NCBI RefSeq assembly: GCF_006345805.1 | Contig: NC_043008.1 | Span: 72,788,001-72,852,000 of the forward strand | Length of the DNA stretch: 64,000 nucleotides | Reading direction: 5' to 3' | Origin: Octopus sinensis | Taxonomy: Eukaryota | Shown here: positions 1 to 64,000 of the stretch, piece after piece | Layout of the letters: each line of letters begins with the position of its first letter | Numbering within the stretch: the first letter of the stretch is position 1 | Notes under the pieces: generated by a model | Seen by the model: the letters and a program-made list of their open reading frames with translations, nothing else | Told to the model about the DNA's origin: nothing | Database searches by the model: none | Translations under genes and position numbers: made by a program

Positions 1-480
<480 letters not shown>

Positions 481-779
481 GGAAAATAAATATATATAAT
501 ATACACATATTTATATCTATTGCCTGATCATTCATTTGTGAGTGTGTTATGAATGTATTTCTGCCATAAAATATTGTGATCAATATTCAATTTTGTAGGT
601 TCCATCATGGAACATAATAAGATATAAGATGTTAAGTTCAAATTGTAGAAAAGGCAGTGGGAGAGGAAATTGTTGAATTTCTTACAAATTGTTGAATTTC
701 TTACAAATGACTAAATTAATGATTTATGAACTAACACACACACATGCACACACAAACAAACAAACTGGTGATACATATT

Positions 780-990
780 GATTGAAATATTGGTTTCGAG
801 ATTTGGCACAAGGCCAGCATGTTTGGAGAAGTGGGTCAGTCAATGACATTGACCCCAGTGCTTTGCAAGTACTTATTTCATCAATCCCAAAAGGATTAAA
901 AGTAAATTTGACCTCAATGGAATTTGAGCTCAAAACATAAAGGCTGACAAAATGCCTGTCGTGCTAATGATTCTTCCAGCTCACCACCTT
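780..990 (-). mobile_element. tRNA-derived SINE, family B (diverged copy)
   Basis: Reverse complement resembles the 38334-38560 copy (gagctcaaattccattgaggtcaa...; gaccccagtg...tactta). Confidence 0.7.
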
Positions 991-1578
991 GGATATTGAA
1001 TGAAGTATCAATGTCATTTCTCCTCCATCAATGCAGGATAAAATTTACTGTTGCTGTTGTTTGGGAATTGGTTAGAATTGAACCAGTAGACTATTATGAA
1101 AGGTATTCTAGCTATGACCAATCTTATTCTTTATATAGGCATAATCTATATCTAAACAGGTGTCGTGTTCTTCTATGCTAAAACACCTGTTTCTGTCTCT
1201 GTCATACTCTAACCTCTCATCACCTAGCACAAATCTACCTCTCTCAATACTACTCCTATCTCAGTTGAGGGGTCATGCCTTGCAAGTTTCTTGGTGACAT
1301 CACTAGTGTCATGTAGAAAACACCCAGTACACACTGTAAAGTAGTTGCCATTAGGAAGGACATCCAGCTGTAGAAACAGACATGTAAGACTATCCAACCT
1401 TTATCAACATGGAAAGCTGATGTTAAAACATAATAGTGATGATATATCTAGAATTGATATTTTTGCTTCTTTAAGACAGTAGGACATAATTTAAGGGAGA
1501 TTTGACTGCTATTTTTAAAAGATCAAGTGATACATTATTTACATTTAACAGATATTTGTCCCCATCTTGTTTGTTGTT

Positions 1579-1624
1579 AACACAATGTTTCGGCTGATAT
1601 ACCCTCCAGCCTTCATCAGGTGTT
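1579..1624 (-). ncRNA. Minimal type-I hammerhead ribozyme
   Basis: Minus strand: aacac CTGATGA a ggctg-gagggtatat-cagcc GAA ACAT T gtgtt; stem I aacac/gtgtt, stem II ggctg/cagcc. Confidence 0.7.
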
Positions 1625-1690
1625 TGGGGAAATTTCGAACCAGGGTTCTCATTCCTAAGGTATTTTTCGATGCTATTATTATTATTATTA

Positions 1691-1730
<40 letters not shown>

Positions 1731-1796
1731 GGTCACTGCCTGGAATCAAACTCGGAATACCTTAGGAATGAGAGCCCAGATTCAAAATTTCCCCAA

Positions 1797-1843
1797 GACA
1801 CCTGATGAAGGCTGGAAGGGTATATTAGCTGAAACATTGTGTT
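1797..1843 (+). ncRNA. Minimal type-I hammerhead ribozyme (decayed mate)
   Basis: gacac CTGATGA a ggctg...tagct GAA ACAT T gtgtt; stem II carries G-U wobbles. Confidence 0.6.
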
Positions 1844-4659
1844 AACAAACAAGATGAGGACAAATATCCATCAAATGTAAATAATGTAAATAATGTACAT
1901 AATTCCTCATCTCTTAAATATAGAACTGTAGATCAACTGATGTTATGAACTTTCAGAAGAGGAAGAAACAAAAACTAATGCTTTTAAGACAGTTAGGTGA
2001 ACCTAAGTGAAATAAGGCAGTCATAATTAGATTTATGTAGTATGAGAATATATTAAGCTAATGGATAACTAACCACATGGTTACAAGTTCAAGTTTCACT
2101 ACAGCAAATGTGTAAAACAATATAGAACAAGGCACTGAGGTCTGTGTGGGTAAACAAAAACAGACATCTCTCCATACTTCACAGTTGACTAATTACTCTA
2201 TGAAAGGACATCACCCAGCTGTGAAGAACTATTTTCTGGTTGACCAGTTAGAAATCACATCTTGCTGTTTTAAAAAGAGAAAGAAACATAGTTTATTCTT
2301 AAGTAGGCTAGATTTTTAAATAAAGACAGGCTGGCCACAGAACATCTTCTCAGTCAGAAGAGCGGAACAAATAAATCATCTTCAGCATTGCTTGACATAT
2401 AGTTTTCATGCTGGCATGAGTTGGACAGTTTACTGAAGACAGCATCATGCACCAATATCTTCATTAGCTTGCTTTGTATAGTTGGATGCTTTTCATAAAA
2501 CCAACCACTTTAGAGAGTACACTGGGAGCTTTATTTCATGGCTCCAGCTTCATAAATGTGCAAAGTGACCTACATAACCAAAGGAGAACAGATAAGAGAG
2601 AAGCTGATTATTCTATGTGGAGTAATGAGGGAATGGTTAGTGAGAAGGGAGTCTGAGGGAGAGAGTAGAAGATAGGGATTAGTGACAGGGTTCAAAAGAA
2701 TGGAAGGGTAGAGTTAAGAAGGTGATAAAAAGGGTTGTGCATGGGAAAGGGGCTAAGGGTTATTCAAAATTCTAAGGAGCAAGTATGGACAGATGTTAAG
2801 GAAAGGAGACAGGAGGGGAGCAATAGACTTGGGTGGAAGGGAAATTTAGGTGAGTCACTGAAGTAAAGAAAGTCGTGGGTGGTAAGGTATGCAGGTGATT
2901 TACTGAGGGAAAAGGATAAAAAATGACAATAGGGCAGAGCAAAGGACCTGTGGTGTGTGTGTGTGGGGGGGGTGAATAGCTCTGAGACTCCTCTCACCAC
3001 TTTCATTTGTATTACATTTTTGGCAACAACATTTGTTATTTATGAGCTAAGCTAGACATAATTTAAAGTAAATCATTCTAAAATCAGAACTTGAAAAAAT
3101 ATTGCAAGTGTGATGTGCCACAAGCTCAATCAACCAGCATTTAAAAAAATGAAAAAGCAAGGTCTTCACAGTAATATTGAAAGACTGCTTTCTTAATAAA
3201 TGAAGATCATATATATAGATATATGTTCCTATGACATTCTCTTTGGAACATTTACTATAGTGATTCCAGTTGAGGAACAACCCATGATGAACACTACACC
3301 TTTGTTGTGGAATTTTCATGGAAGAATTCAAAGATGGTGTCTTAGAGCTTTTTTTTTTTTTAAGTGTGTTTTACAAGATACTATCTTGGTAGGTAGACAC
3401 AGACCAGTTCATCACATCTCCTTGTGTACTTAGAACATAAGGAGTTAAAGTAAAATACTATAAAACATTTTTACTCACTGCTTTAACAGTTTAACCAGTC
3501 CATCACTCTGGAACAGTTCCTTATTTTATTGACCCTAAAAAGATGAGAAGTAAAGTTGGCCTTGGCAGGATTTGAACTCAGAACAATAATAGGCAGAACA
3601 GACCCTGCAAGGCAAATTTGTGTGACACTTATAATTCTGCCAATTTACTACTTACATTTCCATTACATAGGACCAATATGAATGAAGCGTCTTTAGCAAT
3701 ATCTGTCTTAGCTAAAACTGCATCTGTGCAGTTTTAGAAACCAAAATGGGTTGGTTGGTTTGATAGGATCCTGTGGGTCCAGAAACTGCATTGTGCTCCA
3801 ATGTCTGCTTTGGTTAAGTTGGTGTAGTTGGATGCCCTTCCTAATGTGAACCAATTTACATTATGTGCTTGGTACTTTTCACATAGCACCAGCACCAGTG
3901 AGGTGGCTAATCAGTTTAGGGGCCTAAAAAACCAGAGAAGAGGAGCTTAAAGCTAGAAAATGAGGGTTAAGGTATGAAATGTGGGGACAGGCAGAGTGGA
4001 TTTGAGTTGTAGGGAAGATACTTGGTCACACCCATTTAGTTAGAAGTGAATTAGTAGTAGCTATAAAGAGATAAATAATGGTAAGGAGGTGTCCAGATGG
4101 CAACTCAAGGTACAAGCTGAACTGAAATGAGTGGGTACAGAGAAACTTGGAGTGGGTGGGAGTTTGCGAGAGTGAAGGAAGAAACTAATGGTTGAAGTAT
4201 ATTTGAAATAAATGTGATGAAACTATGAAATAAATGTATTTTTAGTAATGCGATCCCAATATATGTTGTATTGAAGTATGAGTTAGTTGGCGTCAGTCTT
4301 GGATATCAATACCTGAAATAAGGAGGGAGAGTTGAGTAGCAGAATGAATATCTAAGGAACATTTAGTTCCAGATGTTCAGATTATACTGGAGTGAACTTT
4401 GTCTTTTATTCTGTCATCTTGGATTTGGAAATTGATATCACTAACTTATGATTTTGAGACAATGACAAGAATGAGCTTAGAAGTCATCATTGTGGAAAGA
4501 CAGATAAAACTGACTATCATGTGAGGGTTCATACATGAAAAAGAGAAAGGTGAGATATATGAATGGTAATGAGGGTTATATTAGTAAAGGAATGCCATAT
4601 GATAGGTGAATATAGGGGTCAGTGATGAAGTCATTGGGTAGTTTTTTGCTTGTGTAGTG

Positions 4660-5050
4660 AAGAAATGAAGATGTTTTGTTGGCTATGTGAATAATTACTG
4701 AAGCAAACCTGCAAACATTTAATTGAAGCATTTATTGCTAGACATAATGATATTTGGTGTTGGCTGTTTACCGTAAACAACATTAATAATTGAAAGCTGT
4801 GTGACAACATGCAGTTGGTCCAAAAATATATGAAGTCAACCACACAAATCTCCATGGTGACAGAAGTCCTTGGCTGTCTGTGCTCTAAGTTATGCACAGA
4901 TGGTCAAATTCTAGAATGTTTGAGAAAACCCTATCACGCCACAGCCACATGCTGATTGGTCAAAGAAACAGACCAATCACATGAAACGGTGGTGTCTGAC
5001 TGAGTAGCTAGCAGTTAGGTTTTGAATCACTGCTATAAGTAATCTCCTCC
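4660..5050. repeat. Diverged copy of the repeat at 6310-6582 + 7321-7520
   Basis: Shared blocks such as actgaagcaaacc, gatatttggtgttgg, cattaataattg, ctgtgctctaag, gaccaatca, ggtgtctgactgag. Confidence 0.75.
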
Positions 5051-6582
5051 TTGTTCTTTATAGGAAAAGCCTAAATAATGAAACAATAAAACAAAGAATT
5101 TACATAAAAATACAATATGCCAATACCAGAACCAAAAGAATGAGAGAAAGAAAAACATGCATTGAATGCAGAATAAATGCTGAAAGAATGTCTAAATAAG
5201 AATGATAAGTTTGTAAAATATGCAAAGTTTTGCAGTTCTTTTTCATTTTTTTTTTAAACTTTAAAAAGGAAAACATTTTTTGTGCAGAGAAAAAGTGAGT
5301 CTGAGAGTATCCAGAATAAAACGCATTGACATGAAAATGGGGTAGTGCTTCTGTTGCAGAAATTTTCAATTCCCTTCATATAACATATATCTACAGTAAA
5401 CTGTGATATATAATGAAGGTGTTAAATGTCTCTAGGGTATATTTGTCTGTATCGGATTGTAATGCGTAGGTTATTATTTGAAGATCAGCATACATGGTGA
5501 ATTATCTCCCTTCCAAGAAATGATGTAAGCACTTTACTGAGAAAGAAACTGCCTATTGGCTGCATTTGAACAACTAACTATAAAAGACATGGTTGCATGC
5601 ACGTGTGTGCTGTAGTACCAAAATGGTTGCAATACAAACAAAATTTTGTGGGTCTTCAACAAAGATTGAATGTACAGCTTCTTGAAGTCCTTTGGCCATG
5701 AGAATTTGAGCACATAGAACTAAGGCCATTGCCATTGTATGAGTCTGTCAGAAGTTGAATTTTGTCTTCAGTCATCAAAAAAAAAAAAAAAACACACCAG
5801 CTTAGAGGAAGGTAAGAGCATATATATCTGCATTAGAAATATTAGAAGAGGAAATATCCATAATACTATGTGATGTTGCCATTTTTAAAATGCAAATTAT
5901 TTGGAATTACTCAAACAAAAAGATATGAAAAGATTGAATACTAGTTGTTACAGCAAACTTGGAAAGGTTCTGGATAAAATTTGCTTCAAATTCACACATT
6001 TGAAGGAAGACAAGACAGTTCTCAGCATTGAAAGTTGGTTTTTGACTCATTTTAAGCAGAGGCAAAAATGTAACTAAGCCATTAAAAAAGGTGCTGGCTG
6101 TGGTGGTCATGAATAGCATGCCTGTCCCCTTGGATCTTCACTTGCTGTTGTTGGTTGTGGTGATGTGTTGATTTTCTTGAGATTAATGAGTTGGGTCTAT
6201 TGTTGTGGTTTTTGCTGCCTTTTTCCTGGGCTGAACATCACCAAATGTCAAGGATATGAGCATTGGCTGTCTCCAGTGTTGCTAACTGGCTTGGTTGCTG
6301 CTGTAGCAGAGAAATAAAAATATATTCTGTTGGCTACGTAAATAATAACTGAAGCAAACCCATGACATTTTAATGGAAATATTCATTGCTGGACACAAAG
6401 ATATTTGGTGTTGGTTATTTATAATTAACACCATTAATAATTGCTGACTGGAAGAGAGGCTGACTGCTCTGAAATTACAGAAAGCTATCTGCATGACAAC
6501 ATGCAGTCAGCCTGATAACATTCGAAGTCAACTATATAAATCACTGTAAATATAGAGGTCCTTGGCCATCTGTGCTCTAAGC

Positions 6583-6970
6583 CAGTGCTACACAAAGTGG
6601 TGGTCTGTGGACTAGTGCCAGTCAATGAGCCATCAGCTGCTGGTACATGTTGAGTTTCCAGAAAATAAACAAACATAAAATGATTATAAAATGCTTTTGT
6701 AATATTGTATTATTTGTTTTCAAAATAGATATAAGATTTAAAAAATTACTCTTTATTCTCTTTACTCTTTTACTTGTTTCAATCATTTGACTGTGGCCAT
6801 GCTGGAGCACCACCTTTAGTCGAGCAAATCGACCCCAGGACTTATTTTTTGTAAGCCTAGTACTTATTCTAACAGTGTCTTTTGCTAAGTTACAGGGACA
6901 TAAACACACCAGCATCGGTTGTCAAGCGATGTTGGGAGGACAAACACAGACATATACACACACATACATG

Positions 6971-7013
<43 letters not shown>

Positions 7014-7320
7014 ATATATATGATGGGCTTCTTTCAGTTTCCGTCTACCAAATCCACTCACAAGGCTTTCGGCGGCACGAGGCTATAGTAGAAGACACTT
7101 ACCCAAGGTGCCATGCCATGAGACTGAACCCAAAACCATGTGTTTCATAAGCAAGCTACTTACCACACAGCCGCTCCTATACCTTTTGTCAACTTTTAAT
7201 ATATTCATTGTATATGTTATTTCCAGTATAAATTAATATTACTAAGAAATATTACCAGTTCCTGACACATTGGGGAAAAAAACTGCCAGTATGCCACATC
7301 AGATAGTTTGAGAAGCACTG
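6583..7320 (-). mobile_element. Non-autonomous hAT (Charlie-like) MITE with nested SINE
   Basis: CAGTG...CACTG termini, perfect 8-bp TSD ctctaagc (6575-6582, 7321-7328); same family as 25624-25914. Confidence 0.85.
6747..7182 (-). mobile_element. tRNA-derived SINE, family A (internal TA/TG microsatellite)
   Basis: Reverse complement matches 47260-47646 and 53039-53451. Confidence 0.9.
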
Positions 7321-7619
7321 CTCTAAGCTACATGCCAAACAGATTTTGTAGGGGTTCAAAAAGCCAAATTCTAGAACATTCAAGAAAACCATATTACACC
7401 ACAGTCTCCTGCTTAGTGCTTGATTAATAGACCAATCATGTGCAACTCTAGAGATTTGCTCATGGTGTCTGACTGAGCAACTGGTGGTTAGGCTTCGAAT
7501 CACTGCTACAAAGGGTTACAGACAGACACATAATGATTTTGGATGCAGCAGGTAGGTTAGTTTTAAAAATAGGGAGCCAAACACATTTGATGAAACAGGA
7601 TTAAGAGATCTGCATTATA

Positions 7620-10600
7620 AATCTGCCCAACTGAAGCAATTATGGATAACTTTCACCACTCACCCATTACCAACTTCCCCTACCTCGACATTCCTGTTAA
7701 ATGTACGTGGCATCAACCCATCAATTATTGCCCAAAAATGGAAGATCCCATATATAGAGAGTTGGCTTGCCGAAATGGCACATTGCTTCCCTTTCTTTAT
7801 CCTTACCGAGACTCACCTGAACAACACCCATATGGACGCAGAGGTGAAAATAAAAGATTTCACCATTGTTCGTGCGGATCGCACAGACCGAAATAAGGGA
7901 GGGACAGCCATCTTTATCCATGACTCCTTTTCACTTGATGCCAAGGACACATTTTCCAATGGCTACTGTGAATCGGTATCAGTATACAACAAAGCCAAGG
8001 ACATAACCATTGTTGGTCTTTACAGGCCTCCCAGGCACCTCTAAAGTACTTTGAAGAGTGCCTTAGCAAAGTCAAGTCCTTCCTTCGGAAGTACCACTCC
8101 GGAAACATAATAGTGATGGGTGATTTTAACCTCCCTCATGTGAACTGGCCCACAAATACTCCGAAGTTGGGCAAGTGCTCTACATCAGATAGGGCAGCAG
8201 CAGAACTGCTCTTTTAATCTGATGGATGAGTATTTCCTGACTCAGCTAGTGCTTGAACCAACGAGACAGAATAAAACGATCTTGGATCTGGTACTGACCA
8301 ATCACTCTAGCTACGTTCACAGCATTTCAGTCGAAAAAACTCTCCTCTCAGACCACGACATGGTACTCTGCAATCTTAATTCCCGACGTATAAAAACCAA
8401 ACCAGCCAATCCCACTCCATGGCACCCATTTGACAACATAAATTTCCACAAAGCGGACTGGGGAACAATCAGAAAGGATCTGTCTTCCATCGACTGGTCT
8501 TTTACTCTCAATTCCCCTCATATTGAGACCGCGTGGCAGCACTTTGAAACCATTGTCACCGACACATGCTCTAAACACGCTCCCAAGAAATCTACTAACA
8601 CAAACAGAAACCGGCTCCCTAAAAGAAAAAAACACTCATCAGGCGCATCAAAAGACTCAACAAAAAAATCAACCAATTAAAATATTCCCACACGCAACAT
8701 CCACATTCAACAATAATGAAAAGACTAGAGCTGGAAAAACTTCATCTGCAGACTAACATGAAAACCTCCATTGAAAATCAAAGAGCTGTGGAGGAACAAT
8801 GGGTAATCAAAAACATCAAACAACCCAAAAGTGTTCTATTCTTATGCAAATAAGCATAGAACCACTGTCTCACCTATTGGGCCATTGATTGATGAAAACG
8901 GCATTCCCAACACGATGCTAAAGAAATGGCAGAAATACTGCAGAAACAATATTGCTCTGTCTTCAGTGTTCCCACTGATATTATTGTGAGGGACGAACGA
9001 AGCTGACTCCCAACACAAAATCGCAGACATAACCTTCACTGCACCGACATCGTAGCAGCAATAAATGAGGTCAAACATTACTCCGCTGTAGGCCCTGATA
9101 GATTTCCCGCCAGTCTCCTGAAGGAATGTAGATATCAACTTGCAGTCCCTCTGATCAACCTCTGGAGAAAACTCGTTAGACGCAGGTTATATACCGAAAA
9201 AGTTTCTATCCCAGTCGGTCATCCCGGTTTTCAAACAGGGAAACAGATCCCTCGCAGTCAACTATCGCCCAATCTCACTCACCTCCCACATCATTAAAGT
9301 GTTTGAAAGAGTGTTAAGATCAAGGATAGCTGACTTCCTGGAGACCCACAAACTCCTAAATTCAAATCAACATGGCTTTCGCTGTGGCAGGGACTGTCTA
9401 ACACAGCTCTTACACCACATTGAAGATGTACTCAAAGCCTTGGGAACAGGTTCGAACTCTGACGTCATATACCTTGACTTCAGTAAAGCGTTCGACAGGG
9501 TAGACCATAACATCCTACTCTCAAAATTGGCAAATGTTGGAATCCGTGGAAAAGTTCTACACTGGATTCAGTATTTCCTAGAGAATAGAACACAACATGT
9601 TGTAGTTGATGGAGTCCACTCAAACCCAGCAAAAGTCACCAGCGGTGTTCCCCAGGGAACTGTTTTGGGTCCGCTACTCTTCATAATTTATGTAAACGAC
9701 CTTTCCAGTGTCGTACATCACTGCAAAGTGAAAATATTCGCTGATGACACTAAGCTCCAGCAAATCGTCAATGAAGAAGCAGACCGAACTCAACTCCAGT
9801 CTGACCTATATGCTGTGAGTCAATGGGCAGACAGAAACAAAATGCAACTGAATGAGGGAAAATTTGAGCTGATGCATTTTGGAAGAAATTCCTCACTAAA
9901 GCAACCATACTCTCTTCCTTCAGGAGAACCGCTCACAGCCTCTAACAATATCAGAGACTGGGTGTAATTGTTGATGACGATCTCAGTTGGAGCGCACACA
10001 TCAATAAGAAGGTCGATACAGCTCGTAGGATGAGTTCCTGGATCTTAAGAACTTTCCGGTCCAGAGAACAAGGTGTCATCATACCACTTTTTTCATCCTT
10101 TGTACGGCCACACCTTGAATACTGCTGCCCACTGTGGTCTCCTCACACAAGACAAAACATCTCCAGAATTGAGTCACCCCAGAGGGCTCTCACTAAACAA
10201 ATTGAAGGCATGGCTGCTCTCGACTATTGGGATCGCCTTAAAGCCTTGAAACTTTACTCCCTCCAGCGTCGCCGTGAGCGGTACATCATTTGTACGATGT
10301 GGAAAATATACCGCCAACTTTGCCCAAACGACCTAAACATTAGCTTCAAGGTTCATCCGAGACTTGGACCACGGGCTATACGTCCCCTGCCAAATTCAAG
10401 ATCACAACATACATGTACACTGCAACATAATTTCTTTTCCTCAACAGGCCCTGCCCTATTTAACATTGTCCCGAGGGAGATCAAAGAGGAAAAGGATCCC
10501 ATCAACTTCAAACAGAGTCTGGATAGATTCCTTCAAAGAATACCAGACAAGCCACCCATAATTGGATACAACTCACCCAACAAGAACTCACTACTTGAAC

Positions 10601-10753
10601 AAAACTGGATACAACTCACCCAACAAGAACTCACTACTTGAACAAAACTTGACTTAAACAGGATTCGAATAATCCTATCAGGTGGTGCTATTAAGTTAGA
10701 CATGGCCTGGACCAATCTCTGGTCGAAACATATCTAAGTTTTATCTAAGTTTT
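7620..10753 (+). mobile_element. CR1-group LINE, ORF2 (APE endonuclease + reverse transcriptase), frameshifted
   Basis: EN motifs LTETHL, RADR..GGTAIFI, VMGDFNLP, ILDLVLTN, SDHDMV; RT motifs QHGFR, YLDFSKAFD, SGVPQGTVLGPLLF, FADDTK; C-terminal RPHLEYCCPLWSP; 3' stem-loop gacca/tggtc and tandem tatctaagttt tail. Split over several ORFs (7775, 8222, 9299, 10030). 5' boundary approximate. Confidence 0.93.
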
Positions 10754-11182
10754 AACTAGACAAAGAGGTTTTTGTCATTGTGAGATGGGACATCATCGCA
10801 GGTCAATCTTTACATAGTAACTCTAATTAACTCCTCTTGTCAACAAATCTGTCCTCAAAATTTCCCAAAATCATAACAGAAACTATTGGAATTGAGAAAA
10901 GAACAAAAAAAAAAGAAGAAAAACTGAAGTTTTGGTAGTTTCGTTGATTACTTTCATTATGTCAGATGTGTCTAATAGTCCTGCCATCTGTTGGCAATAA
11001 TTAGAACTAATTAACAACACTTAGCACAATTTAGAATATAACATTATGTTTCATGAAAAGAAAGCTAACTGAAAACAGAAATTAAAACTAGAGTTAACTT
11101 CATGGATTGTAGATAAAAGAAATTTCTGTAGTCAAATGATTATTGCTGAAGAATCAGGAGTAGGCCAGTTTAAAAACAAACA

Positions 11183-11188
11183 CACACA

Positions 11189-11227
<39 letters not shown>

Positions 11228-11450
11228 ATGTATGTGTGTGTGTGCATATATGTGTGTATATATGTGTGTGTGTGCATATATGTGTGTGTGTGCATATATG
11301 TGTGCATGTGCATATATATGTGTGTGAAGGTAGATATTATATATATATGTACATATATGTGCATTTATATATATATATATGTATTTGTGTGTGTGTGTAT
11401 ACATATATGTATATGTATATATATGTGCGTATGAGTGTATATATGGATAT
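11183..11450. repeat. (TG)n/(TA)n compound microsatellite
   Basis: Direct reading. Confidence 0.9.
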
Positions 11451-11808
11451 ATGAGTTGCAGGCTCATGAATATTGGAGTAAAAGATTCCCAAAATGTTTA
11501 ATGCCATTCCCAATACATCTGGTTTTATATCAGAGTGACCTTCTCCAAGAGGCATGTCTTAACAAAAGCTAAGAGATGCCTCACTTCTAGTACTTGGTTT
11601 CTAGCAACTCTCCTCATGAGGCAAGCTTAGTGGGCATGCTGGTTAAGGCACTGATCACTCAACCATGCAACAGGTTGTATTGGATTCCATGTCACTAGTA
11701 GCACTCATAAGAGATCTCACAAGTGACCTGACCCATACTGGCATTGGATTCTCCTTGAATCATGTCATTAGGGTAGAGAGGGTCTGCGAGGTGCTCGGCA
11801 AGGCTTAT

Positions 11809-11841
<33 letters not shown>

Positions 11842-11849
<8 letters not shown>

Positions 11850-12566
11850 ATGAGGGTGTCTAAGAGACACCAACATGCCGAAATAGCAGTCGAAACTCTG
11901 ACTATAAAAACCACGTTAAGGGTTCGTGTCGCACCATGAGATAAGACAGGTAGACAAAATATACAAGCAAAAATTATTGAATAATTCAAGATCCAGGATT
12001 TCTGGTTTTGCTTTAAATAAGCTTTACCGTCATCGTTTGAATATATCAAGAGTACATAAATACAGATATATACATGCAGAACAAACGATATACTTACATA
12101 TACGAACGTCCATACATAAATACATATGCACGTATGCACGCGGCCAGTTAAATTACCCGCCGAATCATCCCAAAGTACGACACGGTTAAAATAAACACCG
12201 CAGTGAAAATAATAACGAATTATATATATTTATATATCGTTTGTTCTGCATGTATATATCTGTATTTATGTACTCTTGATATATTCAACCGATGACGGTA
12301 AAGCTTATTTAAAGCAAAACCAGAAATCCTGGATCTTGAATTATTCAATAATTTTTGCTTGTATATTTTGTCTACCTGTCTTATCTCATGGTGCGACACG
12401 AACCCTTAACGTGGTTTTTATAGTCAGAGTTTCGACTGCTATTTCGGCATGTTGGTGTCTCTTAGACACCCTCATTTTTAATTGTTAAAAATTATTACCT
12501 TTGTACGGTATTTTTCCCATGCTGGCCACTAGATAATATGGATACTTAAATATCGATATTATCCTC
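11842..12566 (+). mobile_element. PLE-type inverted-repeat insert in (TA)n
   Basis: Arms 11842-12092 and 12233-12483 (251 bp each, near-identical reverse complements), 140-bp spacer, tail 12484-12566, (TA)n on both sides, HHR in arms. Confidence 0.85.
12283..12341 (+). ncRNA. Type-I hammerhead ribozyme, CCGAUGA core variant
   Basis: attcaa CCGATGA c ggt..gc..gc..acc a GAAA TCCTGGA TC ttgaat; stem I attcaa/ttgaat; predicted AUC site at 12335. Mirror copy 11984-12042 (minus) has ACGATGA. Confidence 0.65.
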
Positions 12567-12584
12567 ATATATAATATATATATA

Positions 12585-12629
<45 letters not shown>

Positions 12630-12849
12630 TGGCTCAAATGAATAGAAAACAAAACATGTTAGGCAATGACAAGCAAGTGTGTTAGTTTGATGCTTGGAAG
12701 GAATGGAAATGTCTTTGAGATTTTAAGCCTACACTTTTCAGCAGAAAGGGGTGAGAAGGAAAAAAATGGAGAGAGGGAGAGAGAAAAAATTTGTTCGGAT
12801 TAACAGTTTAACACACACACACGCACGCACACACACACACACACACACA

Positions 12850-12998
12850 GCATGGCTATTTAGTTAAGTAGCTCACTTTCCAGCTATGTGGTTTTGAGTT
12901 CAGTTCTACAGCATGGGCACCTTGGAGAAGCATATTCTACTATAAACCCACACTTTGAGTGTATTATTGGTAGATGGGAAACTGAAAGAAGGTTGTCA
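12850..12998 (+). mobile_element. SINE family A, 5' half (diverged)
   Basis: gcatggct...gttcagttctacagcatgggcaccttgg...ggaaactgaaagaag followed by (TA)n. Confidence 0.7.
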
Positions 12999-13104
12999 TA
13001 TATATATATATATGTATGTATGTATGTATATGTACATATGTATATATATATATATATATGTACGTATGTATGTATGTATGTATATATGTATGTATGTATA
13101 TATA

Positions 13105-13143
<39 letters not shown>

Positions 13144-13156
13144 TGTATGTATGTAC

Positions 13157-13191
<35 letters not shown>

Positions 13192-13215
13192 TGTGTGTGT
13201 GTATATATATATATA

Positions 13216-13264
<49 letters not shown>

Positions 13265-13300
13265 ATCAAAATAAAATAAAAACATGATGCGAAGGATTCA

Positions 13301-13378
13301 GCGGTACATATGTTTCGGGCCTTTATTAGACAGATTTATAACAATGCATAATGTATGTCTGTGGCCTTCTTCAGCCGC
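13301..13378 (-). ncRNA. Type-I hammerhead ribozyme (mirror of 15094-15171)
   Basis: Reverse complement of the plus-strand copy. Confidence 0.85.
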
Positions 13379-15093
13379 GCACAACAGCTTCCACAAGGAC
13401 ATGTGTTACATCAAAAATTCTTGGTTGGGGATGCAAATCCTCTCATTCACGTACGACATAATGCGGCAGCAGCATAGAGTTGAAGCGTCCATCTCTTTCT
13501 TCTCTCAATGTAGAATGAGGAAAATTGGATGTTGAGGTAATGTAAATAAATAAATACATATATAGAGGTGAAGATGGAGGGGCGAGAGTTCGGGACGAGG
13601 GATAAAAAATGTATAAAAAGTGTAAGTATAGAATAATATAAAAATGTAGAGGATGAAGGGTTGTAAGTAGATGTAAAAGGGGTATAAAGAAATATAAAGT
13701 AAAAATAGAAATAGAAATAAAAGTAAAAAAACCTGATAAAAACATGATAAAAGTGTAAAAGAATGTAAAGATAAGGGATGTATAGAGGTTATGGACCAAG
13801 CATTGTGGTCAGGAGATTGATAAAATTTAGTTGTAGAATTGTCAGTATATCAACAGTTTCGTCTGGGGACTTAATGCGTTGTAAATCAGAGCTGATGAGC
13901 ATTTAATCTGGTTCCTTGAATTAAATGGACTTCTAGTACATACATATCATCATGGATATATACACCCACATACACGCGTACATATACGCCTCCAAGCCTA
14001 TAAGCATACACACGCACTCGCGTGTAAACATGTACATAAACACACACGCACCCACACGCACGCGCGTACACACACATACATACAACAGAATATCCGCATA
14101 TATACACGGACATTACACGCGTACACGCTCACATGTATATACGCGCGCCCATCACTACATACACACCCATATATGCCCACGCCTCTAGGTCCAGGTATAA
14201 GATATTAAAGGATGTGTATAAGAACGTATGTAAAGAATCCGGGATTCTTTACATACGTTCTTATACACATCCTTTAATATCTTATACCTGGACCTAGAGG
14301 CGTGGGCATATACGGGTGTGTATGTAGTGATGGGCGCGCGTATATACATGTGAGCGTGTACGCGCGTAATGTCCGTGTATATATGCGGATATTCTGTTGT
14401 ATGTATGTGTGTGTACGCGCGTGCGTGTGTGTTTATGTACGTGTTTACACGCGAGTGCGTGTGTATGCTTATAGGCTTGGAGGCGTATATGTACGCGTGT
14501 ATGTGGGTGTATATATCCATGATGATATGTATGTACTAGAAGTCCATTTAATTCAAGGAACCAGATTAAATGCTCATCAGCTCTGATTTACAACGCATTA
14601 AGTCCCCAGACGAAACTGTTGATGTACTGACAATTCTACAACTAAATTTTATCAATCTCCTGACCACCATGCTTGGTCCATAACCTCTATACATCCCTTA
14701 TCTTTACATTCTTTTATACTTTTATCATGTTTTTATCAGGTTTTTTTACTTTTATTTCTATTTCTATTTTTACTTTATATTTCTTTATACCCCCTTTACA
14801 TCTACTTACAACCCTTTATCCTCTACATTTTTATATTATTCTATACTTACACTTTTTATACATTTTTTATCCCTCATCCCGAACTCTCGCCCCTCCATCT
14901 TCACCTCTATATATGTATTTATTTATTTACATTACCTCAACATCCAATTTTCCTCATTCTACATTGAGAGAAGAAAGAGATGGACGCTTCAACTCTATGC
15001 TGCTGCCGCATTATGTCGTACGTGAATGAGAGGATTTGCATCCCCAACCAAGAATTTTTGATGTAACACATGTCCTTGTGGAAGCTGTTGTGC

Positions 15094-15171
15094 GCGGCTG
15101 AAGAAGGCCACAGACATACATTATGCATTGTTATAAATCTGTCTAATAAAGGCCCGAAACATATGTACCGC
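15094..15171 (+). ncRNA. Type-I hammerhead ribozyme
   Basis: gcgg CTGAAGA a ggcc [41-nt insert] ggcc c GAAAC ATAT GTA ccgc; stem I gcgg/ccgc, palindromic stem III ACATATGT, predicted GUA site at 15167. Confidence 0.85.
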
Positions 15172-17599
15172 TGAATCCTTCGCATCATGTTTTTATTTTA
15201 TTTTGATCAATTTACTCCACCACCTACACCACCAAACGGTATACACAGGTGCTTATAATTATCAAGTACTCACCCCGAATTTCTATATATATATATATAT
15301 AGGCACATATGTCTGTATAGTGTTTTATTTAAACTAATCTGATGGTTACTTAGCCTGGAGATTCTGTGGTATATAACCAGTTCCAAGGACAAATCAACAC
15401 TGGGCAGAGAGAAACAAAACAGGATTCTGACAGCAGAAAAGAAAAGGAAAGAAAATGGGCAGAGGAATTACTCAACACATTCGTAATCCATTGGCTTAAA
15501 TTACAATCTGGCTTTGGTTTGGCAGGGAGCTGTGTTCTGAAGAAAGGAAAGAGAGTGGAAAAGAAAAAGAGAGTGAGAAAAAGATTATGTCAGTGCACAA
15601 CACACACACACATGCACACACAAATACATAGGTATGTACAGTGACACAGGTAAGCAGCCTTGTATGTCACCACTCTCTTTTCATCATCCATCTTTATTCC
15701 TATCCTTTACTTTCACATTCTCTTCCATCAATGTTATCACTTTACTTCCATTGTTCTCTTGGCCTTCATCCTCTCCCACTCCCTCCATTACTGTCTATAA
15801 TCTTTATCTATTCAGTCTTCTTACCAACAGCTGACATGTTGCTGCCTATAACAGTCTCTTCTATTTCTCTTCCTTACCACTCTCTCATTCCCATCACTGT
15901 TCCTCTTCCATTTCTATTTCCAAGCTACCCTCTCCCATCCCTGTCCCTCTTTGCTACCACCCTATCATCCTATTACTCTCTTTCTCTCTCCCATTATACA
16001 CATACTCTGTCACTCTTTCTGTCAAAACTACTCCTTCTCTTAGTAGAATATACCTTGAATGAACAATGAAAGCATGAAGTAGATGACTCTTTAGTCTTAC
16101 TGAAGATGTGATAATCTCTCTAGAGCAGGTGCCACAATGAAATATTTCTTGTACATACTATAAATTGTTTGACATTAGCAAGGACATCCAGGCACAGAAA
16201 TCATGCCAATCAGGGTACTGTGAGCCAGATGTGGTCCATCAAACTGTCTACAAAGACAGTAAGACTAAATAGAAACTGGCTCAGACTATGACAACCCATC
16301 CAAACAATGATAGCATTGAAAGCAAAAGCAGAATGATAACGATGATGATGATGATGATTGTTACTAATTTCGGTACAAGACCAGTCATTTTCAGTGTAAG
16401 GGGTTAGTTGATATCATCAAACCTAGTAATTGCTTGGTACTGTATTTTATTAACCCCAGTGAGATGAAAAGCGAAGTTGATCTGAGTGAAATTTGAACTC
16501 ATAACATGTAGGATCATAATCAAAAATACTATTCGATACTCTAATGATTCTACCAACTCACTACCTCATGATGATGATGATGATGATAATGATGATAATA
16601 ATGGTATATACATACATTATAATTTAGTTGTCAAATCCCGATAGAAAGTCTCATACATTGAGTAAAGTTGTTGAACATTTTCAATATTAATGGAATTTAA
16701 TTTCCACTGACACAAGATAAGAATGATGAGGTTTTGCAAGTTGATAAAATAAAATGCTCTAAATGACCATGTTTATCAGATATCTTATTACATGAGAAGT
16801 TGCTCTGAAATACAGTAAATGTGATAGAACTATAGTTTCAATGAGATGAATTATTACTGAATAACGATGGCTTTTCCAGATTATTAAACTTGCCATCTTT
16901 CTCTCAATAGACTCTCAAAAGATGAATTTAATAGTCTGGAAAAATACATTCTACTATATTATTAAAAGTTAGCAATTAAACTTGTACACTGATGTTATTG
17001 ATGATAGTGATCTGTACGTATAAGATAAATGGTTCCCGGTCACCAATGGATTTAAAAGTTAGTAAAACTAGTAGCCAAGTTGATGTCTTATTGGATTATT
17101 GACTTGAAGATCACCATTACAGGTGTTTTATAGTCTATGTTTAGCAGAATACTAAATTCTCTATGACCTAATGCACCTTGATATCACATTATCAAAGAAT
17201 TTTGTCTGAGACAACATACTTACCTTTCTTCTTTTACAATGCTGGTCCTTTTCACATCCACTCAAAATTATATACTTGGGTCTAATTACTGGCATTTTAA
17301 AGGACCTTGGGTTGTCATCATCATCATCAACATCATGATCATTTTACATATTTTCTATGCTGCCACAGGTGGGATGATTTGATAGGATTCAATGGATCAG
17401 AGGATCATGCTTTGCTCCAATATCTCACTTTTGGCATGGTTTCTGTAGTAGGATGGCCTTCCTAACACCAATCACTTTAAAGTGTGCACTGGGTGAATTT
17501 TCTATGGCAGCAGCACTATTGTGGTTACTTTGCTATCAGCAAGACTAAAAAGCCCTTTCAGGCCCTGCATTATCACTGTACAAATTGATTACCAATATA

Positions 17600-17925
17600 A
17601 TGGGGGGCTCAGGGATGAGACCATCAGACTCGAAATCATGAGGTATTGACTTCAATTCCCAGATCAGGCTGCGTGTTGTGTCCTTGAGCAAGACACTTTA
17701 TTTCACGTTGTTCCAGTTCACTCAACTGCAGAAATGAGTTGCGGCATCATTGGTGCCAAGCTATATTAGCCTTTACGTTTCCCTTGGATGATATCAGTGG
17801 AGTGGAGAGGAGAGGTCAGTATGCATAGGTGACTAGTCTTCCAAAAACAACCTTGCCCAGACTTTTGCCTTAGAGGGTAACTTTCTTGGTGCAATCCCAT
17901 GGTCATCCATGACCAAAGTGGGGTC
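17600..17925 (+). mobile_element. tRNA-derived SINE, family C
   Basis: ttcaattccc B-box-like, tgtccttgagcaagacactttatttcacgttg core shared with 21893-22160 and 24840-25175. Confidence 0.8.
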
Positions 17926-19219
17926 TAAATGGGTGCATTATGTGCACCAGCACTGTCATGGGTAACTTCCAACTCATGAAATGAAAGATAGTCCCTTTAA
18001 TGGATATTACAGGTTCATTGTGAGAGGATGGTAATGGAGAGAAGAGCAGGAGTAGAGAAGACAGAGGAGATGGGAAAGGGATACAATAATGTCAGGGGTT
18101 AATATGAAGGATAGGAGGGACAGAGTGGTAATGGCAATTGGGTGAAATGAATAGGTGGACCAAGTGATGGAGTCGGTCTCTATTTCAACAGGGTCCAAAA
18201 CATTTCTTATTAGAGTTAATTGGGTTTTTTGTTAAGAAAAGGTCGAGACAGTGTTAGGGAAAGATTAATAGAAGGAAAAGTGAAAAGTAGCATCAAGGGG
18301 TTGGTAAGAGTGAGAGAATAGTGGGGAAGGTTGATTATGTGATGTAGAGCTACCTCACATTATACATTGATAGATAAAGTGGTGCATGAAGGAAAAAAAC
18401 ATGGAAGAGAGTAATAGAAAAGAGAGACGTAGTATTAAAGGATTAGTGGGAGTTAGTAGTAAGGGTAGCGAGGAGAGCGGAGTGGGATGAGTTGCAGGGC
18501 TATCTCGTCATTTATAGGTAAAGAAGGGTCATGCAGAGGAATAATAAGATGATGAAGAGGGATCAGTATGTATATTCACAAGGTAACAGGTCTAACTGAG
18601 CATAGTGACAGGAGAATTAGAGAGGGTGGGTAAAGGCGTTCAAGCACCATGATTTGGGTGAAAAAAGGGAAAAGAATATGGGTGGTGGAAGTATGGGAAA
18701 GGGATGTATTCAATATGCACAAATCAAGTACTTTCAGTTATTGGTGTCATGGCACAGTGAATAGATGAGACAAGAGGATACAGAATAGATACAGTGGTGA
18801 GGCGAATAAATAGTAGAGGGGTGTGAGGATATAAAATGGACAATAAACAGGGAATGCTGGTACAAAACGGTGAGTAAGGAAAAGCTGCATGCACTACCCT
18901 TGCATGGTGGGTGGGGTTCGGGTTGGGTCTTCTGCAGCACTGCATATCGCCACTCAGCATTGGTTTCATTTGTCTCCTACATAAGATGTAATAATTTTCC
19001 TTATTGAAAACATTTCATTAGCATGGATTTATCCAGAGGTTGACTTTACTATTATTCTGTTAATGAAATGGGATTCATGCAATTAAAACTTGGAAACTTT
19101 GCTGTTATAGATGAAAAGGTTTTGGATTACTGTTATTCACAGGAGAAAAAACACTCTGACCTATAATATCTGATTCATCACTCAATTGCAAATAGATTAT
19201 ATTGGATGGAGATATATGT

Positions 19220-19271
<52 letters not shown>

Positions 19272-19282
19272 TATATATATAT

Positions 19283-19786
19283 GTAGGTCCCGGGTTGATC
19301 CGGGGTTAACCACAGTAAGTAAGGTACTCAATACATAGCAGAGTAAAATTAATTTATTATATAGAAGGAGCTTCTACAGGACTAGTACTGTTTCATTCAA
19401 GAAATCTTCAGGAAGCTATTTAACAAGAATTGTAAGCATTATACATTTAGCAGGTTAAAGGAGTGGTGGTGGGGGACTTTTTTGGGGTAGGCATAGCGCA
19501 AAATATCATACTTGGGGGAGTGGTCAAGGAGTCAGTGGTAAGTTAGATGAAAGAATACATAATAAAAAAATAAAATAATAAAAAAATAAAAAATAAAAAA
19601 TAAAATAAAAAATAAAAAATAAAATAAAAAATAAAAAATAAAAAAATAGAAAAAATAAAATGTGTGCACATACATACATAAACACATATACATACACACA
19701 CACATACGTACACATGTGTGCCTATACATACCTACACATACACACATACACATACATATATATATATATATATATACACACACATA

Positions 19787-19818
<32 letters not shown>

Positions 19819-20262
19819 CACATATATATATATACACACAATCCAATACAGGCCCATTCCCTAATTTTAATTTTATTATCTTCATTTATTACTTTTGTTA
19901 TCTTTGATCGCTAGAGCTAAGGATCCTGGCGATGGCAGCATGTCCAAATTGTCTGTCTACTAGAAGGCAAGTGCTCGTTCCCGCACGCACACTCATTAGC
20001 ACGTACATACACCCATTTGTACACTCATACACATACACGTACGCACGCGTTATATTCATACATACAAACATCTACATACGTTCACGTATATACACATACG
20101 TACTCGTACCTACAGATTCATGTCTACACTTTAGGAGGCTAGTCTATATATATACACCAATAAATATACATATATATATACATATACATACATATATATA
20201 TATACACATATACACATACACACACACACGCACATATATATACACCTACATACAGATACATA

Positions 20263-20296
<34 letters not shown>

Positions 20297-20810
20297 CACA
20301 CATCCATGTACATATATATATATATATATATACATACATATATATATATATATACATACATACATACACATACATATACATACATACATACACACACACC
20401 CATATATATACACACACATACATACACATATATATACATACACAAACATATATACACACATATATATACATATACATATATACACACATACATACACACA
20501 CCTACATACATATACACACAAACACATACATACGTAAACATACATACATACATCCATACATCCATACTTACATGCACTTATACGCATACACACACCCCCA
20601 TCTATAATATATATATATATATATATATATTATATACACACTCACACATACTACATACTCATACACGCGCACATACTTACATATACATATATGCACACAC
20701 TTCCACACATATATACATACACATATACATGCAACATACATATATGCATACATACACACACCGCACTCATATATACATATATATATACACACATACACAT
20801 ACATACATAT

Positions 20811-20856
<46 letters not shown>

Positions 20857-20958
20857 CACATATACACATACACACATATACATACATATACACATACATA
20901 TATATACACATATACACATACACATACATGCACACATACACACACATACACATACACC

Positions 20959-21002
<44 letters not shown>

Positions 21003-21086
21003 TACACACACATACACATATACACATATACACTTGAATGAAACAGTACTAGTCCTGTAGAAGCTCCTTCTATATAATAAATTAAT
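19283..21086 (-). mobile_element. PLE-type insert with short inverted terminal arm, in (TA)n
   Basis: 19348-19401 is the exact reverse complement of 21033-21086 (54 bp); tail 19283-19347; interior mostly CA/TA repeat with a unique island at about 19840-20145. Confidence 0.75.
19369..19417 (-). ncRNA. Type-I hammerhead ribozyme with reduced stem II
   Basis: Minus strand: agcttc CTGAAGA tttcttgaat GAAA CAG tactagtc CTG TA gaagct; stem I agcttc/gaagct, stem III ACAG/CTGT, predicted GUA site at 19375. Confidence 0.75.
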
Positions 21087-21149
21087 ATATATATATATTG
21101 TTATATATATGTATATATATATATATGTATATACATATATATATATATG

Positions 21150-21192
<43 letters not shown>

Positions 21193-21214
21193 ACATATAT
21201 ATATAAACAATATC

Positions 21215-21880
21215 TAATCATCATCATCATCGTTTAATGTCCGCTTTCCATGCTAGCATGGGTTGGACGATTTGACTGAGGACTGGCAAACCAGATGGCT
21301 GCACCAGGCTCCAATCTTGATCTGGCAGAGTTTCTACAGCTGGATGCCCTTCCTCACGCCAACCACTCCGAGACTGTAGTGGGAGCTTTTATGTGCCACC
21401 GGCACGAGGGCCAGTCAGGCGGTACTGGCAACGGCCCTGAGAAAATAGTGTTTTTTTATGTGTCACCTGCACACCGGCACAAGTGCCAGTAAGGCGACAC
21501 TGGTAACGATCACACTTGAATGGTGCTTTTTACATGCTACCGGTATGAACACCAGTTAGCTGCTCTGGCAATGATCATGCTCGGATGGTGCTCTTAGTGC
21601 TCTACTAGCACAGATGCCAGTCATTGAATTTGATTTCGATTTTGATTTCACTTGCCTCAACAGGTCTTTGCAGGCAGTGTCCAATGAAGGGAAGGTACAC
21701 ATAAGTGGGCTGGTTACACTCCTGGCATAGGCCACAAGGTCTCACTTGGCTTGCCAGGTCTTCTCAAGCCAACATATTTCCAAAAGTCTCAGTCACTGGT
21801 CATTGCCTCGGTGAGGCCTAATGTTCAAAGGTCGTGCTTCATCACTTCATCCCAGGTCTTCCTGGGTCTACCTCTTCCAT
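21215..21880 (-). mobile_element. RTE-3'-end-related interspersed repeat with (GAT)n tail
   Basis: catcatcatcgtttaatgtccgctttccatgctagcatggg and ctggatgcccttcct..gccaaccact recur at about 1270-1430, 2380-2560, 3770-3910, 17320-17540, 40630-40830, 42090-42250. Confidence 0.65.
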
Positions 21881-21892
21881 ATATCCAGCGAA

Positions 21893-22160
21893 GGTGCATG
21901 GCTCAGTGGTTAGAGCATCGAGCTTATGACCATGAGGTTGTGAGTTCAAATCCTGGCCTGAGCTGTATGTTGTGTTCTTGAGCAAGACACTTTATTTCAC
22001 GTTGCTCAAGTTCATTCAGCTGTAGAAATGAATTGTGACATCACTGATGCAAAGCTGTATTGCCCTTTGTGTTTCCCTTGGATGACATCGGTGGCATGGA
22101 GAGGGGAGGCTGGTATGCATGGGTGACTGCTGGTCTTCCATAAACAACCTTGCCTGGACT
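21893..22160 (+). mobile_element. tRNA-derived SINE, family C
   Basis: A box tggctcagtgg and B box gagttcaaatcc. Confidence 0.85.
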
Positions 22161-22499
22161 ATGTTGATGCTATTTGGCTCTGATTAAAGCGATCCATGAT
22201 AAAAATGTCCTTTGTTGTTTTAAAGGTGGCAGATTGTAATTTTAAAGAAATTTGATTGCTATTTCTAATATGTTGAGTACTTACATAGCCACTTCACTCA
22301 ATTCTTTGTTGTTGTTGCTTTTTTGTTACTTAGATATATAAAAGTGCAGAGTAATGGCAGTGTTCCATAATAAAATATATACATAATAAGGTGCATACAT
22401 ACTGTTTTTAACACAGTTTTTGTTATTAAGAACTAAAAAAAAATAATCTTAGCTCTGAGTATGAAGAACTGCATAAGATTGATAATGACTGCAGCAGCC

Positions 22500-23090
22500 T
22501 TGCTGGTAGAAATAGTAGTTTACACACTTCGTCTTTTAAACTCTATATGACTACATATGTAACAAAGTACACTCAGTTACACCTGTGCTCTTGGCCACAT
22601 TGAGCAGCAAACTGACACACAGGTTTCTGTGGCTGTGGTTTTCTCAACACCTGGACATGTGAGCTTAGCTTCTCTCATGTTGGTTATGGCCTCCTCTTTC
22701 TTTTTCACTGCAGTGGTGTCCATCTGAAAGTTATTTTTGTATGGCATACTCCTGGCAGGTGGAATATGTAACCAGTTAGTTTTAATCTTTATTCTATGAT
22801 GGTCTAGCTAAGTTGTCTTATGTTGATTCTTTTGAGTATGTCTTTATTGGTTACCTAGTCTTGCCAGTATGTTCTCAGAATCCTTTCCAAGAATCTTTGG
22901 TGGAAGGTATTTAGTTTTCTATTAATTTTCACAGTGCTCTTTCATATCTTACTGACATAGAGAACTATCAGAAGAACTATGTCATTATAGAGACAGATTT
23001 TTGTGTGTAAGCTGATGTTGTTGGAGGACCAGATAGAATGCATTCTATGGAATATAGTTGCAGCTCTGCCAATTCCATGGTTGACATAAC
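22500..23090 (-). mobile_element. Degenerate RTE LINE 3' fragment
   Basis: Minus-strand translation gives KICLYNDIV and LNTFHQRFLERILRTYWQD*VTNKDIL, typical of the RTE ORF C-terminal region. Confidence 0.65.
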
Positions 23091-24071
23091 AAAACACACT
23101 AATTATGTGTTTTAATTACTTTTGGAATCATTCAAAAATTTAGAGATTATATTTGCAGTTCTCTAGAAAAGCATGTCCAGGCTATTTGTTCTTTGATAAC
23201 CTAGGGAATAATTACTTTGCTTGGAAACAGCTAATGATAGTTGGCATCAGGAAAGGCATTCAGCCATAGAGTATTCTACCTCAACAAAATCTTGTTTCAC
23301 CTGCACAAGGTTTGGACCATAGATGCTCCAATTAAGGTATATTGATGGTGATGAACCAAATTTTTCATCGTAAATCTGAAGTTTGGAAGGTAACAAAAGG
23401 GTTCTCACATAAATATATAATGGTAAGGCTTCATGTCAAAAATAACACTTTTCAACAGGATGTTTTGAATGGAAACTAAAAATGTGTTGGTCTGTGGAAA
23501 GTTAATATAAAACAGACTATAGTCTTAAAACACATAAGCCTGAAATATCTTAATCTGATTGCAATCAAATAATCGTTGTTATTTCAGTTTGATGAAAATA
23601 CATTTAAAACTGACACATTTAATATAAAAGAATTAAATAAAAAAAGTTATGGAAATAGTGAATTGCAAACCTACTTATAGAAATATATTTATCACTGTTT
23701 CAGTTTAATGTTTAGGTGTTTATTTAATATTTAATTAATGTATGATAGCAAACAATATTTCATTCTTTTTAACTTTGTCATATATATTCATATATGTGGG
23801 TGTGTGTGTAAATACACATGCACACATGCATATTCTATATATATGTGTGTGCATATATATATACATATCTATCTATCTATATATATGTATATATATATAT
23901 ATGTATGTATGTATGTGTGTGTGCATATATATATATAGATAGATAGATAGATATACACATATATGTATGTGTATATATATTTATAGTGCTATCTTCATTC
24001 AAATAGGTTCAGTTGAACTGGGCTACCAGATTTAGTCTTCAATACATGACACAGGTGCAGTTTTATAAGTG

Positions 24072-24104
<33 letters not shown>

Positions 24105-24839
24105 GCATGTGTATATGTGTGGGGGTGAATATATATATATGTATGTGTGTGTGTAACATAGTTTATTTGTCTACATCTTGGTTTTTTGTCACTCTTTTGA
24201 TGGTAGCATGGGTTAGACAAATATATTATCAGGGCATTATTTTACAGATGGATACCATTTTTGCCACCAACAGCTTGCATTTCTTTTTTTTTTTTTTTAG
24301 AGCAAGAAATATTCACACATTTTCACTTGAAGATTACAATTTTACAGACTGCAAACTAAACACAAACAAACACACACACACAGAATGAGTGATAAAAGAA
24401 TACTCAGGGTTCTCAGCTTGATAGTGGACAGAGGTATGTTGGTTGTCCATGGTTCAGATATCAGGACAAGCTTAAGAGTATCCTCTCAGCAGTCAATATA
24501 TCTCACAACACCATTGAGCAAACAGCCTCGGGATGAACAAAATGGGGATCATCGTGTCAAAATTCTAAAAGAGACTTTGTTTCAATCAACATTAACTGGC
24601 TAAGTGCTGCAGGGCAAAGGAGAAAAGCAGCTGCAAATATACTGCCTGCACCACCTGGACTGACCCATAATCCACATACTTGTAACATCTGCAAGCTAAA
24701 TTGCAAATCGTTGGTGGGACTCAAATGCCACATTCGACATATGCAATATGACTGACAAAGGAAGTGTAGGTTGTTAGATCCTCATATGTTGAAACTGGTG
24801 AGAGAGTTTATCATCTAGTATATATAAGCTGCAGTTGCT

Positions 24840-25175
24840 GAGACCCCCTTTGGTCATGACTAACCATGGGATTGCACCTAAAAAGTTACCCTCCCAGGCA
24901 GAAGTCTGGGCAAGGTTGTTTATGGAAGACCAGCAGTCACCCATGCATACCAGCCTCTCCTCTCCACACCACCAGTATTAACCAAGGGAAAGGCAACGGC
25001 CGATACAGCTTGGCACCTGTGATGTCGCAACTCATTTCTACAGCTGAATGAACTGGAGCAACATGAAATAAAGTGTCTTGCTCAAGAACACAACACACAA
25101 TCTGGTTTGGGATTCAAACTCCCAACCTCACGATTGTAAGCTCGATGCTCTAACCACTGAGCCATGCACCTTCAC
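24840..25175 (-). mobile_element. tRNA-derived SINE, family C
   Basis: Reverse complement of the 21893 copy. Confidence 0.85.
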
Positions 25176-25197
25176 ATAAGTTGTGTGTGTATAATGA

Positions 25198-25330
25198 CTA
25201 AGACATACATTTCCACAATTCTCAACCGATTTTCACCAAACTTTGCACACCATTACTTATGTCCCAATGATGGTCATGCATTATAACATTTTGCCCAGAG
25301 CTCCTGCGTAATTGGACATAAATAGACAGA
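25198..25330 (+). mobile_element. Non-autonomous Helitron/Helentron-like remnant
   Basis: Core-like motif caaccgattttcaccaaactttg following a TG tract. Confidence 0.4.
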
Positions 25331-25623
25331 TTTTTTATGAAGGGTCTTCCATACTTTTTAAATCTCTTTATAAAAGTGAAAGGATTTTGTCTATGTATTT
25401 CCGTTGTCCACCTACAACAGTGATTCAGTTGACTAGGAACACTGTATGCAATGAACATCCAATGCCAAATTATCTTAATCTACATAATTAAACTGTAGTA
25501 AACTTTGGCAAGCTTACCTTTATCTATTCTGAGTTACTTGAAAGGTGATGATCCCTTCCCTCTCTTCCATTTGTTGATACTGTACTTTCACTTTAAGAAT
25601 GCTTATTTACCTGTCCATTATAA

Positions 25624-25914
25624 CAGTGCTTTTCAAACTATCTGATGTGGCATACTGGCAGTTTTTTCTTTCCAATATGACAGGTACCAGTAATATTTCT
25701 TAGTAATATTAATTTCTACCAGAAACAATATATATAATGAATATAGTAAAAGGTAACAATTTCTTTTAACTTATATTTATTTTGTAAACAAATAATACAA
25801 TATTTTATAAGCATTTTATAGTGTTTCTTTCTTTTCTGGAAAATCATCTCGTACCATCAGCTAATGGCTCGCGGACTGGCACCGGTCCGTGAACCACCAC
25901 TCTGAGTAACACTG
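25624..25914 (+). mobile_element. Non-autonomous hAT (Charlie-like) MITE
   Basis: CAGTG...CACTG termini; 8-bp TSD cattataa/cattatgt (6 of 8). Confidence 0.8.
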
Positions 25915-26699
25915 CATTATGTTATTTTGACTGTTGTCCATTGTTTCCAACATGCTTTAGCATTATCATTCTAGCCCTTTTTAAACACTCACATACGATT
26001 CATTCCAAAGAATCAAACTTTAAATAAGAGTTTTGTTTCCAAAAAGTTCCATACCAATTTAACTTTATGTGGCATTTACTGTTAGTTTATGCACAGGCTA
26101 TGTGGGAAGGCAGAATAAAGGGGCTTTGGTTAGCTTATTTGTCTGAAAAAATAGCTCCCTTTGCTGTTGTATAAAATAAACTTGCAGAGGAGAAGTTTCA
26201 ACATCTTTCTTCAATTTCCTTACATCATTTATGTGGCTGTTTCTGACAAGAAATTTCGCTTTCATGTAAAACAACTATATTTTGTAGCCATTATCCATAA
26301 TTTACTCCCAAAGCACTTTAGTAGCTCTATTTTGCATCACTTGCAAACTTATATGCTCTATGATCATTGAAGTGCAATGACCTTCACAATAACCAGCTTT
26401 CAATTTCATTTTCCGTTCCTAGTTTAATCAGAAACATAGATTGCTGTGTTACTCATAAACCTTCTCAGTAGTAAAGTTATTTGGTGAAAAAAATACCACT
26501 TAAACAGTTCAAAGGACAGGTGTGTTTGCTAGTATATATATAAACTAAGTTTCTTTAACTTATATGTACACATTGATATATATAAATTTAAATACATTCT
26601 GTTCATAAAATGAAGTACTTTTTGTATGCTACCTCAGATTTCAGGTATGAACAGCTTTACCTCCAACTCGATTTCATTCAAGTAAACATTGGGCCGATT

Positions 26700-28800
26700 G
26701 GTTATTTCCATTGTTTTTTTTTTATAAATACTATCGTTTGTTGTTGCTCCTTTAGTGTGGAATAGGTATCGTCTCATGCTGTTAAGATTGTTGGTTTATT
26801 CATGGTGTATTGTTATTTTACTTGTTTGAAGAGCATCAGTTGTAGTTTTCCATTTGTCATTTCCTAATTCCTTGTGCTGTATTTTCATTAGTCACCTTTC
26901 ATATTGTTGATGTTCTTCATGCTTTCCTCTTTCTTATTTTGATAAATCCTGACTCAGTTGAGTGTGGGGTTTATTTCTGATTTTCTGTTGCTCAAGTTTC
27001 ACTTCTTCATAAATTATATAATTATATCCGTTAAAATTATATATTTATTTTTATGAAGCTTTTACTTATTTTTAACTGCAGTCCATCAGTTGCTAGTGAA
27101 GGTATTTCTGGGTAACTAATTGTTGCACTCTCCACTTCAATTGATATTTATTTTCTCTAGGGTTTTCTGATATCATTTTCAAGTGTGGTATTTGTTGGAC
27201 TTTTCTTGCAATACCATTGCCTGTTAGATGACTTCTTTCAGTTTTCATACTCTGAGTAAGGCATTAATCTGCTACAGTTGTTCCTGAGTTTAGTCTTTGA
27301 CTTTTTATTTCTAGATATATGGCTTATAATTTAGATTATATATTTCATTTTCTAAGAAAATGTAACTGATTTCTGTTCTAAAATTGAGATATGCATGATT
27401 AGTTGAGAAATGTTTGAAGTTTAATGTTAAGATGTTATTTACCTCACCTCAACACAGCCCTGTTTTCCTTCCATCATATTCCTGTTCCTTCTACAATACC
27501 ACCTATTCTGGTCCTTCTGATGTCATTGTTCTTTCCATCTCTTCTCCTTAGTCACCTGGGCAAATGTACATGTTCTACTTTATTGAATACATTTTGTACC
27601 TACATTTATTCTCCTATAACTACAGTTCTTATAACCATTTTTGGCCTCACTATGCACATAGTTCTCTTTTTAGATTTACATTTACCCTGTACAAGGTATT
27701 TCTCCAACTATCGTACACACTACAAAATGTTAGCCTAGTAAGGAGAGATGGTGTAGGGATATGAGGCCTTGTTATTTGTGTCTCACCAAAAGCTGATCAA
27801 CATCTTTCATGTTGTGGTACATGAGAAATTGCATCTGATGCACCCTGAAAAGTGTTCAGCATATAGCCAGTGGTATCAAGAATGGCATCCAGTGATAGTA
27901 ACCAAGCCAAATGTTCCATGTAAGCATATTTCTGCTCTGTTACGATATCCCAACCTTATTGTTCAGATGATGAGTTGCTGTGAAACAGAGGGACATTCTT
28001 ATGGTTGCTGACTGTCTGCCATCTCATTGTGAAGACCAATACTTTTACTAGAGGTGAACTTTTGGTTGATGGATAGAAGCTTGCAATGGAAAATTGTGTA
28101 AATTTATATGACTTTTTAGTCTGCAAATTTTTGTATCAGTCAAATGACAGATATGTTCCTGGTTCATTGTTTTAAATTGGTCATTTATATGAATTTAGAG
28201 CTGATATCTGCTAAAATTTTCTTGCCCAATATATCTAATTTGCTTGTCACTGAATTAATTACTTTGCATTTTGGGGATTTGCTAACAAGTTGGACTTGTG
28301 GTCTCTCAGTGTGATGTATGGTTGCCATGTTGCTGTATTTCTGTAATGTCAGCTTTTGTAAACTTTTAGCTAGTTTTTGTGTTTAAGTTAATTATATTGT
28401 ATCTGATGGGGCTTAGGTTTTGTTTAGATGTCTTGGCTATGATAAATGGAAAATTGTTTCATGAATGTCTTTTGTTTTTAGCACACAATTTTTTTTATTT
28501 GCTTTGTCTGTGAATATGGAAATTTTTCAAGACATGAAATGATATGTAAAGTGAACGTTTGTTTTCTAATCTCTTCCTAGAAGTTTTAAATCATATATTT
28601 TAATCTATAATATCTACTATAAATTATTGAAAGCCTTCAAGTTATAGTGGACAATTGCTGGTGTTAGATCCAAATCTTTCTTGGATGAATGTGTCTGATT
28701 TGCATATTTCATAGTGTCACCCTTTCTATCACATGCAATTGCCTGCACCTTTAATATCTTTGACCTAGGTACTTCAAGTATTGCTTTCATATTAACATAC
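26700..28800 (-). mobile_element. Highly decayed LINE, possibly R4/Dong-like
   Basis: T-rich plus strand; minus-strand remnants such as VEHVHLPR near 27550-27580. Many stops; boundaries approximate. Confidence 0.4.
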
Positions 28801-29013
28801 TCTTTTACTCTTTTACTCTTTTACTTGTTTCAGTCATTTGACTGCGGCCATGCTGGAGCATCGCCTTTAATCGGGACTTATTCTTTTGTAAGCCCAGGAC
28901 TTATTCTATCGGTATCTTTTACCGAACCGCTAAGTAACGGGGATATAAACACACCAGCATCGGTTGTCAAGCAATGCTAGGGGACAAATACAGACACACA
29001 AACACACATACGC

Positions 29014-29044
<31 letters not shown>

Positions 29045-29205
29045 TACGACGGGCTTCTTTCAGTTTCCATCTACCAAATCCACTCACAAGGCTTTGGTCG
29101 GCCCGAGGCTATAGTAGAAGACACTTGCCCAAGGTGCTACGCAGTGGGACTGAACCCGGAGCCATGTGGCTGGTAGACAAGCTACTTACCACACAGCCAC
29201 TCCTG
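28799..29205 (-). mobile_element. SINE family A
   Basis: Reverse complement of the 47260 copy. Confidence 0.9.
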
Positions 29206-29338
29206 TTAAATCACTAAGAGACTGTCATTCTACAGTAGTTTTCATGATAGTACTCAACCTATACATTCAAATGTTCCAGTTAGTTAACAAAAGAGGAAGA
29301 TAGTACTTATTATGCTACCGAGTGTATTGTATATTTAA

Positions 29339-29563
29339 CCCTTTCATGTTCAGATTTTTTTGGGGGGCCAAATATAATGCTTATTTATTCAAAGTGTTTT
29401 GAGTTAATCATGCATTATCTTGTAGCTTCAAGATTTCAATGATGTGTTTGTATACTTTTAGTATGACATTATAGGGTAACTCTGAGAGGTTGGATGTGGT
29501 CAGTTTGAACATAAAACAGATAGAATATTTGGGCTGGACATGGCTGGATTAAATGCTAAAGGG
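29339..29563. mobile_element. piggyBac-type MITE
   Basis: TTAA|CCCTTT...AAAGGG|TTAA termini with TTAA TSD. Confidence 0.75.
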
Positions 29564-32500
29564 TTAAACAAAATTTTTTCATTGTATGACTCAAATTTTA
29601 TGCCGCTTTCAACAAAAACTGTTTTACTTTCTATTTGAGCTCATTTTACAAACATTGGCATGTTTCAGTGGATATTGTCTAATACTTTATAATTATTTTG
29701 CACGTGTTTGTGGGACTGTAGTTTTTGGTTATCATTTTTGAGGGTTTTAGTTATCATTTTTGTGCAATTTTGTAATTTATTTTCTGTTATTGTTTGGCAT
29801 TTTTTATCTCCGATTTTTGTTGTTTTAACTATTTTCGGATTTTTAGGTTTATATCACAGTAAAATGTATGTCGGCTACCCTATTTTCCAGACCTTATATT
29901 CTTGTCCTGTTTTATGTTTACTTATTGATGGACAATTAAATGTATCCTAAAGTTTTCTTGTTTGGCTATAGTGTTTTTGATATCCTTTTTATTTTGCTTT
30001 AGATTAGTTCTTGTTATTCTAAGTGCTTTTATAAATAGCTTATTTGGGCTGCTTCTTGGTTTGTTATATTATTTAATCATACCTCTGCTGAATGTTCAAT
30101 ATGCAAATTAGCCTTGTCATTACATTTGTGTTCTAATTTGTATTTGATTTAAATGTTAATTTGGTCTCAGTTCTCTCTTTCAATGGAAAGATTAGTGAGG
30201 TTTAAACTGTGCAAAGGCAAATAATTTCTTTGCTTTTAATCCTACAAAATTCTGTTTTGGGTGCTTTTGCACCTAGACTCCCATACATATGTTACAAGAA
30301 AATGTAGAGCATATTTCTTGTATAGATATCTACCTATCTTGAAACCTAAAAACTGAAATGCATCTATAAAAGTTAACAGATACAGTTTAGTTAATCTACC
30401 ACATTTGCTGTCATTTTCCAAACAACATAATAAAATAGCTATTAACATGTTATTTAAAAAAATTAATAAATCAGAGAAAACTCTTAAAATTTTGCAATTT
30501 TCATTGAATTCATCTCATTAATATTTATGCTAAACATCGAAAATATAAGTTGTCTGCAAGTGTTCCTCATTATTAATATAAAATATATAATTTGATTAAT
30601 CTAAATATTCCGTTAATTTCAATCTTAAGAAAATGCTGTAATTTTGTCATTTTTTTATATTGTAACTTTTATATTCTTGTTGCTGGTTTTTAGTGAAATA
30701 ATGATAATTGTTATGTTGAGAACTTGATCAGAGGAGATATCATCCAATATCCTCCTCCCTCTCTTCCTCTCCATCTTCTCTGTCTTTGCATGTGCTTGCT
30801 TGAGTGTTTATAGATAGATAGTTAGACTACAGAATATAGAGTTGCAAAAATTTCCAATAGAAGTCTATGGAGTAGTTCCATACCATTTTACATAACAAGT
30901 GTCGCTTAATAGCCTTGGGAAAGTTCTGACATTCACATATGACCGTTTCCCCTTTCCTGATAACAAGGGAAAAATATTGTGTCCTGTTGACATTTCACAG
31001 ATTTATAGCTAATCTGATAATGATAAATGATACAAAGTTGAGTTTACTCACATGAGATGTCAAATATATTTTGAGTTAATATTTTGTGGATATATTGTAG
31101 TTTCTCATGTTTTAAATTTGTTATGGTGTGAAGAAGAAAAGCTGTAGCAGCACAAATGCCAGGCCCTGCAATGATGGCATATACAGACACTTAATGTTTG
31201 ACTAGAATGTGTGAAGATCAAAATGGTACTTTTGGGAACAGCATGATAACAAAGCATTTCATTAGATAAACTATATTTTGTCATACTGTAGAATAATGGG
31301 GTTATATGTTTTACAAAAGTTATTCTCCACAAGTCGTGTGATTGACCTTACAGCAACAAATTTTGTGTTTTCTCAGTGCCTCTCTCTTGAAACCTGTCAA
31401 ACTTTCTGTTAGATCTTAGTACCTTTCGCTTTTCTAGCCAGTCCAAAGAGGAATACTGCCAATAAGTTCTATCCCACTTTTTCTCTTCCTTCCCACCACA
31501 GAGTGAGGGACAGAGTTAGAGTGGGGTATATACTTCTGAGTTCTAGAGAGGATTTAATAGTAGGAAGACAGTAATGGATGAAATAGAGAGCCAGGAGTGG
31601 TGTAAGAGATGTATTTACATATTAAGTGGGTATAAATAAAAGTGGTAAAGAGAGACAATTGTTGAAACCAAAGAAAGAGAGCCCAGCTTTGGTGAAGTAA
31701 GGTTTGTAAGGTTTTGATATATTAGGTAACTAGTTTTTCTTTGAGTACTGTCGACAATGTGCATGAATGGTGCTCTAATATGATATATACAATCAACAAC
31801 AGTTCAGAGATGAAACATTTCCTGGTTCTCAAGAAGAAATCTAGTTTATGTATGCAATACTGGCTACATTTGTGTTGAAATAGTTAACCTAAGCTCCAAC
31901 GCAGACTTGAGCTTGCAGATCTATAATAGAAGTTGTTCCTACTGTGAGTGTCCTGTTTTTCTTTAAACACAGCAGCAAGGTAATTGAAAGTTGTTTGGCA
32001 GTATGTTTTCTCAAGTTGAGCAACCATGGAGATGTCTTTTCATTGGTTCATTGAAATTCATGATGTTTATAGGTCGCATGTTGATTCATCTGTGATTAAT
32101 AAGTATAAGAATCATTGGTATATTTTCTTGACAGTGTCTGTGATTAAATGTTGTTGATACAGATTACATTGCCACATCCTAATTGCTGACTCTCTTTTCA
32201 AGGTCTCTCTTGACAATGCGTGCATGTTATAAGATTATTCTAATGCTAAGATGAGGTTTAAATGCAAGAGAAAGAAGGAAGATAAGTTAGAGGTGACAAC
32301 CAGCAGCAGTTTGTCACATGTTAACAAAGACACTATCAAATGTCAGCTCTTTATCCACCATCATCACCACCACCACCATCTCTAATTTTCAGCTTCATTA
32401 ATTACAACAGGTCAAAGATTAGATGTTAGCAAGGCATTATTAATCACTCATCAAAGATTACTGAAACCATAGCAACACTTGAATGAAATGAAGAACAATG

Positions 32501-34212
32501 GAAAATACATGGTATTAACACAAGAAATATACAAATATGAAGAGTAGTGTTGAGAAAAGAAAATTCCATTTTTATTCTTTGAATCCATAATTCATCATTA
32601 AATGGTGATATTATTGCCTGGAATGGGACAAAAGTGAGTCTTCAGACACTGCCTATGAGGATGCATTGGTGATTATAGTAATAACTGTTTCTAATTCAGG
32701 CACAAGGCCAATAGATTTTTTTGTGGAAAGATGAAAGTTAGTCGAATTCATGTCCCTAGTATGTAACTGGGGAAGAATGAAAGTGAAAGTTAACTTTGGC
32801 AGGACTTGAACTCAGAATCAGAAGAAATACTTCAAGGTACTTTAAGAACAATAATAACTCTTTCTACCATAAGTGCATGGCCTGAAATTTTGAGGTGAGG
32901 GGGTTTAGCTGTAGTTATTGACCCCAGTACTTAACTGATAATTTATTCTATCAATACTGCAGGGACAAAAATCCATGCCCATTTAATATCTCAAAGTGAT
33001 CCTCTCACATCAATTTCCCTTTCCTCCAAAATATCTCCTGGAAAGCTTGAGACAGGCAAGGGTTGGTGAGAAGTAAGGCATTAGGCAAATGAAAATCTGA
33101 CTCACAAATTTCACCCCACCTATGCAAACTTCAAAAAATGGGCATTTAAACAATGATTATAATTACTAGCTGTTAGTAATAGAAGCAGCCTTTGGATGAA
33201 TATTAATTTACACATCAAATTTAACTTGGGTATGTTGATTTGAATGCCGTGCGCTGCAGTAATCATCCTCCGAAATCACCTACAGATGTTTGGTGTTGGA
33301 AAAAGGCTTAGATTATAGTACCTAATGTCTATATGAGATGACTTCTCAGAACGATTACCACAGCTTAAAGTATTCAAAACAACACATCTAGGTTAAGTTG
33401 AATCTGCAAATTAATATTCGTTACAATGTTTGTGTCCATTGCTAATAGCTAATTTATACAAAGCCCAAAAGTTTTTGTGATACCACTGATTTTTATCTAG
33501 CATTTGGTGGTAGGGTACCTGTTGTTGATGATGTGGAATTTATGCTGAAATCATGTGATGTAATATTTCCCATCATCTTGTGCTGATGAAATTTTTATCT
33601 GCCAAAAGAATATGTGCTCTTTTAGTGCCCAATGCCTACACAAAATGATTTCTTAGGACAATTATGGCAGCCTATGGTGCTCAAAATAAGATATCAAAAC
33701 TATGTTGGATGTATAGATTAGTATTGATTATAATCATGATGACACTGTCTTTAAATAGTTTGAAGACTGAGAAAGAGGTCAGAAGTAAATCTCTCATTTG
33801 ATGACCATACAACATATGATGTATATTTTTTGACACAGCAAGATAAATTTTGGCAAGGTCTAGCATATAGGTCACTATTTTAGTCAGTTAATTAGTTCAC
33901 CTTTAACTGTCAACTCACAAGAGTTCCATTTAATCTTAATCAGATATCTTTGAAATATCATAAAGAATTCAAGAACTTGAAAACTCTTGTACAACCAAAT
34001 GACTAAAAAAAAAAAAAATTGCCAGGAACTAAAATTAATCTGGAGATAAGTGTGTCATCAGAGTTAGCAAGGACTACATGAACTGAAATTATTAGCAAAG
34101 AGAAGAAATCAAAACGTATCACTTCTATAGTTTCCAGTAGTGTCTAATTTTAAAAGTGTGGGTGTGTATGTGAGTGTTTATGTGTGTATGTATGTATGAA
34201 TATATATATATA

Positions 34213-34261
<49 letters not shown>

Positions 34262-34423
34262 GATGCAATAGGTAAATTGGCGCCATTTTATAATTTCAAT
34301 TTTGTGCATGAGCACTGGTTGCTTTTGATTTTGTCGACTACAAAGAATAGTAGGGTCAGTTGGGTAATATCTTTGAGAAAAACAGCACCATGATGCAATT
34401 CACTCTGCCAGAAATTTGGAAGG

Positions 34424-34895
34424 TACAGGCATGGCTGTGTGTAAGAATCTTGCTCCCCAAATACATGGTCTTTGGTTCAGTCCCACAGCATGGCACCTTA
34501 GGCAAGTATCTTCTACTATAATCTTGAGCCAACCACAGCCTTGTGAGCCTTGAATTTGATAGATGGAAACTGAAAGAAGCCCATCATATATATATATATA
34601 TATATTTATACACATATACACATACATATATGTATGTATGTGTTTGCACCTTTGTGTTTGTGTTTGTCCCCACTCTACATGCACCCCACCACCACCACCA
34701 CCACCACCTGACAACTGGTGTTGGTTTGTTTATGCCTCCATAACTTACCAGTGTGGCAAAAAGAAACTTACAGAACAAGTACCAGGCTTAAAACAAAAAT
34801 AAGCATTGTGGTTGATTCCCTTGACTACAAGTTCTAGAAGGTGGTGTCCCAGCATGGTTACTGTCCAATGACTGAAACAGATAAAAGATAGAAGA
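34424..34895 (+). mobile_element. SINE family A (older subfamily)
   Basis: ggcatggctgtgtg...ggttcagtcccac...aatgactgaaacagataaaag. Confidence 0.85.
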
Positions 34896-34928
34896 TATAG
34901 ATATACACATGTTTGTGTGTATTCATAT

Positions 34929-34964
<36 letters not shown>

Positions 34965-35204
34965 TCTCTCCCTCCATCTCTCTCTTTGACATATACTTCA
35001 TTATATCTCTCACAGAAGTATGTTATTTGTAATGAAATGTGTTATTGTGTGTGTATGACTATATAGATATAAATGATTGTAAAAGGGAATATGTACACTG
35101 ATAATCAAGTATAGGAATTTATGCTATGTTTACTTGTTAATGTCAAGTTATATATTCATACATAGGCATTGGTAAATTCATGAGTGTGTGTTTGCATGTG
35201 TATA

Positions 35205-36440
35205 TATTGGGTCTTCTCATAGATAATGTGTTTTTTTCAATTGCATGAACTAAAAGTCGGACATGGATGGGATAAACTACCTGTGTCAACTTGCTATAAA
35301 AGCAGGTAGTAATTTTATTTTGTACTTATTCTTAGTGCAAATTGTGAAGAGTGCAGTTTGATTTTAACAGTTATTTTTTCAAAACTGTAATGGAAGTGAC
35401 AAAAGAGTGTATTTGGCATATTTTGCTTTATGAGTTCAATAAAGGCAACAACACAATGGAAAGTGTGAGGAATATTAATACAGTATACAAGCGTAAGCCA
35501 GTGTCAACAGTGGTTCCAGAAATTCTGAACCTGAAACTACAGCCTCAAATACAAGCTTCATCCTGGAAGATCTGTAGAGTTAAACGAGGAAGTCCTGCAA
35601 AACCTGGTGGAACAAAATCCCATCGTAACTGTTGAGAGACTAACAGAGAAGCTTGGATTTGGTCATCCAACCATTCATCGATACCAGCATGCCATTAGAA
35701 AGGTCAGCAAAATTGGCTGAATGGGTTCCTCACAAACTTTCCGAGTGTAATCGTGCAAAGATAGTGAATGTGTACTCTTCTTTGCTGTCTTGTCTCCTTT
35801 TTGGTGACAAGAAATGAGTTGTCTATAAAAACATCAGGCATGATGACAGTGGCTAGAGGAAAGAGACACACTGGCACTCCAGGCTAAAGATCTTCATCCA
35901 CATAAAGTGTTGTTATCTGTTTGGTGGGATATGAAAAGTTTAGTCCCCTTTGAACTTTTAAGCCCAAACCAAAAAGAGGTCTGCAGCAAGCAGCTTGAGT
36001 AGCTTAGGTCAGTGCTAAAAGAAAAACGACCATCTCTGGTTTCAAGACGAAAGGTATTTTTCCATTGGATAATGCTCGGCCTCATGCAGCAAGGACAACA
36101 TTCCAAAAGCTTGAGCAATTTGAATGGGAAACAATGCTCCACACACCATGTTCACCAGATATTGCCCCATCTGGTTATCATTTATTCTGCAGTCTTCAAA
36201 ATCATTTAGATGGGAAAAATGTGAATTTTGCAGACCAAGTCAGAACAGTACTGGAGGAGTATTTTTCATGATGTACAAGTGAATTTTGGAAGAGGGGCCT
36301 TGCAAGTCTACCAGATAGATGGAAAAGCATTGTAGAAAATGAAGGAGAGTATATTTTAGATTAAAAAAAGGGCTTTGTTTATCTTGATTTTAAAAAATAA
36401 AATAAGTAAAAAAGTGCATTATTTATGGGATGACCAAATA
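35205..36440 (+). mobile_element. Full-length decayed mariner transposon
   Basis: TIRs tattgggtcttctcatagataatg / cattatttatgggatgaccaaata with TA ends; transposase remnants ILLYEFNKG, WVPHKL, KVLLSVWWD, DNARPH, SPDIAPSGYHLF; stops and frameshifts. Confidence 0.93.
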
Positions 36441-36622
36441 TATATATACAAATTAGGTGGCTCTGTGTTAAGAAGGTTGCTTCTCAACCACATGGTTCTG
36501 GGTTAAGTTCCACTGCATGACATCTTGGGCAAGTGTTTTCTACTATAGCCTCAGGCCGACCAAAGCCTTGTGAATGGATTTGGTAAATTGAAACTTAAGC
36601 CCATCGTATATATATATGAATG

Positions 36623-36697
<75 letters not shown>

Positions 36698-36888
36698 ATA
36701 TATATATATATAGATAAGAAAGTTTGTTTGGTAAAGCACGTGGGTGAATATATAAGAAAATAGTAAAGTGTGAAAAAACGACAGAAGGCTTAAATGTTAA
36801 AAAATATATATATTTGTGTCAAAATGTCTGGAGAATATTGGAAAAATTTTTTTCCTTTCCTTAAAATGACATAATTTTAAAATTTTTA

Positions 36889-36928
36889 AAGAAATTACCG
36901 GTTTCGCGTGTAGCTTTTCAAATTTCTT
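36889..36928 (-). ncRNA. Minimal hammerhead ribozyme, U3-A8 variant (mirror)
   Basis: Reverse complement of 37512-37551. Confidence 0.75.
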
Positions 36929-37064
36929 GTGACGTTATGTTTATATTGCATGGAATTATCGTTGTTTTTATTTCCAGGAGATTTCTAAATAAGGGGAGGT
37001 AGTGAGTGATTTTTTCCGGTGTAGGGGAGATAATCGCTTAAAAAATTTTTTTTCCATTTCCTTG

Positions 37065-37220
37065 TTAATTTCTCTGTGTCAGTATGTTCGGATGGTTGAG
37101 TCTGGGTTTGTACTTTTCAATGAAGAATGTTTCCTTGTTCAGTCTCATTTGTGTTGATGATCCGAAAGCACATTGGTAAAATGGGAAGATTAAAAATTGT
37201 GGCAGTAGTTGCTTTGCGCA
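37065..37220 (-). pseudogene. C-terminal fragment of PLE GIY-YIG endonuclease
   Basis: Translates CAKQLLPQFLIFPFYQCAFGSSTQMRLNKETFFIEKYKPRLNHPNILTQRN*; R..KE..FI...KP.LN is the GIY-YIG C-terminal signature. The plus-arm copy has a 1-bp deletion. Confidence 0.8.
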
Positions 37221-37511
37221 TTGCGCAAAGCAACTACTGCCACAATTTTTAATCTTCCCATTTTACCAATGTGCTTTCGGATCATCAACACAAATGAGAC
37301 TGAACAAGGAACATTCTTCATTGAAAAGTACAAACCCAGACTCAACCATCCGAACATACTGACACAGAGAAATTAACAAGGAAATGGAAAAAAAATTTTT
37401 TAAGCGATTATCTCCCCTACACCGGAAAAAATCACTCACTACCTCCCCTTATTTAGAAATCTCCTGGAAATAAAAACAACGATAATTCCATGCAATATAA
37501 CATAACGTCAC

Positions 37512-37551
37512 AAGAAATTTGAAAAGCTACACGCGAAACCGGTAATTTCTT
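37512..37551 (+). ncRNA. Minimal hammerhead ribozyme, U3-A8 variant
   Basis: aagaaat TTGAAAA gc tacac gc GAAA CCGG TA atttctt; 7-bp stem I, palindromic ACCGGT, predicted GUA site at 37544. Confidence 0.75.
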
Positions 37552-37684
37552 TAAAAATTTTTAAATTATGTCATTTTAAGGAAAGGAAAAAAATTTTTCC
37601 AATATTCTCCAGACATTTTGACACAATATATATATTTTTTAACATTTAAGCCTTCTGTCGTTTTTTCACACTTTACTATTTTCT

Positions 37685-37739
<55 letters not shown>

Positions 37740-38059
37740 TCTATATCTGTTGGTCCCCACTGCTGCTTGACAACCAGTGGTGGTGTGTTTATCTCCCTGT
37801 AACTTCACAGTTTGGCAAAAGAGACCAATAGAATAAGCACTAGGCTTGAAAAAATTATAATTTCCTTGGGTCAATTTGTTCAAATAAAACCCTTCAAGGC
37901 AGTACCCCAGCATGGCCGCAGTCAAATGACTAAAGCAAATAAAAAGTAAAAGATACACACACACACACATATTTATAGATAAATTCCCCTATTTACATAA
38001 TATCAAGATCTCGTTCATTCTTTTGTTGTCATATTATTATTATTAATACACACACATAT

Positions 38060-38665
38060 TCTTTTAATTCTTTTATTCTTTCACTTGTTTCAATCACTTG
38101 ACTGAGGCCATGCTGGAGCACCGCCTTAAGTCGAACAAACTAACCCCAGGACTTATTTTTTGTAAACTTAGTACTTATTCTATCAGGCTCTTTTCCTGAA
38201 CATCTGTTGTCAAGCGATGGTGGAGAGACAAACACAGACACACAAATATATATATATATATGATGGGCTTCTTTCAGTTTCCATCTACCAAATCCACTCC
38301 CAAGGCGTTGATTAGCCAGAAGCTATAGTAGAAGGCAGCAAGCTGGCAGAAACGTTAGCACGCCGGGCAAAATGCTTCGCGGTATTTCGTCTGCCGTTAT
38401 GTTCTGAGTTCAAATTTTGCCGAGGTCGACTTTGCCTTTCATCCTTTCAGGGTCGATAAATTAAGTACCAGTTATGCACTGGGGTCGATATAATCGATGT
38501 AATCCCTATGTCCTTGTTTATCCCCTCTATGTTTAGCCCCTTGTGGGCAATAAATAAATAAGAAGCTATAGTAGAAGACACTTGCCCAAGATGTCATGCA
38601 GAGGGACTGAACCTGGAACCATGAGGTTGGGAAGCAAGCTATTTATCACACAGCCATATCTGCAC
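38060..38665 (-). mobile_element. SINE family A with nested family B SINE
   Basis: Family A sequence resumes after 38560. Confidence 0.85.
38334..38560 (+). mobile_element. tRNA-derived SINE, family B (young copy)
   Basis: tggcagaaacg A-box-like, gagttcaaatt B box, (TAAA) tail, 17-bp TSD agaagctatagtagaag (38318-38334, 38561-38577). Confidence 0.9.
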
Positions 38666-39639
38666 TTATTATATATTTGTATGGGAGTGTAAGAGAAAGA
38701 TGTAGTGATAAAGAAACAGAATAACATGACAGAATTCTGAGTGTGGAGGTTTGCATCGTAATTAATTATTCTGATTGTCTGTCAGGTGAATATAGTGTCA
38801 GATCAGCAAAATTTTACTCTCAGGTCTGATACATAAATTTGTATTCATAAAAGTATGTATTTGTGTGTGTGTGATGCAGAAAAACATGTTTATTCACAAA
38901 TCTATGAACTGAGGGGTAGCAACTAAGATTCAACGATTGAAAAATACCACAAACGTTTCCATAATATTTGTACATCACTTCAAAATATCTGATTATAGAA
39001 ATGGCTTTCTATTATTTAAACCTCATCATATAATCACACTACAGATACAGACACATCTTCACACATTATGCTTCACCATTTTATTTACTGTGCTTAAACT
39101 CACAAATTGTCTGCAAAATCATTTTTGCTTCATTTTATTTTATTTTAAATTCTGAAGAGTGTTTCACTTTTCATCTATGTAACTCACATATTGTGTGTGC
39201 ATGTATGTGTTTGTGTAATCGTGTTATGTGCTATGCAGATCTCCTACACCATGGTTCAAAGGCAGGTTTTAATTTTCCATGCTATTAACCATATTTTATA
39301 GCACATATTTACAATATCTATATTATATTCATATCAGTTCAGTCTGCAAGAGTCGTCTGATGTTTTTTTTTCCTAGATATATGTGCCAGCATCGATTCAA
39401 GTCATGATCTTTATTTCTAATGTAAGAGTAATAATATTCTTGTCTACATAGTTTAAAGATAAAGGTTCTCAGTTCAAATTGTATTCAACAACAAAACATG
39501 TGATGAGGATCAACAATGAAATAAAAGGAGATACAGATATAGATTTTTAAATAGAAATTCTGTAACCATGAAGATAACAGTCACTCCAGAAAATTTTCTT
39601 TCTAATATATTTACAAGACCTAATATTTTGCAAGGAAAA

Positions 39640-39860
39640 GGCAGCAAGCTAGCAGAATTGTTAGCATACCGGACAAAATACTTAATGACATTTCGTCTGT
39701 CCTTACAGTCTGAGTTCAAATTCTGCTAAGTTCAACTTTACCTTTCATCTTTCTGGGGTCAATAAAATAAGTACATGTTGAGCACTGAGATCAAGTTAAT
39801 GGACTTATTCCATCTCATGAAATGGCTGGCCTTGTGCCAAAACTTGAAATCAATAGTTTG
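39640..39860 (+). mobile_element. SINE family B
   Basis: Similar to 38334; further copies at about 3500, 16360, 32680, 41790, 42755, 52325, 61190, 61775 (minus). Confidence 0.8.
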
Positions 39861-40869
39861 AAAGGAAGGGGTTGTTAGAACCTATTGTTTCACTGATGCA
39901 TTATTTTATCAACCTGGGAAATTAAGCAACAGGATTGGAAATGCATTTTGTTTGCTACTCTAATGATGCTGCCAAGCCATCACTATCAATACATTCTATG
40001 GTGGCATTAATTAGGAAAACCTTGAAGATATTTTCTTCCCTATAATTGTTAATTCAGCAGAAGCACACATCATGTGCTCAAAATGTTCTTGTTGCTCTTT
40101 CAAACATCCACAAAAGCTTCCAGCATAAACCATGGCCAGGTGAGCATGAAGACTGTTTATTTTAATTCATCTTGATGGATACTACAATATGATACAGCAG
40201 CTGAAAATTCTTATCTGCACCGGAAAAGAGTTTACCACAATCAACTTACAGAATTTGTTCATAGAAAGTATTAATTGTAGCTGCATAAAGAATATTTTTA
40301 CAAGACATATTTGCCCTGAAAGAATTTATCCTGGATGAAAAAATTGCTCTTTTCTCTACTACTTAATAGTTAACAACATAAGATGCAAAAAAGGAAAAGG
40401 GAAAGATCAAATATGCCACTTTAAAACTATAAACTATTTTCTCTTTATGGAATGTTGAATTTAACTTAATTTATCTGTCCTGAGTTATGTCATGCTGATG
40501 GTTCCAAATAAAGATAAAATGGTGCTACACATGTCTACCAATGACTTTTAGAACTCTATATTAAACAGAAGAACCAAAATTAAACATAGGACCAGTTTTA
40601 AACAAGCTCCAGTTTTCTGTTTTAACCTTGTTTCTACGGCTGGACACTCTTCCTAACATCAACCACTTTACACAGTGTGCTGGATATTTTTGATGTCACA
40701 CTGGCACAGGTGCCTTCACATGACACTGGCACAGTTGCTTTTACATGGCACCAGCACAGATGCTGTTGTGTTGTACTAGCATGGGTGCTTTTACATGGAA
40801 CTGGCATGGTACTTTTATGTGGCACCAGTACCCACAAGCCTGCAAGACTAGAACCTCTCAGCTGAAAGA

Positions 40870-41260
40870 TGGACATGAAGAACATGACTGTCCCTTCCAC
40901 ATGCTCCCTCAACAATTACAGATCAGCACTTATTGATGCAGCTGTCCTCATCCAAACACATTGTGTAACTTTACCAGCGCAGTCGTCTCTCTTGCACACA
41001 ACATCTGATTTTTCATATACCCAATCTTTATCTCAAACACTCTCTCATTCATGCATACTCACATTACCCATCCAGCAAAATATGTTGGCTTCATTTCCTT
41101 GAAACCTTTTCCTGTCCTCAGTAGTAACAGTCCATGTTTCACCACCATGCAGCATAGCCGTTCATACACTGGCATCATACACTCTGCCTTCCACTCTGAG
41201 GGAGAGGCACTTTGTTACTAATTTTGTCCAACCCATTCTTATTCTAGCAGCCAGTTCTTA
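40870..41260 (-). mobile_element. RTE LINE fragment
   Basis: Minus-strand GRVYDASV*TAMLHGGETWT. Confidence 0.65.
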
Positions 41261-42683
41261 TTCTAGGAAGTCCTTTCTTATTATTACTCTATAATGGCAA
41301 ATTCATCAGAAAGATACACTATGTATTTCTGTCTTATTTTCGTATTTACAATGTAATAGAATAGTATGGAGAAATACGGAAAGAAGTCTTCTATAAACAA
41401 TACATCTCTGAATGCAGTTCCAGTTATAAATTATATCTCATGATATCTAGAGAGTTAAAAACAAAATGAGTGAACTGCAATTCAAAGAACTGTGATACAG
41501 TGACACCAAAGTGACTCTCTAACTTTCAACTAGGCAAATTATATATATATTACATATATTGGTTTGATCTAAATGAGATAGAATATTAATAACTGATACC
41601 TCCATGATACTTAACTCTACAGTAAAAAGCATTGTGTGCATTATATGTTGGTCTGATCATAGCCAAGCTGAATAAATTTGCCACTGTAGAAGACAATGTC
41701 TCCAGTGAAGAAAGATATTTCAGTCATTATTACCTCTCCATTTTTTATAATGGTATATAATAGTTACATTTTCCTTCAGTATATTGCTTTCATATTTTGG
41801 CACAAGGCCAGCAATTTGGGGATAGTGGGTAATCGATTACAATGACCCCAGTGTCCAACTGGTACTTATGTTATCAACCTCTGAAAGGATGTAAGGTATT
41901 GATATTTGAACTCAGAGTGTAAAGAAGGATGAAATTCCACTATGTATCTTGCCTGGTGTGGTAAGGATTTTACCAGCTCAGTGCCTTAATTTCCCGCAGT
42001 ATATTGCTGATATTTCTATTAACACTCTGTGAAGATTAATGTCAAAGTTGGTACTGATATAATTTAAAATCAGAATTTGTAAAAACATGTTCTGTTGCCA
42101 GTGCCACTGGATAGGCTCCTGTGCAGGTGGCACGTAAAAAACACCATTTGAGCATGGCTGTTGCCAGTACCGCCTGACTAGCTCTCGTGCCAGTGGCATG
42201 TAAAAGCACCCACTACACTCTCGGAGTGGTTGGTGTTAGAAAGGGCAACAAATATACTGCTAGGTTTTTATTAACTGCTCTAATGCTTCTGCCATGTTAA
42301 ATGAATGTTCTCTTGAAGCATTGGTTTACAGCCAGATATCTTCCTTGATGCCACCTTTTCCTGTTACAAAAGTAAGGTGTCACCTATCTTACAAGTTTTC
42401 CCAAGGTACAAAATCAGTTGATGATTTCATGGTGGGAAATGGAAACTGATCAAGCAGTGGAAGGGGTGAAGCTCAAATATAAAACACAAATACGTAGATG
42501 GGCTTTTTCTCAGTTTCCATCTACTGAATCCATTGACAAAGCAACTGGCTGGCTTCTGATGTCATAGTAGAAATCACTTGGCCTAGCTGTTGCACAATGT
42601 GAGGGAAACTGAAATGTGGGATGGAGAGAGAACTTCTCAAGTACAAGGTGATAACTGCACCTTAACTAATGCCTGCACTGTAG

Positions 42684-42719
<36 letters not shown>

Positions 42720-43448
42720 TGGATGGTGGTGATGACGATGATGAGGATGGTGCTTTCTACTACAGGCACAAGGCCTAGAATTTGGTGGGGCCTGGCTAGC
42801 CGATTACATTGACCACAATGCTCCACTGGTACTTATTTTATTGACTCATAGAGAATGAAGGGCAAAGTCAACCTCAGCAGAATTTGAACTCAGAACATAA
42901 AGCCGGAAGAAATGCCACACAGCATTGTGTCCAGCATGCTAAGAGTTCTGCCAATTTGCCAATAATAATAATAATAACAACAACAACAACAACAATAATA
43001 ATGATAATAATAATAATAATAATGTGCATGTGTTTTAAATTATTAATATGACACTACCATGATACAATTCTTCTAAATAGCCTACTGCAATGTTCTAACA
43101 TAGACCATTATCTCTCCAAAAGGTGCCTATTAATACATTAAACCAATATTCAGTGATAGCTTCTAATACTACATTTTTTTTTCTTTCATCTGCTGCCTTT
43201 GTTTGAAATACATTTAAGAAAGAATTCTCAAGAAAGTTGGTAGCATGTAAGATGATCATTAACACCATTCTTGTCTTGAAATATTTCAACTAACTTTTGT
43301 TTAAAATACTTTACATAAGCAATTTATTTTGCAGAGAAGCTGGACATATCTGCTAAATTACACCTACAAGTTAAAATATAATATATATTTCTCACACAAA
43401 CACACATACTCACACAAGCAAATATACATTTGACTCAAAAGCAGTGTG

Positions 43449-43484
<36 letters not shown>

Positions 43485-44237
43485 TATATAATTTTATATA
43501 TATATAAAAATGTGAAATAGTTTTTCCCCAAAAGCTAGGTTTAGTGTATATCGGTGTATTCAACTTTCTCCCTATTGTTTCTACTTAGTTCTACCCATGT
43601 TCAACATTAAAACTTACTTGCTCTTCTTACAATAACTTAGAAAATAAATAAAAATATAAAAGCTTATTATTATCATTATTATTATTTTTACTACTACTAT
43701 CTATTTTCCCCCCTACTTTTCTTAAATGAAATGCATTAGTTTTTCTCTTGGTCTGCAATAAAACAAAACAACAACAATAGCAAGAACAAAGACTTGTCAT
43801 CAATTGTTGGCTGTGTCTTATATTTTATTAACAAATAATAATAATAAATAACAATAATAATCACTAGTATTGGAGAAAAAATATCCAACAGTGACAAGAG
43901 AGTGAGAAAGAGGGAGAGAGATATCTTGTTCTGTTTTGGCTATTTTTAACTGAAAAATGGATGAAATATTTTCAATGAGCTATGACAATATTTCATGCAA
44001 GTTATGTTATTATCTCCCCCTATCCCATCCTCTTTCTACTCCTTTTTTTTTCATCAATATCAGCTTATTTATCATTATAGTTGTGTAGCAATGGTTTGGT
44101 GCTAATGGAAAAGCTTTTAGAGAAAGTTTTGTTGTTGTTCTTGAATAGTCAGTACGGGTGTGGGTGTTGGCATTTCATTTTCTTTCGTACATTGATGAAA
44201 GAAAGAAATGACTTAACATAAAGTGTGTATGTATACA

Positions 44238-44290
<53 letters not shown>

Positions 44291-44754
44291 GTACATACAT
44301 ATTTATGCACACAGACACGCACAGACGTACATATATCGATAGATAGATCAAAAGGTATACGTCTTCTTTACCCATTTTTCTGCCAGTAATTTAATAGTTT
44401 TGATTGTAGGGTAATAACTGAAAATATGGAGGAGATATTACTGAAAGTGGGCTACAAACAAAACTAATAATCAAAAGAATAAAATACAATAAAACACAAA
44501 AATATATTCTGCTCAGTTATAAAATAGAAATTACTATATTGAAATATGTGCTCTTTATTAATACACACACACACACATGGAGAGAGAGAGGGAAGAGAGG
44601 GAGTGGAAGGGAGAGAGAGATGTCTGCTTAAATATTTATGCATGCTGAAATATAATTAAATATCAATGTATATACATATACATATACATTTTTAAAGATT
44701 AATGTAGAAAACACTATTGAAAGGTGTATATGTTATTATAGGTGTTGATACACA

Positions 44755-44804
44755 CACAAACATATATATATACATTTATATATGTGTATACATGATTATA
44801 TATA

Positions 44805-44838
<34 letters not shown>

Positions 44839-44867
44839 TATATATATACATATATATACATATATAT

Positions 44868-44932
<65 letters not shown>

Positions 44933-44960
44933 TTATATATATGTATGTATGTATATTATA
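44755..44960. repeat. (TA)n microsatellite
   Basis: Direct reading. Confidence 0.9.
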
Positions 44961-46339
44961 CTATCTTCATCATTTTATCATCAGGTTCCCATGCTTGCCT
45001 GGTCAAGACAAGGTTTTGTTGAGGTAGAATTTTCCATAGCTAAAGAACCTTCTTGCCATCCATTTCCAAGCATGGTAAAAATTCTGTTGCAGTAGCCTGC
45101 ACAAAAATGACATCATTCGCAAAACTTTATTTACAGTCAGCTCACACATCCTAAAATAGGGGATGTACACTCAGTCACACACATCCAGAGTAAGCTCTTT
45201 CAATTTTCATCTACTGAATATTTTTTATAAGTTTCTGGTCAATCAGTGACTATATAGGACAGGGGACTAGCTGACAATAGTTACAGGGGAATAGCTGACA
45301 ATTGCTAACAATGTAGTTTATAGTGAAATTCTCAACCACACAACTATATCTGTGCTTCATACAGATCACAAAATGTAGTTAGGGCTTGTGGAAGGGACCT
45401 GGGGAAACATTAGAATGATCTCAGGATTGAACTTCATGGATGAGATGATAAAGGACTGGGATGTTCAGCACTATGAGGTTCTCAAAAAGACATGCCCATC
45501 TCAGCAAAATTATTTCTGTAAGCGCTGTATGCATGTATATGCACAAATGGGTACTTTGTTCAATCTTCTCCACATATCTCCCCCTCCCATCATCATCTCT
45601 CTCTGCAACACTCCCCACCACCGGGACCATCCTGTGTCTCAATAATTGAAAACATCTCAGTTTTTAGCCAATATTTTCCCATTAATCATTGTTTCCCCTA
45701 TGTATTAGTAATTCATGCTCCACCACTGAACTACCAAATTTTCCCCCTCAACATACGTTATGTTTGTCTCTCTCTCTCTCTCTCTCTTGTCTCTTTTCCC
45801 CCTGCATCTCTTTCCCGCTCCTATAGTCTATCCAAGCATATATCATCTCTCTCTTGTCCTCCCTGCCACTCTTCCCCATTCCCATCTACACTCTTCTACT
45901 ATCTCAAACTTATGCATCATTAGTCATCAAACATTCCCAGCATCCACCCTTCAGTTTCACCCAATATTTGAAGCTGTTACCAGCCTCCACCCACCAACCT
46001 AGTCCCACTGTCCTAACATACTTCTACTCACCTCGTACCTTGAAGAGAAACTTGCTCTCACAGATAATGTTCACTCTCTCTCCTAAAGGTGAATATCTAT
46101 GTAGCTTCTCCACAAGAACTTGCTTGTCCACCTCCCCTCTTCCCTTTTCCAATAAATCCTACCATGCCAACCACTTGGGGTTTTATAGTATTGTGAGCTG
46201 CATGGCAACTACACTAGTATCAGTGGCAAGAAAAAGTACCCAGTACACACTGAAAATGACTGGTGTTAGGAAAACCTGAAAATGGTTGGTGTGATGAAGA
46301 CCTTGGTTTCATAATAAACCAGTAAAGATTGTGGAGAAC

Positions 46340-47070
46340 ACCAGCAGTAATCATCACAAACCTGTCTTTTGCAGATGGGATAGCACTCATATCTGATGAA
46401 ATAGATCAAGCTCAACAACTGCTCAACAGAGTAGAAATATGAGCTGCTAAGATAGGAATGTACACAAATGTCAATGAAACTGAATACGTGACTTTGAACC
46501 AATCAAGTGATACTGAAGTGTTTGTTTTGAGCAGTACCAATTTGAATGTAGCTGAAGACTTCCAGTACTGAAGTGGTTGGGTGAGCAGTTCAGAAAAAGA
46601 CATCAAGATGAGGAGGGAACAAACATGGACAGCTTGTCACAAACTAAAGGAAGTCTGGATCTCCAAATTGCTCAGACAAATTAAAATCAAACTGTTCATT
46701 GCAACTATTGAATCAGTGCTGTTATATGGTAGTGAAACATGGACACTGGCAAAGAAATTGGCTAAATGGATGCTACTCAAGGATGCTGCAAATGGCTCTA
46801 AATGTGAAATAATAGCTACATATGACAAACAAATGCTGTTATGGAGACCTGCTGAAAGTTAGCAGTCAGATCAGGCAAAGATGGCTGTGACTATCTAACA
46901 GTCTAGTGGCACCTACTTCATGGTGAAAGAAGAAGAGGAAGCATCACCACACTTACATCAAGAATCTGATTGCAAACGCTGGCCTGGAATACATCCAGGA
47001 CTTTGAGGCAGTGATGATGGACTGAGAATTGTGATGGATAGACTTTGTTGCTGTGGCCCAGGTTGGAACC
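46340..47070 (+). mobile_element. RTE LINE RT/C-terminal fragment
   Basis: LSFADGIALISD, KLFIATIESVLLYGSETWTL, with stops. Confidence 0.8.
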
Positions 47071-47259
47071 TGGCCATGATAATAATAGGAAAGGCATTCA
47101 GCTATAGAAAGTGTGCCAAAGCAGACAGTGGAGCACAATGAGATCCTTTAACTCCTCAGATCCTGTCAAACTATCCAATACACGCCAGAATGTAACACAA
47201 ACATTAAATAATGATGAAATACTTGAATGCAATCATTATTGGAAGTAGAATTATATAAT

Positions 47260-47646
47260 AGGCGCAGGAGTGGCTGTGTGGTAAGTAGCTTGCTAATCAA
47301 CCACATGGTTCTGGGTTCAGTCCCACTGCGTGGCATCTTGGGCAAGTGTCTTCTGCTATAGCCTCGGGCCTTGTGAGTGGATTTGGTAGACGGAAACTGA
47401 AAGAAGCCTGTCGTGTATATGTATATATATATATGCGTGTGTGTGTGTGTCTGTGTTTGTCCCCCTAGCATTGCTTGACAACCGATGCTGGTGTGTTTAT
47501 GTCCCCGTTACTTAGCGGTTCGGCAAAAGAGACTGATAGAATAAGGGCTTACAAAGAATAAGTCCCGGGGTTGAGTTGCTCTATTAAAGGCGGTGCTCCA
47601 GCATGGCCGCAGTCAAATGACTGAAACAAGTAAAAGAGTAAAGAGT
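47260..47646 (+). mobile_element. SINE family A (young)
   Basis: tggctgtgtgg A box, ggttcagtccc B box, internal TA/TG tract, taaaagag tail. Confidence 0.92.
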
Positions 47647-48309
47647 AATGAATTTAATTGAAAGCAGATACTTCTCAAATTATTAGGCTGAGCTTCTCAT
47701 TTCTTATCTGTGGATAATTATTAAAAAATGTGTGAAAAAGAAAATATCTAATAAGAAAACAGAGGAAGTGATTGAATATATTAAGTATAAAGCAGACAAG
47801 ATAAAGTTGATTATACAGATCTGCATCTTAAACAAGTAAAAAGGTTAGAATCCAGAATGTCCATATTAGGCTTCAATCCATTTTAAACAAGTATTTAACA
47901 TTCTTACCTTATTTCTACCTATCTCACAAAAGACATTCATGTGTTCTCAGACAAGGCCAAATATGATGGCATAGATGAAATCATATAAGAGACTGTTCTC
48001 TGATAACATTACCAATGCCAATTACAAAAGTTTTGGTGTCACACACACTTTTATTAACTAAGAAGCTTTAGAAATCACAAGTTCCTTTAATACAGACAAT
48101 AGAAAATTTATCCCTAACACTCATGGAGCCAGCTTTCAGAATAATTCTAAATGAAAGCTAAACAACTGCCCAAAAGCTGAAGTATGAATATGAGTAAGTA
48201 TAATGTAAATTTATCCATGGTTATAATTTTTTAAAAAATATAATATCCAGAATAGCTAATGTAACAAAACAAACAACATTGTAAATCTAATCATTTTGCT
48301 AGAGGATAG

Positions 48310-48750
48310 GTGTAGGGATAGCTGTGTGGTTAAGAAGCTCACTTTGCAACCACATGTTTTCAGGTTCCATTCCAATGCACAGCACTGTGGACAAGTGTTT
48401 ACTACAGACTCATGCTGCCTTGTGAATGAATTTGATAGACAGAAAACTTATAAAGGCTTACTGTGTGTGTGTGTGTGTGCACGTGTGTGTGTGTGTGTGT
48501 GTGTGTACGTGCATGTACATGGTGTGTGTGTGTGCATGCATGTATGTGTGTGTGTATTTGTAGCCCACCACTTGACAACCAGTTTGGTTTGTTCATATCT
48601 ATGTAACTTTGCACTTCAGCAAAAGAGAATGATAAAATAAGAAGCAGATTTAAAATATTAGTACTTGAGCCATGTTGTTTCCCTAAGCCCTCCAAGGTAT
48701 GCTCCAGCATAAATACAGTTTTATGAATAAAGCAAATAAAAAAAGATAAA
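48310..48750 (+). mobile_element. SINE family A (old)
   Basis: Diverged but colinear with the 47260 copy. Confidence 0.7.
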
Positions 48751-48849
48751 ATATAGAATTTTTATATTTCTATGATGGACTCTCTCATCAAAGATGACAT
48801 ATGAATGTTCAGTGATTGCTAGAGGACCTGTACGAATGATTTGTTTATA

Positions 48850-49075
48850 GGGATCAAGTATATGTGCTGTACATTAAGCTCACTCCCACTATCAAATCAA
48901 CATTGCTTGAACAGGTGCACAAGTGTGCCACACGTCAAATATTGGAATGATCACAGAACAACCTGAAATGAAGTGTTTTGGTTCAAGAACATAATGCATT
49001 ACTTGGTCAGGAATCGAACCCATGGTCTTGCAATCGTGAGTGCAACACCCAAACCACTAGGCCACATGCCTTCAC
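48850..49075 (-). mobile_element. tRNA-derived SINE
   Basis: Minus strand tggcctagtgg (A box) and ggttcgattcc (B box). Confidence 0.75.
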
Positions 49076-52000
49076 ACTATAACTAAACTCTTTCTTAAGG
49101 CTTCAGCATTCACTGTTGCCATTCTGCCAATCTAGGAATCTAACATCAAGATAATTATGCTTATAAAGAAATCCTTCTTGCCATTAGATATTTCGAACTG
49201 GGTACAGACAAAGAAAATCTACAGAAAAAGAAAAAAAAGAAAAAACAAGGCAATTTTGTGTTTCCATGGGAGCCAGATGATGAAACTGAATAGTGCAAAA
49301 TTATTGGAATTTATATTTTTAATCTTGTCAGTAAAAATTTCCTATCTTATGAAGAGGTCTTTATGGAGACAATATGAGTTGCCACAGATTAGATTAAAAT
49401 ATCAAAATTAATTAAGTGAGATTGGCTTATGAATAACAGCTGGATAATGATCTTTGTACAGTTAATTTTGGGGTCTGACCTAATACTTAGAATGAAATGG
49501 ATTTTTACTCTTAATCCTGTCTTATATTTTACAAAATTTAAACTCTAATAGTAGTAATCATTATTCTTCATTATCTTATGATTAGGTTAGTCATTAAGTC
49601 TTAGTATTATAATGCAGCCCTATGTGGCTTTTGAAATAAAATGAAATATACTATCTGAATGTTCCCAAATTCAAGCATAGTCTATGAGATATTTTGTGCT
49701 GCAATCCAAATTTTGGTTTAAATATGTGAAGAAATATTACCAAAGATTTCCTAAATTTAATTTCTTCCCATTTCTTGATAAATAGATATCATGAAAATCT
49801 ATAACAGAAATTCATTCAAAATTAGCTGTTCTTGGAGTAAAATTTTGTTAGATCTATTAACATTTTACTTCAAAAAGCTTTCTGCAAATCTATAAGAGAT
49901 ATCCAGCTAAGGTCAACTACTCTTGCAGAAAAAATTCTGATAGTTTTCTTCATGATTTTACTTCAAAAACTCTTTAACATCAATATTAATGTTACTTCTC
50001 CAACTTATATGATTATATTACTCGAAACAGTTATCTGCACAAAAGTTAATCCCTTTTTAAAGTTGTTGGTTACTGTACCAAGGTACAAGGTACCAAATCT
50101 TATATTGGTTTGTCAAAGAATAAATTCAAGACATTTCATGTTCATTCATGCATCCAGATAAAAAATGTATATATATATATATATTTAACAAGCTTGACTA
50201 ATAAAAAACATTTTATAAAACAAGTTTCATTGCATTTGGTGTATTCTCGAACATACACATTCATATTTGCACAATATATTTCACTTAGATTTACATTGTA
50301 AATAAAACTGAGTTAATGATTTTTTTTTGTCGTATTTCAAACTTACTCGGACTTCAGAAGTCTAAGACCTTGAATATATATTTAATATAGTCGTGTGTGT
50401 AAGAAGGTGAATAGACAGGTAGTTATCTAGAGGGATAGTTTTTTTTGCCGACTCACCAACAAGTGAAGTTACAGAACTGATTTCTTAGGTGTAAAATATT
50501 TGATAATGCGTTATAACTGAAAGGCTCTGGCTCTAAATTGATAGTACTCTGATTTTCATGTTTCCTTTCTCTCAGCAGATAATCTGAGACAGTTTTTTGT
50601 CACATTGTTTCTTGTTTGAATAAATCTTGAAATGTAATATGAAAGCTATCAAGAAAATGCATTAGATTTTTTAAAATACAGAGGCAAGCAATGCATATAA
50701 AAATGGCTGTTTCAAGAGCATATTTCTTGTTTTACTTCTGTCTCTCAAGGAAATACACCTAATGTCATATTTTGGAAACACTTTGAAGACCAGTATTTTA
50801 TTTCCTAACAAGCTCGAGAATAAGGAAGTTTGTACTCATATAAAAGATACTTAGGTCCCTGAATACAAAGTTTTATAATTGTTTTTCCAAACTGTTACTT
50901 CTTGAAACAAAATTCTTAATTTTTCATGTATGCATGCGTGTGTGTGTGTGTGTATGTGTGTGTGTTTGTATGTTTTATAAGGAAATAGTTGACAGCGACT
51001 TTAGGATTTCAGTTAGCTCACCTTCAGCAGATTGTACTTTACTTGGATTATCTCTGGTTTTATATAAACTTTGGTAAGTTGATTTTGTGGATGTTAGCTG
51101 GAACTATGTAAATTTTAATTAGGCATGGTGTAAGTCGACATGGAATTGTGTAGAAAGGGATGATTGAGTAAAAGAATAAAGTATGTGTCTGTAGTGTGTA
51201 GACTGGAAAAAGTTACAGTGAGGAGATTTATTTTGGCTTGACATGGGAATTTTACTATTACTTAGGGTACACTGAAGCACGAAAGTAAAGGTGTGAATCG
51301 ATGTCTCAAATAAAGGACACAACGTCCTTCAGAAATTTAGCTTTTGTTAGGTTTAGGAATTTTCAAGTAAATAGTCTTATGTCATAGCCCAAATAGTTTA
51401 CATGCCAATAAATGTATCCTTGAAATCAACCAACCAGCCTAAATTTAATGACCGATCATTAATGTGAACATGTGCAATGCATATATGCTCTATCAGTTAG
51501 TCCATGGAAAACAAGGACTTTAGTGAAATGCATATTCTGCATCGCATCATTTACAAATTTAATGAAGTCAGCAATATGCAACACATGCAAAGGAAAATAC
51601 ATGGACATCTTATCCTATTGGTGTGAGTATTCAGAAATGCCAACAAATTCAAAAATGGTGATTTTAATCTTTTTGATAGATATCAATCAAGAAGATCAAC
51701 TATTTTCAATAATTACACAGCATAAATGGCAATTAAAGAGGATCTGCACCAACATGTTGAGGACTTATAACTAAAGACTTAATAAACCTTGGCCCACCTT
51801 ACAAAATCATCTTAAGTAGATTGGGAAAGACAATAGAAGTATATAGAGAAGGCAAATGGGTACCTCATCATGCAACTTGGTAATGCAAGGCTATATTCCT
51901 CAAAAATAATTGTGAAGCTCTACACCATCCTCCCTACATGGTGGACCCCGCAGCATCAGCTTGTCAGTTATTCAGGTAACTTGAACATTCTACTAGTGGA

Positions 52001-52565
52001 AAACATTCAGAAGAAGGGAGAATGCCAAAATGGCTCTCCAAACATGATTCTTTTTGCCCAGGAATCAGAAAGCTAGTTTTAAAATGGGAAAATGTCATTG
52101 CTAATTATGACCAGTATAATTTCCATGGATAAATATATTTATGATGTTTTCTGATGATTTGAACTCATTATATGTGACATTATTTTTTGGTACCTCTAAT
52201 ACACAGACAGACAGACAGACACACACACACACACACATACTCACACACACCCACACACTCATAGACACACACACACACCTATACAAATGCACGCATACAT
52301 ACCAAAACTCACTGATTTCTAAAAACACTGATTTCAATTTTTTGGCAAAAGGTTAGCAAGTTTGGGGGAGGGTAAGTCAATTACATCTATTTCTAATGTT
52401 TAACTGGTACTTATTTTATCAACCCTGAAAGGATGAAAGGCAAAGTTGACCTCAGCAAAATTTGAATTAAGAACATGAAGATGGACAAAATGTCACTATG
52501 CATTTTGCCCAGCTTGCTAACAATTCTTCTGTTTAATGTTGAATGGTTTATATACATATACATGC

Positions 52566-52613
<48 letters not shown>

Positions 52614-52639
52614 ATGTATGTATGTATGTATACATATAC

Positions 52640-52907
52640 AGTTGAAGCATTCCTGTCACAACCTGGGACCTTGAAGACTGCTTAAATGCAAGAAAGTATA
52701 CTAGTCCCTTAATATTTGATATTCAGTATTTCATCTATTCAATAAGACAATCAATACTTCATTTCATTTTACTATATATATATATATTATTTATACTACA
52801 TATTCTATATTCCACATTAATATTATAAAGAATATAAATAAAACAGACAGAGTTGGAATTCCTTTGAATAATATATATCCCTCTATACACAATCATACAA
52901 ACCCCTT
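52640..52907 (+). mobile_element. Solo PLE-type 3' end (no inverted arm) in (TA)n
   Basis: Unique 270-bp island between two TA tracts, containing an HHR fold. Confidence 0.6.
52665..52708 (+). ncRNA. Minimal type-I hammerhead ribozyme
   Basis: gggac CTTGAAGA c tgc ttaaat gca a GAAA GTATAC TA gtccc; stem I gggac/gtccc, stem II tgc/gca, palindromic AGTATACT, predicted CUA site at 52703. Confidence 0.7.
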
Positions 52908-52914
52908 TATATAT

Positions 52915-52963
<49 letters not shown>

Positions 52964-53006
52964 TATATATATTATATATATATATATGTATGTATATATA
53001 TATATG

Positions 53007-53038
<32 letters not shown>

Positions 53039-53039
<1 letters not shown>

Positions 53040-53451
53040 GTGCAGGAGTGGCTGTGTGGTAAGTAGCTTGCTAACCAACCACATGGTTCCGGGTTCAGTC
53101 CCACTGCGTGGCATCTTGGGCAAGTGTCTTCTGCTACAGCCCCGGGCCGACAAACGCCTTGTGAGTGGATTTGGTAGACGGAAACTGAAAGAAGCCTGTC
53201 GTATATATGTATATATATATGTGTGTGTGTGTGTTTGTGTATGTGTGTTTGTCCCCCTAGCATTGCTTGACAACCGATGCTGGTGTGTTTACGTCCCTGT
53301 CACTTAGCAGTTCGGCAAAAAGAGACCGATAGAATAAGTACTGGGCTTACAAAGAATAAGTCCCGGGGTCGAGTTGCTCAACTAAAGGTGGTGCTCCAGC
53401 ATGGCCGCAGTCAAATGACTGAAACAAGTAAAAGAGTTAAAGAGAAAGAGA
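53039..53451 (+). mobile_element. SINE family A (young)
   Basis: Near-identical to the 47260 copy. Confidence 0.92.
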
Positions 53452-53472
53452 GTATATATATACACACACACA

Positions 53473-56400
53473 CTAGTAAATGCACCTGTCCTTTGGAGAG
53501 TGTAATTTATTATAATGGTTTAAGTGGATGATTTAAGTTGAATTAGCCTGCAGTTAGAAGTTGTTTCAAGTCGATAAGCATAAAATGTATAATTACCATT
53601 TTTGTTAGCAGTTTATGATATGGTATTAAGCAACTTAGGTAATGAATAAATTTTTTTGAACACAAATTTGGCAGTTAGTAACAAATGAAAGTCCATGAAA
53701 TGAGATCGCATTTGCAGTATATCTTACTTGAAGTGTTTTGTATCCTGTACTTATTTTTCTTGTAATGCCTGACACAACTGCATTGAAGCTTTTTTCAATG
53801 AAAGTCATGTATGATAAAGAAAAGCAAACATTTATAACAAACACACAAATAGAATAATGATATGTACAACAATAAATGTCAGAGTATGCTTATGAGCAAA
53901 CAGCATGCATGAAGTAAGAAGGGTCATTGAAGATAATGTACTGTTAACAGCAATCAGAGAACTGAAGCAAAATATCAATGAAATGCTTGTAGGAAGTCTG
54001 AATGCTAACAGCTACAGTTTGGCATACATCTGAAGATTGCAGTAGAGGAATAACTACTGTAGGGCTGCTTTGTAGACATTTTTGGTTTTTCCTTCAGGAG
54101 CATAGATGAATAAGTTCTGAAACAACCGATGTAGAACTGCCCATGTGAAAAGTTTGATGTTTGAAGGTCCAATCCGACAACTTTCAGCGACTGACATTGT
54201 GCTTTGTTAAGTGTCATAGCAAAGCTAAGTTTGAGAGGGAACTGAAGTCTCTGCATAGGGTAGAAGTTTGTTGGTGTTAGTGGAATTTTTGAAAGGAAAA
54301 CAGTATCATTTTTGCCATATCCCATGATAATTTGGACTTCAATGACATGGGCCATCATTTGTTTGACCACAACGTGAGTTCCATTGCATAGTGTGGGTGT
54401 ATTTAGATTATGTAGGAGGATGACAGGGCAGCTGACTATTAAGTGAAGTTAATAGGGAGAAAGTTCTGGAAGATCTTAGGAGTTGAGATATCCTGTTGGA
54501 AACCATGTAACCTGATCGAGGTTGGTAATGGTGTAAACTGCTCTCTGTAGCAACGTTCTTGAGAAGGTAGCTGACTGAGTAAGTTGTAGTTAAGAATGTC
54601 TGTAGTGTCATGAAGCCAATCAGGTTTTATATATTCTGTTGTAAGATTTGGGTAAATGGCAGATCATAAGTCATCAGGGCTGGAGATAGTGTGGCCAATG
54701 GTGGTCAATGTATCCATAGTTGTGGGACACAATTTGTTCATTGCTGATTTTAAGGAGTATTTCTGAAAACTGGGTTGTAGGCTGACAAGTCTGTATGAGT
54801 GACTTCATGTTGATGGTGAGTTGTTTTGATTGAACATGCGACCAAAGGTGTGAGATTTTTTAAGGCAGGCATTAAGTTCATCAGCAGGTGCTCCTTTGGG
54901 TATAAAAGGCAGAGTTTGTCGAAAATCTCCTGCAAGTACAGCTGCACTTCCAAGGATGTTGTTGTTCGATATAAGGTCTCTCATTGTGGTATGAAGTGCT
55001 TGTGGGGAACATTTATAGGCCATAGTTGCTTCATCCCAAACAATGAGTTTGCATTTCTTCAAAATTGTCTCTTTGTCTGATGAATTTATTATGTGGCATG
55101 TTGGATTTTCTTGACTTGCTACATTAAAAGGCAATTCGAAGGTAGAGTGTGCTGTTCATCAACCATTGGAAAGAGATGAAGCTATTCCTGAGGAGGCAAC
55201 AGTAATAGCAAGGTCATCACTATACCGCAACTTTACAAGAAGAAGATTCAGGAGGAATGTTTTTCCAGTTCCACTGGGTGCATCTAAGAAGACAATTCTG
55301 CCAGTGCATGTGTAGATGTTTCCAAGGACAAAATTGTATATGTCAGCTTGATCAGAATTCAGAAGGGGCTTATTGTCAGCAATGTACTGTTTGAGTTTGT
55401 GGATGCTGTAGGATGTTTCTCTGAGAATGAGGCAGTTGGGACAGGCATCTTCATTTCTGTCTGGAGTGTTGAGAGAATAAGCATCCAGTCATTGACTCCA
55501 ATTGCCATAACCAAGTCTTCCAAGAGAAGAAGCCCTCTGTTGTAAATGGCAGGGGTAGTGGGAGTGTCAATGCTACCTGTGATTTTGCGAATCTGCAGCA
55601 AAATGTTAAAGCACATTGAGTCTTTGTATTAATTCCAAAGTGAATATGCATCTGTCAAGCTGTAGAAAACCAGCATTATTGCAAAAAGGTGCTGGAGCTT
55701 GTGTGAAGAATGACACAGAGAGACCTCTTCAAGTGCATTATCATATTGATCATTTGTATCCAAAAGTCTCTGCGTGGAGCAGGCAATTTTGGAAGTGTCA
55801 CATAAGTGGTTGTCCACTGTGCAAAGGTCGTTGAAGGAGGTTGGTCCCTTACAGTAAGAGCCACAGATGGAAGCATTCGTAATTCAAGGGGTAGATGTGT
55901 CCAACTATGTTGCCTTTATACATGGCTGGATCCAACTGTGTAGACCATCTTTGTTTCCGAACTGATTCCATGTATAATAATGTAGCACTTCAGGGTACAA
56001 AATAGACTTTGCATAGGTGAAAGAAGGCTGTGAGAGTGGTCTTTCGTGGTGCAGCTGCTTCTTGAATGAGGTTGTCTTCTATGAAGTAAATTCACTGTCT
56101 ATTTTCCAAATGAGGGCTGAGACGAATCATAGGAAGGTATTGTTCATGAATTGGAAATCCTAAGGTTCTCCATATGGCTTCATTGGTGGATATGCAGCGT
56201 CCAGTTTCGAAAAGAGTCACTTCATCACTTGTAAAATCTGTTGATCGTGTAGATTTTATTTAAAAGCTGCTCTATTCAATCCTTTGGTAATGTACTTGCA
56301 TATATAACACCTGGATTTGACAGAATTACAGAATTCTAAGTTGATGTGTGCATGAAATGTTTTGCAGAGCATCTCGTTGTGGGGTACAACCACTGATTGT

Positions 56401-56702
56401 CAACCAAAAAAGTGTAGGGAGACAAATGTTAGGGAGACAATCAATTTCTGAATGTTACTCCCTTGTCCACAATAGTCACCATACATCAGAAATGGAGGTT
56501 TTTCTAACTCTTTCTCTAGAAGCCCCATTACTCCATATTACTCCAAAAGTGAAAATTCTAAAGAATATAGAACCACCTGTGGAACATAAGTGATGTATTT
56601 GTCATGCGTGAACGAAATCAGATGAAAATATTGATTTTACATGGCATCAACCTAATGGTTAGTTGCATACACACACACATGCACACATCTTATATATTAT
56701 AG
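53473..56702 (-). mobile_element. Decayed Helitron (Rep motif III + PIF1 helicase)
   Basis: Minus strand: INLEFCNSVKS..YICKYITKG, GRCISTNEAIWR, IVFLDAPSGTGKTFL, LIVWDEATM, LAGDFRQTLP, QFPLKLSFAMTLNKAQCQSL, SHGQFY; candidate CTAG 3' end at about 53473 and ctataatatataag 5' end at about 56702 (ends uncertain). Confidence 0.88.
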
Positions 56703-59700
56703 GTATATATATATATATATATATATAGATAGATAGATAGATATAACTTCAGATATAAGAAAAGTTTAATGTGTTTGTGTGTCTTTCTCTCTCTGTTAGA
56801 TTAAACAGAATGTAAGCAACTGGTGGCTGGAGTCTGGGTGAGAAATGGGAATGAAAAGTTATCCTGAAGTTGCTATGTGGAGTAGAGCTTCCAATCTTTC
56901 AGACATAGTCCTTCTTTGATGCAAAAATGATAAGACGAAAATAAGAGAAAGAAAGGAGAATTTTACATTTCTATGCCTGAGAAACTGGCCACAACTAATT
57001 GGGAAAATAAAACAATATACTCCATACTTAGACAAGAAGTTGTATGAAAGAGAAGATGAGACAAGATGAGAAAGAGCAAGAGAGAGAGAGCGAGTGAGTG
57101 TGAGAGAAAGAGAGAAAGAAAGAAATATAAAAAGACAGAGAAGTGGGAGAATGTGAGGTAGGAGAAGAATTGAGGTAAGAGAAGAATTGAATGATAAGAA
57201 TGAAGTTATCGAACTAAGAATAAGAAGTGTAAGAGTAGAAGTAAGAGAATTCTTTTACTGAATGCATTGGTGACATGGTTCTGAGTTTGAATAGAATCGA
57301 GGATTGGGAAAAGGTAAGAGATGTTATGTGGTCCAAGGAAAGAAATGGCAGCCACATAAGGCAGTTTGTTAAAGAGACATGACAAATAAACAAGTCTCTG
57401 ATAACAGAATTCAGAGGTTGTGTTGATAACATTCCTAGAGTGTGAGCATGTTGACTAAGATGACAGAGTATTTCTGTGTGAGGAAGAAATGGTTCATTTC
57501 CTCAGATTTGGAGTAGAAACAAGAGTTTACAGTTGAGATAGTCAAAGAACTGGATGGCAATGAATGCAAGATGGTAAGAGGTAAGAAATAAAAAAAATTG
57601 GAGACTATCAATAGCAGCAGAGATATTAAGTAAGATAACAACAGTAATGGAGATGGTAGTGGTAAATTCTAAAGAAGGGTGTAAAGAAGGAGTGTAAAGA
57701 AGGAGTGGATCATCTCTAAAATGTACTGTAGCATCTGATAGTCATTGATTTAACTACCAGAGTGAGCTTAATTTAGCAAATATGAAAGAACAATTTCATT
57801 ATTGCTATAGTAACATATTCTAGTTTAGTCAACAGAGTATGAGTGAACTGTTTTTTGGGGGGGATAAAAATTCTAGAATTGTTAAATATGTTGTCTCCCC
57901 AGGCACTTGAAGAACTTGTATTTAAGATTTTCATACAAAATAGATTTATGAAATGTTTGTGTCTTGTAACTCCATAGCAAAGGAATAGATTAATGACCCC
58001 TCTCCTTTATGTCTCTTCAAGATTCACATCATTATCAGTTGATTGTGAAAATATATATTTATTCTTTATCTGATACAATTCTCTCATTATATATTCCTGC
58101 ACAAATGAATCACTAAATAATTCAGGTTGTTTTGTAATTTATGTATTTATTTTTAGGTACTAAATACACTATGTGTAATCGTAAAAAACAAAACTAAACA
58201 ATAAATCATTCAATATGTAAATTAAATAGTGAATAGCTGAATATTCTTCAGTAATAGTAGACTATGTTTAAGCCTCCTATTGAAAGCATCTTACAATGTA
58301 ACTACTTGATCTCAAACTTATGAAGATGTCTGTGGCAATTGGCGACAGGAGATTAGTGAATAAGTTTACGGAGAAAATAGCTTCAAATCTGTTTAACAGC
58401 AGTGTTAACTGCTGCTGTTGCTGCTGCCTGTTGTCAATTCATTAGATGCTGCTTGTGTTCAACAAATAACTTCTAATGAGTCCATAGTGCTTGTTTTATG
58501 GCAGTGATGGCGACTTTTAAATAACATCAAAAGCCTCCTATGGACATAATTGAAATATGAAATTCTCATTGAATGTACATGTTCCGTTTCCTGTTAATGA
58601 CATTCAGTAAAGTGTCATTATTATTATTATTATCATTATTGTTATTATTATCGGGCATTTGATTTCATATTTCTCTTTCCTATTCAGCTTAAATGTTTCT
58701 TCTGTCTTTGGGAAATATTTAAACTGTGAGAAATTAGAGACTGGAGTGGTGAGCTGTGGTGGTTGGCATGAGACAGTGGTTTATTATAACAGAGTACATT
58801 ATATGAGAGAGCAACTTTCTTGTTAATCAATGTAATGGGTAAGTAGCAATTGTCTTGTTTGTATGTCCAATGATACATATTATTATATGTGATTTAAAAG
58901 CCACATGTTAACATGTTCAGTCTGCCACACTGCACCACATACAATTAACCATGAGTACATAAGAGAGCTTCTACATAGCTATCTGATCTAGAAATAACAG
59001 CTTAAATCACATCCAACTGAGTAGTGTCTGAACTATAAAGTCAAGAAAGCCACTGTTCGAATGTCTCTGATCATATAAGCCAGCTTAATTGGGGCTGGGG
59101 CTAAACTAAATGTACAGCCAGCTAAATAAAGGTTAACCACATCTTCATATGGCTTACTCCTTACTGTTTGATCAACTACCTAAGCAAATATCACTCACAT
59201 ATCATGTATATTAGATTAAAATGACTATTTTTCTTATATATAAATTTTTCCCATTGGGAGTGGGTCATAAGGTTGATGAGGGAAAATGTTTTGATTTCCT
59301 CATCTGGTTCCTTTATTTTAGCAATCCAAATTAATGATCGTTGGATGTGAACTCAGAGAAGTGAAACTGTGGCAAAAAAAAAAAAAATTATGATTGTAAG
59401 CCAACATCATAATTGTAATAATCAAAAGATAAATATTTTTTGAAATCCAAATTAAAATAATACTTATGCTTTGTTTTCTAATTAATGTTATTCTTATGAA
59501 AAACAAAAAACATTCTAACCAATGTTGACATAACCTGTATTCCCCGTGGGTAATCTCTATGTATTAATGACAGAGTATTGCTGATTGCTGAATTCAAATC
59601 CCAATAGAATTTGAAGATAGATGATGCTGGAATAGAAACAGTTATTTACAAGTTACTGCTTAAATTCCATACCTTATTGCTTACTAATATTTTTAAAATA

Positions 59701-60029
59701 TTTCAAAACATAGCAAAATTATCAACAATATAAAGCAACATCTTTCAAGTGATAAGCATTAAACTTGTGAACCAGATTTGAAAGTTCTACAGCAATAGCC
59801 TCTGCTTTACTCTTTGAATATTCTACTACAACAGCTTCTGCTTCACTGATATCATCATCTACTTCACATATTGCACCTGCATTGAGTTAATGTAATTGTC
59901 TATCAGTTACTAAAAGAACAACTACTTCCTCTTATGTCTTATGTCTATATACCACATTTTATTTCATTCAATGATCATAAACTCATCCAACTGGAGTACA
60001 AGAAACTCTCAAGTTTCTTTCACTTTGCC

Positions 60030-60445
60030 AAGGTGTGGCTCGTGGTAAGAAGTTAGCTTCCCAAGCAACCAAATGGTTCTAGGTTCAGTCCCACTGCATG
60101 ACACCTTGGGCAAGTGCCTTGTACTATAGCCTTAGGCAAATCAAAGCATTGCAAGTGGATTTGGTAGGTGGAAACTGAAAAAAGTTTGTTGCATGTATGT
60201 ATATATTTATCTATGTATGTATGTGTGTGTCTGTGTTTGTCCCCCACTACCACTTGATAACTGGTGTTGGTGTGTTTACATCCCAGTAACTTAGCAGTTT
60301 GGCAAAAGTGTCTGACAGACTAAATTCCAAGCTTTAAAATAATAAGTACTGGAGTTGATACATTAGATGAAAAAATTATTAAGGTGGTGCTCCACCATGG
60401 CCACAGTGCAATGACTGAAACAAGTAGGAGATAAAAGATGAAAGA
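60030..60445 (+). mobile_element. SINE family A (older)
   Basis: Colinear with the 47260 copy. Confidence 0.8.
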
Positions 60446-60535
60446 TACCTGCATGCATACACATACATAGTGAACTGTGCATTACTTGTGAGAATTATAA
60501 AAAAAAAAATTCAGTTTGGAATACCTGTGGCTGTG

Positions 60536-60770
60536 GAGGCACAATGGCCCAGTGGTTAGGGCAGCGGACTCATGGTCGGAGGATCGCAGTTTCAATTCCC
60601 AGACCGGGCGTTGTGTGTGTTTATTGAGCGAAAACAGCTAAAGCTCCATGAGGCTCTGGCAGGGGGGGGGGGCTGTTGTACTCTTTCGTCACAACTTCCT
60701 CTCTCTTCCTGTTTCTTGAGTAATGCTGCGATGGACTGGCATCCTGTCCAGCTGGGGGGAACAGCTGGCT
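60536..60770 (+). mobile_element. tRNA-derived SINE, family D
   Basis: tggcccagtgg A box and gtttcaattccc B box-like head. Confidence 0.7.
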
Positions 60771-61967
60771 AGGGTTTAAAAAGGGCAAAGAGAAAGAGAG
60801 ATACCTGTGGATGCTGTAGAGAAATAAATTATGTTGTATGTAGTGGAGTACAAGTACACATTTAGCTGAATTGCACAGAAATGATAGTTGGTTGGTATGG
60901 ATGTCCATTGAGAGGGATTTTACAAGGATAGATTACAACCTATGTGGGATGGGGGGGGGTTACATAAGAGTATGTTGCAGGGAAAATAAGAAAAGAGGGG
61001 CTAAGTCAAGACCTTCAAACTCAATAGTTGATTATTGCTTTATTTCATTGACTCAGAGGGGATAAAAAGCAAATATACTTAAACAGGATGTGAATCCATA
61101 GCAAAAATGTGTGGGAACAAACATTGCAAGCCATTTTGACCAACACTGATAATTCTTTCAGTCTACTGTCTTTAGTAGCTTTTTTTACTTTAGGCACAAA
61201 GTCAACAATTTTAAAGAGAAAGGGGTTAATTGATCAAAACTGACCTTAGTACTTCTCTGGTCCTTATTTCATTGATTTCAAAAAGATGAAAACCAAATTA
61301 GATCTTGATGGATTTGAACTCATCTTTATCATTGTTTTAACATCTACTTTTTCATGCTTACATGTGTTGGACAGAATTATTCTGTTGAGGCAGAATTTCT
61401 ATGGCCAGATGCCCTTCCTTTTGCCAATCCTCACTTGCTTCCCTTATGACCAGACATGTTTTTGCAGAAGGCAAGAAATGAAGGATGCTGCTTGCATGAT
61501 AGTGACACACGTTTACAACTATAGCATGATGTCAAGGTAAGGAGACAGTAACACATGCACATACACATACAACAGGCTTCTTTCAGTTTCCAGTCACATT
61601 GGTCAGCCTAAAACTATAGCAGAAGACATGTTTCCAAGGTGCCAATCAGTGGGATTGAACCCCCAAAGCCATGTGGTTGGGAAGCAATATCACACAGCCA
61701 CACATGAACACAGAATGTAAAAACCCAGAATAAGTACTCTGAGCAACTTATGTGACACAAATGATAATTGCCTCCAATTTAGGCACAAGGCTAGCAATTT
61801 TGAGGGGCGGGGTTAGTCAATACCCAAACCCCAGTATGTGACTGCTACTTTATATTACCAACCTCAAAAGGATAATATGTAATGTTGAGCTCAGCAAGAT
61901 TTGAGCACAGAACACAAAGAACCAAAGCAAATACTTCATAACATCATTTTCAATGTGCAAATGATTC

Positions 61968-62200
61968 TTATTTCTTTACTACCCACAAGGGGCTGCACAC
62001 AGAGGGTACAAACAAGGACAGACAAACGGATTAAGTTGATTACATCGACCCCAGTGTGCAGCTGGTACTTAATTTATCGACCCCGAAAGGATGAAAGGCA
62101 AAGTCAACCTCGGCGGAATTTAAACTCAGAATGTAGCAGCAGACAAAATACTGCTAAGCATTTCGCCCTGCGTGCTAACGTTTCTGCCAGCTCGGTGCCT
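61968..62200 (-). mobile_element. SINE family B (young)
   Basis: Reverse complement of the 38334 copy, including the ccccttgtggg end. Confidence 0.88.
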
Positions 62201-62792
62201 TCAATCAAAATGGTTCTGTAAATCCATCACTCTAACAATGATGCATGCAATTGAAAGATTTCTTGTGGTCATGTAAATACTGGAAACAATATGGGGTTGA
62301 AACCTGGACAACAGAGTTGTAGTAACCTAATCTTTTATTTAGCCTTAATCCTTCATAATCTCATTATATATTGAAGAGATTTGTTATCACTAAATCACAA
62401 GTCCTAGATCCATGAACATGAATTGTAAATAATTGTATCAGAATAATACCATTAATTTTTTCTGACAAAGAACACTCCATTGCTGGCCACTACCTCACAA
62501 AATGGAAATTTTAGTTTGGTTTGGTTTGGTAATAAATATGAGGTGCGGTGTCAATTTTTATGCATTGATCTGGCTATATTAAACACTTGTAGTTAAGATC
62601 CCAGTATCATAGAAGTCACTGGCAACTGGTTAGAAATGGTTTTGAACATTTTTAATTAATAAATGAGCTTTATTTAATACATAAATCATAATTTCCTCCA
62701 AGACTGACACTTGAATTAAAATGGGAAGAAACCATTTCCTAATTATTCTCCCTCTAACTATGGGATTCATTACAACTGTCCCCTCTTATTAC

Positions 62793-62950
62793 CTTGAATT
62801 CATATTTCAAAATGGCAGCCCTCCCACAGGATTTTGCAATGAACAGAAGATGGGAATTTGATTTACACCATTTCTGTAATCCTCCCCCACTCCACCGTTT
62901 TCTTTCCCCTCCTCTTTTTTTTCTGTTAGATGAGGATACAACGAACGAAC
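62793..62950 (-). other. Candidate exon
   Basis: Acceptor attctttcag| and donor AAG|gtaata; no recognisable protein. Confidence 0.3.
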
Positions 62951-63527
62951 CTGAAAGAATATCTATGCAGCACACGAGAGAAATAATTTTCTATAGAAAA
63001 TCTTCCACGCTGAAAAATTATCATTATCAACCCATTATCAAGAATGGAAAGTTACTTCCGGCCTGTGAGATGGATTAGATGTGGCTGGTCAATAGAATAA
63101 GGTTCATGTAAAGCATTGAAGAAAAGAAATGAAAGAGTGATTGATAGAAGAGAAGTGGTTTCAATCATTTGTCTGTTGTCATATCTTGCCATTACTCCTG
63201 TTTGAAGTTGAACAATAAAGACCTGATTAAAATCACAATGGTTATATAGATTCCCAGCACACACTGCTTTTCAAGATATTACTTGTGCCAGGATAGATAT
63301 GGACAGTTGCTATAATTAAGTATACTACTGTACAGTAATTGGACGCAGTAGAAGGCTTACGGCATTACAGCTTAACCTCCATAGAAACAGGGTCAATATT
63401 AAGAAAAGGGATCTCTATCTATAAAATAGCTGCAAAAGGCACATAGGTACACACACTCACACAGATATGTATACTGATGTAGAAACATATAAATCTATCA
63501 TTAAATATATAGCCCACACATATACAC

Positions 63528-63743
63528 CTGAATTATTAAATATATAATAATCATCCACATCATCATCGTTTTGATATTCAATTTTCCATGCAAGTATAGA
63601 AAAGGGGACATTAAAATGATGATGGGAATTCCTGTATGCTGATGAATTAACTCGTATAGAAATATTTGTAGAGGAATTGTAGCAAAAATTCCAGCCATGG
63701 AAATAGTCTTAAGGTTCTCCAATTCCATTTGAAAATGAAAGAC
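63528..63743 (-). other. Candidate exon (216 bp)
   Basis: Acceptor ttttactttcag| and donor CAG|gtgtat; phase-0 frame open and hydrophobic; no recognisable protein. Confidence 0.3.
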
Positions 63744-64000
63744 CTGAAAGTAAAATTTTAGGAAGGAAGGAAGAGGAAAATAGTTACGTTCCTTTTATAG
63801 AAAAGATGTTTGTACAAATTTTATATATTGTGTTCTGTGTAGACACAAACGGTGTAGTGGAATCACAGGTAGGATATCACAGAAGGTAGATTTCATATGC
63901 AGCACATGCATTAGGGCAGTAAGCACTAAGAGCACTCAGGAAATACATTCACTGAAACGTCCAGACACCTCTCTGGAAGTTGTTATTAGCTTTTGTTACC

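Follow-up and report, generated by a model that had tools for sequence, protein, structure and literature searches.

What kind of mobile element left the short, two-armed repeat at positions 1520 to 1941 of the window, the 64,000-nucleotide stretch of Octopus sinensis DNA analysed here? An earlier note, made from the sequence alone, proposed a SINE in which a tRNA-like head is joined to a hammerhead ribozyme and which was inserted by the machinery of a Penelope-like element (PLE). The insertion is almost certainly of Penelope origin. It is a decayed two-armed pseudo-LTR insertion of an autonomous Penelope/Poseidon element, with a tRNA-derived head as its likely promoter, one that RNA polymerase III (Pol III) probably served. 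The features are as follows.

1520..1531, no strand: left target-site duplication, 12 bp, one mismatch relative to the right copy, assessed by a family-level test
1532..1758, minus strand: tail-less inverted pseudo-LTR arm, unit positions about +46 to +232, stopping at the inner of two 3' end points
1532..1652, minus strand: Penelope ORF start of the minus arm, ATG at 1650-1652, frameshift after about 10 codons
1579..1624, minus strand: minimal type I hammerhead of the minus arm, with CUGAUGA core, bulged A, 6-bp helix II and GAAA; C15.2-G16.2 lost
about 1674..1729, minus strand: (AAT)n, the spacer between head and ORF start, varying in length from copy to copy
1731..1758, minus strand: 3' portion of the tRNA-like head with the B box; C56 changed to T, no A box here
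1756..1758, no strand: 3-nt microhomology linking the 5' ends of both arms
1756..1929, plus strand: direct pseudo-LTR arm, covering about +104 to +264 of the unit and including ORF start (ATG at 1768-1770), hammerhead and tail
1797..1843, plus strand: second minimal type I hammerhead, with a 1-nt insertion in loop II; C15.2-G16.2 lost
1898..1929, plus strand: 32-nt Penelope tail, found on the plus arm and not on the minus arm; in full-length copies these bases belong to the ORF
1930..1941, no strand: right target-site duplication

The two arms diverge in orientation, meet at the 3-nt junction and are enclosed by the 12-bp duplication. The minus arm consists of a head piece, (AAT)n, body and hammerhead; the plus arm begins in the body and has no head. 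The parts named in the earlier note (the minus-strand B-box-like stretch, (AAT)n and hammerhead, the plus-strand second arm with hammerhead and tail, and the 12-bp duplication with its one mismatch) are all present in the sequence. The join of a tRNA head to a hammerhead holds at the family level, where both A and B boxes are found; the window copy has the B box only and retains just positions +46 to about +73 of the head. Searches of the window gave no Rfam match at the gathering threshold and no ARAGORN call at default. A decayed second tail in the left flank was considered and rejected: the alignment there contains gaps, its similarity falls well short of the arm's 93%, and the duplication sits within that same left-flank stretch. 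The statement that the element has no coding remnant was mistaken: a Penelope ORF start lies on both arms, and the translations align with residues 18-61 of P0003, an intact 847-aa relative.

An autonomous PLE sharing the hammerhead and tail, which the earlier note had envisaged, was found in the genome. Upstream of head-anchored copies lies endonuclease-coding sequence and, further upstream, Penelope reverse transcriptase (RT). Translations of copies give a single ORF with RT and, at its C-terminal end, a GIY-YIG domain, and the column majority of the parent holds a 721-codon frame. The full-length copy L160 reads head, (AAT)n, hammerhead, tail, ORF and then a second head; in L160, L161, L428 and L433 the pseudo-LTR stands in direct partial tandem. 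The ORF starts within the repeat, 5' of the hammerhead, and the head comes after the stop codon. The frame from this ATG is open over 372 of 372 codons (column majority, 27 rows), and its N-terminus aligns with that of P0003, as do both window arms; the body of the repeat is therefore coding. The head belongs to the family as a constant component and is not an independent SINE insertion: it lies after the ORF end in 24 of the 27 loci anchored on the endonuclease (30 less three that duplicate a single locus) and in 20 of the 21 anchored on the protein (those of 30 in which the ORF end was found). Thus the unit of head, (AAT)n, hammerhead and tail is the autonomous element's own pseudo-LTR, and the view of it as a non-autonomous SINE with a borrowed Penelope end has to be given up.

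In the translations the GIY-YIG motifs are separated by a stretch with two Cys, and a linker zinc finger is absent; the parent is for this reason a member of Penelope/Poseidon, as judged from its sequence by the criteria in the available passages of PMC8557442. Its protein has 1,665 homologs, and those listed bear RT-type Pfam labels (PF00078). Poseidon families at 55-70% protein identity are represented by clusters P0001-P0009, one of which contains a barnacle. Two frames of the parent, of 551 aa and 82 aa, had no match when scanned against Pfam. Among the copies examined none has an intact ORF, the longest natural frame being 551 codons. The top 30 loci of a GIY-YIG family search were other Penelope families only, none with the window repeat, and a protein search of this genome for a headless sister family returned the same family at all 30 best loci.

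Minimal PLE hammerheads are described in PMC4209133, as far as its available text goes, by a CUGANGA and GAAA core, a bulged base before helix II, G10.1-C11.1, a palindromic 15.2-16.2 pair and a helix I of 4-5 bp; opposite-strand pairs of Penelope elements with such hammerheads are described in the same source. All of these features of a minimal type I hammerhead are present at the family level, with the core and the C-G pair intact in 51 of 116 copies. The same layout, with a varied helix II, was seen in 18 of 20 relatives examined. Rfam did not detect a hammerhead in the window or in the family sequences scanned, and the two window hammerheads, folded as single strands, did not outscore shuffled sequences (z -0.59 and 0.39). 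Poor single-strand folds are expected, since helix III needs a dimer. The hammerhead would function only as a dimer, and in the window copy it is decayed.

The family is large in this genome of 2.72 Gb. Chance does not account for the 33-nt hammerhead word: shuffling the window 100 times gave no match to it, while the genome holds 1,997 exact matches and none to the reversed word. The head word had 1,210, against 0 for its reversed control. Exact counts of CpG-free 21-mers were 822 in the ORF (at about -190), 888 at -33 to -13, 3,847 in the head, 7,055 in the body and 6,132 in the tail, and the body count led to a hand estimate of roughly 20,000-30,000 arms in total. Divergence from the column majority was 3.5-8.0% (median 5.5%, 52 copies). 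Family sequence is present in sequencing runs labelled with five organisms, and contigs from three of them were aligned along the element; among the listed runs containing it, none is on record as RNA.

The two-armed form of the window copy recurs throughout the family. Among 84 divergent pairs the tail is on exactly one arm in 75, on neither in 7 and was called on both in 2; one of these two calls is the window copy and arose through alignment over-extension. A duplication scoring at least 9 flanks 44 of 73 one-tailed pairs (three loci, namely the window copy and two duplicates, being left out), against 0-1 of 72-73 in eight sets with mismatched flanks. The family duplications are 9-21 nt long, mostly 11-15. 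The one-tailed arms and the duplications bear out the proposal that Penelope machinery was the inserter. Craig 2021 (PMC8557442) reports the same signature of inverted arm and tail in its available text. According to passages of Frangieh 2024 (PMC11167929), Poseidon_Ac cuts and extends both DNA strands in vitro, and its reverse transcription begins at two internal sites whose spacing equals the tail; the ORF starts at the hammerhead, and the template RNA must extend past the start sites into the ORF. By analogy, the Penelope RNA of the present family would begin at the head and continue through the ORF, and the protein would make a staggered cut of about 12 nt. Each of the two DNA ends would then prime reverse transcription at one of two internal start sites, which lie about 30 nt from each other; the result would be one cDNA per end and per start site, and the two would be joined in mid-element. 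In the window copy both cDNAs would have ended early and been fused by the 3-nt microhomology, leaving inverted arms with one tail.

The origin of the head was examined against tRNA models and genes. The Rfam tRNA model aligns with it over its full length, weakly (13.3 bits, E 5), and relaxed ARAGORN settings gave calls in 10 of 200 heads at the 90% threshold and 32 of 200 at 80%. The A and B boxes lie at tRNA positions 8-18 and 53-61 (168 arms). The best of 27 distinct genomic tRNAs was tRNA-Arg(TCT), which agrees with the head at 45 of 73 bases when aligned in register (z about 8); the comparison covered six isotypes (Arg, Phe, Ala, Thr, Cys and Lys), and the best match does not fix the isotype. 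On these alignments the head is tRNA-derived. Within 700 nt 3' of the ORF, neither an A/B-box pair nor a relaxed ARAGORN call was found in the 44 relatives with enough flank, with a box pattern that was checked against the head of the window family by eye only.

The fixed 5' end with A and B boxes that a true tRNA head should show is present: 64 of 92 head-anchored arms terminate within -10 to +12, the commonest 5' end being -7 (17 of the 92). Arms anchored downstream agree, with 21 of the 35 that reach the head start ending there (of 92 arms). Counted per 10 nt, 5' ends occur at a rate of 0.29 where the head begins. The rate is 0.036 within the body and 0.059 inside the head; the (AAT)n zone has 0.098, and the sequence upstream 0.014-0.05. 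Six full-length copies reach the head; three begin there and three continue into an upstream copy, from which it follows that read-through RNA also served as template. The head is likely the start of the RNA.

A run of four T (T4) is a Pol III terminator. Across 2,788 majority columns the sense strand of the parent has 30 A4 and 8 C4 runs but not a single T4; a shuffle gives a mean of 5.5 (P 0.0035) and a synonymous shuffle 2.6 (P 0.036), and deeper coverage of the 5' part (27 rows) agrees with this absence. Decayed real copies hold 24 T4 in 66,652 nt, a rate of 0.36 per kb. The figure for 48 relatives with matching T content is 3.1 per kb, and 47 of them exceed the rate of the window family, L332 being the exception. 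A second Penelope family in the same genome, of equal base composition, has 6 T4 in 1.8 kb. G4 runs are absent as well, and TT and TTT are also depleted; the sense strand has 13 TTT runs, and the chance of none of them extending is 0.021.

The boxes, the start site and the T4 depletion together point, somewhat more strongly than not, to Pol III as the transcribing enzyme. Thereby the Pol III idea of the earlier note is kept and strengthened, with the protein-coding parent as bearer in place of a separate SINE. That Pol III normally read across the coding ORF is a tentative proposal. Equally tentative is the full account, in which an autonomous coding Penelope captured a tRNA as pseudo-LTR promoter, cleared its whole 2.8-kb sense strand of Pol III terminators and multiplied to tens of thousands of copies.

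Pol II might instead have transcribed the same autonomous parent, using an internal promoter or a TATA-like word where the ORF stops, with the tRNA-like piece as a passenger captured in the 5' leader. This is unlikely. The TATA-like word lies at -34 to -30 from the head, overlaps the stop codon and stands 27 nt 5' of the commonest 5' end; it counts for this reading, yet suits Pol II and Pol III alike. A capped RNA is easier to translate, which also counts for Pol II. The closest control relative, L332, has no tRNA head and is likewise free of T4 (0 over 1.9 kb of ORF), but across 75 relatives (80 metagenome loci minus four short matches and one interrupted match) T4 runs are enriched and not depleted, with 584 observed and 392 expected. 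Characterised Penelope promoters, in the passages available of PMC2377424 and PMC8557442, are internal and overlap an intron, and are LINE-like or H3K4me3-marked with spliceosomal introns; those of Penelope and Chlamys-3 overlap a spliceosomal intron (PMC8557442), whereas none was seen in the window family, and no spliced joint occurs among the best-supported RNA joints listed. Transcription by Pol II would further leave the A and B boxes retained in exact register and spacing, and the start site coinciding with the tRNA start, without a reason. In one raw RNA run from a related species, made from an ordinary cDNA library, hardly any reads come from the ORF. The reads fall on both strands, their depth follows copy number, and no start or end peak was seen, a pattern to be expected of an old family lying inside host transcripts.

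It is improbable that the pile-up of 5' ends is an artefact of reverse transcription, with no promoter, in which a palindrome made the cDNA fold back on a long read-through RNA. A 12-nt palindrome does span the commonest 5' end, with its centre at -2/-1. The commonest end, -7, coincides with the palindrome edge, the 2-nt loop is flipped in some copies, and an inverted head precedes 9 of 54 peak ends. However, the other 45 have no preceding inverted head, many ends lie at +1 to +6, within the palindrome, and fold-back leaves both the A and B boxes and the absence of T4 unexplained.

The 203 arms with a head divide into 149 short ones and 54 linked to an ORF, so that about three quarters of the heads have no ORF upstream. 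Four diagnostic subfamily variants occur at equal frequencies in short and ORF-linked arms (Fisher p 0.44, 1, 0.50 and 0.36). Because of these shared variants and the template requirement of Poseidon_Ac, the best reading is that the parent's RNA gave rise to the short copies, with priming in its first repeat. Such priming would copy back only as far as the RNA 5' end and could yield thousands of SINE-like solo repeats. In these arms the short copies form no lineage with masters of its own, distinct from its partner, and their body is coding, being the N-terminus of the ORF. A separate non-autonomous Pol III SINE with its own masters, mobilised by Penelope in trans, is very improbable: it would suit the 149 arms without an ORF and the SINE-sized unit of head, body and tail with no internal T4, but the unit is identical to the repeat of the parent, the short copies have no private variant at the four diagnostic sites, and the template beyond the start sites into the ORF that Poseidon_Ac needs, in the available text of PMC11167929, is absent from solo copies. 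The arms sampled were the first matches on one contig or the best BLAST matches and so are biased to less diverged copies; some short copies may act as secondary masters, or a short-only offshoot may exist.

In passages of PMC11167929 and PMC8557442, Penelope/Poseidon elements of the Poseidon_Ac type resemble the window family in the single ORF with RT and C-terminal GIY-YIG and in an ORF start at the hammerhead inside the pseudo-LTR, and also in two 3' end points 30-40 nt apart, the inverted 5' arm and partial tandems. The window family differs from them by the tRNA-derived head with A and B boxes and the (AAT)n at the start of the pseudo-LTR, and by a sense strand free of T4. The schistosome repeats Sm-alpha and Sj-alpha likewise have a Pol III-type promoter followed by a type I hammerhead, according to parts of a review (PMC6765202), where they are non-coding SINE-like tandems with a canonical hammerhead; in contrast, the window unit is the dispersed end repeat of a coding element, with a minimal hammerhead overlapping the ORF. 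In the TRIMp3 elements Cassandra, Helenus and Ajax (Kojima 2024, PMC10886601) a Pol III promoter derived from a small RNA also lies within a terminal repeat. These are, from what is available of that paper, non-autonomous LTR elements of 0.3-1.3 kb whose autonomous partners must use Pol II, whereas the promoter-like head of the window family sits in an autonomous 2.8-kb Penelope.

Non-LTR retrozymes, as described in portions of PMC7229834 and bioRxiv 10.64898/2026.07.22.740005, are also short hammerhead repeats related to Penelope pseudo-LTRs, but form head-to-tail arrays that give circular RNA. Copies of the window family are mostly single or inverted: the 90 anchored loci held mostly single or inverted arms and occasional direct pairs, short of the arrays that characterise retrozymes. 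A tRNA-derived head is not mentioned in the available text of either source. With tRNA-derived SINEs the family shares the A/B-box head, the fixed 5' end, the short length and the high copy number; it differs in having no separate lineage, in a 3' part that is the parent's own repeat and not borrowed, and in ending at Penelope start sites with neither poly(A) nor a simple-repeat tail. No Penelope with a tRNA-derived pseudo-LTR was found in the full-text literature searched, including the available parts of PMC7229834, PMC13282606, PMC6962438 and bioRxiv 10.64898/2026.07.22.740005; supplements, Repbase, Dfam and subscription journals lie outside that scope and may list the family.

The thousands of two-armed insertions lend in vivo support to priming at two ends from two start sites. 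For repeat annotation it is relevant that a large, SINE-looking family can consist of solo pseudo-LTRs of a Penelope. The usual view is that Pol III runs too short for a self-sufficient mobile element and that its promoters occur only in short, non-coding ones. A coding element that has no terminators and bears a tRNA head where its RNA starts challenges this view, and raises the question of how such an RNA was translated, with the hammerhead lying inside the ORF start. If the tentative account is true, the element would be LINE and SINE in one, most of its copies being SINE look-alikes made from the leader of its own mRNA, and it would offer a model for the origin of Pol III-hammerhead repeats such as Sm-alpha.

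Besides the two-armed insertion at 1520-1941, the window contains the following features:

window 1-480: long degenerate (TA)n tract
window 9155-10640, plus strand: two open frames, of 270 and 231 codons

The two frames read like remnants of a LINE reverse transcriptase. A decayed piece at about 790-990 resembles what we take to be another common repeat of the Octopus sinensis genome. In this copy, the flank adjoining the tail-less arm (1500-1531) bears a loose likeness to the tail.

Contig C1 and three small contigs all carry one near full-length copy of the parent family together with its flanks (L130, L131, L132 and L137); identity, flanks included, is 98-100%, and the repetition reflects either segmental duplication or a redundant assembly.

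The genome also contains another Penelope family, younger than the parent family (loci L037, L038, L047, L052 and many matches of the GIY-YIG family search, e.g., G000:C6:82399801). It has a CX4CxxC linker and is of the Neptune/Nematis type. Among the matches listed, several fall within open reading frames some 781 codons long and many have an identical score, which suggests recent spread. The 3' regions of this family contain tandem repeats, and no match to the strict hammerhead pattern was found in them.

The closest metagenome relative of the parent family, L332, lacks the tRNA-like head, and its 3' region is T-rich. Its ORF contains no T4 run (Pol III terminator):

L332:3501-5406: ORF, 1.9 kb without a T4 run

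At the start of the head, the 2-nt loop of a palindrome (-7 to +5) was found both ways round (L073, L213, L231 and L232), as expected under hairpin fold-back in second-strand synthesis. An ATG, one codon and a stop follow at +6 to +14, within the A box and 5' of the ATG of the ORF. Further upstream, 27 nt before the commonest 5' end, lies a TATA-like word:

L124:2057-2063: TATA-like word overlapping the stop codon of the parent-family ORF

The word occurs only in repeats with the ORF end upstream, and this restriction could explain why the solo copies, which lack it, did not become masters.

What the first reader, a model, noticed from the sequence alone, without database searches (positions are those of the whole stretch)
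36713..37692. Palindrome that ties the cassettes to Penelope: GIY-YIG C-terminus, 3' UTR, HHR, tail
Seen: from the 1-nt centre outwards each arm reads endonuclease C-terminus (…IFPFYQ…RLNKETFFIEKYKPRLN…*), about 135 nt of UTR, then an HHR. Only the left side has the 36-nt tail. This frame is absent from the ORF track. It is direct evidence of PLE origin; Naiad-clade affinity is my inference from the IFPFY and FI..KP.LN pattern.
Basis: partly seen in the sequence, partly recalled or inferred. Interest (0 to 1): 0.75.

Follow-up and report, generated by a model that had tools for sequence, protein, structure and literature searches.

The report
Head-to-head Penelope-like retrotransposon insertion
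This 980-base palindrome is two front-truncated copies of a young, very abundant Penelope-like retrotransposon joined head to head in a TA microsatellite; it is a typical product of this element class, likely made in one integration event, and the element is not of the Naiad type.

Summary
The palindrome is real: arms 36749-37220 (-) and 37222-37691 (+), centre 37221, about 99% complementary, with a 36-nt tail (36713-36748) on the left only and (TA)n on both sides.

The left arm reads the intact last 51 residues of an 811-aa RT-endonuclease frame. That frame is open in 12 of the 56 copies scored in this 2.7-Gb genome. The right arm has a 1-nt deletion that breaks the frame after RLNKE.

The C-terminal domain is a GIY-YIG nuclease. 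48 of 64 relatives hit PF01541, a profile of relatives finds the left arm at E 4.9e-12, and a pLDDT 89.5 model best matches I-TevI and UvrC.

The nuclease is C-terminal, behind a CX4CxxC linker and a CCHH motif, and the RT has DKG and GxKF. The element is therefore a canonical, Neptune-type Penelope-like element (PLE), not a Naiad.

The "HHR" is not found by Rfam. It is a PLE-type minimal hammerhead with a U3-A8 core, conserved in a sister family with different helices. Cleavage is untested.

Head-to-head pairs with one tail are the rule here: 13 of 16 pairs, and 8 of 9 in the sister family. This is a known PLE hallmark, so the finding is ordinary. The other "cassettes" in the window share only the architecture, not sequence.

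The parts
36692..36712 (.). (TA)n of the target microsatellite, left flank, preceded by (ATCT)n
   Evidence: Sequence read directly.
36713..36748 (-). 36-nt 'tail' (on the element's strand TTCACCCACGTGCTTTACCAAACAAACTTTCTTATC), AC-rich, present on this arm only
   Evidence: The same 36 nt end one arm of 13 of 16 head-to-head pairs elsewhere. In full-length copies it lies between the 3'-end repeat and the 5' region.
36749..37064 (-). 3' UTR of the left (minus-strand) copy
   Evidence: 99.6% identical to a full-length copy (L033).
36889..36928 (-). Hammerhead-like motif of the left arm: helix I AAGAAAU/AUUUCUU, core UUGAAAA (U3-A8), helix II GC/GC, GAAA, loop CCGG, U-A, then the predicted cleavage site
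   Evidence: 80.7 bits with the model built from family copies, which match by construction.
37065..37220 (-). Stop codon (37065-37067) and intact last 51 codons (37068-37220) of the RT-endonuclease ORF
   Evidence: The endonuclease profile of 117 relatives gives E 4.9e-12. tblastn with P0001 matches residues 755-811.
37221..37221 (.). Centre of the palindrome. It reads as the last base of the minus-strand arm, so the 5' ends of the two copies are joined bluntly, one base out of register, with no filler.
   Evidence: compared with longer copies.
37222..37376 (+). The same ORF end on the right (plus-strand) copy. It is broken by a 1-nt deletion (after RLNKE) in an A run; stop TAA at 37374-37376.
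   Evidence: (E 7.5e-07 and 0.069 for the two frame pieces).
37377..37691 (+). 3' UTR of the right copy. It ends in ...CTATTTTCTTATAT without a tail and runs into (TA)n.
37512..37551 (+). Hammerhead-like motif of the right arm, identical to the left one
37692..37709 (.). (TA)n of the target microsatellite, right flank, followed by (GT)n

Best explanation
The palindrome is two 5'-truncated copies of one Penelope-like retroelement (PLE) family joined head to head inside a (TA)n microsatellite. It was likely made in a single integration in which both cut strands of the target primed reverse transcription, one from each of two start sites 36 nt apart.

Shown:
- Each arm is the last ~470 nt (end of the GIY-YIG endonuclease ORF plus the 3' UTR) of a ~3.9-kb element.
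- The element encodes an ORF1 and an 811-aa RT-endonuclease frame.
- The family is young (copies about 99% alike) and very abundant.
- Head-to-head pairs with directly abutting 5' ends, a (TA)n target and a tail on exactly one arm recur at many loci, and also in a sister family.
- The nuclease is C-terminal with a CX4CxxC linker and CCHH, which is the Neptune type.

Inferred, by analogy with the in-vitro work on the Anolis Poseidon element (PMC11167929):
- The protein nicks both strands of the AT-rich target.
- Each 3'-OH primes a cDNA on element RNA, at the proximal site (...CUUAUAU, no tail) or the distal site (after the tail).
- Both cDNAs stop early and their ends are joined.
- In this copy both stopped within one base of each other, possibly because both ran off the same broken RNA.

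The fragment cannot encode a nuclease, because the GIY, YIG, R and H parts are missing. The 3'-UTR motif is predicted to be a dimer-dependent minimal hammerhead with a U3-A8 core. Its cleavage is untested.
For: Identity:
- The arm has at least 1648 first-look candidates in the genome; the 40 scored gave 42 matches, 41 of them near full length (1-470/471 of 471 nt) at 98-100% identity.
- L032:3588-6020 gives an 811-aa open frame ending in the window's peptide.
- 12 of 56 scored protein matches cover residues <=13-811 without a stop.
- RVT_1 scores E 2.9e-07, above Pfam's cut-off.

Nuclease:
- 48 of 64 relatives hit PF01541 at E<=0.01 (best 5.4e-10), and 56 of 64 hit RVT_1.
- 53 of the 120 listed relatives carry a precomputed PF01541 hit.
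- The profile of 117 relatives picks the left arm at E 4.9e-12 among 2113 six-frame pieces; the next unrelated piece scores 0.15.
- The AlphaFold model has pLDDT 89.5 and the order b1-b2-a1-a2-b3-a3.
- The 15 best distinct Foldseek entries (listed ranks 1-19) are all GIY-YIG nucleases: I-TevI at E 5.7e-03, probability 1.00, TM 0.67 on the target, then UvrC, T4 EndoII, Hpy188I and Eco29kI.

Architecture:
- 25 head-to-head junctions were found in 35 non-redundant loci, with arms -8 to +44 nt apart.
- Of the 16 with both ends readable, 13 have one tail, 2 have two tails (in both, one arm is the upstream repeat of a full-length copy), and 1 has none.
- In the sister family, 8 of 9 -/+ pairs have one tail.
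- By my arithmetic, P(>=13 of 16) is 0.011 even at the most favourable independent odds of 0.5.

Literature:
- An inverted 5'-truncated copy and a 30-40-bp tail at one end are described PLE features (PMC8557442, passages).
- The protein cleaves and extends both strands, reverse transcription starts at two adjacent internal sites, and the tail is the stretch between them (PMC11167929, main text).
Against: - No contig from four public runs bridges the centre of this locus; the data were short contigs only.
- P0001 itself does not reach PF01541 at E<=1, and no Foldseek match reaches E<=0.001.
- In the in-vitro study the two start sites were used alike on both strands, so the strict one-tail pattern seen here is not explained by that work.
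- 5 of 25 pairs have arms truncated within 19 nt of each other, far more than independent stops would give. Some coupling (a shared template, or another mechanism) is therefore needed.
- The tail sits on the longer arm in 6 pairs and on the shorter arm in 4, so no simple order of events follows.
- The two arms differ at 4 positions. These could be later mutations, RT errors or assembly errors.
Confidence: 0.82

Rival explanations
1. One cDNA, snap-back origin. A single target-primed cDNA folded back on itself or switched template onto itself, and the second arm is a copy of the first rather than a second reverse transcript.
For: 5 of 25 pairs, this one included, have almost equal arms. The junctions mostly lack filler.
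Against: - 20 of 25 pairs are unequal by 146-3145 nt.
- If the first cDNA were always the longer arm, the tail should always sit on the same kind of arm. It sits on the longer arm in 6 pairs and the shorter in 4.
- At this locus the TGCGCA hexamer is present on both sides of the centre. Priming through that palindromic hexamer would have left one copy of it (my reading).
Confidence: 0.1
2. Two independent insertions of the same family into one (TA)n microsatellite in opposite orientation.
For: (TA)n is the preferred target, and neighbouring insertions of other PLE families into the same microsatellite do occur (L093 and L100).
Against: The 5' ends abut with no (TA)n between them and are truncated at the same base +/-1. 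The same direct junction recurs at 25 loci, and the one-tail pattern is non-random.
Confidence: 0.03
3. Assembly artefact or later inverted duplication. A single truncated copy was mirrored by a chimeric read or by replication error.
For: Palindromes are a known failure mode of assemblies. No contig laid here crosses the centre. The three differences between the arms are 1-nt deletions in A runs, as sequencing errors often are.
Against: The two outer ends differ (tail vs none) and lie in different unique flanks, which a mirror artefact would not give. The same architecture with other breakpoints is found on many contigs and in a second family. It is also described for PLEs in other genomes (PMC8557442).
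Confidence: 0.04
4. The element is a Naiad-clade PLE.
For: It targets (TA)n, has no canonical hammerhead by Rfam, and has a CX2-5CxxC plus CCHH nuclease like Naiads. A 3946-bp Naiad family from an octopus is listed in the supplement of PMC8557442, close to the 3943 bp measured here.
Against: - The nuclease lies at the C-terminus in this element and in 121 of 121 aligned relatives.
- It has DKG, not DKA, and no CxC upstream of GxKF.
- ORF1 has no GIY-YIG hit.
- The printed Naiad protein has other motifs.
- The paper says cephalopod Naiads are old remnants, whereas this family is about 99% uniform.
Confidence: 0.01

Closest known systems
Neptune-clade Penelope-like elements (canonical, C-terminal GIY-YIG)
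   Same: RT followed by a C-terminal GIY-YIG nuclease with CCHH. A CX2-5CxxC zinc-finger-like motif (here CX4CxxC) is followed by a long linker of about 29 residues before GIY, as in the Neptune rows of Fig. S2 of PMC8557442. GxKF and DKG motifs, a (TA)n target, pseudo-LTR with inverted truncated copies, a tail, and a hammerhead-type motif near the 3' end.
   Different: The clade was not tested by phylogeny, because no labelled reference sequences could be brought into the tools. The hammerhead core is U3-A8 with a 2-bp helix II. The RT-nuclease frame has no ATG of its own and follows an ORF1 of 392-451 aa.
Poseidon element PAc of Anolis carolinensis (PMC11167929)
   Same: It offers a mechanistic model for the tail and for two-ended insertions: both target strands are cut and extended, AT-rich targets are preferred, reverse transcription starts at two adjacent internal sites in an AC-rich region, and the tail is the stretch between them. 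Here the tail is AC-rich and bracketed by two similar motifs, TTTCTTAT(A/C)TATAT.
   Different: It belongs to a different clade, which has no linker zinc finger. In PAc the start sites showed no homology to the target, whereas here both are followed by UAUAU, which could pair with a cut (TA)n (my inference). In vitro both sites were used on both strands, whereas here the two arms of one insertion nearly always differ.
Naiad PLEs
   Same: The nuclease sequence type (CX2-5CxxC plus CCHH), the (TA)n preference, inverted/tandem insertions with a tail, and no canonical hammerhead.
   Different: Naiads have an N-terminal nuclease, a CxC domain, DKA and usually an IFD. Of these, position, CxC and DKA were tested here and not met.
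PLE minimal hammerheads with a U3-A8 core (Cercyon elements of Schistosoma; PMC4209133)
   Same: Type I layout, G10.1-C11.1 pair, 1-bp helix III with a palindromic loop (CCGG) that would allow a dimer, location in the terminal repeat or 3' UTR, and U3-A8 in place of C3-G8 (passages).
   Different: Helix II here has only 2 bp, whereas the Schistosoma motifs have 7-8 bp. The sister family has 4 bp. There is no activity data.
L1 twin-priming inversions (recalled, no paper read)
   Same: Both strands of the target serve as primers, which gives an inverted structure with 5' truncation.
   Different: In L1 the two arms are different parts of one RNA. Here both arms start at the element's 3' end, so two passes or two templates are needed.

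Membership tests
Penelope-like elements (canonical EN+) | Reverse transcriptase with the PLE N-terminal motifs GxKF/Y and DKG | tested here: met
   KGLKF and EADKG are present in the 811-aa frame. RVT_1 scores E 2.9e-07, 30.9 bits against a cut-off of 29.6. 56 of 64 relatives hit RVT_1.
Penelope-like elements (canonical EN+) | C-terminal GIY-YIG endonuclease with a CCHH motif | tested here: met
   C..C lies between IYV and YVG, followed by H in ..H.QQ and S.H. P0001 itself is below Pfam's reporting limit.
Penelope-like elements (canonical EN+) | Pseudo-LTR / partial tandem, inverted 5'-truncated copy, and a 30-40-bp tail at one end | tested here: met
   The features are defined as described in PMC8557442.
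Penelope-like elements (canonical EN+) | RT groups with PLE RTs in a phylogeny | not tested
   No labelled reference sequences could be used in the tools. The relatives found bear no clade names.
Neptune clade | CX2-5CxxC zinc-finger-like motif with a full-length linker before GIY; Nematis has a reduced linker and Penelope/Poseidon has none | tested here: met
   The sequence reads KCGRSNCATC, about 29 residues, then NIIYVIKC. C35, C40 and C43 are invariant in 122 sequences. Compared by eye with the Fig. S2 rows.
Naiad clade | GIY-YIG endonuclease N-terminal to the RT | tested here: not met
   The nuclease block ends the protein in this element and in 121 of 121 relatives, with a median of 577 aa before it and 0 after. 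ORF1 has no GIY-YIG hit.
Naiad clade | CxC motif upstream of GxKF/Y, and DKA in place of DKG | tested here: not met
   There is no Cys in the 75 residues before GxKF, and DKG is present.
Naiad clade | Insertion-in-fingers domain (IFD) between RT3 and RT4 | not tested
   No reference alignment was available.
GIY-YIG nuclease superfamily (the 51-aa peptide itself) | GIY and YIG strands, catalytic R, E and N | tested here: inconclusive
   Full-length copies have all of these. The window's fragment keeps only strand 3, helix 3 with E (NKE) and the N of P.LN, so it is a remnant and not a domain. On its own it gives no Pfam hit.
Hammerhead ribozyme (type I) | Core CUGANGA ... GAAA with C3-G8, three helices, H at position 17 | tested here: inconclusive
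   GAAA, helix I (7 bp), helix III (A-U with CCGG loop) and H17 (A/C/U in 8 variants) are present, but the core has U3-A8 and helix II has 2 bp. Rfam finds nothing. Within the family, covariation is not significant (69 of 500 shuffles reach it). With the sister family added, 94.2% of cells pair against 36-56% when the register is slid, and 0 of 500 shuffles reach the score; that alignment was fitted to the model.
Hammerhead ribozyme (type I) | Self-cleavage | not testable with these tools
   This needs an in-vitro assay.

The most novel reading that the evidence does not exclude
PLE integration is an obligately two-ended, coordinated reaction. Within one insertion, the cDNA on one target strand starts at the proximal site and the cDNA on the other strand starts at the distal site, which gives the one-tail rule: 21 of 25 pairs across two families, with 3 of the 4 exceptions at pseudo-LTR junctions and one pair tailless. 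A fifth of events copy one broken RNA twice to its end, giving near-perfect palindromes. Two young families, with at least 1648 first-look candidate copies of the arm and 2078 exact motif hits respectively, would make this genome a natural record of reaction products from which the still unknown second half of the PLE integration mechanism could be read.
Probability: 0.3. Interest if true: 0.55.

Novelty: new member of a known kind. Interest (0 to 1): 0.3.

Why it matters
For annotation, the locus is a dead, non-coding fragment pair of an active-looking Penelope-like family. It should be masked as such and not read as a gene, a microRNA hairpin or a Naiad.

More broadly, PLEs are the least understood class of retrotransposons. 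Here are two very young families with many open reading frames, a (TA)n target, a conserved U3-A8 hammerhead variant and hundreds to thousands of head-to-head products. They offer material for testing the two-start-site, two-strand integration model proposed from one in-vitro system. They could also test whether U3-A8 minimal hammerheads cleave at all.

Tried and rejected
- Rfam at three thresholds on the window, the region and a full-length copy lists no hammerhead. The best hit on the region is mir-883 at 41.4 bits against a gathering score of 85, across the palindrome centre. That is the hairpin itself, not a microRNA.
- PDB sequence searches with the protein and two profiles give no GIY-YIG hit.
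- The first structure prediction, with a 5-sequence alignment, had pLDDT 41.8 and was unusable.
- Sequencing runs: 24 were listed, with no RNA holder on record. Four were laid and held only short contigs. None of the listed pieces bridges 37221 or a flank junction. The skips of about 1.2 kb have sides of only 21-26 nt in highly repeated flanks and were not taken as empty sites. One run guessed to be RNA holds element contigs, but transcription is not shown.
- Folding the tail region as RNA gives -8.6 kcal/mol, z -1.5, which is not distinctive.
- Earlier notes of this scan: none exist for this genome.
- A search for copies of the arm, of the full element or of its protein elsewhere in the window finds only the two arms.
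- A stricter hammerhead descriptor (helix II >=3 bp) finds nothing in the window.
- The clade could not be settled by a tree because labelled references could not be used.
- Literature: the figures of PMC8557442 are not held, so which clade carries the ORF1-frameshift layout was not seen. Only the outline and abstract of the 2026 retrozyme preprint were read.

Full report
WHAT IS THERE

The region 36713-37692 holds a near-perfect palindrome.
- Four collinear inverted blocks run from 36748-37220 against 37222-37691 at 99-100% complementarity, with one unpaired base at 37221.
- blastn of one arm against the window finds only the arm itself and its mirror (99.15% over 473 columns).
- The arms differ at four places. 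The right arm lacks single As opposite 37132, 36942 and 36815, all in A runs, and has one substitution (36878 vs 37562).
- Other copies of the family agree with the left arm at the three indel sites.
- Outside the left arm lie 36 further bases (36713-36748) that the right arm lacks. Both ends then run into (TA)n.

THE CODING PIECE

- On the minus strand the left arm reads 51 residues, CAKQLLPQFLIFPFYQCAFGSSTQMRLNKETFFIEKYKPRLNHPNILTQRN, followed by a stop.
- The right arm reads the same up to RLNKE and then changes frame because of the missing A.

THE ELEMENT IT COMES FROM

- The window lies in a 2.7-Gb genome. The arm has at least 1648 first-look candidates there; the 40 scored gave 42 matches, 41 of them near full length (1-470/471 of 471 nt) at 98-100% identity.
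- Longer copies carry an 811-aa open frame that ends in the window's peptide (L032:3588-6020).
- 12 of 56 scored protein matches cover residues <=13-811 without a stop.
- The frame has RVT_1 above Pfam's cut-off and the PLE motifs GxKF and DKG.
- Comparison of copies gives a unit of about 3.9 kb. It consists of a 5' region with an ORF1 of 392-451 aa, the RT-nuclease frame, and a 3' UTR of about 315 nt.
- The RT-nuclease frame has no ATG in its first 190 residues. In one copy it follows ORF1 in frame after a TAG. In another it overlaps ORF1 by 175 nt in the -1 frame. I did not resolve which is the working arrangement.

IS THE PEPTIDE GIY-YIG?

- Alone, the 51 residues and even the whole protein give no PF01541 hit at E<=1.
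- The relatives do. 446 proteins match at E<=1e-5. Of the best 120 listed, 53 carry a precomputed PF01541 hit.
- In my own scan of 64 of them, 48 hit GIY-YIG at E<=0.01 (best 5.4e-10).
- I built a profile from the nuclease block of 117 relatives, with the four closest dropped. It finds the left-arm frame at E 4.9e-12 among 2113 six-frame pieces of the window, and the two right-arm pieces at 7.5e-07 and 0.069. The next piece scores 0.15.
- With a 122-sequence alignment, the last 172 residues fold with pLDDT 89.5 into b1-b2-a1-a2-b3-a3.
- The 15 best distinct Foldseek entries (listed ranks 1-19) are all GIY-YIG nucleases, led by I-TevI (E 5.7e-03, probability 1.00, TM 0.67 on the target). None reaches E<=0.001.
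- Language-model features agree.
- The window's peptide corresponds to the end of helix 2, strand 3 (IFPFY), helix 3 with the catalytic Glu (NKE) and the final Asn (P.LN). The GIY, YIG, Arg and His parts are missing. It is a remnant, not a working domain.

WHICH KIND OF PLE

- The nuclease is at the C-terminus in this element and in 121 of 121 aligned relatives, two of which are cut short.
- Upstream of GIY there is KCGRSNCATC (CX4CxxC; three invariant Cys) and a linker of about 29 residues. The CCHH positions are present.
- According to PMC8557442, CX2-5CxxC marks Neptune, Nematis and Naiad, the linker is reduced in Nematis and lost in Penelope/Poseidon, and Naiad nucleases are 'essentially indistinguishable from Neptune' (passages and sections 11-12).
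- The Fig. S2 rows seen show the long linker in Neptune and a short one in Nematis.
- The Naiad-defining features are an N-terminal nuclease, CxC, and DKA for DKG. All three were tested and not met.
- The same paper states that Naiads in cephalopods are old remnants. The Naiad protein printed in its supplement has other residues where this element has IFPFY and FI..KP.LN.
- I therefore file the element as a canonical, Neptune-type PLE, with the clade untested by phylogeny.

THE HAMMERHEAD

- Rfam finds none at any threshold.
- 136 nt after the stop lies AAGAAAU-UUGAAAA-GCUACACGC-GAAA-CCGG-UA|AUUUCUU. This has helix I of 7 bp, helix II of 2 bp, and a 1-bp helix III with a palindromic loop. The core has U3 and A8 where the consensus has the C3-G8 pair.
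- The block is the best conserved part of the UTR in older subfamilies that are 71-90% identical. Position 17 is A, C or U in the eight variants. Two variants have U3-G8. One has compensatory changes in helices I and II.
- On these eight sequences alone covariation is not significant: 69 of 500 shuffles reach it.
- A sister PLE family (about 50% protein identity) has the same UUGAAAA ... GAAA-CCGG-UA with entirely different helices (GGUC/GACC, CAG/CUG). It has 2078 exact pattern matches against 2 for the reversed control.
- With both families aligned to a covariance model, 94.2% of cells pair against 36-56% in slid registers, and 0 of 500 shuffles reach the covariation score. That alignment is fitted to the model and holds only two lineages.
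- A U3-A8 covariation in PLE minimal hammerheads, dimer-dependent and poorly active in vitro, is described for Schistosoma (PMC4209133, passages).
Its activity is untested, and the in-vitro study found the hammerhead dispensable for insertion.

HOW THE PALINDROME AROSE

- Mapping 35 non-redundant loci onto a full-length copy gives 25 head-to-head junctions. The arms are -8 to +44 nt apart (mostly 1-3 nt of overlap) and the truncation points vary. I removed loci that repeat the same genomic place.
- Of the 16 junctions with both outer ends readable, 13 have the tail on exactly one arm. Two have it on both, and in both of these one arm is the short upstream repeat of a full-length copy. One has none.
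- In the sister family, which has its own tail of about 35 nt, 8 of 9 -/+ pairs taken by coordinates have one tail. I did not check that their arms abut.
- Even at the most favourable independent odds, 13 or more of 16 has probability 0.011 (my arithmetic).
- 5 of 25 pairs, including this one, have arms truncated within 19 nt of each other.
- The tail is AC-rich and lies between two similar motifs, TTTCTTAT(A/C)TATAT. In full-length copies it is followed by TATATAT and the 5' region.
- All this matches the published description of PLE insertions: an inverted 5'-truncated copy and a tail at one end (PMC8557442).
- It also matches the in-vitro finding that a PLE protein cuts and extends both strands and starts reverse transcription at two adjacent internal sites that delimit the tail (PMC11167929).
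- My best account is one integration event with two cDNAs, one per strand and one per start site, joined at their prematurely ended 3' ends. In this copy both may have run off the same broken RNA. These steps are inferred.
- The tail sits on the longer arm in 6 pairs and on the shorter in 4. That speaks against a simple snap-back of one cDNA.

THE 'CASSETTES'

- The window holds other head-to-head insertions in microsatellites. A PLE-type hammerhead descriptor gives 4 hits in the window, against 0.04 in shuffles. Two are in this palindrome and two are in a second one at 13258-15214.
- That second unit belongs to another family, about 99% uniform, with at least 1768 candidates. It is a fixed palindrome with the same breakpoints in 12 of 12 loci and has no ORF.
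- None of the other units shares detectable sequence with the element studied here.
- The present palindrome therefore ties them to PLEs only by shared architecture: inverted pair, microsatellite target, one-sided extension, minimal hammerhead.

VERDICT

- The PLE and GIY-YIG reading is right, and the Naiad inference is wrong.
- The structure is a textbook PLE insertion of a young, abundant family. It is a new member of a known kind and of modest interest.
- The most interesting residue is the strict one-tail rule and the excess of equal arms, which the published in-vitro work does not explain.

Noticed in passing
window 13258-15214: A second large palindrome: arms of about 980 nt, 98% complementary, centre at 14241, between (AT)n and (TA)n. 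Each arm has a canonical-core hammerhead-like motif (CUGAAGA ... GAAA-CAUAUG-UA; 15094-15171 + and 13301-13378 -), and only the right side has an extension of about 70 nt. Its family has at least 1768 candidates at about 99% identity. It is a fixed palindrome with the same breakpoints in 12 of 12 loci and has no ORF, so the palindrome itself seems to be the mobile, non-autonomous unit.
   Followed up: partly
window 11842-12483: A third palindrome: 261-nt arms, 98% complementary, 120 nt between them, with (TA)n on its left. It has no protein similarity to the PLE and was not analysed further.
   Followed up: no
window 1531-1660 (-) and 1760-1890 (+): An inverted pair (88.6% over 132 nt) around an (ATT)n run. 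Each arm has CUGAUGA-(6-bp helix II)-GAAAC, which is hammerhead-like but without a palindromic loop 3. Rfam does not report it.
   Followed up: partly
L070 (G000:C1:182077512-182080540) and about 130 other places: Retrozyme-like units of about 360 nt in tandem and head-to-head arrays inside (TA)n. They carry a canonical hammerhead, CUGACGA-GAGG..CCUC-GAAA-CCGG-UC. The pattern count is 63+69 against a control of 12+13. They share only the GAAA-CCGG-U part with the PLE's motif.
   Followed up: partly
L093:2424-3750 (-), L104-L133: A sister PLE family (protein about 50% identical) with the same U3-A8 core but other helices. It has 2078 exact motif matches, its own tail of about 35 nt, and the same one-tail pattern in 8 of 9 -/+ pairs.
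   Followed up: partly
L046:322-1500 and L031 (minus strand): The RT-nuclease frame has no ATG in its first 190 residues. An upstream ORF1 (392 or 451 aa, no Pfam hit) either ends in a TAG directly in frame with it or overlaps it by 175 nt in the -1 frame. This suggests read-through or frameshifting.
   Followed up: partly
proteins P0028, P0042, P0056, P0070, P0080: Close relatives of this animal retroelement protein are filed in public databases as bacterial proteins of bivalve gill symbionts (for example 'GIY-YIG nuclease family protein'). This is probably host DNA binned into symbiont genomes, a problem PMC8557442 warns about.
   Followed up: no
window 37177-37264: A sub-threshold Rfam match to mir-883 (41.4 bits, gathering score 85) straddles the palindrome centre. 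It is an effect of the perfect hairpin, not evidence of a microRNA.
   Followed up: yes
window 36440-36600 and 37740-37860: The flanks of the insertion are themselves copies of very highly repeated short elements, with summed contig depth up to millions in the runs laid. The pair at 36538-36598 and 38273-38333 is 82% complementary.
   Followed up: no
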